Shown in pieces: positions 1-58,820 of a DNA stretch of 58,820 nt; positions within the stretch are counted from its first letter, which is position 1, and every line of letters begins with the position of its first letter. The translations under genes were made by a program, and so were the position numbers. The DNA comes from Basidiobolus meristosporus CBS 931.73 (lineage: Eukaryota > Fungi > Basidiobolomycota). The notes below the pieces were generated by a model, which did no database searches, was not told the DNA's origin, and worked only from the letters and a program-made list of their open reading frames with translations. The stretch spans positions 1-58,820 of the forward strand of contig MCFE01000555.1 in assembly GCA_002104905.1 (NCBI GenBank), given 5' to 3'.

Positions 1-404
1 AGCGATTTCTGCCTTCATTTACAGTTATATCTTTGCGGTTCAACTCCAAACAGATGGCCCGCAACGATTAAGACCCAGAATTCTGTAAGTTTACCTAGCG
101 CACCACAACCACTCCAATCACCTAACCGACCGATATTTAGTGTTCATCTCTTCGATATGTGAAGCCGCAGCTGATGACAATACATTTGTAATAAAGGGGA
201 AATCGATGCGGATGCATTGTGATGTATCGAGTATTTGATGTTTGTTGACTTGGATGTATGCATAAGAAAGATACAAGTACCATATATATGAGTCAGCAGC
301 CATCATGGCCAAAGGGATTCCCTTTCTTCGAGCGTGCGAGACACATTGAGAGAAACGCCTAACTCCCTCTCTCAGCGGTGAATCAACCCTTTCGTTGCTG
401 AAAT

Positions 405-1167
405 ATGTTACTCCGTAAACCTCTAAGAATATCGATTGGATTTCTATGTTGGAGTCTTTGCTCACTGGCAATGTCGGCTAAAGAAGGTAAGCCAACGTGT
501 ATTGGCCCATATTCGATCGAGAAGTTCATTCCTTTGTTCAGTAAAGATGGCCTTTAGCTGTACAGACTCCTGCACCTCTCGGGCTTCCTTGGACTGTGTC
601 AACAAGTGTTTCAGCATGTTTCCCAAGAAATGGAAGGATATCAAATACAAAGGGGTCCTTAGTGCAAATATAAATCTATCTGCCAAAGCTACAACCACGA
701 AAGGTAAGAGCCATTCTGGTTGGACATAGTATGTTACTAAACCTCATTTCCTAGCCCAACCATCACCAACCGAGGCTATACCACACAACACCCCACTATC
801 CAGATATAACTCTAAATTAAGCCAACACAACACCCCACTATCCAGATACAACTCTAAATTAAGCCAACTCGTGCAAGACAAATCATTGCCTACATATCCA
901 CCAGTGGGATCTGACCGATTCGAGTCAATTAAGCCAAATGTGAAAGCTACCCCGACCAATAGAGTAGCCTTAGCAACTATTCGAGAAGCCAGAAAGATCA
1001 CCCAACCAACTGGTGATCCTACAAAGAAGGTTACTCTAGCAACAAATCTTCAACTGATTAACGCCCCATTGCCGACCTCTCCTTACGACTCGGCCACTAG
1101 TATTCTACGTGTTGAGCTACTTTATCCTATTGTGATGACAGCGGCATTAGCATATTCAATGTGTTAG
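405..1167 (+). CDS. Small secreted, probably GPI-anchored protein (about 219 aa): 4-Cys N-terminal module, Pro/Thr/Ser-rich stalk, hydrophobic C-terminal tail
   Basis: Manual splice model: exons 405-486, 542-703, 755-1167 with GTAAG donors and CAG/TAG acceptors that keep frame. N-terminus MLLRKPLRISIGFLCWSLCSLAMSA looks like a signal peptide, followed by CTDSC..LDCVNKC; C-terminus ..DSATSILRVELLYPIVMTAALAYSMC resembles a GPI signal. Confidence 0.65.
784..867 (+). repeat. In-frame 42-bp tandem duplication (HNTPLSRYNSKLSQ x2)
   Basis: Two adjacent 42-nt copies differing at one base (TAT/TAC, synonymous). Confidence 0.95.
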
Positions 1168-1249
1168 CCCAGTATGACTAGGATTCATTAGTGATCGGTC
1201 TTGTGTATACAAGAATACTTTACTGAAGAATGTGCTCAATAAACTATGG

Positions 1250-2111
1250 CTAAGGAAGATGTCCAGTTTTCACCCAAAACTTGCATCCTTTATGTGTGAC
1301 GGAGATGCTTGTAGTAAGGTTTTGGCTTAGCCAAGCACTAGGCACTCGAATCCAACTCCACTTTCCATACACATCAGCCTCGATTCTCAGCTCTCCCTCT
1401 AATACGAAGATCTCCACTCCACCACTTGTGTGTTTTTGAAAGTAATTCCCAATCCCGAGGGAAGCTTGCTCCACACTTCGGGCGCCCCACCACTCGACCC
1501 AAACCCGTTCCTGTGTGCCATTGTTTTCGTAAAGTAAGCAGCGCTCGATACCTGGATTTTCGGTGGAGACTTTGGTGGCCTCCATTGTCTGAGAATCAAT
1601 CACCAAGCTTTGTGTTTCGTCCGAGTCAGTCATAAACTGCAGCTTCACCAGGATGTGGCAGGGTTCGCCCGTGCCCGGGTCCTTATTTGCCCAAGGCGAG
1701 TGTGAAGAGCCGATGGGATGTCTAACATAGGTTCCAGCATGGGCGGTTCCCGTTAGAGAATCGGAAAAACTGCCACTTAACACCAAGAATTCCTCACCTC
1801 CGCCATGTACGTGTTCAGGGAACGAGAGGCCATCCTGAAAACGTACGATTGTCGTGGCTTTAGCAACCTAACATGACAATAGTTTAGCCAACTTTCGTGC
1901 AGGAGAACAGTGCAGCCCCCACCTCATCACCTTTTCTATCCAACATGAATCTATCTACTCCTTTCGTCGGTGAGGGTACCCAGCTCTCATCGTTGAAGCG
2001 AAGAAACTGAGGAATGGACAGGTCTGAACGAAGCTCCATTGTTGATTGAAGAGTGCTCGCACTAGACAAGCACCCTGCCAACAATATGACCAAACCAATC
2101 AATGACATCAT
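1250..2111 (-). CDS. ChrR-like double cupin (Cupin_7) protein with N-terminal signal peptide
   Basis: Removing a 55-nt GT-AG intron (1868-1922) joins the two listed ORFs into ..WVPSPTKGVDRFMLDRKGDE|VAKATTIVRFQDGLSFPEHVHGGGEEFLVLSGSFSD..GTYVRHPIGSSHSP, matching bacterial ChrR-type cupins. A second cupin half ends in GCKFWVKTGHL. Hydrophobic leader MMSLIGLVILLAGCLSSAS. Confidence 0.88.
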
Positions 2112-2245
2112 CCACCACCCCAGTATAAATCAAGAATGAATGAATGAGGAAAAGTATTTACTAGAAGTTAACAAAGCTAATGAGAACCGCTATCAAGCTA
2201 GGCAATGAGTAACAAATAATATGAAATTGATAAGATGTGTGGCCC

Positions 2246-3923
2246 TTATACACCCCTGGGAGCTCCACCAGCCATGGCATCATAAAATGCGGTGCCCATG
2301 TACATATCTCCATTACCCGAAGGAAATCCGCCCGATAGATCCGCTTCCGCAGAACTCTTCGGGGGTCTGGGCGGATTTCCGCATCGGTCTTTGCCGTAGT
2401 TTACTCGGAAGTTGCTGTAGTCAGGGTTGGACTTGATACCGTCAATGGCCTTGACTGCAGACAGGATGTTTGTGAAATTGACGAATGCGCAGTTCTTGTC
2501 CTTCAACATGTTCACCAGCTCGATGTCTCCGAAAGCAGAGAAATCCTGCCTGAGCTTCTCCTCGTCAATAGACTCGTCGATGTTTCCGATGTAGACATTT
2601 CGTGTGGCGCCTGATTGCACTGCCATTGCGACGGCTGGTGGAAGCGGAGTGTTTTTGCCCCAGCCAACCTTGAGACGCCTGTTCTTCACCAGAATGGCGC
2701 TATAGTTGGCGAGGTTGAAGAAATTCATCGCGGCAATAGGGTCAATAAAGCTTACAAATGCGATATGCTTATCAGCCATGAATCGGATTTGGTGGAGAAT
2801 ACCACCTCTAACCACATTGCATATATCTTCGCATGTAGTTTCGGGGTGAATGTTTCCGAGGTAGATCGTACGATTCCCGACTGGGTTCATGCCGCCATAT
2901 CCCGCAGCAAGGTACCCGGCCTGGCCGGTTGGATCAGCACCAGTGGAATAAGGATCGAAACCCATTCCACCATATGCACCCGGAAACCCGGGATATCCCA
3001 TGGCATTCATACCGGCGCCAACAGGGAAGCCCATGTTGTGGAAAGATTTTGGCGTCTGAGCACACCGGTCCTTTCCGTAATTGACTCTTTTGCCTGCCCA
3101 CTGCGGATCCGATTGGAGAGTAGAAACGCACTTCACGGCGTTGGAAATGGACAGAAAGTGAACAAACCCTATGTTCTTCTCGCGGAGTATCCGGATGGTA
3201 TCTATGGGTCCAAACACTGACAGGTCCTCTTTGATCTTTTCTTCGGTAATTGTTTCGTCCAAGCTTCCAAGGAAAACATTTCTGCTAGCTCCAGATTGAA
3301 CAGCAACAAGCACGCTGTTCGGGACTGGCGAGGGCTTTCCCCACCCGACCTTGAGATCCTGACCCTTGACCGAGAGCTTTCTAGTGCTTGCTTCGTGATA
3401 AAAGGTCGCGGCACTGGTGCCGTCCAAGAAGGAGATGAAGATACAGTTTTTCTCCGGCAGAATCCTGATATTCTCGACGGGTCCTCCTTTGACTTGATTA
3501 AGTACCTCATCCACTGAAGTGTCTGCTGGAACATTTCCAATGTAAATGGTTCTTCCTGTTGAAAAAAATGAGCGTTTGTTGAGGTTACAATGGAGAGCCA
3601 GGAAAGAAAAGAAAAGGCGGACCTTGAGCGCCAGGATACTGGCCAACGGCAGCGCCATAAGAGCCCATGCCTTGAAGCTGAGCGAGATTGCCATATTGGC
3701 CTGCGCCAGGGTACTGCGCCATGCCTTGTGGATACTGAGAAGGCATCATTAAGGGATGAGCTAGGGGATATTGGCTGTAGAGATCACTAGTGGAACCAGC
3801 AGGATGGCTTAAGCCGATATTAGATGCGTCACCAGGGAGCGAGGGATAGCTATAGTTTTGTCCGAACCGCGCTTTTTTGGTAGAGTCTTGCGAATGGCTT
3901 CCGAAATCACTACTTCTTTTCAT
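2246..3923 (-). CDS. MRN1: Four-RRM RNA-binding protein, Mrn1 / S. pombe Nrd1 family
   Basis: Exons 3923-3623 and 3555-2246 (67-nt intron). Two tandem RRM pairs with RTIYIGN/RNVFLG and RTIYLGN/RNVYIGN, LKVGWGK and VNYGKDRC motifs. Confidence 0.88.
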
Positions 3924-4901
3924 AGCGTGGTTGTTCGATAGAGAGAAGACCGAGCGTCTGCGATGTAGGAATTAAAGAATCGAAAGCATTTGTATGTACC
4001 AAGCCGCAGGAAAGCAAACGTCAGAAGAAGTTTCCGATAAACAAGTAAATAGAAAAGTAGAGAAAAGTTAAAATAAGAAGATTCTAACGGAGTATGCTAA
4101 CAAAATGGAAAGATGCAAACCAATAAAGTTCAAGGAGAAAAGAGTTCAGCACCAGAAAAACTAAGCGGTACTTTTGGGTTGAGGTTGAATAAACCAAGCA
4201 ATATACAAACGAAGTACTGTAAAACCCCTCAGCAAATTGAGAAGCGTGGAGTAAGGAAAAACGATGAAGTGTTGAAGACTAAAAGTGATGTGCTAAATGG
4301 CAACAGTAGGAGAGCAAAATGCCAAAGGATTTAGTATAAACAGTCAATTGAACACGAATAGACCTCCCACCAAACAGGAACATGGCATAACAGCGAAATA
4401 TACTTACAAACTCGGCTCCAGAATCACGGAAGGTCGTGCATGCACAGGTGCCAGTCAAGATATGCTATGCGGAAAGAGAGCTTGCAAGCAGAGCCGAAAA
4501 AAAAGGAATAAAAAAATACACACAACAGCAGTGATGCTATTAGATCCACCATCAATCACCCAATACCCAATACCCAATATTGCCCAATCCGCTCAGCCCA
4601 TGATCAAAGTTAATACAAGTACACAGGTGATGATTTGGTATCTAAACCATGCATCCCTTAAGGATTGTCACAACATTTACCATGCATGGCTGAAGCAAAT
4701 TACTGCCCACCGTTTACACTCCATGATATATTTAGCTACGGATCTTACGTGACTTTGATTTGATCTTGAAACTCTGGCTTGAAGCATTGTAGAAGGTACG
4801 TTTCCTCCAACGCCTGCAACTACTCAAGCAACCAGAATGTAGAAAAGGCTAACTTGGCTCTCCTTAGCAAGCCTTCATACCCATACTCTTTCTCTCTTAA
4901 T

Positions 4902-6923
4902 ATGCATGTTGTTTGGTGGCTGGTTGCTCTGTCAGCATGGTTTCTTTCCGTCAATTCTATGATTTACTCGTCTGACAAGTTTCTCTTGTTTCCGGACAAG
5001 GACCCTTATTTCATTTCCCAATTCAGTTTCTTATCAGGAGGACAAGTCCAATTCTCAATCGGGAATCTCGGCCTTGTGGATTCAAAGGTTAGGGTCAATA
5101 ACAGTGTGACTTTCTGTGCTATTCCTTACGTCGATATCAAGCAGATCGCTGCACAAAATTACACAAGCCAAATAAAGCTGATTGCTCTTGACGATGAGAC
5201 TTGGTCCGGGGTATGTAGCATCCACCCTTTCCTTCGAAAGTACAACCCGAATTAAAACGCGCCTTAGTTCACCAACTACATAATAGGTTCAGGAGGAAGC
5301 TATTGCAATTCACTCTCCTTTCTGCCCCCTGGAAACTACCTCTCCTTCTCGAGTTTGAATCCAGCCCGGGCTTCAGAACCTTTAGATATGCAGAACCCCG
5401 CCTTTACGTATACCGTCCACAAGGATGGGATCTATAACATTATTTTAATGAACTGCTCACCAATATCGGTTCGATTTGCGGTAATTCACAATATTGTAGT
5501 TGGATCGCTGTAGCCACAGGCTGACTCTTCGTTAGTTCAAGGCGGTGCTTCTGAATATCCAGGATGCGAAAGTCAATCACCTAAACGCTGGAGATATACC
5601 ATTGCCCACAATCTACACAGTCTATGCGTTAGGGGTTTGGCCGTTGCTTACACTGCTATGGGTTATCAACTGGTATAGATATCGAAAGGTAACTCTAAAG
5701 TGTGTTGCTTACATGAAAAGTGCACTAACTACTGGCAACTCCAGAGCACATTGCCTCTGCACTTGATTCTAGCATCTCAATCGATTATAAGCATGACGTA
5801 CAGCCTTTTCAATGGTTTCTTCTTCAACATCATCTCTAGAACAGGCATGTAGCAAAGTGCGCATTACAATACCACCTAGCCTTACCTTGAGTTTATCACT
5901 AGGAGAGGTAACGAACGTGATGCAAATATCAAGAGCATCGTTGATGTTTCTGTGCAGCATGTCGTACTATATATTTCGTATGTTGGCATCCAAGGGATGG
6001 GGGATAATTCGGATACAGCTGGCATCGCAAGAGAAAAGGATAATATTCGGTAATTCCGCATGACACGACTCGGCGTTTTCTACTCAGCACTAACACAACC
6101 ACCGCCTTAGCTCTTGCAACATTTGCCTCATCCGCAAACACTTTTTACGCCCTGTTGGGTGGCTCTTCCTTGGTAAGAAAAGAACCAACACTGGAACCAT
6201 CCATCCATCCTAACCCACAACCGTGTAGATTTCAGTGGTTGTATTCAATTTCATAGTGTATTTCTACGTCTCCTGTAGTTTTCGACATCATATCTTCTCC
6301 ATGCATGGCTACGTCAACCGATTGCAGCGAAGCAGATGCACTCGTGAGCTTATAACCGTATATCTTAACAAGCTGAACCTATTACAGTACGCACGTGTTG
6401 AATTTGCACTCCTGGCGAACACTAACACCATTCTCTTAGCGTTTCCTTCAAGGTCATTGTATTTATAGGAGTGATAAGCTATCTGGTAATAATGGTCGCA
6501 ATAGATATGTTCCTGAGGCCGCTATTGATTTATCCCCAACTTGGCAGGCCCGATTATTCTTTTTCTTCTTTCTGTCAGCAAATTCCGAATATTTCGAGGT
6601 CGTCTTTTTCGAAAGTGTAGCAACCATCGAGTTCGCCTTACTTTGGTAGGAATGCACACGACGTGCTTGGGAAGATGTGCCTCTTTCTAACCCGACTCCC
6701 TAGTTACTTTTTTCGCCTTGGCCCAATTCCACCTCGGATTGTTGTTTCCTCGCCACCGGTCCTTCGACAAGAACTGGAGGGAGGGATTGAATTCGGATCG
6801 TCGAGCATCGCTTCGAGGCAAACCAACACAGTTAGCATTTCTGCTTCGACTGTACACTCAACGACCTCTATGCCCAGCAGAAGAACAAGTAATTGGATCG
6901 CCACATGGCTCAGACGAAGCTAA
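4902..6923 (+). CDS. Lung seven-transmembrane (GPR107/GPR108-like) membrane protein, multi-exon
   Basis: Signal peptide MHVVWWLVALSAWFLSVNS; luminal domain with F.F..GG.V; LNAGDIPLP..Y before TM1; SKGWGIIR motif; last TM ..ESVATIEFALLCYFFR. Short GT-AG introns were placed by hand and exact boundaries are approximate. Confidence 0.72.
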
Positions 6924-6952
6924 TCAACTGATATGATTAATTATCTACTTGA

Positions 6953-7000
6953 TAGACCAATAGACCAATAGGCCAATAGGCCAATAGGCCAATAGACAAA
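6953..7000 (+). repeat. 8-bp tandem array TAG(A/G)CCAA x6 containing five CCAAT boxes
   Basis: tagaccaa tagaccaa taggccaa taggccaa taggccaa tagacaaa read directly from the sequence. Confidence 0.9.
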
Positions 7001-7409
7001 TAATCTAGTTCATATGAAGTTTTAGATGTAAATAGAGTTCAACCAACGAGTATTCATCGATTTATTGCATGTGCACCAGAACTATCAATGACAAGCTCTC
7101 AAACACCATAAATCGTGGAAGTTGCCTAGTTGATTGAATCTTAAACACCGCAAATAACCATAGTTGCTAGTTCATTGGAGACTTCAGACTAGTCGATAAA
7201 TTTTCCATCCTATCAGCCGATTGACATGAAAAAAAAATGATCCGCCGCAGAAAAGAGGTACTTAGCTTGTTTGAAGATGGTGAAAATTGCGCACTCGGGT
7301 ATGATCCCCTAGTAGGGGACGATGGGGTCACTATATATTTCCAAGGAGCTCCCCTTTTACCTTGTCCTTGTAACTTTAGTGTTTCAGTTTTTTTTCATCT
7401 CAACCTAAA

Positions 7410-7992
7410 ATGTCTATTGAGAATCTCAAAGCCTACGGTAAGCCACCCAAGACGCACGATGCTTTCGTCGTTGTATAATAAACTAACCGGATTCCTCTAA
7501 TAGATCCCTTCGCCGATATTGGTGACGAAGAGAACACCGCCCCCACCGGCTATATTCGTATCCATTTTCTGCTTCAACTATATTATATATTCAGAAGTAT
7601 ATTCTAGCTCGCTACGCTAGCTCATCTGTTGATTCTTGGCTCGCAAGTGTACTACGGAGTGAATCAATGCTTCAGAAATGCGCTAGATGGCTCATCCTAA
7701 TGTTGGGCTTGATTGCGAACTTATCCTTAACATCTTTATCTTAGATATTCGTATTCAACAGCGTAACGGTAGAAAGACTTTGACCACCATCCAAGGTCTC
7801 CCCGCTGAATTAGACCAAAAGAGAATGCTCAAAGCCTTCAAGAAGGACTTTGCTTGCAATGGAACCATTGTTGAGGACGAGGAGCTCGGTGAGGTTATCC
7901 AGCTTCAAGGAGATCAACGTCTCAAGGTCGCCACTTTCCTGGTCCAGCAGGGCATCAGCAAGAAGGAGAGCATCAAGATTCACGGTTTCTAG
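7410..7992 (+). CDS. SUI1: Translation initiation factor eIF1
   Basis: Three exons give MSIENLKAY|DPFADIGDEENTAPTGYIH|IRIQQRNGRKTLTTIQG..KKDFACNG..IQLQGDQR..IKIHGF. Confidence 0.97.
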
Positions 7993-9134
7993 ATAATAGT
8001 GAATAAAAACCACCGCTTAATCTTATTGCTGATAAGGAATGTCAAGGTGTCATTCATCACCGATAGACCTGTTGCTTCCAACAAAAGGCGCTCATAATCC
8101 ACCTTGTATTCCTCCCCATACACCCTTACTTTGTTTATTAATAAACATGCAACTATTTCTCAGGAATCCCGCTTGGTTTATATCGCTTCGGCCTCAACTT
8201 GATTACGGTTCATGCGCATGCATATCAAGATCCAACTGGTCACCTGACAGACACAGCGTTTGCGGTGGAAGCGGAAGAATGCTGTGGGGCGTGTGCATCT
8301 AGATTCTTGTGAGGCTTTTAATTAACGAAGGTCATGGTACCAGTCTAGTGCTAAAGTGGTCCCAAGATATCTGGAATGGATTTCAAAAATTTAACCGAAA
8401 ATGGGCAACCACCACCTCGCATTTGACATCACGATGATTTGGCAGGTTACGTTGCTACCTTTCACGAGATATTGTTGGGCAATTGTTTGCAATTGGAGTC
8501 GCGTGGAGGGTTCAATTCAACGAGCCTAGTGGTATATGTCCACATTGCACACTTGGCGGGAGCAGTCCATGGAATTTCCCAAAGTTGGTACATGCGAGTT
8601 CCATACGGCGGTTGGATTCCCCCCGAAATGGCCTTGGGGTTCCACCAGATTGTTCCCGATGTTGCGGTGTTTCAGCCGGGGTTTGATCGGCTTGTGTTTT
8701 ATTCACCAACGCTACTATTCACGGATGTTGTCACGGGAGATGAAACAATCAATCCCAGGCACTATGGTGATTGCTCATACCCCTGATTTTACGTTTTCTC
8801 GGGCTTCGATTTGCTCGCGCTTGACCGCCAATTGCTGTGCAGAACAGTCGAAATCTTCCTTCGGAAATTCAATCTGTGCCACCCTGTCGCCAACCTTCTA
8901 ACATTTACATCATCGATTCGACTTGTAACTTCAGTGCGCCTTATCGTGATGCCTATATATGGGCGAGCTGAACTCTCTACCATTTTTAATATAACTGTGA
9001 TTCGTATATAAGCTGCCTGGCAACTGGTTTGCCGGAACACATAGCTCAAGAGAAGACTTCCCTCCTATTCACTCCCCTTCGGTAGTGCTAGTGCTTCCAT
9101 ACGTACTCGGTCCATCCACTACACTCAACCAACC

Positions 9135-9800
9135 ATGCTTCTTGAATCCTCCTCTGCGAAAACCAAGTTTTTGAACAGATACTTTCGATCAACCGTCAGC
9201 GGGAGACGTTTCATTGCTGACGGGCCGTTGCAAATGAGCAAATTGACCGTCGAGGATCTCGTGACGCTCTCGTGTGAGTGTGTTTCTAGCGAGCGTCCGG
9301 AAAACACCAGAAGCATGCTCGAGGAGGTGCTGGATGATTTTCAGTTAGAGTCACCCATCACCTACTCCAACCCCAGCTCCTCAGACTCGGTGGTCTATAC
9401 ATGTGAGGAGATCAGAGATGATTTCGTTGAATATGTGACATCCTTGCGGCCAAAGCCTGCTCTCTTCAGCACGCCAGCCAAGGTCAATCTTCGCTCGATC
9501 AGCTACCCAGGACTCCACACTCCCAAGCATGCCAACCAGCCAGAATTCAGAAAAACGCAGTCTTTGCAATCTGTTGTGTCGCATGCTAGTACTACTACTA
9601 CCAGCACCTCAGCTACCGATTCGGATTATTCAATGCCTATCACAGATGATGAGGAGGCCTCGCCAACCCGCATGGATACCATCTATGTGTTACCCTTGGA
9701 TAAGGGCAAAGGCAAGCAGCCCGAATCCCTCACACATATTGCACGCAGGCTCTCGTTTACGGCGGTGGAGAGATCCTCCACGCCGATCCCCTCTTGTTGA
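9135..9800 (+). CDS. Hypothetical Ser/Thr-rich protein (221 aa)
   Basis: Intronless ORF with a TATA-like GTATATAA near 9004 and a pyrimidine-rich leader; no recognisable domain. Confidence 0.6.
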   Translation: MLLESSSAKTKFLNRYFRSTVSGRRFIADGPLQMSKLTVEDLVTLSCECVSSERPENTRSMLEEVLDDFQLESPITYSNPSSSDSVVYTCEEIRDDFVEYVTSLRPKPALFSTPAKVNLRSISYPGLHTPKHANQPEFRKTQSLQSVVSHASTTTTSTSATDSDYSMPITDDEEASPTRMDTIYVLPLDKGKGKQPESLTHIARRLSFTAVERSSTPIPSC

Positions 9801-10308
9801 TACGCAAGCCAGAAAACCGTACTTATTCTTTAATTCACCTTCGCATCACCATCCCCTCCACATTTATCACCACCAATTTTGACCTTTTTCAACTTGTAAT
9901 ACGTGTATAAATCTTTCAAATTCACTCTTACGTCAGGAACATAAATAGACTCGTGAATAATGATTAGGAAATTGATTAATGCAACGAAGCACGAATTGAG
10001 CCTTTTTCCTGTCTAGAATCTCTTCCTCAATTGGTGGTAACGGGGTGTCGGTTGGGATGGCTGGCTGGCTGGCTGTATGCGATGGCGAGCAGAGGGTGTC
10101 GGTTAGGCTCGATATTCTCCAGAATGCTTACCTGTCAGAAATATGAATCTTTACTAGTGCGTGATTAAAAGGTTCGCAAATTTTTAGTGACGCAGTGGCT
10201 CCAGTTAATCATTGGGTTATGCACGTGATTTCGGTCCTGACTTCCAAATTGTTAGTTCAAGGTAGTCTTCACCTGGTCTTTCCTATTAAGATTCTGTAGT
10301 TCTCCAAA

Positions 10309-13300
10309 ATGGAAGATGATGAAGGTACATATTTCCAGAGAGTTTGCGTTGCACAGAGGGTTTCGCTTCATTCACTCACAAGAACCATTGGCCCATTCAA
10401 TAAATCTTCTGCTTGGACTAACCGCATTTCTCTTTATGTAGTGGAGATTTGCCGAGTGTGTCGGTCAGAAGGAACTCCAGAAGATCCTTTGTTCTACCCG
10501 TGTAAATGTTCTGGAAGTATCAAGTTTGTTCACCAAGACTGGTAAGCCGTATAGCGACAAGTGACACAACGGGATTTATTTTATTCAATTCCTTTTCCCG
10601 TGTTCAATAGCTTAATCCAGTGGCTCTCACACAGCAAAAAAAAGTAAGCCCTCAATGGATCCCGATTCTGGGGCAGTTGTACTTAACAACACCCTTTCTC
10701 TAGGTACTGCGAATTATGCAAACATCCGTTCACCTTCACCCCTAGTAAGTCGGCTGTCGGTACGAAACATGCGTTCCTCACGCTAACCGTGGATTCTAGT
10801 TTACGATCCTGCGATGCCTGAGAACATACCTTTTCTCCTTTTCTTGAAGCGAATTCCCCTTCGGATTTTTTTGGCAATTCAAACTTGGATTCGTGCGATA
10901 TTTGTTGCTTTCATGTGGCTTATTTTCCTACCTTACGTGACGGTCTGGATGGTCAGGTTTTATTTCTGGCTTGGAGATGTGCTTGCTTTTGCTGCTAGTG
11001 GTGAGGAGGCCTTACTTGGGGGTAATCGGACTTCTTTGCCTGCCGGGAATGACCTCACCTCAAAGAATGTCTCTTCCTCGCTTCTTCTTGATGCACTCTC
11101 CAACATGGACAAGGAGAATTCGGACTTCTACAGAGATTTAGCCGGGTATTGTATATGTCGAGAGTCCTCGAGTCACCACATATTACTCACCACTTAAAAT
11201 AGCAATTTTCTAGCTGATTGTTTTGAAGGGCAGATTATAACCTGTGTTATTGTCGTATTGTTCGTTACTGGATTCCTGATCAGGGAATGGATTCTTCAAA
11301 ATGGCCCTATCGATATGGATGGCTTGGAAAATAACAACCCGAACATAAGAGAGTTCCAACCACCCGTAGCTCCCGCCCCTCCTCCCCCACCTCAAGCGCC
11401 TGAGCTACGTGAGGACAATATCAATCGTCTATTGCGGCCCCCATTAAATGACAATCTACCCGATTCATTTGGCGGACTAAATCAACCGGACAACCGTAGA
11501 CGAGCCGATCCAACCGTACCTGCTGATGGTCATAACGTTTTTGGCGAAGAAAATAGCTCATTTTCATTTAATTTTGTTCCTCCTAATACTGTCGATCATG
11601 CGACTGAGAAAACCAGTGACGATGATTCCCAGTCGCCGGAAACATCCATGCCAAGCACATCCACCCATGCCCATACCCAGGCTATGTCTTCTATGTCTAT
11701 TGAAGACAATCTAGCCGGAGGGTTATCTATGGGTAAAGGAAAATCAAAGAGTGCTTCGGCGCTGTTTACTTCGGATATTCTGACTTGGGAGAATCTCTTC
11801 AAAGCCTCCATAGAGGGGTCCGATTCTATTGACTGGTCCGAAGTCAGCCCAAGGTTATTTATGAAGCCATTTGGAGAGGCTAAGGATGGCCTTACTGAGG
11901 AACAGATTCAAGCTTCCCAGGCCATGCGTGATAGAATGGTTGCTCAGAAGTCGAATGGGTCGGTTTCGATATTCCCCTCCGATATACTTGTCTGGGAGCA
12001 ACTTGTTAGAGAATCGCCTATTTCTAGCGAGTGGAATCTTGTTGACCCTCGGTTGTTTATGAAGCCGTTTGGTTCCTTGAGAACTGGCTTTTCAGCGGAC
12101 AAGATGGAGGAAATATCGAAAGCGCGTGCCATGGTGGTCTCCAAATTCTTCGCTCGTGAGTTTGGTAAAGAGCATCTCACTCTGGATTCGCTTAAGGGCG
12201 AGAATAGCTCTGACTCTGGACTCGACGAAGATGAGGATATTCATTTCGAAGGATCGGTCCCTACCTTGATCCTCTCTGATGTACCGAAGGACGAGGCAGA
12301 GTCTGGTGGTCTCGGGGGTGCTGCAGACAATAGCAGCATCGGTAACGATCAAATTGATTCAGATGTGAAGGATGAGCCATTGGACTCCATTAGTTGTGAA
12401 GAGAAAAGCGTGGCTCCGGAGTCATCAAAGTCAACTGGTATGATTACTGTACTTTGAGTTTCCCCATCTTGACTTACTCATCTATGCATCCTGACAGCGG
12501 TCATTTCTGAAGACTTGCCTCTGGAATCAACTCAAGATTTGCTGACTTTTGAAGATGGCGTTGAGCCTCAACATCTGCCATCAACCTCGGATGATGTATT
12601 TCCTACGTCCATTGACACAGAGACACTACCAGAGTCATCAGGAGATGGCCCTTCGGAAGAGGCTGATGTGGCAATGAAAGGAGACGCAGGTTCGTCAAGC
12701 CAGGCAGCAGAGGGCGTACCAGCCACGGACAATGAGGATCAATCAGAGCCAGAGGAGTTGGAGCTTGTGGATGGTCCTCCAGCAGAAGAAAATGGTGAGG
12801 AGGGCGGCATATTTCAGCATATCCGCAACTGGGTGGAGAATTTGGAAGATGACGAGCAGATCGAGAGAAACGGAGAGAATGATGGCAACAATGAGCCAGC
12901 AGCAGTCAATGAAGAGAACGCCAACAATGGGGGAGATATCCCTCTTGCCGAAGGAAACGCCGGGGATGATTTGGATGGGGTCCTTGAAGCTATCGGGATG
13001 AGAGGACCTTTCTGGATGCTGTTCCAGAACTCTCTGCTAATGGTTGTGTTGATTAGTTTCTGTCTAAGTCTGGCTGTGTGTTTGCCCTATTCGATTGGTA
13101 AAACGGTCATCCTGATCAAGCCTCTGACCATTCTTAGTCTTCCGATTCGCATTCTTCGTACTATCACCGATCCTCTAATTGATTTTCTCCTGGATACGCT
13201 GTTTCCATGGCTGTGGGCCAGTATCACTAGCTTAGCGGCTAGATTTGTCGAGCCGGTCTTCAGCACTTTCATGGATGTAGGATACTACCTTGACGTTTTC

Positions 13301-15940
13301 GCACAATACGGCCAATCTTTGGGCACACATGTCAGCACGTTATGGGAGGCCGTTCAATCTACTTTGTTCCAAAACGCTACCGTTGTCGAAAATATCGATT
13401 CAGCTGCACGAAACCAAAGTTTGCTGGAATACTGGCTCCAAGATTCAGCTATGTTCCAAAGCAGTCTTGTGTTCTGGAATAACCTCGCTTTCGGAACAAG
13501 CTATTTCTACAAGATGTCCACGGTTGGCGTAGGTTATCTAGTGCTTGGCTTAGTTGCCATGTGGTATTTGGCACGCACCGAGAACATGTATGGGCAGAAT
13601 GTGGTCAGAGCCGCACGACGAACGATACAGCTAGCTGGCTCATGCTTGAAGGTTATCTTCTTCATCGTCATCGAGTTGATTCTGTTCCCCATCATTTGCG
13701 GGTATCTTTTGGATATTTCGACACTTCCCGTCTTTCCCAATGCCTCCATCAGCTCGCGTTGGCTGTTCCAGCGCCAATCCCCCATCACTTGCATTTTCCT
13801 GCACTGGTTTGCTGGGACTGGCTTCATGTTCCACTTCTCAGTGTTTATTGCGCAGTGCCGGAAAGTAGTCCGACCGGGTGTCATGTGGTTCATTCGGGAT
13901 CCCAACGATCCACAGTTTCACCCGATGCGAGAGATCTTGGAAAGAAGCGTATTCGCCCAGTTACGGAAGATCGCCGTTTCGGGCTTGATGTACATGGGAA
14001 TGATTTTGCTGGGATTGGGAACGGTGGTGTACGCGGTTGCCTGGATCTCGAGCACCGTTTTGCCACTAAGGCTTGACTTGAGGTTGGATGGACTGTAAGA
14101 TATATATCTGCAAATGATCGCGCAGCTCTAACATTTATTCTAACTTTCAATTAACAGTGCCGCTGTGTCGAACATCCCCATAGATCTGCTAGTCTATCAC
14201 TTGGTGATCCCTCTCACCCTGAGCTCTACACGCCCAAAACGGATATTCACTGGGCTATTTGAACAGTGGTGGCGAATCACTTCTCGCTCCCTTCGACTCA
14301 CCTCGTTTATGTTCGGAGGGCGGAAGGCCAGCGAAGAGTATTCCTTGACCTTCGCCACCTGGCAGAAGAACCTGCAATGGATTTTCTCCACCCAAACCCG
14401 AGCTGACGCTATTCTAAAAGGAGATGCTGTAGAGACGAAGGATGGCGGCTTCTTACGGGTGCCTAATTTCGACAGTGCCCCATTGAATCCACAAAGAAGG
14501 ATGTTGATCCCCGTTGAAGAGGACGGAACACCAATCAACCCCGCTGATGCTGCTTTACTCAATGATTCGAACACCAATATTGTCTACTCTCCGCCCAACT
14601 TCAAATTTAGAGTAAGTGCTGGGTTTGACTGTTGCTTGGCATATCACCACTAATACCCTTCACTAGCTCATTGCATTCTTGTTCTTGATGTGGTTCTCTG
14701 GATCGATGTTTGGCTGTACACTGCTCATCACACCGCGTGAGTGTCACCCTTAGCATTGTCAAAAGTAGTCTACGCTAACCTCAGTAATCCCTTCTAGTTT
14801 TGGTGGGAAGACTGATTCTTGGAAGATTGCTGCCTAATCTGGCCACCATCCACGACGGGTACTCGTTCTTCACAGGTTTATACTTCGTTTGGGGCTGCCT
14901 GTTGGCCTTGGAGTGGGTTCTCCGCAAATTTGTGGCCTATTACAACTGGAACGGGGATTTGGAGATCGTGAAGCAAACATGTCGACGCTATATCATCACC
15001 GTAAGTTCAGAAATTTTCATCAGCCCCTGGGTACATCTAACTAAGCGGATGCAACGGTAGCTCTTGAAATTCGTATATATCTTCGTAACGCTGGGAATGA
15101 TCATCCCGTGCCTCATGTCACTGGCTGTTCAGCTTTACATTGTGTACCCAATAGTTAATCGTCAGCCGCAAAGCATTCCAGTGTTCCTTCTGCAGGTTAG
15201 TGTTCTCCACAATTGCTGACCACCTGCTCGTTCCTAACCAGCGACTTCAATAGAACTGGGCTATCGGAGTCATCTACGGGAAGATTGCCTATCAACTTGT
15301 CTTCATCTTGCCTGAGAATAGATGGAGTGCTGCTATCAACCAAGTACGTAGCCCAATACCTGATAGGCCGCACTTCACACCTCTAATTGAATTACTATAT
15401 AGATAACCCAGGGACAAGGGCTTCGAAACCCGGACATCGTGGCAATCACGAAATCCCTCGTTCTACCAATTGGAGGCACCGCCCTTGGTGCCGTGATAGC
15501 GCCAGTATTGTTTGCCTATGCCACCGAGAGATACCAAGGTAAGCGATTGCAAATGTCGGGTCATCTTGAGCAGTGCACTAACCACGACCGCAGGCTCCGC
15601 TCTGATGAGTAGTCCTGATACCTACCGACTGGCTTACCCGGTCACCCTTACTGTTGTTGTTTGCTATTTCGTTCAGAAGAAGTCGATTGCATTGTACTAT
15701 CAATGGATGGGTTCTATTCGTGATGAAGAGTATGTCATAGGACGTAAACTGGAGAACTTCCAACACGTCAGTAAGGCCGCTACAACTAGCCACCAAGAGC
15801 CCGAAACCTCGGATCTTGGACAGGACCAGGACGATGAAGCCCAGCCTTTACTAGATAACCATGAGACGGACTCCGAGCAGTCCAGTGATTCAGAAAGTCA
15901 TAACCAACCCACAATAGAGCCTGTCCCAACGGAAGAATAG
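10309..15940 (+). CDS. SSM4: ERAD E3 ubiquitin ligase Doa10/Ssm4/MARCH6 (RING-CH plus multi-TM)
   Basis: [48 protein letters not shown]; TD domain LHW..G..FMFHF..F....[24 protein letters not shown]; C-terminal [15 protein letters not shown]. Many introns; internal boundaries not all fixed. Confidence 0.95.
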
Positions 15941-16186
15941 GCGGCATTCCAAGGATGTGTGCTGCTCTTCTTTAGTACTTTACAGAGTTGCGTGTATAAC
16001 AAATTCCATATCTTTGTCTCATTCTATAAATATTTCATTACCTACAACCCGTGTGTTTATGTAAATGCTCTGAAAGCAAGATGTTGATCGTGCGGTGTGG
16101 TTCCCGAAAAGGAAATGGGGGTAGGCAAAATGTGATTTATATGCGGCGAAATTTGACCCACCAGTGAACCTCTATTGACCGAAAGC

Positions 16187-19100
16187 ATGTCTTCAAAAGA
16201 GAAGTCCAATCTCGTAGCTAAGCAGTTGTTAAGGTGAATGAAGCTTCTTGGCCTTCAGACTATCTCTCGTATGTGTCTGAGCAGGGTAGATATACTTAGC
16301 TAATTTTTCAAGTGACATACTGCGATACGAAGATGACCTGAAGACTTCCGAGCTTCAAACACGACAGGCCAAAACACGGGAGACAGCAGTGGCGGCTGCA
16401 GTAGAAGCGGCTCATATCCGGAGCAAGTATTACCTTCTTCCTTTAAGTTTGAACTGTACGAGAATCTGTACTGATCCTTGGAAAGCTTGAAGGATCTATA
16501 CGAAGAGCTAATCCTGTCCGACCTGAAACTCGCAAAGGAAAACGACATTGAGGAGCGTTTATGGCATACCATTTTCCATGGGCCCATCAAGATGTTACGG
16601 GGTCAGCTGAGTAAAATGCAGGTAGCGCTACTCTGAAGCAGTTGTTCCCAGTTGAATGCCCCTTTACCAAGTGTCCTCTTTAGTCCAAAGATTCCACCGC
16701 CATTCAACGTTCTCGTGTTGAATTAAGTCGATTGTTCGAGTTGGGGACCGGGTTCTATCATACCTTACTCAATAGCGTCAAATTACAGTCCGACATTAAC
16801 CTGGACACTTTTGGTTTTGGTAATTCCCTTTCGACTTGATACTGAAGCGTCTTTGACGTGAAAATATGCTGAATTGGTTTGTTAGACCTGTTGAAGCTGA
16901 AAGAGACGAAGTTCCCGAAGTACAAGGAGATAGGTGCAGCGTGCATTCAACGATGCTTAACGTATCTAGGCGACTTGTCGAGATATCAAGAGGATTCCAC
17001 CGAAAAGGAGATCAAAGACTGGTCACTAGCTCGCGATTTTTACGCACAGGCGGTTCGTGTATACCCGGATAGCGGTAATGCTTCTTTATCCTAGACGGCT
17101 TCATATGCGGCACCGGTCGCTCATTCCATCCTAACAGGTAGACCTCATGGACAACTTGCCTTACTTGCTACATATTCTGGCAATCACATAGAAGCAATCT
17201 ACTGGAATTGCCTCAGGTAAAACAACCTGCGTAGTACTGTTGAGCGAGCAGACACCCTAACAAACTCGCGATAGCCTTGTTACGAAATACCCCTCCTCCA
17301 TAGCGAGAAGCAACCTGCAAACGCTTTACGCCACTGTCACAAAAGCCACCGACAATACATCTTTTGAGTAAGCACTACAACCGACTCGCACTGTTACCAC
17401 CTGACCTGACTCTGGCGTCAAACCTTTACAGCGGGTTCGAACGATTTACCACATTATTTGTGAAGCTACAGGCCAGACTCCTCTTTTCCAATTCTAGGTA
17501 TTGGCTCCCATATAAGTCCTTTGAAGGCCTGAGCCCAACTAATATCTTCCTCTATAGCGAGGAGCCAATTCAGGACCTGGAGACCCAGGTCACTGACTAT
17601 CTTGAAAAGCTATTATTGAACGGGTTAGGGGAAGACGCCTACAAGCAAAGCGTTCGCATCATTACCATCTGCATCGCGACACTTTGGGATTTATTTGGCC
17701 GTCTTAAGGATAGCTCAGGTAGGCTTGCAGCCGAGCCAATGCTACAAAGCCAGACAACCGCTAACGTTTTAAGTTAGGCACCTCGCAAAATCTCCAAGCG
17801 GCGAAGCTTGCTCAATTCCAGACGCTCTCGTTGATATTGAGACTCCAGATCACTTATTTCCAATCTCCAGTCTTTACCAAGATCCGGTGGTCTGAGATGG
17901 ACTCACCCGAGTGGAAGCTAAACGAATTCCAAAGTGCCATCTTGTCCACGCTCACCATTTGGACTAGCTTCTGTCTGTCCAACTTCGAGTACATAACGCA
18001 GCTCTACCAGAGTTCCAAGTCGGATCCCGATCTAAAACACGTCCAAACAGTGAGTGGGATGCACTCTGATTGGATTTCTAGTGTACTCACACGATTTTAG
18101 AATGTAGAGGTGTTTATACATATGTACATCGATCTGCTGAACTTGCTTCCCACCAGCTGCGACCGAAAGATCGAGTCTACTGAGTATCTCTCTGAAGATG
18201 TGATGTTGTTGGGCATCCAGCCCCTTCGCAAGCTTCACAAGGAGCTCACCATTGGTCCACTGCTCCAGATGCGACATCAATCTCCAGTTCAGAAGACCCA
18301 GGCCCAGCTCAACCGAATCAGAAAGCTAGCCTTCAAGCTTCACGAGAGCGATGTAAGTCTCCGAGTGTGTAGTATTTACCTTTTAGCGGAAGTTAACATT
18401 GGCCTCTAGGTATTTGATCTGGTTCAATACAATGATGCGGAAATGAAGTATATTATCGTGAACGAAGGCGTGAAGCTCCAAAACAAAGAGCGCCTTATGA
18501 AAGCTATGGCACAGCAACTACTGATTGATCAGGTGAACTCTCTAGAGCAAGATCTGGCACGTATGCCAGCCCCCAAGTCCGCTGCTCAGAAGAATACTGT
18601 TCTGCGACAGATCATCCTGGACGTCGGGGTGTTCCTGGATCATCTTCCCAAGATTAAACGATGGATTAGCACTCGGAAGTGCGTGATTATTGTGCCATTG
18701 GAAGGTTCGTATTCGTGGGATGTCCGAACAAGATTGCAGCTAATCGCTCTTCGTACCACCAGTGATTGAGTCACTTGATGATCTTAAGAAGGGAACCGGC
18801 AGTTTAAATGCTCGCGCCCGCGAGGTGATCCGTTTTTTGGAAGGAAAATTCAAGGTCGCTGATCAATTCATTCGTCCTCAGCGACCCAGCGAGCAACTGT
18901 CCGACTGGAGCGAGGCACAGAGCTACTTCCTCGAGGAGGACGAGGAGGAGTTCGAGGGAGACGAAGAAGATGAGGAATTCTATGGACCACGCACCATCGA
19001 TCATGTGCCTCTGGAATATCGCCCCCTGCTTGGGTGCTACTTTTATCACAAGAATATCGCAGCCAAGATATCCACCCTTATCCCCACACTACTCATAGTA

Positions 19101-19190
19101 GAGGACGTGGAACTTTTATCGTACGCGCAATGGTTCGATATCCAGAGCATGGACGTGAATCAGTTTGTCGAATGGCTAGGCCAGCAGTAA
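16187..19190 (+). CDS. Est1/SMG5-7 family NMD factor with TPR/14-3-3-like N-terminus and C-terminal PIN domain (SMG5-like)
   Basis: LYEELILSDLKLAKENDIEERLWHTIFH; QRCLTYLGDLSRYQE..ARDFYAQAVRVYPDSG.PHGQLALL; RLMKAMAQQLL; PIN IILDVGVFLDHL..IIVPLEVIESLDDLKKG..AREVIRFLE. Confidence 0.85.
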
Positions 19191-19314
19191 TACCGCCGCC
19201 ATTATTTAGAAATGAAGCGAAATAAATCCCGTGTTTAATTAATCATCTAAAGTAGGTAATGGGGAGCAAGTGTAGAGCATTTTTTTTTGGAATAAATACA
19301 AGTGAGGTTGAAGG

Positions 19315-20280
19315 TTAAATGGAGGGCGTCCGTGCTTTCGGGATTCCAAGATAGAGGTCCCAAGGATTCGACTGAGCATCGTCGGTGAGAACTGCGTCCG
19401 GGTGGTTCAGTGACTGCGTAAGAGCAATCTTCTGATTCACCAAGTTCATGGCGGCTGCGCGGTCTTTTTGACGAACCTCGTGGGCAAATGCAACCTGCTT
19501 CGTGGCTAGCCAGGCATTGAGAACCCCTACGGAAATGTGTTAAGTAAATAGGCAGGATGAGGTACAACCACGTTAGTATGGAGGCTTACAACAAATGTTG
19601 AGAAACTGTCGGGTGTTTCCTGAGGCTACGTTGGCTAATAGCAGCGAGGCAAGTATGATGAAGGAAACGCAAATGGCTAGAGGGTAAGTGAAGCCTTGGC
19701 GAATCACGGTAGATAGAACCGCGCTTGGGGTCAATTGGCTCTGCTTGTACACTCTCATGAGGTACAAACTGCACAAGAAGATAATCACCATCGCTTCGCT
19801 CCCGATTATCCCCAACACCCACTTATTCGTTTCCACTTCACGGCAAAGATTGATCTGGCCCACTTCGAACTCCACGGAGATATTGCTTTGGATGACGAAG
19901 TACAGGCGAACGACCTGTAAGAGAACACATACGACGGCGATGAACTTGGAGGATTTGTTGGCGTAGTACGCCTTCAAGTACAATATGGTATCCACGCAAA
20001 GCAGCCCCAGATAACTCAGCACCGTGTACAGGAAATATGGGAAACGACAGCTCGGTGGCGGGTGAAATACGCTGATTAACTGCACTACCGTGTTGATGAG
20101 CAGCAGCGCGGCCTGTACGAAGTTCAATTTGAATATGATACTCTGCTCTATCAAGGAGATTTTTATCGACCGGTAGACGATGACCACAGCCACCGGGAAG
20201 GCGAACGCCGACACCATGGTGTTGAAGTTGAAGTCCAGGGCTTCCCGCTGTAATTCCGCTATGGCATCCATGACTGGCAA
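19315..20280 (-). CDS. Seven-transmembrane GPCR-like protein
   Basis: Listed 235-aa ORF plus a second exon after a GTAAG intron (..NIC|WVLNAWLATKQ..PSI*). Seven hydrophobic segments; Cys at the start of TM3 (SCR) and in the loop before TM5 (LCR), as for the GPCR disulfide. Confidence 0.7.
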
Positions 20281-20531
20281 TGCTCAAGGAAACAAGATTA
20301 AGGCAGATTCTGGTATACGAGGAGGAATGGGGAATATTTCCAGGCGCCCTTGATTATATTCCTCGCCGAGCGACCTCACTGTCCCACCCGCCCTTCCAAA
20401 TCTCGCCAATTGTCCTCCCCAATGAATCTGGTAGCACCCAGGAGGCCCCCGATCAATCCAACCGGTTCTTATAATTGTATGCTTCCTCTGCTCTAGACTC
20501 CCCAAGATAATCTCCCCCACCACCAGAGAAA

Positions 20532-20948
20532 TCAGGTTTTTTGCTCCCTTTTTTTGGTTTGGTGTTTCATAAGATATCTTCCGATTGACGCAAATGGCTG
20601 GATTATCCGTTGGAGCCGTTGATTAGTGGATTGGAGATGGATTGCCCCGAACGATAATCTACCCTTCTTGCAATAGGGCTGGCAAAGACATGCAGGCTTC
20701 TTGCAATAGGGCTGGCAAAGGCATGCAGGCTTCTTGCAATAGCGTTGGTAAAGACATGTGAGCTTCTTGCAATAGCGTCGGCAAAGACATGTGGGCTTCG
20801 TACAATAGCGTTGGCAAAGACACGCGGGCTTCTTGCAATAGCGTTGGCAAAGACATGTGGGCTTCTTACAACAGCGTTGGCAAAGACATGCGGGCTTCTT
20901 GCAATAGGGTTGGCAAAGGCATGCAGGCCTGTGACGCTCTGCTTCCAT
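20532..20948 (-). CDS. Possible Cys-rich repeat protein, (P-A/T-C-L-C-Q-R/P-Y-C-K-K) x8
   Basis: ATG-initiated 138-aa ORF spanning the whole minisatellite; 23 of 24 consensus Cys positions kept. No independent evidence of expression. Confidence 0.3.
   Translation of the reverse strand: MEAERHRPACLCQPYCKKPACLCQRCCKKPTCLCQRYCKKPACLCQRYCTKPTCLCRRYCKKLTCLYQRYCKKPACLCQPYCKKPACLCQPYCKKGRLSFGAIHLQSTNQRLQRIIQPFASIGRYLMKHQTKKREQKT
20664..20927. repeat. 33-bp minisatellite, 8 copies
   Basis: Consensus cttcttgcaatagcgttggcaaagacatgcggg; 8 x 33 = 264 nt with scattered substitutions and no indels. Confidence 0.97.
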
Positions 20949-21527
20949 CGAATTCTATGTATTGTAGTGGCCTCATTTCACTATTTGCGACAAGAGAGGG
21001 AGGCGGAATGGGATTGGGCACAAAGGGGGAGGTGGTTCAAATGCTGCTCCACCTTACGTCATCCTCAGTAAATTAAACCTTCATCACACTTACCAAGAAA
21101 CGTCAGTGGGTTATACCACATGTTACGCTTAATCTGTGGCTATTGCAGTGATCTAATAGGCTTCTCGGGGTCTTAGCTCCTCCAATATTGGCTCAATTAG
21201 ATCTCCGATGACTATGTGGAGGATCGCTAACACCGGCCAACATATCCTGACATCATTTTGACCTATGAAGACGCACAACTCCTACAACCGTGCTGGCTGA
21301 AGGGAGTGTCCATGAAATTTTACCAAGAATGTAGCGCTGCCATATAAGTCCAGCGGGTGATCTCATCGTCGAGGGAATGCTAATGATTGCGATGATTCAC
21401 TTCCGCGATTTTCAAATTAGTTGGACTGTCGACAGATCTGAGTGCATCGGTCATCCTTATAAAAAGACGAGCAGGCCCTCCGCTTCTCCCAATCGAATCG
21501 GCAACTTTCCCCCTTTACTCGACCTTG

Positions 21528-22199
21528 ATGGACCTTAAGTTTTTGATGAACCCAGCAGAGTCAGTGCCAGTGTCAGTGCCAGTGCACCAGACACCCACTG
21601 CTCCCTCCAAGCGGAGAAACTACATTTGTTTCCTGGCCGAGTGTGGCAAGTCCTTCTCAAGAAAGTCCGACCTTTCTCGACACGAAAAGATCCACACCGG
21701 CGAGCGGCCCTACTGTTGTGACTGGGAGTACTGTGGAAAGACCTTCATCCAACGCTCCGCTTTGGCAATCCACTACCGCACTCACACTGGCGAGCGGCCC
21801 CATCCTTGTGACCACCCCAATTGCCATAAATCGTTCAGTGATGTAAGTATTTCGTCATAGTATGCAACATCGTCATCATAATATGGGGGTTCGAGCTAAC
21901 TCCAAACCCATCTACAGTCATCATCTCTTGCGAGACACAAGCGATCACACACCGGCAAAAAGCCATACGAATGCCAGGCTCCAAACTGTGGTAAGCGATT
22001 CACACGCAAAACCACGTTGAAGAAACATCAGGCGGGGTCACATGGGACCGTGTACGACTACGAGCACAAGTATCCAATGGAGCCATCGGCCTCCCCATCA
22101 TCCACCTTCACCCCCTCAGTATTCTCGGAGCCTGCAACACCCACCAGCCCCATCTTCCACCATTCTTGGCTCAAGTCGGATGATCTATTGGCACTTTGA
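21528..22199 (+). CDS. C2H2 zinc-finger transcription factor (four fingers)
   Basis: Fingers with TGERP/TGKKP linkers; one GTAAGT intron at about 21843-21917; TATAAAA at about 21458. Confidence 0.9.
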
Positions 22200-23865
22200 T
22201 TCGCGGAAGTTATCTATAGAGTACATGACTTCCCAGCCTGAAAGCAATTTTTGCTACTGTACATATCCCATTCTGCTTTTTGCCCTTCTTTTCCTCCCTC
22301 CGTAATATACACCAATAAACCGTCTCTGACCAACCCAGTTACTGCCATGAGCTGACCAATGACGCTACTTGAGCGTGCCATTCAATCTGGTTACTGCCAT
22401 CCAATCTACGTCGATTCGTCCGCTATTTTTACCCTTCGGACGAGGCTTCTTATTGGCTCGAATTGCACGTTTATTCATCAGCACAGATGTGTTTACCAGT
22501 ATTTCGAAGTTGCCATTCGCCCAGGGAAGCGAGGACGGTGCTCTTACCTAACTGTTGCGCTTTTGGTTGGGTTGGGTGGGCTTGCGGTCACGATTACCGA
22601 CATGGTTACGATGGCGATTGGGGAATCGAGATACCCCACCGGGTTGTCCACGAACTGCGAAATGGCGGCAGTGTCGCACGATACCACTCTGCATCTCGAA
22701 TAAACTGGCTGGTGCCTCGAGGCGGTTTCATCTCCGACTTGGTGTGCAATTACCATGGCTCATGGGGCCAGTTGGATTGATTTAGAATCCGGGCATTTCC
22801 TCCCCGAAAAGGCATTCATGTTACATCACTTTGTATGATCTCACTCCCGCTGTTTCCCATCGTCGCTTTGGTGGGTGGACTGAGGTTAGAGGGGAGGAGG
22901 CAGGGATCGAGGGAAATCCCAAAATGTCATTCGATGACAGGATGGTTCGGTCATTTGGGTGACCGACGATGACTCCGGCATAACGGTCAAGAAGCAAGAG
23001 ATCTTGGTTTTGCGCACCCTATCGCGATGGTTTTGGCTCGGCTGATGGGCACCTTTCTGGCTCGATGTATACACTACGTCAATTGATTATAACCTACGTA
23101 GTACTGCCAGGGTTGGTGGATTCTCAGTACCAGTGGAATGATTCATGCCATTCGGGTTGGCATTGGCGTGGATCCCTTGTTGCCAAACCGGGCATTCGAT
23201 GGATGGACCAGCATCACCATCAATTGCAGGTTGTGGTCCAAACCCAGCCACGTCCTCTCCGCTCATGAAAGAGACGGAGGTCCGATTGGCACTGCTGGAT
23301 CGGTCTTATGTGAGATTTGTCCAACTTGCCTAATCATGAGCTCATCAAGCAGCTACCACCTAATTGCTGATCTTTACGAATGACGTTCAGGGTTTCGCCA
23401 GGTTGGCAAGTCCACTCACCCACAGTGGTTTCATGATTTCACAGAAGAACGCACGCCAACTATTGTTTCATGATTTCACAGAAGCAGCCGTCAGGTATCG
23501 GACGTAGTAAGCCTATGGGCAGCCCGTTTAAACGGCCCACATGGAATGGGTAGCCCTGATGTTGCACTGGAAATTTCCGGACTCGACCGAAACTGTAGTT
23601 GATAAGGATGAGGTATTTCATTCAGGGTGGAGGCGCACCACTTCGGGAAATACAGGATACATCCGGACTGTAGAAATGGGCTTGGGGTCTGTGGCTATTT
23701 TGTGTCAAAGGTGTGAGGATATAGATAGAGGGCCCGATGTCAACCCTAACCCTTCTGGGGGTAGCTTGCTGAACGATGATGTCATGAACTTGATGGGGGC
23801 TTTATTGGTAACGCTTCTCTTCGAACAAATCAACAAACATAACAAAATCTTGTTGGCCAGCGGAG

Positions 23866-26800
23866 TTAATAGATGTCGTCGAGATTGGCCCACTCCCCAG
23901 GCCCCTTACCCTCGATCTTCTCTGTACCGCAACGCTCGCGCTCTTTCCAGTATTCATGATTGAAGCGCCATACGGTCTCGTTGGTGTCGGGATCGGTCTC
24001 ACGTGTGAACCATCTAGGATGCCACCTGTAGTTGGGATCTGCCTCACGGGCTCGTCGCTTGGCTCTCTGCTTCTCCTCAAGACGGAACTTCTCGTTGTTG
24101 GCCAAATCGAATTGGCCACGCTCCATAGCCTTTTGATCGGGACGGAGGCGAGAGTCGGTGGGTGGAAGGTAGGGAACAAGCGAGTCCGGGGTGTCGTTCA
24201 ATGTCATGGCAAACTGGGTGAAGTTGAAAGGGGTGGGTCCCTTGGGTTTGTCGCGTCTCCACAAGAGTATAGGCTTATCGTGGGAGATATGTGCGGCCTT
24301 TGTGCTGGTGGCTGGCTCATTATCTACTTCAGCCTCCTTGAGGGGTTTCGAGTTTTTGTCGCCGGAGACCTTGCGAGCAACCAAACGCTCACTCCATTTG
24401 CCGTACAGCTCCCAAACACTGTTGCCACTCTTGTCTTTAACCACTCCTTCGATCACATTTATATCGCTGCTGAGCCATCCGCGCTGCTTGAAGGTCAAGG
24501 TACAGGTTTCCCCGGTACGATGGTTGGTAATGACCATATCGCCATAGTGGTCCAGGTATATAGATCCAATAATCAAGTTGTTCACACGGGTGTTGACCTT
24601 CTTCCAAGAATAGTGCTCAAGGAACGTGTTTGGATCATCTGGGTTGGGCTCTCCAGTCTCGCCTTTGCCCAAGTACGACTTGGGCACCTTCAGCTGAAGG
24701 TGGGTCACGCCTGCTGGATACAGCTCAAAGGATTTTCCCCAGAAACGGGTCTTAACATCGACCTCGGCATAGAAGTTGTAGTTGGGAGATTCACAGTAAC
24801 AGGCACTGATCGGCTAGAGGTTGAGCCGGGTTCAGTCATTGGTAATCAAGATTCTAGGAATAAAATGAAGAAACTACGTACCGGATGATGGGATACTTGC
24901 TCCGAGACATACCTGTAGTTCTTGTCTGGCCGGACGTATTCAAAGGTCTCTCCCTAAAGAAATTGGTTAGATGGTGTATACGGCTAATGCAGTCTAGCAA
25001 ACCCCAACCAACCAAAAGAGGATTGAATGGTTTTCCGATTCTCCCTTCGGTACTTGAGTAGTTGCTCATTGCGAACGCCGCTACCCACAGGATTCTTTCG
25101 AGGCTATCGGAGTGGCTGGCGCCAATGTCGATGAGATCACTGTACTCCATGTCCTCTCCCATACGCTGGAGCATGGAAGTGGGCTCGTTGAAATAGACTG
25201 GCAAGGCGATTTTGGTTAAATCCTTTCCAATGGATTGCTTAAGGATGCTCCACAATGAGATTTCGGGACGGGCCGCGTTCGAGTCCAAGGGCAAGGAGTT
25301 TCTAAGCTCAGAGGGGTATCCTTTGTAGGAAACCGCAATCCCCTTCTCGGCCCCGTCGGCTCCTGGCAATTCGTCGTGGGATGTGCTCCTACGAGTAAGC
25401 TCTAGTGTAGACAAATTCTCATCGACGGCGTCGTAAAACTCATCATCCTCATCCTCTTCCTCAATCGTAGGCTGTACATCAACGTTGGGAGCAGCACTTA
25501 CGGCTATGCCTATGCTTTGCTCGTCGGCCATAGGGGATTTTGTCCCCTGGAAGATCTCCTCTAATTGATGATTTTCCTCGGCTAGCGTTTTGAAATTCTC
25601 GGCCCAGAAGTTCTGGCGATCGACCTCTTGTGTATACTTCCGCTGCCAGAAATCTTCACGCTCCTGGGCCATTCTCAGACTAGTAGACATTAGCTGTTGC
25701 AGTGACGACATGGAGGAGTGCATGGCGCGGGCAACCTCCTTGTTTTCGTAGCTCGCTGGGAAGACGCTTTCCAGGAGATTTTGGTGCACAGCAATCTGGG
25801 ACATCGTTGAGTTGACCGTCGTTTGATACGTGTCTTGGTAAGGAGGGCTGGTTTCTTCGTCTGACGATTGAGACTGAATAGAATCCCGACGAGAGCCGTA
25901 GGAGAAGAGCTTTTCTTGTCTGCTACCGCGTCTACCTGTACCAAGTTCCTCGGACATATTTTCGATGATGATGGAACTGTCGATGCTCTGGCGACGGACA
26001 GAGGGTTCCTTAACGTGCAATCCGGAGGTCTTCTCGGCCTCCTCCAACCATTGTTTGGATTGTGTGAGGGCCAGAACCCATCGCTTTACTTCCATGGGAT
26101 GGTCTGCACGAAGATGATACTTGACCGAACCAGGTCCGAAGATTTCGAACCGGGTTTTGTCCTTGGGGTCAATGGATAATTTGGCAGCACGCATATTGAT
26201 CGCCCCTCTGCAAGCGTTGTCTGTATCCGCTTGATTCTTGTAGTAGGATAACACCCCTAGTTTAAACCTGGTTAAATCCAAATTCGCTGGCGAGCAATCT
26301 TTGAAATAACACTACCGTTCTCTAAAACGAACCACCTAGCTCTATATCCACTAGCATAATTGGTCCACTTCTGGAGATTCCCGGCCATTTTGGGGGCCTG
26401 TCCTGTAAAAGTGGGCTGCAAGGTATCAGGGACTACAAAGCAAATCTACGGTCAGCTCTGGCAACAACGATACGCAAGAACGGCGGAGAAAATGAAACCT
26501 TCTTTCAACAAACTCTTGACACCTTCATTAGTGGACACGTCCACCGGGAGTTTGCCCTTTTTATCTCGAGCGAACACATCAGCCCCCTTCTCCATCAGCC
26601 ATTTGACAACATCCACGTTTCCTTGACGTGCTGCCTCGTGTAAAGCTGTCGAACCCGTAACCGGGTCTTGGGAGCTCAAATCAAGCAGGCTTGTTACCCG
26701 CTGGTTCTTCAGAAGGGCAAGTAATGCGGGAAGATCGCCATTGGCCACGGCTTCGTTGAGCTCCTTGGTTTTTGCAGTGATGAATGTCTGTCGCATATCT

Positions 26801-27445
26801 AGAAGTAGAACAATTGCCACAGGTTAGGCTTGGTGCTGTGGGTAGGGAAATCCGGTAAGTTGGGATATTACCATGCAACAGCTCAGCAGATTCGGGGTTC
26901 TTGGCGAAATGAAGCGCTTGTCTGCCCTGGTGATTGCAGATTGTATCATCAATATCGGGATGCTGCATAAGTAGCTTGATGGCGTCAATACGGCCAGACT
27001 TGGCTGCTAAATGTAGCGGAGTATTTCCATTTTGGTCGGGCTGGTTGATTTCAATATTGGGCAGAGTCAACACATATTGTAAAGTCTCTTTGTTGGCGCA
27101 ACCGATGGCCAGATGAAGCGGATATATCTTGTGCTCGGTAGAGTTTTGGCTACCAGACTCGAGGAGGGATTTCAGCGTGGCCTTGTCCCCTTTTAAAACC
27201 AGAGAGAAAGCGTTGGTAAACGATGGAGGAAAACCAACAAGGGTAAATTCCAGTACCTGCGCGTAACGCCTCGAGCAGATTGAAGGTTTTGATTGCGTCG
27301 TCAAGATCTGATAAAAAGGAGGGTTAGGAAGACGAGGGCTCGGAAAAGCAGAGAACTAAAGAAACGCACTGGCTTGCTTTTCGGAGGGTTGTTCTATGGT
27401 TAGTGAGGGAACGATTCTCTCTGGTTGCTCAGAATCAGAACCCAT
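23866..27445 (-). CDS. OSH1: Oxysterol-binding protein, Osh1/Osh2 type (ankyrin, PH, FFAT, ORD)
   Basis: Ankyrin repeats ([20 protein letters not shown]); PH domain (..RWVLAL); FFAT EFYDAVD; ORD signature EQVSHHP at about 24884-24904; [12 protein letters not shown]. Confidence 0.93.
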
Positions 27446-28093
27446 TGTCTTTAGTGTAGATGACTAGTTGTACAAAAAGAGAACACGGATTGGTTTTATA
27501 TTATCGAAGGTGAGCTGCTCGGTTTGAAGGTGGGTTAAGGTGGGTTAATTAACCTATATCGGCTAATCTACACAATAATAACAATATTGCCAAGTCTCTG
27601 CGCCACAAAGTAAATGACCTAATTTAGTGACGTAAAATCCCGTCCGAGTCCACCTCATAAGCAGTGGCCACCCAAACGAAATGAATTGCACGAGGTTACT
27701 CTCGTAGTCAACGATGCCAACAAATGTTTGCGCAATTCTCTTTATTTGCCATGATCACTTGTAAAACATGAGAAACGTATTATAGGATATGAACAAGCTC
27801 TGGCAGGTGGTTGAGAAAGCATATTGTCTTCTATTAAAAATATATATCTACAAAATGTAAAGAAAAGACTGGATTTGGCTTGGCTTTTAATCCACCACGA
27901 TATCATGCCGACTCTCCTCCTTTTCCTGTCAAGTGAGTTAGCCACCAAGTCGTGTGGATGGGGTGTACTCGAGACCGAACTTACTCTCTTCTTCTTTTTC
28001 TTCTTACGGTGCTCTCCGTCATGGCTCTCGTGGTCGTGGTCATGTCTGTGCTTCTTTTTCTAATCGAGTGGGGTGGGAGCTTGAATAAAGTGC

Positions 28094-29044
28094 TTATGAA
28101 AATCCAAGTTCTACGTGATCACCAACCTTCTTTTTGTGCTTTCTTTCGCCATCCTTGTCTCTATCCTTCTCACGGTCTTTTCGCTTGGCTCTTTCTCTAT
28201 CACGATCACGGTCACGATCGCGCTCTCTGTCCCTGTCTCTGTCCTTGTCTCTTTCACCGTCCCGCTCGCGAGGCCTTTCGCGAGTGCGCTCACTATCGCG
28301 CTCTTTCTCGTGTTCGCGAGCCCTCTCATGCTCCTTATCTCGCTCTCTGGAAGTGGCTGTGACGGAGGGCGCGGGTGCAGGGACAGACGACTCCACCTTG
28401 GCAACCGGCTGCTTGATATTCCGTTTTCGAATATCTCGCTCGGAGCCAAGTCTCGAAACATCAAACTAAGCAAGAGAAGCGTAAGTAGGTTATGGAGGGG
28501 CTGTCAATGAAAAGAAACCATCATACTCCAGGCACGGAACCAGGCTTCAGGGCGAATGCGTCCTTAATCGTGTCTAAATCAAAAGCGGAAATATCCCCAT
28601 CTGCTTTAGCGGGCGCCATAATCAGATCTCTCAGATATGTGGAGGGGGTAAAATCCGTCTTCCCTAGAAATTCGGCCGAACAAGAGTTGAGTGAATACAT
28701 ACAAGATGCAGATCAACACGTTCAGATTTTTTCGTACCGGGTAACTCTTTCACATACCCCTCATAGGTCTCTTCCATCTGAGGAGCCCTCTCAGCATTAA
28801 GATAAGGCCGTACAAAGGTATTGTACATGGAAGTCAATTTAAATTCCGTTATGAAATCTTGACTGCCAGAGTACCTTGGAGGAGGGTCTTTATTGTTCAA
28901 AGTTGATCCATGCTTTTAGACGATGTACTTGGCTTCAGTCAAAGTTTAGTGGAAATAATCACTACCTCGTGGTGTATATTGTGTTGGTAAATAGAAAGTA
29001 TTGTTTGTTTCCACCGATTCCATTGTGAAATCCATCGGCTCCAT
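28094..29044 (-). CDS. MED19: Mediator subunit Med19 (Rox3 family)
   Basis: SGSQDFITEFKLTSMYNTFVRP..TYEGYVKELPG, ..AFALKPGSVPG, and a charged RD/RE/KK-rich C-terminus; multi-exon. Confidence 0.78.
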
Positions 29045-29531
29045 TGTTGAATACGGCAAGCGAAAACAACTGGAGATAAGTTGCTTAGGAAGCCTACCCG
29101 AGATTATATGCCTCCTATTTTCAACCAAGTATTTTGAATGATGTGAGGGTTAGGGGGTCATTTCATTCAATTACGAAATTCATCTGATCGTAGGTTCATA
29201 TCAACTGCAATAGTTCTTTTTCTGCGATAATATACGCGAAGCCAACATCGATGATATATCATTTGGCGAGCGTTGAAAAATTTCTCCCCTTGCAATCCTA
29301 TTCTCGATCTTTATTCAGAGAAGATGATTGGTCAATCGTTCTTTTTCATACTGGGGAGCATTTTTCTTTCCGGAAGAGCCAATGGGAAGGGCGAGCTGAC
29401 CAACTCTTTGGCAAGCAACGAAAAAAGTATTTAAATGAGTTCTACGGGAGATGCTCATCACTTCTCTACGCGGCTACTGGATATTGTTAAGGTATTTCAT
29501 CCCCAGTTTACTTGATTTTTCTTTTTTTCAA

Positions 29532-29601
29532 ATGATGATCCAAACTCAGACCTGTACTGAGCATTACATGCGGACAAACCATTATTGCCTTTTATTTCTG
29601 A
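29532..29601 (+). ncRNA. snR56: Box C/D snoRNA, snR56/SNORD25 (U25) family, copy 1
   Basis: C box ATGATGA; guide CAGACCTGT-A-CTGA (D'); C'-like TGCGGA; TATTGCCT element; D box CTGA. The guide is complementary to conserved 18S ACAGGUCUG (yeast Gm1428, human Gm1490). Confidence 0.92.
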
Positions 29602-29733
29602 CTTTCAATCGTTATGCATCCATTCAATTGAAACGTGAACACAACTAACTAGTTGCTCATCTCCAGGTAGAACGCAATGCCTGGCTCAATGCATCAATGT
29701 AAGTATAGACCTATTCGGCAAGTGAAGTTCTCA

Positions 29734-29801
29734 ATGATGATCACAATTTCAGACCTGTACTGAGTTTATAGTGCGGACAACCTATATTGCCTTTTTTCTG
29801 A
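29734..29801 (+). ncRNA. snR56: Box C/D snoRNA, snR56/U25 family, copy 2
   Basis: Same boxes and guides; external stem GAAGT(T)CTC / GAGACTTC. Confidence 0.92.
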
Positions 29802-29944
29802 AGAGACTTCAAACACTTGTATTTTCTGTTCAACCCAACTCTAACCTTTTCTCAGATTAGTTTAGCCTGATTGTGACGTTGTTGTCCATGGATCTTCAGA
29901 GCGACTCTGACCAGGTAAATTATTATTTGATTAAGAGTGCCTTT

Positions 29945-30014
29945 ATGATGATTCAAACTCAGACCTGTTCCAAGTAACCTATGCGGACAACAAGTTATTG
30001 CCTATTGAATCTGA
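29945..30014 (+). ncRNA. snR56: Box C/D snoRNA, snR56/U25 family, copy 3 (D' box changed to CCAA)
   Basis: ATGATGA..CAGACCTGTT-CCAA..ATGCGGA..GTTATTGCCT..CTGA; external stem GTGC/GCAC. Confidence 0.88.
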
Positions 30015-30155
30015 AATGCACATAACTCGCAATCTATTTTGGCCTGTTTATTAATTGTATCCCAGTGTATATAGGAGTGTTCGTTCACCCGAGCTTGGTG
30101 TTTTTAATACCAACGTAAGTAAGCACCCTTTGTTTACATACTGTGATCTCATCAA

Positions 30156-30223
30156 ATGATGATAAACATCTCAGACCTGTTCTGAAATTCAATGTGGACA
30201 ACATTTATTGCCTATATAACTGA
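30156..30223 (+). ncRNA. snR56: Box C/D snoRNA, snR56/U25 family, copy 4
   Basis: ATGATGA..CAGACCTGTT-CTGA..ATGTGGA..TTATTGCCT..CTGA; 11-bp external stem CTGTGATCTCA / TGAGATCACAG. Confidence 0.92.
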
Positions 30224-31817
30224 TTACCCATTGAGATCACAGTGTTGCTTTCTATCCTGAACGTTCACTAATATCAACCATTTCTAGGAATTGTATATAA
30301 CATATAATAAACCAATAATAAACCAATATTCAAAACTAGATGATTTGTCTCAACCCCGTGTTCGTTATATTCATCGTTGGTATGGGTAGTGCTTTTGCGG
30401 GTATTGGAACGCATCGTACTTGTGCATGTGGCATCCGTCTACGTTTGGCAGCATTCTGCAAAGATAGCTTTGGTTGACTTAATTTGTAACAAGCTTTAAG
30501 TGTGATGTACAGCGCATGACCTTCGACAGTGGTTGCAGCGAGTGTAGCCTGGAATCCCCAGCAGCTTACAGTTGGATGGCTATTCTATTAACCTTCAACT
30601 CAAAAGTTATATTTAGAATAGTTTAATCGGGCTTGATTGGAAAATTGAACTACCACAGCAGGTGGTCTGGACAAGCGCAGCTTCATGACACATCCCGTTG
30701 TTTCAAAAGCGACATGTCTGCTTTGACCCCGACTAGGCTTAGCGTTGGTGCAGGTAGATGTACTGTACGAACTAGCACTGCCTGACAACATGTAACTTTA
30801 ATCAGAAATAGCCTTTGTCATACTGCCCAGCGATCTAACACACTCTCGCTCTCGATTTACCCCCAGAACATAATGCATGACATTGTCTACAGACAATCCC
30901 TGCATTTGACGGCAAGATGATTGGTAGGAAATGAGGTCATTTCACGGAATTAGCAAGTTGGGCGCATCAGTCCTATACATGGATTCCATGGCCAAATATG
31001 GGAAGTTGTTTACTGAGCTTCCACTTCCTTTACCTGAATTGAGGCTGATACCGTGACCTCTCAAAATGGGACGGCAGCGTTGTGTCCAGCGTCATATCCG
31101 TTGACCATCAAGGTCGCACGAGACCACGCCATGGACGGACAAATTGGGGCCACGAGCCAATGGAGGGGGCGGAAGTAAACGTAGTTCCATCAGTCATTTC
31201 CTGTTCGGTTTAACAAACATAATTGCCCACGCAATTTCGATCACCCGTTTTCCTAATTCCCCTGCCCCAGTTGCATCCACTGATACTCTAAATAAGATAT
31301 CGTTTTCCAAATCCTTCGTAGAACTTCTTTTGCACGCTGCTTGGCTCGCCTATCCACCGGCGGTGTTGATCTGGCCGGGTTGAAATAGAGCGATTCCGAG
31401 CAATGCCAGATCCGTTCCACCGCAACATGGAATTCCATAGTCCTCGTGAGGCTGACCAGGAATGTATAATCGACTTACCGTTCCATCCACCAATGGTGGG
31501 ATGTTGAACTCGTGATACTCCACCCACGACGATCTCTCTTGTTGGCATTTGTAATATGCCCCAACCCCTACCATGTATCCATGGAGCGACCAATAGTCGG
31601 GTTCTAACCACCACAACGGTTTGAATTTCCATATTGACCAAACTCCACAGACGAGTCTGGATGCACGCGTTCCTTCAAGTGTCCATTGGATAAAGGGATT
31701 TCTATTCAAGTGTAAACCTCTTGATGTTACATATTATAGGATACAAAAAAGGGGTTCAATTTCATGGACGTTTGTACAGAAAGTATCGGTATTCTAATCA
31801 TCACTTCTTCAAGAAGC

Positions 31818-33490
31818 TCAAGGGTTGTGGACGTAGCCGAGGTGATGGCTAAATCGTGGCTGGGTGGATTCCATGGTTCTGTACGGCGGGTTGGGTCGGT
31901 GGTCAAGGGGGCTGTCCGTGTCACTCTCTGGGGGGCTAAGCGTTCCGAAGATCAGGCCCAGCGATTCCTGGCCGATGGGTGCCGGGGCCCTACTGCCGGC
32001 CGCGTTTGATTCGGCTTGATGGTCGGGATGCTGGTTGTATTGGTCTGCGCACCTCGGATCGTAGCGTAAAATTTTCGTACGTTTGCTCATGGGTGACATA
32101 TCATGCTGCTTTTGGGTCATCGAAGGGGAGGGGAGCGAGCATGGTGATAGCGTGAGCGGCGAGGAAAATGAATAGTTCCGACCGGTCATGGGTGAGAACA
32201 TCACACCTGTGTTGGCGTCGCTGGAGAGGTTGCGTTTTCTTGTGATGTCTGCGGGTCCGTATGACTGCTCCGACAGCTTCCGGTGTGCATCGTAGTTCTG
32301 GCCATGCGTGTATATCTCTCCTGTGTAGTCTAGCGCGCTGTGTTGTGATGTGGGGTTTATGAGCGATTGTGATACTGTACTTTCCGCGGAAGATGGATCT
32401 TGATGTCCCTGGAGAAAGGGGGCGGAATGGGCGCGTAAGTTCTCGGTGGGCATATGCGACATTCCAGTAGACGAGTGGGTGTCTGTCTGTGCTTCGGAAT
32501 ATCTGTAGGGGCTTGCGTAGTCTCGAGATTGCTGCTGAGGAAACGATCCGGGGCTATGTGTATCATTGGTGGCGATTATCTGAGAGTCATAATTCAAACG
32601 GGGATGGTTGGCCACGAGGTTCTGTTGTTGGTTTCTGAAGTCAGGAATATATGGACTAGTGTCGGAAGGCAAGCTCATCCGGGGTGGGTGCATACCGGAT
32701 GAATACAGCGGACTATACAGGTAGTGACTAGGGTCCTCGACAAGAAGCGGAAACAGTAAATCCTGGATCTTGAATTGGGTAACAAGTGCCTTTGCCCTCT
32801 GCAACGGAATCCTAACAAGGAAGTTAGCCATTTGCACATGGAACCAGCAGAAGGTTGGGTGCTTACCAGACTCCTTTGAGGTGCATGGCTCCTACTTTGA
32901 CAACAATACGCCCTTTCTCATTCTTTAGGATACCGTCCCGCTTCCCTCGGGACATTCCGGTGACGTTCAGCAGCTTGGTCCCATTCACCATGTTGTTGTC
33001 TACGGGAACATTAGCATTGAAACCGACGGAGGCATCAACCTGTTAATGAAATACCTTGTCTACGCGCCACGCAGATCCCTTTAGCATCCACCTGGAAGCA
33101 TACAGTATTCTCATCCTCCCAGAGCGTTGTGGTGAGCTTTGGTCTTTGGCGATTGAGTGGCTGCATCCCAGAGAGGCTTGACCAGGACTCAGGCATTGGG
33201 TTGCTCCATGATTGCCATTTAGTAGAAGGGTCGGGTTGCTGGGAATATAAATGGGGAGATTGAATATTGATGGTGCTATAGAGGGGATCCTGGTTTTGAA
33301 CAGGCATCGGGAACGAGGCTGAGTATCCAGGGTTATTAGTGGTTATATTAGAGGTGGAGGGATAGGGGATGGTGGGCCCGTAGTGCTGGTTACTCGGTAC
33401 AAGGTTCGTGGGCATATGATTAGCGGTACCTGATTGAGGTATGAAACTGGATGGATTGCTGGGTGAGGTGAACGTATATTGCCCAGACAT
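31818..33490 (-). CDS. stuA: APSES transcription factor, StuA/Efg1/Sok2 type
   Basis: [30 protein letters not shown]|[45 protein letters not shown]|[10 protein letters not shown]; two introns. The start codon is not certain. Confidence 0.92.
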
Positions 33491-34530
33491 GTGGACGAAT
33501 GGTACAGAAGCAGTAAAGTCGCTGCAGAAGGAGATATATAACAAAATAGACTGCACAAAGTGTTGGGCCCGCCGGACACGAGCTTATCCCATTTATATAC
33601 CAACCTAGAGTAAGACATCCCTTCGAAATGGGAAATCCTGCTATCAGTATATTTCTATATGTTCTCTATTGTAGGATTAATTGAGAATTTCAACAAAGAG
33701 CGGGTGCAAGTCCATTGATTGAACAGTTGGATATTGTTCCTTTTTTGAGGAGCTAGGCTTGGATTGCTTAATCTGAACAATTGTTTTCCTGATTCATTGA
33801 GTTCCATTCTCTTTTTCTCGATATAGTTGGCTAATCAAATGGCCGTTTGGTTTAATGAATAAGTGTGAGTGTCGACCGTTTAATCCACATATGGCCAGGT
33901 TGATTGGAGTAATATATATATATACTTGGGCTTCCATAGCCTGCTTCCTTCCCAGCTTATCTAACGTGCCAACCATGCCAAGGAATCAGAGTTCGTGTGC
34001 GTTCTAACCCAACATAGACGCCGCTTTGGTGGGTGTAGGTTTGGAGTAGTCATATGTGTTGGGTTGGAGAAGTAACACCTCGGGGTTGGTGCAACGAACG
34101 ACCCCTTGGATTTCTACTAGGAAGGTCAATAAATTTTGTGACACATCATTCACTAATTGTCATTAACGAGCCTACCTTATTCCCACTCATTGAAAGTTTC
34201 CTTGTTTACGGGCCCAATGTTACACAAACCGTTCTATCGTTGCAGTACCGTCGCATTACCATTGCATTACCGTTTAAACTCAATTTCTCCATTGGTGAAT
34301 ATCTTCCAACCAACCATGCGATTTGTTAATTTAATGTCAGAACAAACCATGCATCTAGTTAATTATGTGTTCATTGATTTAAAGTGAGAATGAACGGTCA
34401 TTTTTCTGAGGATGAAGGTGAAAGTTACGGTGAAAGCTAATAGAACAGGTAAAAAGTGGAAAGTGGAAAGAATAAAGTGGGTTATACATATGACAGGCGA
34501 AGGTGTGATCAGAAGGCAATAGGGTCGGTT

Positions 34531-36692
34531 CTACTTGGATAGGTTTCCTGCCGCCATCTTCAACCGATCGAGCTCGGTGGCCATGATCCTTCTAGTGGAC
34601 GAGCTGGTTCTTCCAGTTGTCGGTGAGCCCGGCGCATTCCCCGGTGTAGGTAAGGCCCCGGATGACGCTCTTCTTGTGATTAGAGATTGGAAGAAATTGG
34701 CAATTACTTCGTTTTGATTGGGCCCAGCTCCTCCATTGACAGGCAGCGCGGTGTTGGAGGTAGAGGGCGAGGACGGGAGACTGCCAGAGCCTGGTGATCC
34801 AGGTCTGGTTCCGCTGAGCGAGGAGCCAAGTCCATGCTGCTCCTATAAACAATGGTTGATGATCATCCACATATTTGGAATTTAATATAAACCACCTACT
34901 TTAAGCTTCGCAAGTCTTGCTAAGCGGGCCGCGACATCATCTGAATTGCTACTGGTTGAGTAGCCAGGATTGGATAAAGGTAATCCCGGGCCAGTGGGCT
35001 CTGCCGTGCGCTGGAGAACTTCGTAATGGCGTTCCAGGAACGCTTGCTCATCCTCAGCGATGATGGCCGGATTCATCACCATCGCCTTCACACCCAGAGA
35101 ATCTTAGTTTGAATGCGTAGCTCGCTATTGGGATTTGGAACTAACCTGGTCAACCGAGGACAGGTTCTTGACAATCGATTCGAAATAAACTTTGGCGCCG
35201 ATATCTTCCGCACTATCGGGGTCATTTTCATCACCATGAAGATCCTTCTCGAAGCCCTTGGACACTAGCTCGCAATCAAAGCCGTCTCTCAGAACCTTGA
35301 TCTTTCCCCAACTATCCCATCCAGAGGGTACGATTACGAGATCCCGTTCAACAACCTGGGCTCGTGTGTTGAAAGGAAAGGTGGTATGTACAAGGGTGTT
35401 GGAGTTTTCCGAGGGGATTCCTAGCAGACGATGCAGAAGGTATTGACGTAAGGAGGCCAAGGTCTCCGGGCGGTGGGAGGAGGTGTAAAACAATGCAGCG
35501 CCGTCTACAAATCAAATGTTACCCTTAAGTTCTGGAATGAGCCCTACGAAACAACCAACATTTAAGGCACAAGGTGCGGAGTGCTTGCTGAATAAAGTCA
35601 AATTGCTCCTCTTTGTAATCCATTTCCCTTTCATGCAGGGCGGTCACATCCGACTAATTAAGCAGTTAGAGGGGGATCTCGCGAATAGTCATTCAGAACA
35701 AGTGGCCCTACCTTGGTACAAGCCACCACAATGGGAATCCCAAGGTTGGTAGTAAGACAGCCAGGTCCTAGCGGAAGTAGAACATCACTGTTCATCGACG
35801 AGGTAACCGTGGAGTGAGGTACAGCAGGAGAGCCGCTTGAGATTGACGGGTCGGTGTATTCCTGAATATATCTTTCCACTAAATGACGGAAGGCACATTA
35901 AACATACTGCGATGCACCATTTATGTAGAGCTACATACATTTTTCTTTCGCTTCGTCGATCACAAACTTCCCATATGTCCATTTGTCTGGATTGTCGCTT
36001 TTGCTATCCCCTCCCTCTGCTTTGACACTTTCAACGACTTCCTCAATTAGCTTGATCCATCGTTCGAAGGTCTCGATGAATGTCCATGGCTTCGACCAAT
36101 CGAGAACAATGACAATGAGCGAGCTGGAGAAGGTGTTCGCATTCAAGCTAAACCGGAGGAGGTCATGGTATGAGTTATCTGAACCCGCTAATTGATAAAG
36201 CCCAATGCGCGCGATGGTTTCTATATCAAAATAGATAAGCATCAGTCTCCTAGTCTACAGCTGCTGTAATGTGACTTTGCAAAACCTTCGTTTTCGTCGT
36301 CCCTAACGTCCACAAAAGAATATGAAAGCGCAAGCTCATTCTTCTGGTCGATATCCCTCTGGTCTTCAGAGGTATCGGTGCCCACGGCTATACCGTTGGT
36401 CTGCCCACCAAGACTATCATCTGGTGCGCGTCGAAGATGATTGACCAGAGAAGTTTTGCCAGAATTCGAGTCACCTAGTGGTTAGCAAAATTTAGATAGT
36501 TGTCTATATTGGAAACTACACAAAGGCTTGGCTCGCCTTCGTGGCGATGCCAAGTCGATACGCACCCAAGATAATGATATTCTTGGTTTGGACAATCTTA
36601 TTAGATGCTACATTCTGCAAGATTGTGGACCAGATTTCTTCGTTCTCCTCTGGCAGGGGCTCAGCTTTTGGGTCACCATTCACCATGGCCAT
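34531..36692 (-). CDS. Cytoplasmic dynein light intermediate chain
   Basis: IWSTILQNVAS..KNIIILG|DSNSGKTSLV (P-loop); IVLDWSKPW; NLGIPIVVACTK; IVPSGWDSWGKIKVLRDGFD; EDEQAFLERH. Confidence 0.92.
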
Positions 36693-37092
36693 TGTGACGA
36701 GAAAAGGTATATAAGAAAGTTACACCAGGTGAAAGAAAACTAGGCGGAGTGCGAAAGGATGGATAGTGGCTTCTTGTTCTTTTACAAGGACAACGAATTT
36801 GGCTCAAATGGAGAATACAGAAACTTGTTGAGGAGGTGCAGGACTCAACTTCACCCTTACTTCGCCTCTTTCCAAAATACCATGGATTTGGCCAAACCCC
36901 TTATCACGTGAGAGGCTAGCGGGATGTGCTGAATTACATCAACTAGTTTAGTGGAGCATAGGGCAACCATGGCATTCACATATTCGACAACAAATGATGA
37001 TGGTTTCGGAAATCTAGATGATTTCCCAATCTTGCCAATATTAAAAGAAATTTGATCTTACAAGAAAGCCGACAATAAACGCTTGACGGAAT

Positions 37093-39978
37093 ATGCTCAG
37101 GTCGTTGTTAACTACAGAGGCGAGTGTTTTATTTCCCTCTGCGCCACAGTCACAAATAGGTGCAGTTTTGCGTAAGCAGATCCCACTCGCTAGAAAATGC
37201 TCTTTACGATTCCATTTGATTTCACAACGCCGCACAATTACCGCCAGCCAGAAGGCACGAAGCGTTACTGAAGTGGCTGGATACAAGCCCCTTCTACCTA
37301 CCAAAAGCCTCAGTATCCAGCAGAAGAAAGCCCGTACACAAAAGGAGTTGTTGGAGATATTGGAGCAAGACCGCATTGAGATACTTAGCACGAGCGATTT
37401 ATTTATCCTTCTCAAATACCTTGTCGCCACTCAACCCTCGCCCGAAGCGCTGCAACTGAAATCCCGGAAATTACTCGACGCTATTCGCCTCCGCAATGCA
37501 GACACTGACTTTCGAACCCTCGAGCACTTGTCGATTTTGCTCGAGTGCTACACTAGGTTGGGCTATTTTCGAGAGCCGACAAAGATAGCGGAGAAACTGA
37601 AAGCAATCAACCTTCCCGCTAACCCCGCGTTCTTCTCTACCCTGCTACTGGTCCTGGGACGGCGGGATTTCGGTCAAGCGTTTTCGGTATTCAAGACGCT
37701 GCTAAACGAAAAGGAGCACCTCGATCTCGATAGTTTTATTACCATGACAAAGCATTGTGGGATGTATCAGAAGCTTGATCGGTTGGAAGAGGTAGAGGGC
37801 ATCATCAGAGAAATGAAATTTCAGCCTCGCCTGAAGATCTACTCGGCGTTGATCTTCGCCTACTCCAAGAACAATCAGATCGAAAAGTGTTTTTCGTTGC
37901 TGGAAGAGATGAAAAGCTTCAAACTGCAGCCAAGCAATCGCATCTACACTACACTGATCCGTGGATGTAGGGCCACCTCCATGCTAGACAAGGTGGATCT
38001 GCTGTACAGCGACATAACTCAAGCGCAGTCTCGATCAGACATTGGTGTATACAATTCGCTGATTTCATTCTACGCTCATTCGAACGTGTCCAGAGCAGTC
38101 CAGGTGTTCCGAGAGCTCCCTGACCGCGGCCTAGTGCCCGACCTGTTCACTTATTCATCCATGATCCACGGCTTTTGCAAGCACAAGCAGCTTGACCAGG
38201 CATTGACGTTATACTACGAGATGCTCCATAAAGACATCCAGCCCAATGTGGTAATCTGCAATACGCTGATCGATGCTCACGCCAAACTTGGGTTGGTGCA
38301 GAAGGGCCTCAGATTCTACCAGGAGATGGCAGTGCGGCGCATCCCTCCCGATGTCCACACCTACAATATCCTGATCAACATGTACGCACAGCATTCAGAC
38401 CTGGCCAGGATGCAGGACATGTTCCAAGAGATGCTGAGTCAGCACTGCCGTCCTGATACCATCACATACTCGACCCTGATCTCCGGTTACAGTAAAAATG
38501 GTCAAATGAAGCTTGCCGAGTCGGCCTATAGCGAGATGCTCCAGAAGAGACTGGTCCCCAATTTGATCACGTATAACACGATGTTGCATGGATATGGGCT
38601 TGAGGGAGACACCGCCAAGATGGAGTCTCTTTTTGAAGGGATGCTCGCAAACAAAGTCTCCCCCAACAGGATGACTTTCGATATTCTGCTCAACGCTCAC
38701 GCAAGGCACTCCCGCGTGGACGAAGTGGCTGCAACGCTCGAAAGGATGAAGACCTGGGGGGTGAGTGTCGACTCGGCTGCCTATGATTCCCTGGTTGGCG
38801 ATTCGGAGAAGGCACAGGCAGCCTCGAAAGTGAAGCTTTACGACTCGGTAGAGAATTGCAACCGAAGGATACGAGAGTTCATCGCCCGAGGGGACATGGA
38901 CGCGGCCAAGAATCTTTACGACGAAATGAAGCAAAAAAAAATCTTTCCCGACACCGTCACCTGCAACACGTTGATTTTCGGGTGGCTTTCTGGTGGATGC
39001 TTTTCAGAAGCCGTTGCCTTCCTTGAAAAAATGAAGGAGGACCGCATACTGCCCGATAAAATCACCTACAACTCGTTTGTCACCGCATATGCCAGGGCGT
39101 CAGATCCCAAATCCGCACTGCTGTTCTTCAACAAGATGCGCGGCCTGGGGATTGTGCCAGACATCAAAACCTTCAGTAGCTTGATCCATGCTTATGTCAA
39201 GTGCGCTGATATGGACAGGGCACAGATATTATTCAGCCAGTTGCTGAGGAGCCGCATCAAACCGGATATGATGATCTTCAATATTTTAATCAACGGATAC
39301 GCCAAGCGCCACCAGATGCAGAAGGCCCTCGATACGCTCAGTCAAGCCATACGGATGGGGTGTAGCCCCAATTGCGAGACGTACAACGGGCTAATTGACG
39401 GGTATTGCAAAAGCGGGAATTTTACTCAGGCGCTGGCTATGTACCGGGAAATGAAGGCGAAGAGGATACCTGAGAACTCACACACCTTCTCCATCATCAT
39501 GAACTGTTTCAGCAGACTTGGGGAAAATGAGGAGGTGTTGCGGATCTGGGAGGTGACAAAGCGTCAAGGGTTCGCCAACCACGAGCTCAACCCCGCTATC
39601 ACTGTGTTGTTGGATTCATGCGGGTTCAACTCAGACCTGCGTACACTCCAAAGTGTATGGAGCGCAGCCAAGCAGGAAGTTCCTCTGGACGAGAACAATT
39701 TCAATTCCTACATTGAAGCACTGTGCAGGCTAGGGGCGTATGAACATGCGAAGAAGGTGTTCATAGAGGAAATGCCTGGGGCTGGTATCCGGCCATCCTT
39801 GAAGACATGCCAGACACTACTCACTCAGTTGAGGTCCAAAAGAAGGGTGGACGACGCAAGCGTGATCACCCGACACATACGAGCCCGGTATCCATCGCTC
39901 TACGATGGGCTGGGGACACTTCCCAAGAACGACTCTAGCATTTCCATTCCCAAGCACCCTTACACTCCACAGAACTAG
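37093..39978 (+). CDS. Pentatricopeptide-repeat protein, probably mitochondrial (961 aa, intronless)
   Basis: About 16 canonical 35-aa repeats (e.g. PDLFTYSSMIHGFCKHKQLDQALTLYYEM); basic Ser/Arg-rich N-terminus without acidic clusters. Confidence 0.95.
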   Translation: MLRSLLTTEASVLFPSAPQSQIGAVLRKQIPLARKCSLRFHLISQRRTITASQKARSVTEVAGYKPLLPTKSLSIQQKKARTQKELLEILEQDRIEILSTSDLFILLKYLVATQPSPEALQLKSRKLLDAIRLRNADTDFRTLEHLSILLECYTRLGYFREPTKIAEKLKAINLPANPAFFSTLLLVLGRRDFGQAFSVFKTLLNEKEHLDLDSFITMTKHCGMYQKLDRLEEVEGIIREMKFQPRLKIYSALIFAYSKNNQIEKCFSLLEEMKSFKLQPSNRIYTTLIRGCRATSMLDKVDLLYSDITQAQSRSDIGVYNSLISFYAHSNVSRAVQVFRELPDRGLVPDLFTYSSMIHGFCKHKQLDQALTLYYEMLHKDIQPNVVICNTLIDAHAKLGLVQKGLRFYQEMAVRRIPPDVHTYNILINMYAQHSDLARMQDMFQEMLSQHCRPDTITYSTLISGYSKNGQMKLAESAYSEMLQKRLVPNLITYNTMLHGYGLEGDTAKMESLFEGMLANKVSPNRMTFDILLNAHARHSRVDEVAATLERMKTWGVSVDSAAYDSLVGDSEKAQAASKVKLYDSVENCNRRIREFIARGDMDAAKNLYDEMKQKKIFPDTVTCNTLIFGWLSGGCFSEAVAFLEKMKEDRILPDKITYNSFVTAYARASDPKSALLFFNKMRGLGIVPDIKTFSSLIHAYVKCADMDRAQILFSQLLRSRIKPDMMIFNILINGYAKRHQMQKALDTLSQAIRMGCSPNCETYNGLIDGYCKSGNFTQALAMYREMKAKRIPENSHTFSIIMNCFSRLGENEEVLRIWEVTKRQGFANHELNPAITVLLDSCGFNSDLRTLQSVWSAAKQEVPLDENNFNSYIEALCRLGAYEHAKKVFIEEMPGAGIRPSLKTCQTLLTQLRSKRRVDDASVITRHIRARYPSLYDGLGTLPKNDSSISIPKHPYTPQN

Positions 39979-40673
39979 CATCCACTTGTTTGTATGAAAA
40001 ATGACCAAATATACAATGCATGCGCTTCCAGCATATTCAGTGAATCGAATTCTAGTGTTCTTCATTACTAGTAGCTTCTATTGCATATTCAGCTCACCTG
40101 CCTCACTCGATAGGCATTGGCGGATGTGGGGGGGCCCGGGTTTGAACTACGTTTGCTCAACGCGGTCGTGCAACACAGCTGGCCAATTCCCAAGCAAACC
40201 ATTTCATATAACCGAATCTGGCTATCTGCAGGCGGAGTATTATGTCACAATATCGAACCAGGGCTAGCAGAATGCCGAAACGCATTCCCTGCACTACAGC
40301 ATGATCTTCAGTTTTGTGACTGGCCTGGCCAATTTGGTTATATAAAGTGACCCAAGGCCGTTTATATACAAGTTTCCAGATTTACATTGGGTGCTCATAG
40401 ATCAATGAGGAGAAGTGTATCTAGCACTGCCTAATACGCCACCCACCAGGCAGTCAGAACGCCAATGTAGAGAGTGGGATGTCGGACAGCCGGAATGGAT
40501 TGCTGGACCTGACCAAACCACCGACCTTTCGATTGTTGTGGCATGAATCAATTCTGGGAATATTTCCCCGATTTCGTAGCGGCTGTACTGTAAATCGAAT
40601 AAGGTGGTTGGGAATGAAATTTTGGCTATATAAGCAATAGGCTCCGCCACCTAATTAGTAACTTCAGCACAAC

Positions 40674-42605
40674 ATGGTTCAACTCTCACGATCACTCGCC
40701 CTCCTCTGCCTGACCATCCCTCTCCTGATCACCTCCAGTTCCGAGGGTGCTTATGTCTGGCCAAGGCCACAGAAATTCTCCCAAGGTGACTCCACCATCA
40801 TGGTTTCCAGCGGAATCGAGTTCCAGATCCAAGGCAAAGGCAGCTACATCGGCATCGCCAAGAAGGCGGCCAAGCGCTACCGCGAGACGCTGGTCAAAGA
40901 AAAGTGGACCCCGTACGTTTCCTGGGCCCCGACACCCGTCGACTCATCCGGCGAGGAGATGGCCAGAAAGAACATGATCCCAGTGAAGAAAAGCAACGCC
41001 TGGCTGAAGAAGATTGTCCTGCAGATCGAAAATGGCAACGCGAGCCTTGGCCTGGATACCGACGAGTCCTATTCATTGGATATCCCCCATCGCAATAAGA
41101 ACAACAAATCGGTGACTGGAACCATCAAATCCAAAACAGTCTTCGGTGCCCTTCGTGGCTTGGAAACCTTGAGTCAGCTAGTCAACTACGACAAAAGCAT
41201 AGTAAGTCCCTTTTGCTGCATCCTGCCCTTCGCCCGCTAACCCGACATCTAGGGCAGATACATTTCTTACGGCCCTTGGCACATTGAAGACAAGCCATCC
41301 TACAAGCACCGTGGCTTCATGCTGGATGTCACTCGAAACTGGTTTTCCGTAGACGAACTCAAGACCCAGATCGATGCGTTGAGCTGGAACAAATTCAATG
41401 TCCTGCATCTCCATCTTTCTGACGCCCAGAGTTTCTCCCTTGCATCGGAGGTAAGCATCCCTGCAAACCATGCTGCAACCCTATGCTGAGCGATCTGTTC
41501 TGGCCTAGGTTTATCCCCAGCTCCGCGCAATGGCTTACGACAGATTCCAACCCGGTATGATTTACACCAAGAAAGATATGCTGGATCTGGTGGGCTATGC
41601 ACTAGAGGTACTTTTCCGAACCGCTCGTTGCCGCCATTTCCACATGCTAACAATGAATGCGTCATCCAGCGTGGCATAAGGATCATCCCTGAGATCGAAA
41701 TGCCTGGACATGCCTACGCTACTGCATTGCCATTCCCAGGAATGATGGTCTGCGCAAATGTCCAGCCGGTGTGGCGAGCCATCGACTACCAACCACCCAG
41801 TGGCCAGTTCGACGTGACACAGGACATCACTTATGAGGTGACGGAGAATCTGATCAAGGAGGTCGCTTCTTGGTTCCCAGACCAATTGATCCATACGGGT
41901 GGAGATGAGGTGGGGATGCGTTGCTACAAGGAGAGCGAGGTTTTCCAGAAGAATCTCAAGGAGAAGAATATGACGGTTGTGCAAGCTATGCAGCACTTTT
42001 ACGACAAGGTGGATGAGTATGTCACCAAGGCTGGCAAGCGTCCAATTGTCTGGGAAGAGGCTTTGCTAAACAAGGACCTCAACCTTACCATTCCAAAGCA
42101 CTTCATCGTCCAGCAATGGACCGGAAGTAAGAATACCAAGGTGATCGTTAGTCAAGGGCACGACATCATCCAAAGTGGATCCGACTACTGGTACCTGGAC
42201 GTGGGCCATGGACGCCATGCCCCAGGATGGGTCGACTGTCCAACCTGTGACAAATATCGCACCTGGCAAAAGATTTACTCCCACGACCTACGCGCGAACC
42301 TCACCGAAGCTGAGGGTATCCATGTTCTAGGTGGGGAAGCCGCCATGTGGACGGAGCAAATCGATTCCTACAACCTGAACGTTCAGATGTGGCCCCGTGC
42401 TGCCGCTGCTGCAGAAGTTCTATGGAGCGGTTACAGCGCCATCAACTATACCGATATCTTTGGCTCTGTGAAGCGTGCTTTCCCCAGACTCAATGAATGG
42501 CGGTACCGTATGGGCGGTAGAGGGATCAAGGGCGCAGCGATTGCTCCCCTCTGGTGTGTCAAGCAAATGGGATGGTGCGATCTTCCTGCCGGCTACGAGG
42601 CGTAG
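40674..42605 (+). CDS. Secreted beta-N-acetylhexosaminidase, GH20
   Basis: Signal peptide; GH20b domain ending GALRGLETLSQL; HRGFMLDVTRNWF; IPEIEMPGH; catalytic HTGGDE; VLGGEAAMWTEQ; WPRAAAAAEVLWS; three introns. Confidence 0.95.
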
Positions 42606-42764
42606 ATTTAGACCTCCTCGTGATCCCCTTTTTGTGTTCATCTCTCTCTATACCTCGTACAGATATCTTCCTTATATATTGACCCGATCAACGAATAAAT
42701 ACAAAAGTTCTTTTATTCTGGAATAGGGGAGCAGACAAATGGATGGGTGGGGGGGAATGTGGCT

Positions 42765-44237
42765 TCAGATGTCCGGAAGTGTGCAACCGTCCGACTCAGA
42801 CTCGGAAGTTACTGATGGCCTCTTGACAGGTGCTGCTTTCGAAGCTCGAGCCTTGGCTACACTTGACACATCATGAGAATAGACAGCTAGTGCGTGGGCA
42901 ATACCCCGAGCGTTCACTAGAAACGCGTAATGGGCCAGATTTTCGGTGGTGTCACAAGCCTGGTGGTAGCACGGGTCTAAAGCTACGCCCGCCTTGCCAC
43001 CGAATTTCCTGGCTTGTTCTTCGGTCTTGATTTTCTCGGCACCGGTGTCAAGGCCACCAGATGGGATCCCCACTGCGGCGAATGGTCCCACATCAGTCCG
43101 GCTGTAGGGTACCACGCTGCTTTCGTAGACCACGTCTTTCGCTTCGAAGTGATCCTCGAAGAGTTTCGTGATCACTTCGGAGCCGGCAGGTACCGGGAGG
43201 CCGCTGGAATCGCCGTTGTAGGTGCGGATGATGTAGTTCGGGGAGGCCACCATGTCGAAATTCAGCACCACGGCAACGTTGTCGATGTCGGCTTTCCCCA
43301 TGGTCTTCACATAATGCTTGGAGCCTAGCAAACCGAATTCCTCACCGGCCCACCACCCAAACCTGACCTTGTTTCGGGGTCGCAGGTCCCGGAACTGGTA
43401 CGCTACCTCGAGGAGGGCCGAGCTCCCGGAGCCGTTGTCGTTGATCCCGGGCCCTGCACGAACCGAATCCGTATGCGCTCCAAGTAAGATCACATGGTTG
43501 GGATCCCCGCCCTTCGTTTCAGCAATGATGTTGTACGTCTTGCGATCCTCGCGTAGCTCCCCAATGTCTATGGTGGCCTTCACCTTCCCTTTCTTCAACA
43601 AGTCGATCAGCGCCCTGCCAACCTCCTGAGAGACACCGCCTGTAGGGATGGCGGAGGTGCCCTCGTTCCCTAATGTTCCTCTCAAGCCTCCGGGTGAGTT
43701 GTTGTAGATAACTGCGGCCACCGCCCCATGCTTCGCTGCGTTCACCGACTTGTCGTTGAAGGCGCAGCTGCCACGCTCGATCAAGGCGATTTTCCCATTT
43801 AGGTTGAGTCCGGCGAAGCTCTTGTTGTTGCAGCCGGCGGCACCCTTGGTGTCTGGGATAAGGATGAGTGGGGCGGTGAGACCGCCGGCAGGGGTGGAGG
43901 CGGTCGACCTCATGGCGCCGATTTCGTACCCCTTCCCAAGCACCTCCAACTTCTCCGCGGTGACCTCGGAGTATGGGGCGGTGAACTCTTGCAAGGTGAC
44001 CTCATATCCGGCGTCCTTCACCAGCTTGTGGATGTAGTCCAGCGTGAGTCGGTGCCCCTTCGAACCGAACACCCTGGTGTGGTTGTTTTGGTTGGCGAAC
44101 TTCTGCAAGTTGTCCGTGTGTCGAAGCAGCCCCTTGAGGGTGATTTTGTTTTGAAGCCACTCCGACCGTAGCCCCTCGTACTGTGAGGCCGTGACCGCGG
44201 TGGCGGCCAGGGCAAGGATGGCGGTAGATGCTTTCAT
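42765..44237 (-). CDS. Secreted M28 aminopeptidase with PA domain (aminopeptidase Y / Lap2-like), intronless
   Basis: MKASTAILALAATAVTA signal; PA motif GKIALIERGSCAFNDK; Zn ligands GAHTDSV, GINDNGSG, GEEFGLLGS, LNFDM, YHQACD. Confidence 0.93.
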   Translation of the reverse strand: MKASTAILALAATAVTASQYEGLRSEWLQNKITLKGLLRHTDNLQKFANQNNHTRVFGSKGHRLTLDYIHKLVKDAGYEVTLQEFTAPYSEVTAEKLEVLGKGYEIGAMRSTASTPAGGLTAPLILIPDTKGAAGCNNKSFAGLNLNGKIALIERGSCAFNDKSVNAAKHGAVAAVIYNNSPGGLRGTLGNEGTSAIPTGGVSQEVGRALIDLLKKGKVKATIDIGELREDRKTYNIIAETKGGDPNHVILLGAHTDSVRAGPGINDNGSGSSALLEVAYQFRDLRPRNKVRFGWWAGEEFGLLGSKHYVKTMGKADIDNVAVVLNFDMVASPNYIIRTYNGDSSGLPVPAGSEVITKLFEDHFEAKDVVYESSVVPYSRTDVGPFAAVGIPSGGLDTGAEKIKTEEQARKFGGKAGVALDPCYHQACDTTENLAHYAFLVNARGIAHALAVYSHDVSSVAKARASKAAPVKRPSVTSESESDGCTLPDI

Positions 44238-46329
44238 GGTGGATCTAGTGATTATTACCAACCGGACCACTCCATCTGACGAAGGAAATTTATACCCCTC
44301 AGGTCTCAAGTGATCTTGGTTGGCTACTTACGCGGGGCGAGAATTGGTGGTAGAATACCGGTTGATTTGTCACAAGTCCAATTGTACAGCATGACGTTCG
44401 GTTTCTGGTGGTCACATGATCCCAGGGGGCATCAGACATTGCTAAGTTACGGTGGCAATTCAATTAGTGATCTTGATTCCTTTCATAGTTCCCATACAAA
44501 GGTAGGTCATCAAGCCAAGTGACATCAACAACCAATCCAATGTACCTCATGTGATGTGGGATCTCAGTTGCGTATCAAGCTCCCTCACACCAAATATAGG
44601 GGAGATCATTTCCGCCCATCATGCTTTTGCTACTAATAATCCTCATGAATGATGCCATGGAGAGCTGATTCTTCATCTGGTAAATGTAGAACAAATGCCT
44701 TTCACTGCATTTGCTTTAATTTAAAAGACAAATTGCTAATTCAATGCTCAAGAGCAAAATGGCAAAGAATGCCCAGATGGCACTAGAAGACACCTACCAT
44801 TGATGTGCAGTTGCTAAGGAAATGTATCTCAGACAAAAACTCTTCACTACAAAGATGCTCCCTGCAGAAGAAATGGAAAATTTAATTAACAGAAATACCC
44901 TGTTAGTTGATGAGATGGAATCTGTGAGCATATAAACTACTGATGAAGATGTGATAGTTGCCATCCTGAATAGCCTGATAGACAAGCTTCAGGGCCACAT
45001 ATCAGCCATAGAGTCCAGAACTGAAGATTTGACCTTAATTTACACTTCCAGTAGGCTTCTGGAGGAATTATGAAAATCAAGTTTCAATAAGAAAGAAGAA
45101 ATGCTTCATTAAGCAATTCTAACCACTAAAGAAAGTATACAAGGCCTTTCAAAGGCAACAGCCACCTATTTTGTAGATACTGCAAAAGGAATGGATGCAC
45201 ATCCAATTGGTGCTTCAAAAAGCAAGATAATCAGCAGAAAAAGCCTGAGAATGAATTTACTGCTAGAACTGAAGATAGACTATTCATATCCAAACTAAAT
45301 ATGACTGTATGCAAGGACTCTCAGACATGGAATATTGACTCTGGAGCAACTCAACACTTTACACACCAAAAAGATATTTGTATCCAATATCAAAAAATTC
45401 CATATGATAAGGTTCTTATGGGCAATTATAGAACACTTGATGCAGTTCAACAGGGAATTATCCAAATACACCACAGAAGCGGCAAAGAATGCATACACCT
45501 ACCTTCAAAGTAGTATTTTATGTACTAGAAATAGCCAAGAACCAACTATCTGTAAGCATTACCATATTGGAAGGACTCAGCTTCATTTTGACAATTCCAT
45601 ATGTTGGATCACTGCTAAAAATGGTACCCATATTGCTTAGAGTATTAGAGATTAGAATCTATCCAAGTTGACTTATATTCTATCATATCTGGAAGCCAAT
45701 ATAAGTAACTTTACGGAATCACCAATGCCTTGGTACAGGAGACTTGAATGCATCAATTTTGATTACTAGAGGAAAATGATCAAAAATCAGCTAATTTCTA
45801 GAGTAAAATTGATCCCCCTGCTAATTTGGATTACTGTGAAGCCAGCATACATAGGAAACAAGCCAGACATCCATCCAACAGCTCTGGGTTAATCATTACT
45901 AATAAAAGATAGATCTAACTCACTCAGATCTGTGTGGACCGACACAAAACTTATCTATGTTGTAAGAGTCTTGGAGATATTGGAAGTGATTGGGAGAACA
46001 AGTAGATTATGTGGTTTTCACTTAATGATTTATTGAATGTAAAAGTAGTATTTATACTTTTACCTGGTCTTGGCATTACAAACACGTAGAGTAGGTTAAG
46101 GAAGGTCCCAAGAACATGTGTGCAAAGTTTGGGGCTGTTTGGACAACTTTGAGAATTTTCATGTTCTGGGTACCTGGTATTTTGGTGTAAATATTCTAAG
46201 TAAATCCCAACAAGGAATTTTGGTCAGTATTCTCTAGGATTTGAAGGTGATGATCTAAGTGACTAAGTTAGGTGAATATTTAGGTGGAAATACGAATTTT
46301 TTACAACACTCCCACTCAGCTAAATGCTC

Positions 46330-49300
46330 ATGCTGACTAGTCCTAATTTTGACATAAGATATTCAAACTTGTCTCTAGCTAATGGTTTGGTAAATATGTC
46401 TGCAATCATTTCATCTGTAGGACAGTAAACTAAGCTAACTAAGTTATTCTCTATAGCTTCACGTATGAAATGATGTCTAATATCTATGTGCTTGGTTATA
46501 GCATGAAAAGTTGGATTTCTACCTAATTGTATATATCCTTGATTATCTTGAAATAAAGTAATAGGCGTTTTTTTGACATAGACCTAAATCTGTAAACAGC
46601 TTTCTTAACCACATTGCTTCTTTTGTAGCTTCACAGGCTGCCATATACTCTGCCTCTGTGGTGGAAAGTGCTATGGTTGGTTGCTTTCTTGAATTCCATG
46701 AAATTGCTCCTTTACAGTAAAGAAAGGTGTATCCTGTGGTGGATCTTCTGTCTTCTAAATTTCGTCCCCAATCAGCATCAGAGTATCCCACAAGATCCTG
46801 CTCTGAATCCTTATAAGTGTATCTTAAGCAGATATCAGCAGTTCCTTTTAGGTATCTAAAAATCCGCTTAACTGCTGCAATATGATCAGATCCATAGTTC
46901 TGATTATGTTGGCTGACAACTCCCACTGAATATGAGATATCTGGACGTGTTCCAAGCATGATATACATCAGACTGCCAACCATAGATTGATAAGGAAAGT
47001 CAGGGCTTTCAAATGGCACCAAGCTCTCTTGATTTGGTTGAGTTTTGACCAAGTTAAGGTTTGTCTCCATTGGGGTAGCTGCCGGTTTACAGTCATCCAT
47101 TTTGTACTTCTTTAGTATATCTTGAATATACTTGGATTGACTTAGGGTGATAGTCTGGGTACTTCTGTCTATGGAGAACTTAATCCCTAAGTAGTAACTA
47201 AGTTCTCCTAAATCAGACATCTTGAACTCCTTAGATAGGCTGGATTTAGTTTCTTCCAATGTTTCTAGGTTATTGGCGGCTATAATAAGATCATCCACAT
47301 ATAGAGCTAGTAGAACTGCACTTGCTCTGTCTGGCTTATAGTATATACTATAGTCAGCATTACTTCTTTTGAAACTCAAAGATTCCAAATAAGAATCCAT
47401 CTTGCAATTCCAGGCTCTCGGTGATTGTTTGAGACCATATAGTGACTTTTTAAGCTTGCAGACCAAATGGGGGTTATCTTGGTCAACAAACCCATCAGGC
47501 TGGTCCATATACATGTCCTCATCAAGTTCTCCATTCAAAAATGCAGCTTTTACATCCATTTGATGAATAAAAAACTTATATTTGGCTGCAATAGCCAATA
47601 TTAATCTGATGGAATTAAACTTGGCTACCGGTGCAAAGGTCTCAGTATAGTCAAGTCCTTTTGTTTGAGAGTATCCTTTGGCTACAAGTCTTGCTTTGTA
47701 TCTTTCAATTGTACCATCAGCCTTGTATTTTGTCTTGAAGACCCATCTGCATCCAATTGATTATTGGTTGATTGGTAATTTGACTAAGTCCCAAGTTTGA
47801 TTTTCCATCAGGGCCTGATATTCCTCAGTCATTGCAGATCTCCAAAACTTTGTCTGAGGGATATTTAGGGCCTCTTTTACAGTCTGGGGTTCATCAATAT
47901 GGACTGAATAGGCATAGGCTAAGTTTGTACCCTCATTAATATAGTAATTTGGGCTATTTCTTGTCTGATTTGATCTCCGGGCATTTGATACTGGAATGAT
48001 CACTTCTGGGATATTCCTGGGCACTGATTCTGGCTGAACCACAGTTGTAGAGTCCTCTGGAGTGAAAAAATTTTCATTGTTTTGCTCTGATTCAATCCTG
48101 ACAAATGGTGGACTTGAGATCAAATTTTTGTCATCATCTGATGTCATTTTTTGTGAAAATTTTGAATTGTCATCAAACAACACATCCCTGGACTTGATCA
48201 GCTTCTTTGCTTTGGTATTGTAGAGTCTGTATGCATTACTCTCATTGCAGTAGCCCAAGAATATGCATTTTACACTTTTTGGCTCAAATTTTGACTGATT
48301 TCCGGCCAGTTTTTTGGCATATGCTGTACACCCAAATATTCTTAGATGTTCTGCACTTGGTCTGTATTCATACCATGCTTCAAATGGAGTAGAATCACAA
48401 AGTATTCTGTTATAACTCCTATTTTTAAGGTATACAGCAGTGGCAACTGATTCCACCCAAAAATCATAGGATAATTTTTGATCATGGATCATAGATCTTG
48501 CCATATCAATTATTGATCTGCTAGCTTGTTCTGCTACTCCATTTTGCTGTGGGGAGTATGGTACAGTAGTCTCTTGCTTTATCCCATGAATTTTGCAGAA
48601 GTGGATGAAGAGTTTTGAGGTATATTCTCCACCATTGTCAGAGCATATTTTCTTGATTTTTTCACCAGTTTCTCTCTCCACCATGGCTTTAAACTCCCTG
48701 AACTTAGACAGAGCTTCTTCCTTTCTCTCCATGAAGTAGACCCATGTGTATCTTGTATAATCATCAATAAAAGTGATTAAATACTTCATCCCACCTAAGG
48801 ATAAATTTTGCATAGGTCCACACAGATCTGAGTGAATTAGATCTAATTTTTTCTTAGTTTTGATTAACCCAAAGCTCTTGAACAGTTGTCTGGCTTGTTT
48901 CCCATATATGCAGGCTTCACAATGCTCCAAATTAGCTGGGGGATCAATTTTCACTCCAGAAATTAGCTGATCTTTGATCATTTTGTGCAAATAATCAAAA
49001 TTGATGTGCCCAAATCTTCTGTGCCAAAGCATTGGTGTTTCTTCATTTAAGTTACTTATATTGGCTTCCAGATATGACAGAATATAAGTCAACTTGTATA
49101 GATTCTGATCTCTGAAGCCCAAAGCAATATGAGCACCATTTTGATCAGTGATCCTGCATCCAGAATTGTCAAAACTGAAACTGAGTCCTTCTGCTGTGGC
49201 CTTGCTTACAGAGAGTAGGTTCTTGGCTATTTCTGGTACATAGAGTACTTCATTAAAGGTCAGTGTATGGCTTCCTTCACTGCTTCTAAGGTTTACTTGG

Positions 49301-49461
49301 ATAGTTCCTTCTCCCACTGCATCAAGTGTTCTATTGTCACCCATGAAAACCTTCTTAATTAGAATTTCTTGATATTGGGTAAAGAGTTCTTTTTGGTGTG
49401 TAAAGTGTTGAGATGCTCCAGAGTCAATATACCACATCTGAGAATCCTTGTTTGTGGTCAT
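46330..49461 (-). pseudogene. pol: Copia pol (PR, GAG-pre-IN, IN, RT, RNase H) with one in-frame TAA and an RNase H frameshift
   Basis: WYIDSGASQH; WHRRFGH..CEAC; HSDLCG/SDNGGEY/NGVAE; QMDVKAAFLNG; LYVDD; YSDADW. TAA at 47761-47763 lies in frame between the two listed ORFs; frame breaks near 46545. Confidence 0.93.
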
Positions 49462-49463
49462 AT

Positions 49464-51344
49464 TTAGTGCAGATATGAATAGTCTATCTTCAGTTGTTGC
49501 AGCATTTCCATATTCAGGCTTCTTTTGCTGATTATCTTTCTTTTTGAGACACCGGTCTGATGTGTGTCCTTTCCTTTTGCAGTAGTTGCAAAACAGGTTG
49601 CTGTTGCCTTTGTAGGGTCTTGGGTACCCCCTTTGTTGGTTTCATTGCTTATTAAAGCATTTGCTTCTTCCTTCTTATTGGTGCTGTGGTGGTGTATAGG
49701 TCCAAGGGAGAGATACGTCCAACACTTCTCAAGTGTTTTGTGTGTTGGGTGTTCACTGGGTGCAATAACCTCTGGCAAAAGCTTGCTAGGAATACTTGGG
49801 TTCTGTTTCTAATCTAATGTGAAGGGGAATAAAGCCACAAGCTTGTCAAGGGAAAACTATTGAGCTACAATCCCCAACTTAGTTGGTGTCTTAACAAAAG
49901 TATGTGCTGGGTTCAGCGTCCTTTGAGATGACAATGTACTAAAGCTTCCAAAGTCAAAACAACTGTAAACTCCACCAGCAGGGACTTGATAAGAATGCAG
50001 CTGTGGTCAATAGTTACAAAGACAGAAAAGTATCTTTGCCTGTACAAGAACAAACTTGGGAAAGGATCAAATATAATAAAAGATACCTACTCTGAGTATT
50101 CCTCACAAGTAGTGCCTCCAAGGTCAGTTGGCTGTCAGCACGGTTTCCTGGGAGTGTCCTGTGGTCTAGGGTTGGAAGTTCAGGTAGCAGCAGGTAGCAG
50201 TGATCACACTAATCAACAAGTTGGTGTATTGATAAAAGGGATGATGATTTATTGTTGAGGGAGAGCCTCCCTTATATACCTTTCTTACTGGCTAAGTGAT
50301 TACTAATCATGGTGTTCCAGAAGGTTCCGGATATCAATAGAAATCTTAATGACATCAGAATGACCTAAGAATGTTCTAAGTAGGTGCCAGAAGGTTCTAA
50401 GAGGCACAGCACATCCAACCAATCAGGAATCAGTATTCTGAAACCTGTGTAACATAGGGATACCATATATGGTATGGAAATGGTAGGGATGGTGACACGG
50501 GTTGATCATGTGTCACGGGTACTGGCGCGGGTACTTGCCTAATATAGATGCACTTGTAGCTAGTAATCATACATAAAGTGAGGGGTAACTTATGCAATAA
50601 GGTAAGCAGGTGTGATAGTCAACTGGCTTATGGGATAGTACTGATTGGGTAAGACAAATGGGATAAAACTAAAATAAGTGTAGTAGAGATATAGAGAAGT
50701 GGAAAATAAGGGAATGAGCACATCTGTCAGTGGGTGTCACTGTCACCCCACTACAGTGCTTGATTTTCTTAATTCCTCATCTAGGAGCCTTCCATATACA
50801 TAATTTAAGGTCAAATCTTCAGTTCTGGACTCTAGGGCTGATACAAGGCCCTGAAACTTGTCTGTCAGGCTATTCAGGATGGTAACTATCACATCCTCAT
50901 CAGTAGTTGGTACGCCCACAGATTCCATCTCATCTACCAGCAGGATAATTCTGTTAATTAGATTTTTCATTTCTTCTCTTGGCAGCATCTTTGTAGTAAA
51001 GAATTTTTGTCTCAGATACATTTTCTTAGCAGCTGAACATGACTGGTAGGTGTCTTCCAATGCCTTCCAGGCATTCTTTGCCGTTTTGCTCTTGAGCATT
51101 GAACTAGCAATTTGTCTTTAACATTAAGGCAAATGCAGTTAAAGGCACTTTGTTCTTTCTTCTGGTACTTTAAGGCTTCCTCTCCCACGTTTTTAGGAGG
51201 GCATTCTTCTCCCATGACAATATCCCAAAGGCCTCTTTCTTGTAGCAGCATCTTCATTTTCACCTTCCACACTTGGTAGTTGGATCCATCCAACTTTTCG
51301 GCAGAGAGAAAAATTCCAGTAATAGCAGTAGTAGACATTGCAGA
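49464..51344 (-). pseudogene. gag: Copia gag, frameshifted and split by a solo LTR
   Basis: EKLDGSNYQVWKVKMKMLL..GLW; AWKALEDTY..LRQKF; ILNSL..LLDEE; continues after the 49685-50755 insertion. Confidence 0.88.
49685..50755. mobile_element. Solo LTR of a second family (1071 bp), 4-bp TSD
   Basis: TGTGGTGG..CCACTACA flanked by GTGC on both sides; removal restores the gag sequence seen in the older copy near 45070-45100; homologous to 55716-56519. Confidence 0.9.
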
Positions 51345-52191
51345 GAGTGACAGCTTGGGGCTCATAGCCTGTTGTAAGAGTCTTGGAGATATTGGAAGTG
51401 ATTGGGAGGACAAGTAGATTATGTGGTTTTCACTTAATGATTTATTGAATGTAAAAGTAGTATTTATACTTTTACCTGGTCCTGGCATTACAAACACATA
51501 AAATAGGTTAAGGAAGGTCCCAAGAACATGTGTGCAAAGTTTGGGGCTGTTAGGACAACTTTGAGAATTTTCATGTTCTGGGTACCTGGGATTTTGGTGA
51601 AAATATTCTAAGTAAATCCCAACAAGGAATTTGGTCAGTATTCTCTAGGATTTGAAGGTGATGATCTAAGTGACTAAGTTAGGTGATTACTTAGGTGGAA
51701 ATACAAATTTTTACAACAATCTATAGGTGGGATGATGCAATTGGTCAATCTTATAGATGATTATGCAAGATACATATGGGTCTACTTCATGGAACAGAAG
51801 GAAGTAGCCCTGTCTAAGCTCAGGGAGTATAAAGCCATGGCGGAGAGTGCAGCCAGTGAAAAAATCAAGAAAATATGTTCAGACAATGGTGGAGAATATA
51901 CCCCAAAACTCTTAATCTACTTCTGCAAAAATCTTAGGGTAAAGTAAGAGACCACTGTACCATACTCCTCACAGCAAAATAGAGTATCTGAAGGTGCAAA
52001 CAGATCAATAAGGCATTTGGCAAGCTCCATGATCCATGATAAAAAAACATCCTATGATTTTTGGGTGGAACCAGTTCTACAGCTGTATATCCTAGAAATA
52101 AGAATTATAGCAGAATACTTTATGATTCTACTCTATTTGAGGCATGCTCTGAATGCAGACCAAATGCAGAACATCTAAGAATATTTGGGAG

Positions 52192-52538
52192 TGTTGCATT
52201 ATGCTGAGGAGTATTGGACAAAATGTGGAGACTAGAGGATTTACAGGTTACTCACTTATAGATCTATTGATCAAAGCATGGTATTTATACTTTTGATAAA
52301 GTAGAGCAAGCAAATGTGTAGAACTTACTAAATAAAGTCCCAAGAATATGTGTGCAAAGTTTGGGGGCTTTTGGATAACTTTGAGAAAGTTCATAACCTG
52401 GGTATCTGAGAATTTGGGGAAAATATTACAAGTATATCCTGACAAGAAATTTGGTCAGGACAGAATGTTTATCAAAGAATAAGATCTATGAGACTAAGTT
52501 AACATGAGTATTTAGGTGACCACTTAATAATTACAACA
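52192..52538. mobile_element. Solo LTR of a related copia family (347 bp), TSD GGGAG
   Basis: TGTTG..ACAACA, GGGAG on both sides, recognisable similarity to the 350-bp copia LTRs; sits inside the old copia integrase. Confidence 0.88.
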
Positions 52539-53610
52539 GGGAGCACACCTTATGCCTGGACATTACCTAGAAATCAGTCAAAATTAGAGCCCAAAAGTAC
52601 AAATCCCAACAAGGAATTTGGTCAGTATTCTTTAGGATTTGAGGGTAATGATCTAAGTGACTAAGTTGGGCAACTACTTAGGTGGAATTACAAATTTTTA
52701 CAACACTCCCATGCAGCTAAATGTTCATACTGACTAGTCCTAATTTTGACCTAAGATATTCAAACTTGTCTCTAGCTAATGGTTTGGTAAATATGTCTGC
52801 AATCATTTCATCTGTAGGACAGTAAACTAAGCTAACTAAGTTATTCTCTATAGCTTCACATATGAAATAGACTTGTTCCATTGTACCGTGCCAGGGCACG
52901 TGGCGCAATCCACGGTTGTAATGAACAATTGGGCGCAATATTATAGCTACCAGAAGGCAGGATTGTTCTTGGACAATTTTGCACTATGCGGGACAATCTT
53001 GCACACTATGGCACAATCTGACACAATGAGGTTGGCGCGGATGATCACGCCAACTCGTAATGTTTGCATCACGTGCGCAATTGGATACCGCTATAATGGC
53101 AGGTAAAATCCGGTATTAGGATATGTTTCTTTAATGTAAATGGAAATAAATGTGTATCACACTATATACTACACTGATACTTACCATTTTGGTTACCCTC
53201 ACTCCAATTGGACGGTATCTCAGTGGTTAATTGGTCCAAAAGTATCCTGAAGCTGGCAGCCACCAATTGGCTCATTGACTACTGAAAAAGCTACCTGATT
53301 TGCCATCAAATATCCCATTTTGCCCATTGAGCAAGTAAATCCCTGATCCTAGTGATTGGACAAGGTGTCATAGCTAGCACGCAAGCAATTGTGTGGGTGC
53401 AAAACAGATACAATAGCTGCACTGGTATTACAGATGACGTATATATATGCAGGGTGTTTATTTATAGGGGTTCTGTCTCAAATGTGAGACAACCTTGATA
53501 TTACTTATATCAAAAATTTGATGATCACTGATTTGCAATGGCTCAATTTGGATTGCAAAAAAAAGGGTTGTCGGGATCATTACAAATGTGAGCGATTCAA
53601 AGCAATCGCA

Positions 53611-54873
53611 TCATCTTCTCCTGGGTTTTTTTCTCACAGGGATTACTACTGAAGCATTTGGTAGTGACTCACTTTGCACACCTATACTACTTCCTGGCTG
53701 ACTACCATCTTGGCTACTTGTATATTTGTAGTCAGTATTTTGCCTCCTAGTTGATGAGTGCAATGCTGCAGCTTGGCCGCGCTGAATCGCTCCGACTGAA
53801 CCAACTGAACCGGCCTGTAGTGCCACGTGCTGACGCGTTCTTTTACTTGCCAAGGGCTCCGGTGGTTGAGGCACTTCATGTTGGTCATCATCAGTCAGTT
53901 CACCAGAAGTAACTCGCTGATGGTCAGGCAAAACGGCACGCGCAGGCGTGCCTTGACGCATTGAGATGGCCCTTGGCTGAGTTCAATGTGATGCCGCTTG
54001 TTGACGTGACTTGGTCTGCTCCAATGGACTTGTGTCTAAATGAGCAGTTTGGCGAGTTCTTGTAGTTTTGCTCTGAAGCGTGCACATTGACCCGACGCGC
54101 GTTGACTCAATGCGCGTTGACTCAACGCGGGGCGTTCTGGTAAAGGGTGCTGGCGTGTTCTGGACTGACGTGCGCCGGCACGCTGTGGTTTCAAGAGATG
54201 GTAGGGAATCCAGTGAGGCGTGCTGGCGCAATCTGGACGATGTTGCTCGCGGTCTGTATTCTTCCTCCTGAAGCTCACCATCTGATTCCTCAAGGTATTC
54301 ACTTACCCTCTGTCTGATACTTTGGAGCTGTTGCCTGGATGAGTCCTGTGTATATTGCTCTTGGAAGCCACTTTGCTCTACTAATATATCATGTAGTACA
54401 TTAGTCATTTGAGGCAAAAACTCATTCAAAATCTCTTTGGTTCCCAAAGTTGAGGCACAAACAGATGCGTCCAGCCCGTACTGTGCAAATTGCGTGCAAA
54501 ATTGATCCCGCGTGGCTTCTTTGTCAAATCCCCTCACTCTCAGCTCATTCTTGATTTCAGTACTTGTCTTGTTATATATCTTTTTACATACATTGGCTGG
54601 CATCTTGATGTAGAACTCATGCCACAGCTTTCTACTCAAATTCTTCCATCTTTTTTGACTCTCTGAGGTATCTAGTTCTGCTAGATTAATCAGTAGTGCC
54701 CAAATATCTGTATGAAGGCTCATCATAGACACTTGGGCCATACTAAAATCATTTGGCAAGAACTTGAACGGATCCAACATAGACTTCTTTGGTCCGGACC
54801 GCGCTTGTGAGCTGGGGGATGGGTTTTGTCTGGGTTGTACTAAAGATGAGTTGAGGCTTTGTATGGGGACCAT
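53611..54873 (-). pseudogene. Accessory ORF of the DNA transposon (about 420 codons, one in-frame TGA)
   Basis: The listed 296-aa and 116-aa ORFs are in the same frame, separated by TGA at 53983-53985 plus 7 codons. Contains SAP-like TEIKNELRVRGFDKEATRDQF and ends in basic RKKPRRR. Confidence 0.7.
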
Positions 54874-55232
54874 AGCAACGGATTTGGATACTTATACAGC
54901 AGTATATTGGCATTAACCTGGTCTTATATGAAATATATATGAAAACTAATGTGATTGTTGAATTTTCCATATATTATGCATGATGCATCTTGGATTGTGT
55001 TGACACGGATCAGATCACATCAATTGCAGATTTCCTATTTGATTATAGACCTATGATTAAAGCATCAATAAAAGTACCAAGGCATTGTTTGCGGATGATT
55101 TTTGTGACATAATGATGGGATACATGGCAATTGATGGACATTTTACCATAATGTGTTAAAAATCAGATAAATAACGCAGATTGCGCCAAATCAATTCAAA
55201 CCGCCTCCATACAATCATCCATCAATTTTAAT

Positions 55233-56925
55233 ATGACTTACTCATCTGAATGGTCCTTTCTCATCAATCCCATCACTACCACTGGATTTCCTTTTGACAC
55301 ACTGGAGGAGATCTTTACCAAGTACTGTGGACCATCAACCCCAATCTACTCAAGGAGATCCCTTGTTAAGCTTCTCTGCTATTACAAGAACTATTGCCCT
55401 ACAAGGTTTCATCCCACCATCCATGGCAACAAAAGTCCTAGAAGCTTTCATTCCCAGCTGACAGCAATGGAGAACCACCTTGCAGAGGGTATGAATGACT
55501 TAGAGCAAGCTTGGAATACTAGGTTGAGAAGCTCCAATAGACTTCCATATCCTAGAGTGTTCAGCAACAGGTTCCATATCAGGAGTATTTTGGATACCTT
55601 CCCAGTGAGGATTAACAGACCTTCTAGAGGGCAGAAGCACTTTTATTCTGGCAAGTACAAGGCTCACTGTGTGAAGTTTCAAGCACTGTCTGACATTGAG
55701 GATAACATCATCCGGTGTGGTGGTGTAGAGGTACTCCTGGGAGAAGCTACACAACTCAAGGTGTGTGAGGTGTCTGATGGGTGCAATAACCTCTGTGTCT
55801 AAACTGCTGGTGTCTTTGTCAATATGCCACTATGGTAAAAGCTCCTGCTTCTCTAGCTTCCTCGGTGCTCCAAGTGTCTCCAAAGGCCTCTGTGTGTCTT
55901 GTGCACTACCCTGAAAAGCTCCTTGATGGCAGGTCTGAGATGTACTGTTGAAGGCAGGTGCAGTGATCAACTGCTAATCAATAAGGGAGAAGTGTTACTG
56001 ATAGAAGGGATGATTTATTGATGAGGGATTGCTTTCCCTTAAATACTTTTCCTGATTGCCAAGTGATTACTAATGACAAGGTTCTAGAAGATTCTAGGTA
56101 TCAGTGGAATTCTTGATGACATCACTATGAGCTAAAAATATGCCAAGAATGTCCTGGAAGGTTCTAAAAGGCACAGCACTCTCAACCAATCAGGAATCAG
56201 TAGTCTGAAACCTGTGCAACATAGAAATACCATATATGGTATTGAAATGGTAGGGATGGTAACACATACCTAGGTCATATGTCACGGGTACTGACGCGGG
56301 TACTTGCCTTATATAGATACATCTACTGATCACAAAGGTGAATAACATCTGGGATAACTAATGCTAATAACTAATCAGGGTAAACATCATATGGGGATAA
56401 TACTGATAATATGGGCAAAAGAAGAATGGGATAATACTGATAAGATAAAATATGGATAAGTATATCATAATGACTATATGAATAAACTTGTCTGTGGGAG
56501 GTATGTTTACCCTACCACACCGGTTTAGTGGGCCATTTGCTGGAAGTAGGGATGACAAAGCACTCTGGGTAGAGAATCATCCTGAGTTCAGTAGAGGGGA
56601 GAAATGTATGGCAGACTTAGCCTATATAGGAGAGGATTGTCAGAGATTAGGATGTATTACAGCTTACAGGAAGCCAAGGAATGGTGTGCTTAGCAGGAAG
56701 CAGAAGCTCTGCAATGAGATATTTAATCATTTCAGAGTAAGGGTAGAGCACACATTTGGATATCTGAAGAGATTCAGCATATTGGCAGGTAAATACAGAG
56801 GAAAGTCATATATAGGTGAAAACAGCAGAATAGGTAAAATAGTTAAGATACTTATTAATGCACAGTATGTTCATACAAGAAGACATCCACTGAGAGAAAT
56901 GTGTCTGGAGCATTATGAAGAGTAA
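55233..56925 (+). pseudogene. DDE_Tnp_4 (Harbinger/IS5-like) transposase, 294 aa once the solo LTR is removed
   Basis: 55233-55715 joined to 56524-56925 gives an uninterrupted frame: ILDTFPVRINRP..YSGKYKAHCVK..NIIR|FSGPFAGSRDD..MADLAY..RVRVEHTFG.LKRF (D, D, E intact). Confidence 0.93.
55716..56519. mobile_element. Solo LTR of the second family (804 bp), TSD CCGG
   Basis: TGTGGTGG..CTACCACA flanked by CCGG; shares long blocks with 49685-50755. Confidence 0.92.
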
Positions 56926-58820
56926 ATAAAGCAAGGAAAGCACTATTCTGAGCAATATAAGTAAGATTGAGTAACATTACCAGTAACTGTATCATACCAC
57001 TGGCATCATGGTAGAAAATATAGTGCCAGATGGTGCCGTAGAGTGCCAGATTGATCCGGCACTATAAACAGGCTGGCACTATGTGGCACTATCCAACAGA
57101 ACAAGTCTAATGATGTCTAATATCTATGTGCTTGGTTCTAGCATGAAAAGTTGGATTTCTACCTAATTGTATACATCCTTGATTATCTTGAAATAAAGTA
57201 ATAGGTGTTTTTTGACATAGGCCTAAATCTGTAAAAAGTTTTTGTAACTACATTGCTTCTTTTGTAGCTTCACAGGCTGCCATGCACTCTGCCTCTGTGG
57301 TAGAAAGTGCTATGGTTGGTTGCTTTCTTGAATCTATGAAATTGCTCCTTGACAGTAAAGAAAGGTGTATCCTGTGGTGGATCTTCTGTCTTCCACAATT
57401 TGTCCCAAATCAGCAAGTCTGATTTTCCATCAGGGCCTGATATTCCTCAGTCTTTACAGATCTCCAAAACTTTGTCTGAGGGATATTTAGGGCCTCTTTT
57501 ACAGTCTGGGGTTCATCAACATGGACTGAATAGGCATAGGCTAAGTTTGTACCATCATTAATAGAGTAATTTGGGCTATTTCTTGTCCGATTGGATATCC
57601 AGGCATTTGATACTGGAATGATCACTTCTGGGATATTCCTGAGCACTGATTCTGGCTGAACCATGGTTGGAGAGTCCTCTGGAGTGAAAAAACTTTCATT
57701 GTTTTGCTCTGATTCAATCCTGACAATTGGTGGACTTGAGATCAAATTTTTGTCATCATCTGATGTCATTTTTTGTGAAAATTTTGAATTTTCATCAAAC
57801 AACACATCCGTGAACTTGATCAACTTCTTTGCTTTGGTATTGTAGAGTCAGTATGCCTTACTCTTATTGCAGTATCCCAAAAATATGCATTTTACACTTT
57901 TTGGCTCAAATTTTGACTGATTTCCGGCCAGTTTTTTGGCATATGCTGTACACCCAAATATTCTTAGATGTTCTGCACTTGGTCTGTATCCATACCATGC
58001 TTCAAATGGAGTAGAATCACAAAGTATTCTGTCATAACTCCTATTTTTAAGGTATGCAGCAGTGGCAACTGATTCTGCCCAAAAATCATAGGATAATTTT
58101 TGATCATGGATCATAGATCGTGTCATATCAATTATTGATCTGTTAGCGTGTTCTGCTACTGCCATTTTGCTGTGGGGAGTATGGCACAGTAGTGTCTTGC
58201 TTTATCCCATGAATTTTGCTGAAGTGGATGAAGAGTTTTGAGGTATATTCTCCACCATTGTCAGAGTGAATTTTCTTGATTTTTTCACCAGTTTCTCTCT
58301 CCGCCATGGCTTCAAACTCCCTGAACTTAGACAGAGCTTCTTCCTTTCTCTCCATGAAGTAGACCCATGCATATCTTGTATAATCATCAATAAAAGTGAT
58401 TAAATACTTCATCCCACCTAAGGATAAATTTTGCATAGGTCCACACAGATCTGAGTGAATTAGATCTAATTTTTTCTTAGTTTTGATCAACCCAGAGCTC
58501 TTGAACAGTTGTCTGGCTTGTTTCCCATATATGCTGGCTTCACAGTGCTCCACATTAGCTGGGGGATCAATTTTAACTCCAGAAATTAGCTGATCTTTGA
58601 TCATTTTGCGCAAATAATCAAAATTGATGTGTCCAAATCTCCTGTGCCAAGGTATTGGTGTTTCTTCATTTAAGTTACTTATATTGGTTTCCAGATATGA
58701 CAGAATATAAGTCAACTTGTATAGATTCTGATCTCTGAAGCCCAAAGCAACAGGAGCACCATTTTGATCAGTGATCCTGCTTCCAGAATTGTCAAAACTG
58801 AAACTGAGTCCTTCTGCTGT

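Follow-up and report, generated by a model that had tools for sequence, protein, structure and literature searches.

Does the interval between 28829 and 32717 of this Basidiobolus meristosporus contig, where the existing annotation makes no gene call, hold a gene dedicated to snoRNAs, and why would one fungal gene carry the same snoRNA four times? A preliminary description of this DNA had proposed a non-coding host gene with four snR56/U25-type guides, one per predicted intron. Our analysis of the 58.8-kb window (the whole stretch of DNA under study) bears this out: the unannotated locus is predicted to be a non-coding snoRNA host gene (Table 1), with a four-intron block whose first GT and last AG mark exactly the limits of 29492-30287. 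We consider it likely that this is a Pol II gene whose only consequential products are four paralogous snR56/SNORD25-type snoRNAs, one released from each intron.

Table 1. Predicted features of the snoRNA host locus and its divergent neighbour (positions within the window)
Feature	Position	Strand	Remarks
Divergent neighbour, annotated 226-aa gene, probably MED19/Rox3	27887..28828	-	Pfam Rox3 E = 0.052; Atlas Med19/Rox3 clusters 0.82-0.85
Telomere-repeat-like box CCCTAACCC, shared intergenic region	29147..29155	-	3 matches in window vs 0.39 expected
TATA-like element TATTTAAA, presumed Pol II promoter	29428..29435	+	Element read from sequence; role presumed
Exon 1	29455..29491	+	5′ end guessed; 3′ end = first donor; without ATG
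Predicted intron 1, 175 nt	29492..29666	+	GTATTT, CTAAC (branch A 29648), CAG
snR56-type copy 1	29528..29603	+	Rfam 58.3 bits; C box 29532, guide 29547, D′ CTGA 29557, C′ TGCGGA 29569, TATTGCCT 29583, D box 29598
Exon 2, 32 nt	29667..29698	+	
Predicted intron 2, 157 nt	29699..29855	+	GTAAGT, CTAAC (branch A 29844), CAG
snR56-type copy 2	29730..29803	+	Rfam 58.6 bits; C box 29734, guide 29750, D′ CTGA 29760, accessory element 29785, D box 29798
Exon 3, 59 nt	29856..29914	+	A stop codon in every reading frame
Predicted intron 3, 151 nt	29915..30065	+	GTAAAT, weak TTAAT, CAG; alternative acceptor 30074
snR56-type copy 3	29941..30016	+	Guide and accessory element intact; degenerate D′ CCAA at 29970
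Exon 4, 49 nt (40 nt with alternative acceptor)	30066..30114	+	
Predicted intron 4, 173 nt	30115..30287	+	GTAAGT, CTAAT (branch A 30271), TAG
snR56-type copy 4	30152..30225	+	Rfam 56.1 bits; C′ = TGTGGA
Terminal exon	30288..30340	+	AATAAA at 30306 and 30317; 3′ end approximate

The family assignment rests on full-model matches to Rfam snR56 (RF01188; gathering score 54 bits) in all four copies. Three of these lie above the gathering score, and copy 3 falls under it at 43.0 bits (E = 4e-4 in a 1.9-kb scan) because its D′ box reads CCAA. The units are 72-76 nt long and share one order and spacing of elements: a C box (ATGATGA), the guide CAGACCTGT followed by A or T, a D′ box (CTGA in copies 1, 2 and 4), a C′-like box (TG[C/T]GGA), the element TATTGCCT, and a terminal D box (CTGA). 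The C and D boxes are present in every copy, and TATTGCCT, which is also part of the Rfam consensus, is invariant in all of them at 5-7 nt upstream of box D. When the copies were used to build a model from sequence alone, it matched the window at exactly four places. The four copies are predicted to be box C/D snoRNAs of the snR56/SNORD25 type. Their external pairing is uneven: copy 4 is bracketed by a perfect 14-bp stem (30138-30151 with 30232-30245) and folds with z = -3.8, none of 200 shuffles being as stable; copy 2 is flanked by an imperfect external stem in the minimum-free-energy fold; and terminal or external pairing is only weak at copies 1 and 3.

The guide and the accessory element point to a single site in 18S rRNA. 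On the complement of NS6, a universal primer for fungal 18S, the reverse complements of TATTGCCT and CAGACCTGT adjoin, as expected from the earlier proposal that the two elements together cover one adjacent target. Read from this complement (that of a general fungal 18S primer), the guide pairs with (A)ACAGGTCTG, and its fifth position upstream of D′, a C, stands opposite the first G of a GG. In yeast, deletion of snr56 abolishes one 18S Gm, at position 1428 (PMC4344503), and snR56 is among the snoRNAs listed with extra base-pairing (van Nues 2011, PMC3116282). We considered TATTGCCT as a second methylation guide and rejected it: the fifth nucleotide before box D belongs to a U/A-rich spacer and lies outside the pairing element. 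In these copies TATTGCCT corresponds to the accessory element of the extra base-pairing on record for snR56, and the contiguous 17-nt target corresponds to that published pairing and not to a new dual guide. By this model, the D′ guide (CAGACCUGU plus A or U) would pair with 18S rRNA at (A)ACAGGUCUG, and fibrillarin would 2′-O-methylate the first G of the GG, which faces the fifth guide nucleotide counted upstream from D′. This G would correspond to Gm1428 in yeast, Gm1490 in human and Gm1423 in Neurospora. The element UAUUGCCU, at 5-7 nt upstream of box D, is too distant to guide methylation; it would instead pair with the adjacent AGGCAAUA and stabilise the short 9-10-bp guide duplex, in the manner of the published extra base-pairing. 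The model requires AGGCAAUAACAGGUCUG in the Basidiobolus 18S rRNA.

We then compared the copies with one another and with shuffled sequences. The snoRNA bodies are 72-83% identical among copies, against 50 ± 3% for shuffles, whereas the intron flanks and exons sit at the level of their shuffles (5′ intron parts 0.48 vs 0.46; 3′ intron parts 0.52 vs 0.50; exons 0.43 vs 0.43). Within the bodies, 35 of the 39 functional columns are invariant compared to only 7 of the 38 others (Fisher p = 1e-10), confirming the preliminary observation that boxes and guides are conserved while spacers and exons have diverged. This combination of conserved bodies with shuffle-like surroundings indicates purifying selection on all four copies and an old origin for each. 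They would derive from old tandem duplications, each product of which has been retained.

Given the degenerate D′ box of copy 3, it is possible, though we favor the contrary, that only some of the copies are functional, with copy 3 being a decaying pseudogene or a non-catalytic variant and the effective dosage three or fewer. Its Rfam score, 43 bits where the gathering score is 54, would fit such a reading. Moreover, a GA dinucleotide is conserved in this box of C/D snoRNAs, and the G-to-A change in copy 3 loses its G. Nevertheless, the C, D and C′ boxes, the guide and the accessory element of this copy are all intact despite saturated flanks. Highly divergent C′/D′ motifs are also known to bind snoRNP proteins and to be active in yeast (PMC3116282), and most of the Agaricales-type pairs described below have kept a non-canonical D′ box, CCGA, in their upstream copy.

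Retention of all four copies is the reading that we carry forward, and dosage or redundancy would be the simplest reason for it. The preliminary description had left the choice between dosage and specialisation open; as the guide and the accessory element are the same in all four copies, dosage or redundancy fits and target specialisation does not. A survey of fungal snoRNAs found generally one sequence per family per organism (PMC5824354), which places four selected snR56 copies at the high end.

A smaller version of this arrangement is found in other fungi. We recovered two same-guide snR56 copies in consecutive introns in two named Agaricales genomes, Pholiota conissans and Collybia nuda, and in about 20 fungal contigs of environmental origin, with the copies of a pair lying about 200-230 nt apart and each placed between GTGAGT and a YAG. 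The Agaricales loci gave no Rfam match at the gathering threshold; in an E-value scan both copies fell just below it (53.7 and 49.7 bits). The pair probably lies in 3′-UTR introns of a calcipressin gene. It has the same guide and accessory element as the Basidiobolus copies and likewise occupies consecutive introns, one copy often having a non-canonical D′ box, but it consists of two copies instead of four and shares no synteny with the Basidiobolus locus. In a tree of 76 snR56-type sequences, which has too few columns to place the four Basidiobolus copies, the downstream "B" copies of the Agaricales group as a separate clade (support 92/93) with all four Basidiobolus copies outside it; hence, the two expansions look independent. 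One could speculate that distant fungi independently fixed multiple same-guide copies, four in Basidiobolus and an ancient pair in Agaricales, and that these are not redundant, one kind methylating the 18S G and the weak-D′ kind acting mainly as a folding chaperone or timer at the 18S site through its guide and accessory pairing, but we regard this as improbable. These pairs weaken the earlier suggestion that the arrangement had not been described in fungi: a four-copy host is indeed unusually high, whereas two-copy same-guide pairs are widespread in Agaricales.

Whether the copies would be released by splicing turns on the sequences around them. At the level of signals, each copy was found, as proposed, in its own predicted GT-AG intron, with a donor, a branch-like motif 11-18 nt 5′ of the YAG, and a fixed geometry: the C box begins 30-41 nt downstream of the donor in all four introns, and the distance from the end of the D box to the acceptor is 65, 54, 51 (or 60) and 64 nt in copies 1 to 4. 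The donor of intron 1 is non-consensus, and intron 3 has the weakest splice signals of the four, with its TTAAT branch and two possible acceptors. For calibration, we applied relaxed motifs to the annotated neighbours, which gave a unique answer for the GH20 gene only (the MED19 candidate was ambiguous and DLIC yielded none). The single frame-preserving solution for GH20 comprises introns of 51, 58 and 62 nt with donors GTAAGT, GTAAGC and GTACTT, and a CTAAC branch in two of the three. As the signals around the snoRNAs match these introns of the same genome, we take the snoRNA introns to be of the ordinary kind, with about 100 nt of extra length.

These observations weigh heavily against the view that the copies come from an unspliced polycistronic precursor, cut by RNase III/Rnt1-type endonucleases and exonucleases in the style of S. 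cerevisiae and plant clusters, with the GT...AG pairs being incidental. The weak donor of intron 1, the weak branch of intron 3 and the predicted status of the splicing itself would leave room for it, and the long stems that flank copies 2 and 4 could in principle serve as RNase III substrates. Set against this, all four copies stand at the same geometry to donor, branch motif and YAG, with signals like those of other introns in this genome; some 20 unrelated fungal loci show the same order of donor, snoRNA, branch and acceptor; and intronic snoRNAs are the published rule outside Saccharomyces, a zygomycete included (PMC3596301, PMC2780460). We accordingly give the precursor little credence.

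If the introns are spliced as predicted, the exons that remain appear to carry no message. We found no ATG-initiated ORF of more than 19 codons along the exon chain (the longest being 11-19 codons, with the exon coordinates walked in a script), which together with the unannotated interval upholds the proposed non-coding nature of the host; the AATAAA signals noted earlier are likewise present downstream. It is very improbable that the introns instead belong to the 3′ UTR of a short coding gene (79-aa ORF, 29251-29490): this ORF does stop 1 nt before the first donor, and the first of the snoRNA introns in Pholiota conissans and Collybia nuda follows a calcipressin stop on the same strand by 27-33 nt, but the 79-aa ORF has no homologue in a word search, no Pfam match and no annotation, it contains the TATA-like box situated 57 nt ahead of the donor, and it is not unusual for 600 bp to contain an ORF this long by chance.

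The spliced, non-coding host thus remains the preferred reading, and its expression might be envisaged as follows. The primary transcript, with five mini-exons and four introns of 151-175 nt, would be spliced. Debranching of each excised intron, followed by exonuclease trimming as far as the part protected by the snoRNP, would leave an RNA of about 75 nt, and the spliced RNA of about 230 nt, lacking coding capacity, would presumably be discarded.

The divergent orientation of the upstream neighbour was correctly noted in the preliminary description; its identity as MED19/Rox3 is probable but weak (Table 1), and no PDB match was found for it. The telomere-repeat-like box in the shared intergenic region may, as a conjecture, be a Tbf1/telo-box-type promoter element. 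The ORFs flanking the snoRNA block have no homologue and no Pfam match, and a search of the protein collection with an intronless PPR neighbour gave plant PPRs at 20-29% identity and a single paralogue, but no orthologue.

Both the RNA family and the gene layout are already known; it is the copy number that is unusually high for a fungus. The locus adds four predicted snoRNA genes and one non-coding host to an early-diverging fungus annotated with neither, and it indicates that conservation of the snR56 guide, and of the accessory pairing element that goes with it, extends from Basidiobolus to yeast. Together with the Agaricales pair, it points to repeated duplication and retention of the guide for this 18S site, bringing up the choice between dosage and division of labour. 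What is known of snoRNA biogenesis or action is not changed by it.

Among the characterised relatives, S. cerevisiae snR56, human SNORD25 (U25) and N. crassa CD19/CD41 share with the Basidiobolus copies membership of RF01188, the D′ guide for the conserved 18S G (1428, 1490 and 1423, respectively) and the same accessory UAUUGCC upstream of box D. They differ in number and dispersal. Yeast snR56 is a single-copy gene, as against four copies within one gene in Basidiobolus. In Neurospora, the snR56 homologues CD19 and CD41 reside in introns and direct 18S-Gm1423 through D′ (PMC2780460), but they lie on different chromosomes and CD41 has gained a second guide (PMC2780460), a feature seen in none of the four Basidiobolus copies.

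In its predicted architecture, the gene resembles hosts of the UHG/GAS5 type, including fungal ones, which have one snoRNA per intron, tiny poorly conserved exons and no long ORF (PMC2780460, PMC3596301). Fungal examples include Neurospora clusters I-V and the snR72-78, snR57-55-61 and snR41-70-51 clusters of Euascomycetes, Basidiomycota and Rhizopus (PMC2780460, PMC3596301). Splicing has been demonstrated for the Neurospora hosts, whereas the Basidiobolus introns are predicted from their sequence signals. Further, UHG/GAS5-type hosts carry differing snoRNAs in successive introns, while here the introns carry four paralogues of one snoRNA.

In this last respect, the closer parallel is with SNORD115/116, SNORD113/114 and rat Bsr, in which the same C/D snoRNA likewise appears once per intron of a non-coding host (PMC11028025). 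Same-snoRNA intron arrays are thus not unique to this locus, being known in mammals as well as, on the scale of pairs, in Agaricales. We rejected a tandem-repeat array of the SNORD115/116 type for Basidiobolus, with its only four units and its intron flanks and exons indistinguishable from shuffles. The mammalian arrays comprise tens to hundreds of near-identical units, exons included, and are orphan, brain-expressed, imprinted eutherian innovations; the Basidiobolus gene, in contrast, holds four old copies with flanks lacking detectable similarity and a predicted canonical rRNA target.

The scan of the whole window at gathering thresholds returned only three Rfam matches, all to snR56 (RF01188), and these correspond to copies 1, 2 and 4, which score above the family's gathering score of 54. 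The third copy, below this score, was recovered in a permissive scan of 29000-30900, where it too matches along the full model. Thus, the assignment to the snR56 family made in the preliminary description holds for all four copies, and a sequence-only model built from them matched nothing else in the window. Their elements follow an identical order: a C box (ATGATGA in every copy), 8-9 variable nt, the guide (CAGACCTGT plus A or T) directly 5' of the D' box (CTGA in copies 1, 2 and 4; CCAA in copy 3), a spacer of 7-8 variable nt, a C' box (TG[C/T]GGA), another 7-8 variable nt, the accessory element TATTGCCT and, after 5-7 U/A-rich nt, the D box CTGA. The four-copy snoRNA feature is real, and at the level of sequence it supports the interpretation first given to it.

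Features of the snR56 host in the window, telomere-repeat-like boxes in the window, and snR56-type pairs in two named Agaricales genomes
Feature	Position	Strand	Details
Copy 1	29528-29603	+	RF01188, 58.3 bits
Copy 2	29730-29803	+	RF01188, 58.6 bits
Copy 3	29941-30016	+	RF01188, 43.0 bits, E = 4e-4
Copy 4	30152-30225	+	RF01188, 56.1 bits
Predicted intron 1	29492-29666	+	donor GTATTT; branch-like CTAAC, branch A 18 nt from intron end; CAG
Predicted intron 2	29699-29855	+	donor GTAAGT; branch-like CTAAC, branch A 11 nt from intron end; CAG
Predicted intron 3	29915-30065	+	donor GTAAAT; branch-like TTAAT, branch A 11 nt from intron end; CAG
Predicted intron 3, alternative end	30074	+	acceptor TAG, branch A 20 nt from intron end
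Predicted intron 4	30115-30287	+	donor GTAAGT; branch-like CTAAT, branch A 16 nt from intron end; TAG
Box CCCTAACCC	17622-17630	-	
Box CCCTAACCC	23744-23752	+	
Box CCCTAACCC	29147-29155	-	between MED19-like gene and snoRNA host
Pair, Pholiota conissans	L082:84-491	+	two consecutive GTGAGT...YAG introns, same guide
Pair, Collybia nuda	L084:3310-3750	-	two consecutive GTGAGT...YAG introns, same guide

The host had been described as a set of ORF-free exons at 29492-30287 followed by AATAAA signals. The two ends of this interval fall precisely on the first GT and the last AG, and two AATAAA motifs (30306 and 30317) lie downstream of the last acceptor. We examined the exons, which measure 32, 59 and 49 (or 40) nt, singly and by walking coordinates along the exon chain: no frame of exon 3 is free of stop codons, and the longest ATG-ORF over the chain has 11 codons, which the alternative acceptor raises to 19. 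Across the four introns, 30-41 nt separate the donor from the start of the C box and 51-65 nt the end of the D box from the acceptor. For a local calibration we used the annotated GH20 gene (40974-42605, 486 aa), for which a single frame-preserving solution gives introns of 51, 58 and 62 nt with donors GTAAGT, GTAAGC and GTACTT and a CTAAC branch in two of the three. Judged by these three introns only, the host introns would carry splice signals normal for this genome and are about 100 nt longer, an excess approximating the inserted snoRNA and its spacers. Transcription and splicing of the host and accumulation of the small RNAs are inferred.

Immediately upstream, a 79-aa ATG-ORF (29251-29490, +), which stops 1 nt before the first donor and contains a TATA-like TATTTAAA at 29428, had no homologue in a word search and no Pfam match. 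The annotation of the contig record calls no gene in 28829-32717, and the snoRNA host region is therefore unannotated. The window holds three copies of the telomere-repeat-like box CCCTAACCC against 0.39 expected; the box may belong to the ribosome-biogenesis regulon as a Tbf1/telo-box-type element. Elsewhere, a 339-aa ORF (31818-32837, -) overlaps the 3' end of the annotated 113-aa KilA-N/APSES gene (32718-33166) and extends beyond it, so that this gene model may be truncated. An intronless gene at 37093-39978 (+) codes for a 961-aa P-type pentatricopeptide-repeat protein with about 15 PPR_2 repeats, whose non-self matches are limited to one paralogue from B. meristosporus and to PPR proteins of land plants (20-29% identity); the predicted protein is unusually plant-like for a fungus.

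The reverse complements of TATTGCCT and CAGACCTGT, namely AGGCAATA and ACAGGTCTG, adjoin within the complement of the published fungal 18S primer NS6, from which the target was read. The contiguous 17-nt target initially proposed is correct, and pairing of this kind is already known. The fifth guide nucleotide from D' is a C opposite the first G of GG, and the guide duplex spans only 9 bp in the first two copies and 10 bp in the other two. The position matches the published 18S Gm of yeast snR56, which is linked to Gm1428 and whose deletion abolishes one of five 18S Gm residues (PMC4344503), and of its intronic Neurospora homologues CD19 and CD41, each of which guides 18S-Gm1423 from D' (PMC2780460). 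A second methylation guide in TATTGCCT is ruled out because, at 5-7 nt from box D, the +5 position lies in the spacer. Instead, TATTGCCT, also present in the Rfam snR56 consensus, is the accessory 'extra base-pairing' of van Nues et al., who list snR56 among the snoRNAs with this feature and show, in other snoRNAs, that it boosts methylation up to five-fold (PMC3116282).

Pairwise comparison of the four units with shuffled controls bore out the earlier impression of conserved boxes and guides amid diverged spacers and exons. The snoRNA bodies share identities of 0.72-0.83 (shuffled 0.50 +/- 0.03, maximum 0.60), whereas donor to C box (0.48 vs 0.46), D box to acceptor (0.52 vs 0.50) and exons (0.43 vs 0.43) remain at the level of shuffles; this marks the duplications as old, with all four copies retained, copy 3 among them. 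Of the 39 body columns that fall in boxes, guide and accessory element, 35 are invariant, compared to 7 of the 38 others (Fisher p = 1e-10, a generous value, as functional columns were picked partly by conservation itself; the body-versus-flank contrast is independent of that pick). Copies 1 and 2 have A in front of D' and TTT behind TATTGCCT, where copies 3 and 4 have T and AT; these differences hint at two successive single-unit duplications, a history beyond the tree's resolution. Copy 4 is flanked by a perfect 14-bp inverted repeat (30138-30151 with 30232-30245), whose arms lie 4 nt from the C box on the 5' side and 8 nt from the D box on the 3' side (fold z = -3.8; 0 of 200 shuffles fold equally well). 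This repeat resembles the external stems that help intronic C/D snoRNAs without a terminal stem to assemble. The corresponding stem is imperfect in copy 2, and pairing is only weak in copies 1 and 3.

A scan of metagenome contigs with a pattern made of guide, D' and accessory element yielded 79 loci, which were then searched with the four-copy model. In many of them two copies lie 200-230 nt apart, each carrying CAGACCTGT and TATTGCC, and none of the 79 has more than two. At 20 loci, all non-identical, a GTGAGT/GTAAGT donor precedes each copy and a branch plus YAG follows it, with an exon of about 40-50 nt between the copies. Neighbouring DUF6699 genes assign two of the contigs to Agaricales, and the pair also occurs in two genomes of named species, Pholiota conissans and Collybia nuda. 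For each of the two copies in Pholiota, the best-scoring Rfam family is snR56 (53.7 and 49.7 bits). In these two genomes the first intron begins 27-33 nt past the stop codon of a calcipressin (RCAN) gene on the same strand, and the host in these species is therefore probably a coding gene with 3'-UTR introns. The D' box of the upstream Agaricales copy is mostly CCGA, as in Pholiota and Collybia, so the CCAA of copy 3 does not in itself indicate decay. In two environmental loci (L005:1325-1397 and L006:2859-2931) the upstream copy has lost its first guide bases (...TACTAGACCTGTTCCGA) next to an intact downstream copy, which may illustrate the decay of one pair member. A tree of 76 sequences, otherwise without resolution, groups the downstream 'B' copies (support 92/93) to the exclusion of all four Basidiobolus copies; hence the two expansions look independent.

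The Basidiobolus host is an unannotated addition to a known RNA family, in a kind of host gene already known, and its four snR56 copies are an unusually high number for a fungus. Selection for dosage or specialisation had been suggested at the outset; as all four copies carry the same guide, dosage or redundancy fits and target specialisation does not. What goes beyond annotation is only a possible different role of the copies with weakened D', together with the fact that distant fungi have repeatedly kept duplicated snR56. A survey of fungal snoRNAs, to which Basidiobolus did not belong, found generally one sequence per family per organism, with exceptions (PMC5824354). As a rule, non-coding hosts in Euascomycetes, Basidiomycota and Rhizopus (PMC3596301) and in Neurospora (PMC2780460) hold a single snoRNA in each intron; however, successive introns of those published hosts carry different snoRNAs, whereas the Basidiobolus host carries four paralogues of one. 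In this repetition of a single snoRNA intron by intron it is like the mammalian SNORD115/116 and SNORD113/114 and rat Bsr, where the same snoRNA occurs once per intron of a non-coding host (PMC11028025).
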